Made by a program: the position numbers and the translations under genes. A DNA stretch of 7,561 bases from Neisseria lactamica (lineage in GTDB: Bacteria > Pseudomonadota > Gammaproteobacteria > Burkholderiales > Neisseriaceae): contig JUNU01000258.1 in the NCBI GenBank assembly GCA_001067655.1, forward strand, positions 1-7,561, in the 5' to 3' direction. The notes under the pieces were generated by a model that was not told the origin of the DNA, did no database searches, and was given only the letters and a program-made list of their open reading frames with translations. Below, piece by piece: positions 1 through 7,561 of the stretch (position 1 is its first letter; each line of letters begins with the position of its first letter).

Positions 1-1
1 T

Positions 2-13
2 TTCAGACGACCT
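2..13 (-). other. DNA uptake sequence variant; minus strand reads AGGTCGTCTGAA
   Basis: The + strand TTCAGACGACCT is the reverse complement of AGGTCGTCTGAA. That differs from the canonical GCCGTCTGAA core by one base and matches what I recall as the AG-mucDUS dialect. Confidence 0.6.
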
Positions 14-20
14 TATATAT

Positions 21-47
21 TGCGCTCCATCAGGGGCGCATATTTTT
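21..47 (+). terminator. Putative rho-independent terminator (probably for an upstream + strand transcript)
   Basis: tgcgctcc (21-28) pairs with ggggcgca (33-40): 8 bp with one G-T pair and a 4-nt loop atca. It is followed by tattttt. Confidence 0.45.
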
Positions 48-57
48 AATTCTTGTA

Positions 58-89
58 AAGCCCCTTAACTCTAGCCAGTGAAGGGGCTT
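58..89. repeat. 9-bp perfect inverted repeat (hairpin) overlapping the Shine-Dalgarno of the 94..324 ORF
   Basis: aagcccctt (58-66) and aaggggctt (81-89) are exact reverse complements with a 14-nt loop. The 3' arm contains the GAAGGGG ribosome-binding motif for ATG 94. Confidence 0.6.
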
Positions 90-93
90 AATC

Positions 94-324
94 ATGTTTA
101 TTTTCTATACCGTCAATCCCGAACCCGTATCTTTCCCAAAAGCATACATCTTGAAAGTGTTCAGGGATAAAGACAACGAATCCCAATGCATCAAAACAGT
201 TTGTTTCCCTATCCGCAATCCGACTTTGAAACAAAAAACCGAAAACGAAGCGTATGAATACGGCAGATTGTTTGTAAAAGAACTGTTGGACAAGGAATGT
301 AACCGTGAAAGCCTTGGAAGATAA
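94..324 (+). CDS. Hypothetical small protein (76 aa) upstream of and overlapping the rep start
   Basis: ATG is preceded by GAAGGGG at 7-nt spacing. Composition looks globular, and the ORF overlaps the GTG 305 rep start by 20 nt. I recognise no family. Confidence 0.5.
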   Translation: MFIFYTVNPEPVSFPKAYILKVFRDKDNESQCIKTVCFPIRNPTLKQKTENEAYEYGRLFVKELLDKECNRESLGR

Positions 325-1648
325 AGCCGTGGCGGTGTCCGCGGACATGGCGGACGCGTCAGCGGACGGCGGGGCTGCGGCAACCGCCGAAGGCTGCCCC
401 CCTAGGCTAATAGGGGGGGACCAAAACAAAACCCCAAATCCGAAGGGTGCGGAAAAAACAGAAAACCAAGAATTCCAATTCGAGTATTTCAGCCATTTTG
501 TATCGGACGGCAAAGGCAGATTTATAGAAATACCGTTAAGGCGTGGCAGGGATGACGGAGCGTTCATAGACCAAATCACTTTCACGATACACGAAGATTC
601 CATGACGAAAGTAACCGGAAAGGGATTGGTTTCAGATACGGAATTCGTTGTTCAGTATAGCGAGCTGCTTGAAGAAATTTTGGGATTCGGCATTACCCAA
701 AAATTACCGTTCAAAGGTAAGTTTTTCTATAAAAGCTGTTACCAACTCGGACCCGATAACGTCGAATACGGAAAGGTCCACTATGGTGGTCAGCGAGAAA
801 CGATGTTGGTCGAATTGAACGGAACAGGCTGCATGGCGGCATTACCCGGTTGGGGAAACCGCCTACATGAATTCTTAAGTAAATGCGTCCGCCCGAAAAT
901 AACCCGTGTCGATGTAGCCCATGATTTTTTCAACGGCGAGTACACACCCGATCAGGCAATTTTAGACCACGATAACGGACATTACGACGTACACAATATG
1001 CGGCCAAAAAGCGAATGTCGTGGCACGGCATGGCGCAATGAAGACGGTAGCGGAAAAACCTTTTACATCGGCAAGCGTGGAAACTCAAAATTTACCCGTG
1101 TTTACGAGAAAGGCAGACAGTTCGGAGATGTTGACAGCCCTTGGGTCAGGTTTGAAACCGAATTCAGGGCGGGGGATATAGAAATCCCATTGGATATGCT
1201 GCTTTATCCTGGTTCGTATCTCGGCGGTGCATATCCGATTTGCAAGGCGATTTTCAAGACCGAAGCCAAGCGGATGGAAGCAAAAGTAGAAACCGTTAAT
1301 TTGACATTCGACCATAAGCTTTTCCATGCAAGGAATCAGGTCGGCAAGATGGTTAATTTCCTCCGCGATATAGGGTGGGACGATAGCAGGATAGTTGATG
1401 AGCTGGTGAAAGGCGTTGAAGGTTATCCCAAAGGTTTACAGCCTGAGCAATACGATTGCAGAAACCAAACGCAGAAATTCCAGTATATACACGAAGAACA
1501 GAAAGCCATTAACGCATTGAACATTGAAATACTGTTTGATGATTTGAATGAAGAGAAAGAAACCGCATTCCCCCAAGACAGGGAAAGGCAACACATCAAG
1601 GATATTGAGTACGAGGAACGTCAAATATCCGATTTTTTAAACAACTGA
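305..1648 (+). CDS. Rolling-circle replication initiation protein (Rep_trans / RstA-like phage replication initiator)
   Basis: 447-aa ORF with motifs typical of this family: IDQITFTIH, GGQRETMLVELNGTGC, RVDVAHDFF, FYIGKRGNSKFTRVYEKG and VRFETEFR. It is the first large gene of the phage module. GTG 305 has AAGGAA 7 nt upstream; the alternative ATG 347 has no clear SD. There is no other canonical in-frame start before 601. Confidence 0.9.
   Translation: MKALEDKAVAVSADMADASADGGAAATAEGCPPRLIGGDQNKTPNPKGAEKTENQEFQFEYFSHFVSDGKGRFIEIPLRRGRDDGAFIDQITFTIHEDSMTKVTGKGLVSDTEFVVQYSELLEEILGFGITQKLPFKGKFFYKSCYQLGPDNVEYGKVHYGGQRETMLVELNGTGCMAALPGWGNRLHEFLSKCVRPKITRVDVAHDFFNGEYTPDQAILDHDNGHYDVHNMRPKSECRGTAWRNEDGSGKTFYIGKRGNSKFTRVYEKGRQFGDVDSPWVRFETEFRAGDIEIPLDMLLYPGSYLGGAYPICKAIFKTEAKRMEAKVETVNLTFDHKLFHARNQVGKMVNFLRDIGWDDSRIVDELVKGVEGYPKGLQPEQYDCRNQTQKFQYIHEEQKAINALNIEILFDDLNEEKETAFPQDRERQHIKDIEYEERQISDFLNN
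397..418. repeat. C6/G7 homopolymer hairpin inside the 5' part of rep
   Basis: ccccccta (397-404) pairs with tagggggg (411-418), loop ggctaa. The G run is 7 long (413-419) and the C run is 6 long (397-402). Confidence 0.7.
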
Positions 1649-1661
1649 AGGAAATTGAAAA

Positions 1662-1973
1662 ATGTTTGAAACAAGCCAAGTAACCACATATCCAGCCACT
1701 TTGTTGGGCGCAAAACAATTCAAAGGCGAAATCGACGGTAACAAAATCGATTCATGCACCGTCTTGGTAGCCAGCCCCATGCCGTCAAACGGCAATGCCG
1801 TCGGCTTTACCGCGGCAAGCATGAAGTTTGGTGAAAGCCATAATTTTGAAAAATTGAAAAACCTTAAGTTTCCCTGTGCGGTTGATGTAACCGTTGCCAT
1901 GGAATCAACAGGCAAAGGATTAGTGCCGAAATTGTTGGATTTCCAAGTAAAGGGCGCAGCAACTAAAGCCTAA
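1662..1973 (+). CDS. Hypothetical protein (103 aa); positional analog of the ssDNA-binding protein (gV/RstB). Function is inferred from position only
   Basis: AAGGAA lies 8 nt upstream of the ATG. The ORF starts 14 nt after the rep stop, has no TM segment, and sits right after rep as in Ff/CTXphi. Confidence 0.7.
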   Translation: MFETSQVTTYPATLLGAKQFKGEIDGNKIDSCTVLVASPMPSNGNAVGFTAASMKFGESHNFEKLKNLKFPCAVDVTVAMESTGKGLVPKLLDFQVKGAATKA

Positions 1974-1986
1974 GAAAGGCTGAATC

Positions 1987-2190
1987 ATGAGTAAGTATAA
2001 GCAAAAATTTATTGTACAAGAACTCGAAAATCATGAATTCATTTATCCCGATCCATTCGGCGATATTGGCTTTACGCCGAACATCAAATCAGCCGGCAAG
2101 TATGAAAGTTATGAAGACGCTTTTAGCTCGGCATTGGAAGAGATAGGCGGGGAATTTGTAATTTTCGGATTCTACGAAAAAGAAGACTAA
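1987..2190 (+). CDS. Hypothetical small acidic protein (67 aa)
   Basis: GAAAGG-type RBS upstream of the ATG, compact spacing after the previous stop, no TM segment. Function unknown. Confidence 0.65.
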   Translation: MSKYKQKFIVQELENHEFIYPDPFGDIGFTPNIKSAGKYESYEDAFSSALEEIGGEFVIFGFYEKED

Positions 2191-2277
2191 GTTTAAGAGG
2201 CTCGGCGGGCGGTCTCTAAAACCTTCACAAAGCCAGCAAAACCATTTTTTTATCAACATTTCGTAAAGGAAAACAAA

Positions 2278-2499
2278 ATGAACCTGAAACAAAAACTGCA
2301 ATACGCCGTCGCCGGTGCTTCCGTTGCCATCATGTCTTTGCCTGCAATGGCAGAAGACAGCGCGTTGATTACAGCCGCCAAAGCTGAATTGTCAGGCGCG
2401 AAAGAGGGTGTTTCGTCTATTGGCGCGGTTGTAATCGGTGTCGCTGCTGCAATGGTCGTTGTTGGTCTGATTATTAAAGCAGTACGCAAAGGCGGTTAA
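2278..2499 (+). CDS. Major coat protein (pVIII-like)
   Basis: AAGGA lies 7 nt upstream. The 25-aa signal peptide ends in AMA, and the mature peptide is about 48 aa. It has an acidic N-terminus (EDSALITAAKAE), a hydrophobic core (IGAVVIGVAAAMVVVGLII) and a basic C-terminus (KAVRKGG). Confidence 0.9.
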   Translation: MNLKQKLQYAVAGASVAIMSLPAMAEDSALITAAKAELSGAKEGVSSIGAVVIGVAAAMVVVGLIIKAVRKGG

Positions 2500-2810
2500 T
2501 GCAAATGGGTTATCAAGTCGGTCGTGTTTGCCATTTCACACACGAAGCGGCGACAAACGACGTGATGACCCGTGTAGTGCCGACAATAGACAAAGACGGG
2601 GTGCTGCATCACCCCGTTTTTAACGGCTCTACATGGCAGTATAACGAACAGCAAGTCAAACTGACCTTTCCCGATTGCGACCCGATGGAATATCAGAAGC
2701 TGGGTAAAGAGATAGGTTTGATGTGTGTTTCAATCGTCGCCACGGTATTTGTCGTCAACCTAATCTACAAATTCATATTATCCACGAGAGAAAAGAGTAA
2801 TGAAGAATGA
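2499..2810 (+). CDS. Hypothetical membrane-anchored protein (103 aa), possible minor virion or assembly protein
   Basis: TAATG stop/start overlap with the coat gene. C-terminal TM segment (GLMCVSIVATVFVVNLIYKFIL). It overlaps the next gene by 11 nt. Confidence 0.7.
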   Translation: MQMGYQVGRVCHFTHEAATNDVMTRVVPTIDKDGVLHHPVFNGSTWQYNEQQVKLTFPDCDPMEYQKLGKEIGLMCVSIVATVFVVNLIYKFILSTREKSNEE

Positions 2811-4581
2811 TACCCGAAGCAATGTTCATCATCGGCATACTGCCTTATGTCTTGCTCTGTCTGCTGCTTTATTCTCTGCTCCTGTAAGTGCAGAAGTAGG
2901 ACTTACCCCGCCGGCACAACATCAGGGGGCGGGTTTTCCGTCTGAGCAGGCCTTGAGACAAAAAGGATACGATCCGAAAACAGGCGTATGGCGCGTGCAA
3001 AGCCAAAACAACGGCAGACCGACCGTAACCAAGTCGGGCGATAACATCAAAGGTACGCAGTCTAAGACCGTAACCGCAACGGGCAATTATGGCGAGAAGG
3101 GAACGTTTAGGACGACGCAGACGCAGACTGTAAGCTCTTCAAAATTGCAGAATACTATAAATGGAGTTTGGGCAGGTGGTGCATTGGCAGCTGCAGTTGA
3201 TAAACATAGTGGTTTGATGGGAGCAAGAATTAGGTCAGGAGATTATAAAGGTGCTGTCGAAAGTGGTGTTTTAATGGCTGGTACCTTTGGAAATAATTTG
3301 TTTGGAGGATTTGCAGAGTCCTTGGGGAATATAGGACGTGGATTAGGTTTGATTGATAGCCCGTCTCCTCAAGATTTCAGACAAGCTGGAGACCGTTTTT
3401 ATCAATGGCAAATGCAGCAAGAAAAAAACGGCGACTTTTCCAAAGCCGTCGAAGCTGCCGCCGCTAAAAAAGCAGCGGAACAAGCCGCAAAAGCGGCCCA
3501 AGGCAACAAAGAATACAAAGAGGCAAAGGAACGTTCTAAAAAAGAGACTGTTTATCAGGTTGTTTTGGGCATAACACATATGGTCAATGGCAGACAAAAA
3601 TCGGAGAATAAATACATAGGTGCTTATACAAATAAGTTTGCTGACAATGCGGGTGCTTCATATGATAAAGATGGTAAGCAGAGGATTATTAAAAGTTCCC
3701 CTTTAGAGTCATATCTTCCCGGGTCGTGGTCGCCTAATTCGATTATTTATGCAAATTTGCAAGTTGTATCTGAAAGAACCCCGCCTCCTGAAACCGTTAC
3801 ACCTCAAGACATGATGTTGAATCAGCAAGACATCAAAGACATCCTGTCCCGTATGCTGAACAATCAACAGACCAATCATGCCGAATTGATGAATCAGTTG
3901 GCAAAAATTGGCGACGCAGTTGAGAAGTCTACCGAATCAAACCAATTCACGCCCATGACTGCCGATTCAGCACCCTACACACCGCAAGGCAGCAATACAC
4001 CGCAACAGACACGGTTTACACTTAACGCAGACGGCTCGGTTTCAACGTCTATTATTCCGCGTCCTGATCTGAAACCAAATTCCACGCTCGCGCCGACACG
4101 CAGCGAAATCATACCGACACCGAATAAAGGACAGAACACGCCAACAACACCCAACAGTCCGAATACACCTACAACACCCGATAGTCCGAATGCACCGACG
4201 ACACAGAATCAGCCGAATACACCTACAACGCCTGATACTCCGACAGGGCAACAAAATCAGAATCAAAACCAAGAGAATCAGAAGCAGGATTTTTGTCAAA
4301 AAAATCCGAATGCTGCTCAATGTATGCCGGGTGGCGATACGACCTATGAAGACATCGTCTTGCCTGAAAACACAATAGATTTGAGTTTCAGCCCTGAAAA
4401 CGTCTTCCAAACAGAAGGCGTTTGCCCGCAACCGAAAAGCGTGGATTTGGGCGCATTTGGGCAAGTCGAATTCAGCTATCAGCCGCTTTGCGACTTTGCC
4501 GCTAAATTGAGACCAGTCCTAATCATGATGACGATACTGACATGTGCATGGTTCGTCTATGGCGCATTGGAGGAGCTATGA
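2800..4581 (+). CDS. tspB: TspB-like adsorption / minor coat protein (pIII analog)
   Basis: 593 aa with a signal peptide (cleavage after VSA). It contains an Ala/Lys-rich helix region, a Pro/Thr/Asn-rich repeat linker and a Q/N-rich tract. The C-terminal domain is Cys-containing and ends in a membrane anchor (VLIMMTILTCAWFVYGAL). The gene sits between the coat gene and the pVI-like gene, as ORF6/TspB does in Neisseria Nf/MDA phages. Confidence 0.85.
   Translation: MKNDTRSNVHHRHTALCLALSAALFSAPVSAEVGLTPPAQHQGAGFPSEQALRQKGYDPKTGVWRVQSQNNGRPTVTKSGDNIKGTQSKTVTATGNYGEKGTFRTTQTQTVSSSKLQNTINGVWAGGALAAAVDKHSGLMGARIRSGDYKGAVESGVLMAGTFGNNLFGGFAESLGNIGRGLGLIDSPSPQDFRQAGDRFYQWQMQQEKNGDFSKAVEAAAAKKAAEQAAKAAQGNKEYKEAKERSKKETVYQVVLGITHMVNGRQKSENKYIGAYTNKFADNAGASYDKDGKQRIIKSSPLESYLPGSWSPNSIIYANLQVVSERTPPPETVTPQDMMLNQQDIKDILSRMLNNQQTNHAELMNQLAKIGDAVEKSTESNQFTPMTADSAPYTPQGSNTPQQTRFTLNADGSVSTSIIPRPDLKPNSTLAPTRSEIIPTPNKGQNTPTTPNSPNTPTTPDSPNAPTTQNQPNTPTTPDTPTGQQNQNQNQENQKQDFCQKNPNAAQCMPGGDTTYEDIVLPENTIDLSFSPENVFQTEGVCPQPKSVDLGAFGQVEFSYQPLCDFAAKLRPVLIMMTILTCAWFVYGALEEL
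4159..4239 (+). repeat. Three in-frame imperfect 27-bp tandem repeats (PNTPTTPDS / PNAPTTQNQ / PNTPTTPDT) in tspB
   Basis: Units lie at 4159-4185, 4186-4212 and 4213-4239. Units 1 and 3 differ at 3 of 27 positions. A degenerate copy lies just upstream (TPTTPNS). Confidence 0.8.
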
Positions 4582-4862
4582 ACTGGGGCAGTTTGATAAC
4601 AGCAGTTTTAATGTCTGTGGCGGGCAGAATATTGACCGCCATAGGGCTTTCTTTCGTGACAGTGGCGGGATTTCGTCAGTTGCAATCCTATTTCATTCAA
4701 CAGGTTCAAAACCATATTGGCGGTTTCCCTGAAGACGCATTGCAAATCGTCTACATCATGGGTTTCGGCGTCATGCTGAATTGGATATTTGGCGCATTCA
4801 CATTTATAGCAACGATAAAGGGCTTTAAGAAACTGTCCACTATCGTCAAAAGTGAGGGATAA
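4578..4862 (+). CDS. Small inner-membrane protein, pVI-like minor coat protein (DUF2523-like)
   Basis: ATGA start/stop overlap with tspB and GGAGGAG just upstream. I prefer this start to the ATG at 4542 in the ORF track. The 94-aa product has hydrophobic segments (LITAVLMSVAGRILTAIGLSFV, IVYIMGFGVMLNWIFGAFTFIA) and occupies the gene VI position. Confidence 0.75.
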   Translation: MNWGSLITAVLMSVAGRILTAIGLSFVTVAGFRQLQSYFIQQVQNHIGGFPEDALQIVYIMGFGVMLNWIFGAFTFIATIKGFKKLSTIVKSEG

Positions 4863-4865
4863 AAA

Positions 4866-6038
4866 ATGCTTTACCTATATACAGGCGTTCCCGGTGCGGG
4901 AAAAACATTGTATGCGGTTTCCAACCTTGTTAAACGCAAAGACTTTAAAGACCGTCCCATATTCGTGGACGGAATCAAAGACCTAGACCATGACAAAATA
5001 AACTACTTTGATATACCCGAAGGCGAAAGCATTCAGACATGGCCGAAGTGGGCGCCTCCGGGTGCGATTATCGTAGTTGACGAATGCCAACGAATATTCC
5101 GCCCACGTCCAAGCGGTTCGAAAGTACCCGACTACGTCGCCGAACTTGAAACACACCGACACCGTGGTCTTGATTTCATCTTGATAACCCAACATCCCCG
5201 CCTGATAGACGTCCATTTGCGCGGACTGATAGAACATCACACGCATTTAGGTAAGACCAATCTAGGGCTGCGCCGTAAGCTCGAATGGACGACAGGTGGC
5301 GCAAAAGACCCTGAAAGCAGGGCAAACATTAGGGAAGCTCTAATAAGCGTGTACAGGCTTGATAAAAGCGTGTACGGTCTGTATAAGTCCGCCGAAGTAC
5401 ACACCAAAATCAGGACGAAAAAAAGCAAACTTTTAATACTGTTCCCGCTCGCCCTATGCCTCGTAGGTTACGGAATATGGTCTTTTACTGGATTTTGGGG
5501 CAAATTCTCGGGCGAAGAAAAACAGGCGAAGACGGCAAGTACGACCCAAACCGCCCAAGCACAAACACAGCCGTCAGCCGTATCGGCAAGTGAGCCTGTA
5601 TCAAACGGGCAGTATCCGAAAGCCGAAACAAAACCCGAAGAACCAAAGAAACCACATTTGAGCGAAGAAGACTATCAGCCCCGTATCGCAGAGCGTCCTG
5701 AAACCGCCCCGATATACGACGGCATGAATAAAGCAGTTAAAGTCATGCCTTGGCCTGTCGCCTGTATTAAAGCAGAGAACCGCTGCACCTGTTACACAGA
5801 CCAAGGAACGAAGATAACCGAAATAGGCAAAAAAACCTGTCTGAACTACGTAAAAGACGGGCTGCCTTTTAACCCCTACAAAGTTCAAACCGCCGAAAAC
5901 GCCACACCGACGCATACAGCCTATACACCCGACGCCCCGCAGGTCTTGACAATGGGCGGTGCCAGCCCGCAAAATTTGATGTATGACGGATACAACGATA
6001 AAGCCTTGACGAATCAGGGTGGGAAAATTGGATTATGA
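4866..6038 (+). CDS. Zot-like / pI-like filamentous phage assembly ATPase
   Basis: Walker A GVPGAGKT at residues 7-14 and Walker B IIVVDECQ. There is a central TM segment (LLILFPLALCLVGYGIWSFTGFW), then a low-complexity linker and a Cys-containing C-terminal domain. GAGGGA RBS upstream. Confidence 0.92.
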   Translation: MLYLYTGVPGAGKTLYAVSNLVKRKDFKDRPIFVDGIKDLDHDKINYFDIPEGESIQTWPKWAPPGAIIVVDECQRIFRPRPSGSKVPDYVAELETHRHRGLDFILITQHPRLIDVHLRGLIEHHTHLGKTNLGLRRKLEWTTGGAKDPESRANIREALISVYRLDKSVYGLYKSAEVHTKIRTKKSKLLILFPLALCLVGYGIWSFTGFWGKFSGEEKQAKTASTTQTAQAQTQPSAVSASEPVSNGQYPKAETKPEEPKKPHLSEEDYQPRIAERPETAPIYDGMNKAVKVMPWPVACIKAENRCTCYTDQGTKITEIGKKTCLNYVKDGLPFNPYKVQTAENATPTHTAYTPDAPQVLTMGGASPQNLMYDGYNDKALTNQGGKIGL

Positions 6039-6226
6039 GCACATTAGATTTAATAAGGTTTATAACATCTCCTTTAGTTTGGTTTATTATTGGTTGGTAT
6101 TCTAGTAGGTCTAACACTGATAGAGGGGCAAAGGCTGGCTTTATTACAGGTTTTAAAATATTTATAGGTTTTTTAGCTTTTGAATTGTCATTAATAGGAA
6201 TTTATTACTTATCAGTGAATAATTAA
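6035..6226 (+). CDS. Small two-TM membrane protein (63 aa), AT-rich moron-like ORF
   Basis: ATGA overlap with the zot-like stop. Two hydrophobic segments (FITSPLVWFIIGWY and FITGFKIFIGFLAFELSLIGIYYL). By hand count 6041-6220 is about 29% GC, against about 48% in the preceding 60 nt of zot. Confidence 0.6.
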   Translation: MSTLDLIRFITSPLVWFIIGWYSSRSNTDRGAKAGFITGFKIFIGFLAFELSLIGIYYLSVNN

Positions 6227-6284
6227 GATACCTTTTCCCCTATCAATGAAGCTAAAAGGCGTAATTGATAGGGGAAAAGGTATC
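6227..6284. repeat. Perfect 21-bp inverted repeat (hairpin, 16-nt loop) immediately after the last morphogenesis ORF
   Basis: gataccttttcccctatcaat (6227-6247) and attgataggggaaaaggtatc (6264-6284) are exact reverse complements. No T-tract follows. Confidence 0.9.
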
Positions 6285-6404
6285 CACGGGGTGTGGGAAC
6301 TCCCGCTTCTTTGAATTTCAGCAATTTTATGTCTTCCGGCGACGTCTAAAAATTCAAAAATAGGCAAAAATCAGCTCAACCGGAGGCAATAAAATACCAA
6401 AGCC

Positions 6405-6452
6405 AAAACCCGCAAAACGTTTTAAAAAAGACGGTTTGCGGGTTTTTGTTTA
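6405..6452 (+). terminator. Rho-independent terminator (A-tract/T-tract flanked, potentially bidirectional)
   Basis: AAAACCCGCAAA (6405-6416) pairs with TTTGCGGGTTTT (6435-6446). Additional inner pairs form (cgt/acg), and a TTTTTGTTT tail follows. Confidence 0.7.
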
Positions 6453-6951
6453 TGCGCAAAACAAAGGCCCGGGCGGTTTAGGCAGCAAATCGACCAAAGT
6501 CAAAAACTGGACAAAAGAAATGCCGAATCGTCTGACCATCCTAAAGATTGAATATCATCATAGCCGCATAGCAGGCTGAATAAATAAGGAAAATGCAATG
6601 AATGTAATAGGATTGGATATTTCAAAAGACACCATAGACGTAACATTGATTACGGCCAAAGGCGAAATGGACTATATAAAAATCGGAAACAGTCATGAAG
6701 GTTTTGAAAAACTGATTGACTGGATAAAAACTAAGCGAGTTAGAAAAATTGCTATAAGCATGGAGGCAACAGGCGTTTATTACGAACAGGCGGCGGAATA
6801 CTTGAGCGCAGTCTATACCGTTTACGTCATCAATCCACTGAAAATCAAAGATTACGCAAAAAGCCAGTTCAGCCATACCAAAACAGACAAAGCAGATTCA
6901 AAGCTGATAGCCGATTATGCAAAACGGCATTTAGATAAATTGACACCGTTT

Positions 6952-6963
6952 AGGCCGTCTGAA
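6952..6963 (+). other. Neisseria DNA uptake sequence, 12-mer AGGCCGTCTGAA (canonical 10-mer core GCCGTCTGAA)
   Basis: Exact GCCGTCTGAA at 6954-6963, preceded by AG, inside the recombinase N-domain coding sequence. Confidence 0.8.
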
Positions 6964-7520
6964 AATCCAACGTTGTATAAACTGATAAACCTGCTTCATC
7001 AACTCAAGCAACAGAAGCACGAAAGCCAAAACAGGCTGCATACCGCAAGACCTGTTTATACGATCAATCCACGAAACAATCATTCTGCTGCTTTCAAAGA
7101 AAATAGATGAAACATACAAACGAATAGACAGTACGATTAAGCAGCAAGAAAACTTGAATGCCAAGTATCAGAACCTGCAAACTATACCCGCCATAGGCAA
7201 AGATACCGCTGCAATCTTACTTAGACACCTGACGGATAAAACCTTCAGAACAGCAAACCAATTCGTATCATTCGCCGGATTAAGTCCCAAAATTGAACAG
7301 TCTGGCAGCAGCGTGAATAAAAAAGGCAGATTGAGCAGATACGGACATCGACAAATAAAACGCGCCTTGTTCATGCCCGCTTTGGTTGCCTATCGGATAA
7401 ACGCATTTCCGCAATTGGTCAAAAACTTGGAAGCGGCCAAAAAACCGAAGATGGTCGTAATAGTCGCCATAATGCGTAAACTCGCAAAAATAGCCTACTA
7501 CATCTATAAGAGACCTTTGC

Positions 7521-7550
7521 AAAATTCCCCAAAATCCCCTAAATTCCCAC
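7521..7550 (+). repeat. Three tandem imperfect 10-bp repeats carrying ATTCCC / ATCCCC motifs (dRS3 half-site-like)
   Basis: aaaattcccc / aaaatcccct / aaattcccac at 7521-7530, 7531-7540 and 7541-7550. ATTCCC occurs at 7524-7529 and 7543-7548. They lie at the extreme 3' end of the recombinase reading frame. Confidence 0.6.
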
Positions 7551-7561
7551 CAAGACATTTA

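Follow-up and report, generated by a model that had tools for sequence, protein, structure and literature searches.

Positions 6439-6597 (+) of the window, the 7,561-nucleotide stretch of Neisseria lactamica DNA analysed here, very probably encode a bridge RNA of the IS110 type, which would guide the integration of a filamentous phage of Neisseriaceae. The candidate RNA is a structured element of about 160 nt that adjoins the ATG of the recombinase gene, and, like the published IS621 bridge RNA, it consists of a 5′ hairpin followed by two stem-loops that carry internal loops. A sequence-only reading of the window had proposed that a filamentous prophage encodes such an RNA upstream of its IS110-type recombinase and had placed it at 6285-6597. 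The proposal was borne out by covariation in the structure and by covariation of the guides with both target and donor sites, while the locus was narrowed to the 3′ half of that region, with 6285-6438 being occupied by two terminator-like hairpins, the first a GC hairpin, and a lineage-specific spacer between them. The coordinates of all features are listed in Table 1.

Table 1. Features of the window, including the parts of the putative bridge RNA and its predicted guides, and the attachment site of a related phage
Feature	Position in window	Strand	Sequence and remarks
Host left half-site of integration target (LT + CT core)	1-13	+	TTTCAGACGACCT; right arm of an inverted DNA-uptake-sequence (DUS) terminator
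Phage left end (right-donor half, RD)	14-23	+	TATATATTGC; homology to circular phages begins here
GC hairpin, terminator-like	6288-6306	+	GTGGGA AC TCCCGC + T-run; outside the putative bridge RNA; scan call
Long terminator-like hairpin	6405-6446	+	followed by UUUUUGUUU; 3′ arm overlaps the 5′ hairpin of the RNA by 8 nt
5′ stem-loop of putative bridge RNA	6439-6471	+	CGGGUUUUUGUUU / AUGCGCA loop / AAACAAAGGCCCG; 13-bp hairpin
Target-binding stem-loop (loop 1)	6472-6532	+	basal stem 6472-6484 / 6521-6532; apical hairpin 6498-6508
Left target guide (LTG)	6487-6495	+	AAAUCGACC; covaries with host flanks
Right target guide (RTG)	6511-6517	+	ACAAAAG; covaries with host flanks
Donor-binding loop (loop 2)	6547-6590	+	inner hairpin AGCC-GCAUAGCA-GGCU 6562-6577; inner stem covaries
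Left donor guide (LDG)	6551-6559	+	AAUAUCAUC; matches phage right end
Right donor guide (RDG)	6579-6588	+	AAUAAAUAAG; overlaps recombinase Shine-Dalgarno AAGGA 6586-6590
IS110-family recombinase gene (DEDD + Ser-domain)	6598-7512	+	inactivated: 2-nt deletion at ~7047-7048; last ~13 codons lost
IS5-family left terminal inverted repeat + leader	7509-7561	+	a complete IS in L024 begins with the identical sequence
Nf1 attP			..CAACATATCATCT/TATATGATGC..

Covariance model R1 matched directly 5′ of the recombinase gene, on the same strand, in 155 related loci. The matches ended at ATG+3, and that of the window, whose RNA sequence is intact, spanned 6439-6601 (+) with a score of 137.5 bits (E 1.4e-25). 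In salivary inoviruses, DNA identity of 78-80% starts about 190 nt upstream of the recombinase ATG, and the upstream element was still present where protein identity was as low as about 41%. The element accompanies the recombinase gene rather than the phage backbone, being kept where neighbouring phage genes differ. As had been noted earlier, no open reading frame of 60 aa or more precedes the recombinase: between the end of a small ORF at 6226 and the ATG at 6598, a mechanical search returned ORFs of 47-51 aa alone. An Rfam scan of the whole window (E ≤10) gave nothing for the RNA, the matches being chance miRNA-type ones on the 6227-6284 hairpin alone.

The structure of the element was examined both in the window and across its homologues. 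Folding of 6400-6600 yielded -54.6 kcal/mol (z -3.2), a value equalled by 0 of 200 shuffles. Aligning the region with related prophages, a check that the sequence-only reading had proposed together with folding, revealed a covarying structure, and RNAalifold on a MAFFT alignment fitted to no model detected compensatory changes in 15 of 17 pairs. Across 65 distinct sequences, 97.1% of cells were paired, compared with 79% in shuffled controls and 14-40% when the partners were slid, and the covariation score was 0.525 versus 0.18; A4 and A5 are model-fitted alignments. In the target stem-loop, all 10 basal and all 3 apical pairs showed compensatory changes. For the donor loop, RNAalifold gave no basal stem, and the candidates found by eye (CCU/AGG and CAU/AUG) were inconsistent across clades. 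The 5′ hairpin was judged by folding each sequence separately, and column-wise pair counts were dropped, the model-fitted alignment being out of structural register there. Nearly all of the 5′ segments from 62 distinct homologues form this hairpin with very different stem sequences, at a mean energy of -11.4 kcal/mol and a mean z of -3.2. A weaker stem-loop described earlier at 6445-6465 exists, not as a separate unit but as the inner part of this hairpin.

Junctions were mapped by comparing circular with integrated genomes, and the guides were scored against them. All junctions carry CT, and all RTGs end in AG. Among 27 distinct right guides in 36 unique guide/flank pairs, the RTG matched its own flank at 4.5 of 5 positions beyond the CT core, against 1.72 ± 0.22 in class shuffles, none of which (0/20000) reached the observed value. 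The LTG, compared over 18 classes, matched 5.55 of 7 positions versus 3.99 ± 0.21 after shuffling (0/20000); many loci are related prophages and not independent events, an effect of kinship that class-level shuffles reduce without removing. In a near-isogenic pair, guide and site differ together: L006 has LTG AAACGUCC and site AAACGTCCT, L007 has LTG AACGACC and site GACGACCT. The left guide of the window is short, with 5 contiguous matches (CGACC), and poor left-guide matches were found in L140, L142, L211 and L108. On the donor side, the right end of the phage carries an exact copy of the LDG 8-mer plus T in 80 of 89 loci, with more than 12 co-varying variants, while the RDG matches CT and 3-5 nt of the phage left end; the phage attachment site matched by loop 2 reads ATATCATCT/TATATAT. 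The 3′ guides are reverse-complementary to the site and the 5′ guides same-sense. This rule of side and strand equals that reported for IS621, in which the 5′ side pairs with the bottom strand over 8-9 nt and the 3′ side with the top strand over 4-7 nt (PMC11208160).

The host sites differ among clades in step with the guides. The site of the window clade lies beside an inverted-DUS terminator (TTTCAGACGACCT/TTTT); in L005, L007, L011 and L012 the host sequence TTTCAGACGACCT likewise lies next to the left end of the phage, and in L024 and L008 a GACGGCC variant takes its place. Comparison of the guides with these flanks supports the prediction that LTG and RTG of the window specify ..CGACCT/TTTGT, the junction of stem and T-run at the 3′ edge of the inverted-DUS terminator. 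The repeat dRS3 (ATTCCC-N8-GGGAAT) was considered as the window target and ruled out by the left flank and by close relatives residing in DUS terminators. Use of dRS3 was confirmed for the 60%-identity clade L104-L126 alone, and the left guide of the dRS3 clade pairs one register further from the core than that of the DUS clade. In Nf1/MDA relatives, LTG AAAUCCCGC and RTG CGCGUAG match the dRS3 site ATTCCCGCCT/GCGCGGGAAT. The earlier proposal that an RNA guide specifies dRS3 thus fits the Nf1/MDA relatives but not the window phage, and of the two guide matches that it suggested looking for, the one to the joined phage ends was found in the donor loop and the one to dRS3 in the target loop of those relatives. 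Related phages with other guides occupy correspondingly different sites.

Three explanations without a guide RNA were weighed against these data. The conserved 160 nt might serve the recombinase mRNA as promoter and 5′ leader only, for example in translational or attenuation control, with no guide function. In line with a leader, the element adjoins the ATG, its 3′ guide overlaps the Shine-Dalgarno sequence, no terminator lies between it and the coding sequence, and the competition of the terminator-like hairpin (6405-6446) with the 5′ hairpin (6439-6471) resembles an attenuator; the position of the former immediately 5′ of the RNA was also counted against a bridge RNA. We nevertheless consider a leader improbable, because its loop bases would not vary in step with the host flank and the own phage ends of each prophage, and the IS621 rule of side and strand would not be expected of it. 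The scan found no promoter consensus inside the element, and a regulatory role is compatible with guide function but no substitute for it.

Another possibility is that the region acts as single-stranded DNA hairpins and not as RNA, as a cis-acting phage element that might, for instance, signal packaging, start the minus strand or serve as a site of recombination. Hairpins of this kind are typical of the intergenic regions that lie downstream of morphogenesis genes in inoviruses, as in Ff phages, and the perfect hairpin at 6227-6284 is nearby. For the RNA itself this is very improbable, given that the element follows the recombinase gene and not the phage backbone, that the attachment site was mapped elsewhere, and that the loops encode the sites in a two-strand pattern specific to bridge RNAs; it may well apply to 6227-6306, outside the RNA. 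That the guide-like matches are historical by-products, namely att copies from past recombination or shared ancestry, and do not reflect functional pairing appears extremely improbable. Many loci are indeed related prophages at inherited sites, and alignments were model-fitted, but the match of 27 different right guides to their own flanks was never equalled by class-level shuffles, and duplication would not yield reverse-complementary 3′ guides together with same-sense 5′ guides. Moreover, three copies on one genome contig (L011, L013 and L020) occupy different sites.

For the bridge RNA, we propose a mechanism by analogy with IS621. The RNA would be made from the double-stranded replicative form and bind the phage DEDD/Ser recombinase. 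Its second internal loop would pair with the phage attachment site (..AATATCATCT/TATATAT..) and its first with the host site. Each loop's 5′ side would represent the top-strand sequence of the left half-site and so pair with the bottom strand, the 3′ side would carry the complement of the top strand across the CT core and right half-site, and recombination at the core would insert the whole circle of about 7.5 kb. Within this scheme we infer RNA production, the RNA ends, recombinase binding and catalysis. A promoter scan of window positions 6000-6700 and of L012 found no sigma-70-like promoter on the + strand upstream of the RNA. By eye, -10-like hexamers (TATAAT, TATACT + upstream TG) stand 5-10 nt before the 5′ hairpin in distant clades, and no convincing one was seen there in the window clade. 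The main texts of two Neisseria transcriptome papers make no mention of RNA from this locus.

The phage system resembles IS621 of the IS110 group (Durrant et al. 2024; Hiraizumi et al. 2024) in many respects. The repaired recombinase matches those of ISCro4 (PDB 9t56, E 1.4e-47, residues 2-305), the best relative with a solved structure and itself an insertion sequence, and IS621 (8wt6, E 3.1e-44) over the full length. In both the phage and IS621, the RNA lies directly 5′ of the coding sequence on the same strand and combines a 5′ hairpin with two stem-loops bearing internal loops, of which loop 1 is variable and target-specific and loop 2 conserved and donor-specific. Both share the CT core and the strand assignment, with 5′ sides pairing to the bottom and 3′ sides to the top strand, and in both the LDG match includes the core C but ends before the T (UAUCAUC-A in the phage, ACAGUAUC-A in IS621). 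Both also use repeat-type targets (REP for IS621, DUS terminators or dRS3 for the phages) and assemble a sigma-70 promoter across the circle junction. They differ in that the mobile unit is an inovirus genome of about 7.5 kb instead of a 1.3-kb IS, and the phage RNA is separated from the left end by about 6.4 kb and from the right end by about 1.1 kb, whereas that of IS621 occupies the terminal non-coding end. The phage junction promoter faces replication genes and not the RNA, the RNA is about 160 nt long compared with 177 nt, and the phage LTG does not pair with the core T, nor that of the dRS3 clade with the core at all. Similarity between the RNA profiles is not significant: the top R1 match in the IS621 locus is collinear with the IS621 bridge RNA and scores 5.8 bits (E 0.87), which lends weak support.

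An IS110 insertion sequence of 1.2-1.5 kb, with the RNA in its terminal left non-coding end, does not describe the window element, an inovirus of about 7.5 kb. Like these phages, CTX-phi (XerCD/dif) is a filamentous phage that integrates site-specifically into the host chromosome. It uses host tyrosine recombinases and a folded single-stranded attP, whereas the Neisseria phage encodes a recombinase itself, together with a putative RNA guide. IS1111 elements with their seekRNA (Siddiquee et al. 2024) likewise combine an RNA-guided DEDD recombinase with two guide-bearing loops, but their RNA lies downstream of the coding sequence and they have long subterminal inverted repeats, in contrast to the upstream RNA of the phage. 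Among the closest known systems, Nf1, MDA-phi and other Neisseria Nf prophages (Kawai et al. 2005; Bille et al. 2005) agree with the window phage in gene order (replication initiator, coat genes, Zot-like gene, IS110 recombinase), have the same upstream RNA (L104-L126, 129-131 bits) and a recombinase of 60% identity, and integrate at CT inside a repeat. Nf1 targets dRS3 (ATTCCCRCCTRCGCGGRAAK), whereas the window clade targets inverted-DUS terminators.

Insertion of Neisseria filamentous prophages, the disease-associated MDA-phi among them, at CT in dRS3 through an IS110-family transposase has been on record since 2005, and published accounts of Nf1/MDA-phi ascribe site choice to the transposase alone (PMC7058167). 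The main published survey detected no bridge RNA for the ISfinder entries ISNgo2 and ISNgo3, which represent these genes, and our literature search found no paper connecting bridge RNAs with inoviruses. A phage-encoded bridge RNA that spells both sites would give this site choice, unexplained since 2005, a specific mechanism. Viruses would then use bridge recombinases as integrases with about 6 kb of cargo, and inverted-DUS terminators would be a second natural target class. With their insertion sites known, the prophages also form a natural set of re-programmed guides from which guide rules could be learned.

The phage left end supplies the -10 half of a promoter formed across the circle junction, which in L001 reads TTGACA-18-TATATT (11/12) and faces the phage replication genes. 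In intact relatives, about 140 nt separate the recombinase stop codon from the attachment site downstream of it; this interval contains a terminator hairpin as well as the junction promoter's -35, and has no R1 match. As a tentative joint reading, which we hold with considerable doubt, Neisseriaceae filamentous phages may have captured bridge RNA and recombinase as a self-programmable integrase under phage-specific regulation. In the same tentative scheme, guides would diversify fast, integration would split the junction promoter, competition between terminator hairpin and 5′ hairpin would decide whether a functional guide is made, and translation of the recombinase would be coupled to RNA folding through the overlap of RDG and ribosome-binding site. 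The right guides observed number at least 27, and left guides follow the host DUS dialect (ACGACC versus ACGGCC) or switch to dRS3. If true, guide diversification would let related phages hold different repeat copies and coexist in one genome.

Upstream of the RNA, the two features pointed out in the sequence-only reading proved to be real. The near-palindrome at 6295-6304 (GGGAACTCCC) belongs to the GC hairpin with T-run at 6288-6306, a box conserved in L001-L003, L006, L007 and L024. The stem-loop at 6405-6446 has arms AAAACCCGCAAAACG and CGGTTTGCGGGTTTT followed by a T-run, and it shows compensatory changes (CCCGCAAA/TTTGCGGG versus CCTGTAAA/TTTACAGG). It and the 5′ hairpin of the RNA are mutually exclusive, because its 3′ arm shares bases with the latter's 5′ arm. 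Further upstream, 6227-6284 forms a perfect hairpin with 21-bp arms.

Domain searches agreed with the earlier assignment of the recombinase to the IS110 family with DEDD and Ser domains (PF01548, DEDD_Tnp_IS110, E 2.7e-25; PF02371, Transposase_20, E 5.6e-22). A programmed frameshift in this gene was ruled out, as 7 close relatives keep an intact frame. An IS5-family element replaces the 3′ end of the recombinase gene, the right non-coding end of about 140 nt and attR. The integration module of the window copy is probably dead, since its recombinase carries a frameshift and the IS has taken the place of the right end. The right edge of the window was likewise ruled out as a phage end, and the short matches to it that had been noted by eye are meaningless, because this edge belongs to an unrelated IS5-family element, being its terminal inverted repeat. 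The complete IS in L024 carries the inverted repeat GAGACCTTTGCAAAAT at both ends and an ORF with DDE_Tnp_1 (E 4.6e-23) and DUF772.

The window is a filamentous (inovirus-type) prophage of a Neisseriaceae host, whose genes are listed in the table together with the guide segments of a predicted RNA encoded upstream of the recombinase. Its closest database relatives were three circular salivary inovirus genomes (OR148974, OR148975 and OR148969), with 78-80% identity over window 6406-7510. Because these matches start at 6406, conservation at the DNA level begins ~190 nt ahead of the recombinase start codon, where no ORF of at least 60 aa is present. The sequence-only reading had proposed a bridge RNA locus in this region, and we found every feature that it had described: a stretch free of such ORFs, a strong hairpin (6405-6446), a weaker hairpin (around 6445-6465) and the palindrome GGGAACTCCC.

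Genes of the prophage and guide segments of the predicted RNA (window coordinates)
Feature	Position	Sequence or remark
Replication initiator	305-1648	
Coat-like ORFs, small		
Adsorption-type protein, large	2800-4581	
Zot-like assembly ATPase	4866-6038	
Left target guide (LTG), loop 1, 5' side	6487-6495	AAAUCGACC
Right target guide (RTG), loop 1, 3' side	6511-6517	ACAAAAG
Left donor guide (LDG), loop 2, 5' side	6551-6559	AAUAUCAUC
Right donor guide (RDG), loop 2, 3' side	6579-6588	AAUAAAUAAG
IS110-family recombinase gene	starts 6598	right side of prophage; PF01548 + PF02371

Between the hairpin at ~6405 and the ATG, the upstream regions of homologues could be aligned even where protein identity was 43-62%. 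In a MAFFT alignment of 21 diverse sequences, RNAalifold gave a consensus of 17 pairs, 15 of which showed at least one compensatory double change, and window 6400-6600 was more stable than dinucleotide shuffles (z -3.2); the structure is conserved and covarying among homologues, a check that the earlier reading had suggested. A covariance model built from this alignment (R1) found one match directly 5' of the recombinase gene and on the same strand in 155 loci from genomes, IMG/VR and metagenomes, reaching down to ~41% protein identity, and scored the window at 137.5 bits (E 1.4e-25). In the first set, which comprised 65 distinct sequences, standard pairs occupied 97.1% of cells, compared with 79% in shuffles and 14-40% when partners were slid, and every pair of the long basal stem (10) and of the apical stem (3) had changed on both sides; this alignment was fitted to the model, and the 21-sequence figure is the less biased one. 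The element (window 6439-6597, plus strand) comprises a hairpin at its 5' side and, after it, two stem-loops that contain internal loops. Of 62 distinct versions of the segment 5' of the basal stem, nearly all folded as a hairpin, with stems unrelated in sequence (e.g., GGGUUUUUGUUU with AAACAAAGGCCC, CGGCAAAGG with CCUUUGCCG, and GUCAG.GG with CCCUGAC) and a loop motif that was kept, and the RDG overlaps the Shine-Dalgarno sequence of the recombinase. The 3' arm and U-run of the 6405-6446 hairpin share 8 nt with the 5' arm of the RNA's 5' hairpin (6439-6471), so that the two folds are mutually exclusive. The former looks like an intrinsic terminator of the upstream operon, and the overlap (6405-6451) may provide insulation or an attenuation switch between operon read-through and a correctly folded guide.

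We mapped the phage ends by setting circular genomes (L001-L003) against copies integrated in long contigs (L005-L008, L011-L013, L020 and L024). The left end is TATATATTGC, and the right end, ..TTGACA-N16-..ATATCATCT, lies ~140 nt past the stop codon of the recombinase gene; in circles they are joined as ATATCATCT/TATATATTGC (the slash marks a junction throughout). The left host flank reads ..AAAGGYCGTCTGAA-loop-TTCAGACGRCCT/ and the right one /TTTT.., which identifies the target as the stem/T-run boundary of a terminator made of inverted DNA uptake sequences (DUS), with CT (or CTT) common to phage and host at the junction. Window 1-13 (TTTCAGACGACCT) is the left half-site of this target. In the circular phage, a near-consensus sigma-70 promoter (TTGACA-18-TATATT, 11/12) spans the attachment-site core (L001 2541-2570) and faces the replication genes. 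Window 14-21 carries its -10 half, and every clade keeps the -35, with a constant spacing to CT. As integration parts the two halves, the replication module downstream may, judging from this arrangement, be driven by the junction promoter only in the circular form.

The loop 2 guides corresponded to the circle junction, a match that the earlier reading had suggested looking for: the LDG reads as the top strand does at the phage right end (ATATCATC, followed by T), and the RDG is reverse-complementary to CT together with the bases that open the left end. Among 89 loci whose downstream sequence was long enough, 80 had the exact LDG 8-mer followed by T ~1.1 kb downstream; the LDG itself served as the query here, and the positions coincide with ends mapped independently by homology. 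More than 12 LDG variants co-varied with the right end, such as AGUAGCAUC with AGTAGCATCT, AAUACCAUC with TATACCATCT, and CUUGGUAUC with CTTGGTATCT.

Since the right end is placed by the donor guide, the adjoining host flank is independent of the RTG. For 93 loci, reduced to 36 unique guide/flank pairs with 27 distinct RTGs, the reverse complement of the RTG agreed with its own flank at 4.5 of 5 bases beyond the CT core, compared with 1.72 +/- 0.22 when flank classes were shuffled among guide classes (0 of 20000 shuffles reached the observed value). Examples include CGAAAAG with CT/TTTCG, GGGGGAG with CT/CCCCC, AAAGCAG with CT/GCTTT, UGACGAG with CT/CGTCA, and GUUUCAG with CT/GAAAC. For the LTG, with the left end placed by the conserved phage-end motif, 5.55 of 7 positions agreed in 18 classes versus 3.99 +/- 0.21 after shuffling (0/20000 as good). 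Two near-isogenic prophages are distinguished by their guide, AAACGUCC in L006 and AACGACC in L007, and by their site, AAACGTCCT and GACGACCT, respectively. The 5' side of a loop is same-sense and addresses the bottom strand over 8-9 nt, and the 3' side complements the top strand over 4-7 nt. The LTG versions ACGACC and ACGGCC mostly fit the host flank TTCAGACGACCT or TTCAGACGGCCT (left junctions of L007, L011 and L012 versus L024, L008, L147 and L154), with one-mismatch exceptions in L082, L156 and L179. We take these flanks to be two "dialects" of the Neisseriaceae DUS, and the left guide of the phage seems to track the host dialect. In four loci the right guide fits its flank, and the fit of the left guide is poor in L140, L142 and L211 and absent in L108, possibly a mosaic of two prophages; these cases may reflect half-matched or off-target insertion.

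In a clade of N. meningitidis and N. gonorrhoeae prophages at 60% identity (L009, L010, L104-L126 and L162), attL is GATTCCCGCCT/TATATGATGC and attR AACATATCATCT/GCGCGGGAAT. Their target is an intact dRS3 repeat cut at the central CT, in agreement with earlier literature and the published Nf1 end primers (PMC7058167). The RNA of this clade carries LTG AAAUCCCGC and RTG CGCGUAG, the latter pairing with CTGCGCG via one G-U and exactly in L118 (CT/ACGCG). The left guide stops one base before the core C in this clade and takes in the core C in the DUS clade. From junctions and guides together, the proposal that dRS3 is the target holds for Nf1 but not for the window, which has a DUS-terminator flank. 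In two gonococcal-type contigs (L123 4800-4956 and L124 1-153, both minus strand), a second, different bridge-RNA locus lies inverted beside an Nf1-type prophage, with LTG ACAAACCAC, RTG UGACGAG and flank CT/CGTCAAT; by sequence, this region would hold two RNA-guided phage modules with different targets.

The 177-nt IS621 bridge RNA was present at 100% identity in E. coli genomes. In the copy taken (L223), the best R1 match was collinear with this RNA (basal stem, left guide, apical stem, right guide, donor guides) but scored only 5.8 bits (E 0.87), so that membership at the RNA level rests on architecture and guide logic and not on profile score. The repaired recombinase aligned over its full length with those of ISCro4 (9t56, E 1.4e-47) and IS621 (8wt6, E 3.1e-44). 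The IS621 RNA described by Durrant et al. has the same layout, a 5' hairpin and two stem-loops with internal loops, and the same side/strand rule with the same guide lengths (PMC11208160). As in IS621, the left donor guide agrees up to and including the core C and not at the T, and the right donor guide is followed by AAGG. Formation of a strong promoter at the circle junction is likewise known from the IS110 family; here that promoter faces replication genes. The system differs from IS621 in that a virus of ~7.5 kb is the mobile unit and in the place of the RNA, which lies inside the element, 6.4 kb from its left end, and not in a non-coding terminus. By analogy, this would be a known bridge-RNA mechanism that a virus employs as its integrase. 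The published account credits site choice of Nf phages to the transposase (PMC7058167), and the "Detected Bridge RNA End" field is empty for ISNgo2 and ISNgo3 (ISfinder) in Supplementary Table 5 of Durrant et al.; the ISNgo3 protein is that of L010 in the dRS3 clade. Our full-text literature search, of incomplete coverage, returned no paper tying bridge RNAs to inoviruses, Nf or MDA phages. New here are the target class, DUS terminators, and a natural series of re-programmed guides.

The copy in the window has decayed, as indicated by an insertion sequence at its right side and a 2-nt deletion. Homology to every other recombinase gene ends at 7512, and the last ~50 nt (7509-7561) are not the phage end but the terminal inverted repeat (GAGACCTTTGCAAAAT) of an IS5-family element, complete in L024 (15664-16879, minus strand) with an ORF carrying DDE_Tnp_1 and DUF772. 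This element has taken the place of the 3' end of the recombinase gene (~13 codons), of the right non-coding end and of attR, and the window probably stops there because the assembly or prophage call broke at the repeat. Where the window reads CGC--AAGAC (7046-7049), seven close relatives have CGCAAAAGAC or CGCTAAAGAT; the deletion shifts the frame, so the gene is a pseudogene or else the gap is a sequencing error.

At the left junction in N. iguanae (L005 2793-3090), ~250 nt contain three occurrences of the phage left end TATATATTGCGCTCC.., which suggests partial tandem duplication or repeated recombination at that end. A contig of a Neisseria MAG (BNJT01002625 / CAKAEP010000002) carries three closely related prophages (L011, L013, identical to L182, and L020) at three different terminator sites (polylysogeny), and their guide homopolymer lengths look unreliable in that assembly. 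The sole Rfam matches, spurious and of miRNA type, arose from a perfect inverted repeat at 6227-6284 (21-bp arms, 16-nt loop) directly after the last morphogenesis ORF. The circular phage L001 has a hairpin of other sequence at the equivalent place, and the repeat in the window is a candidate packaging signal or minus-strand origin.
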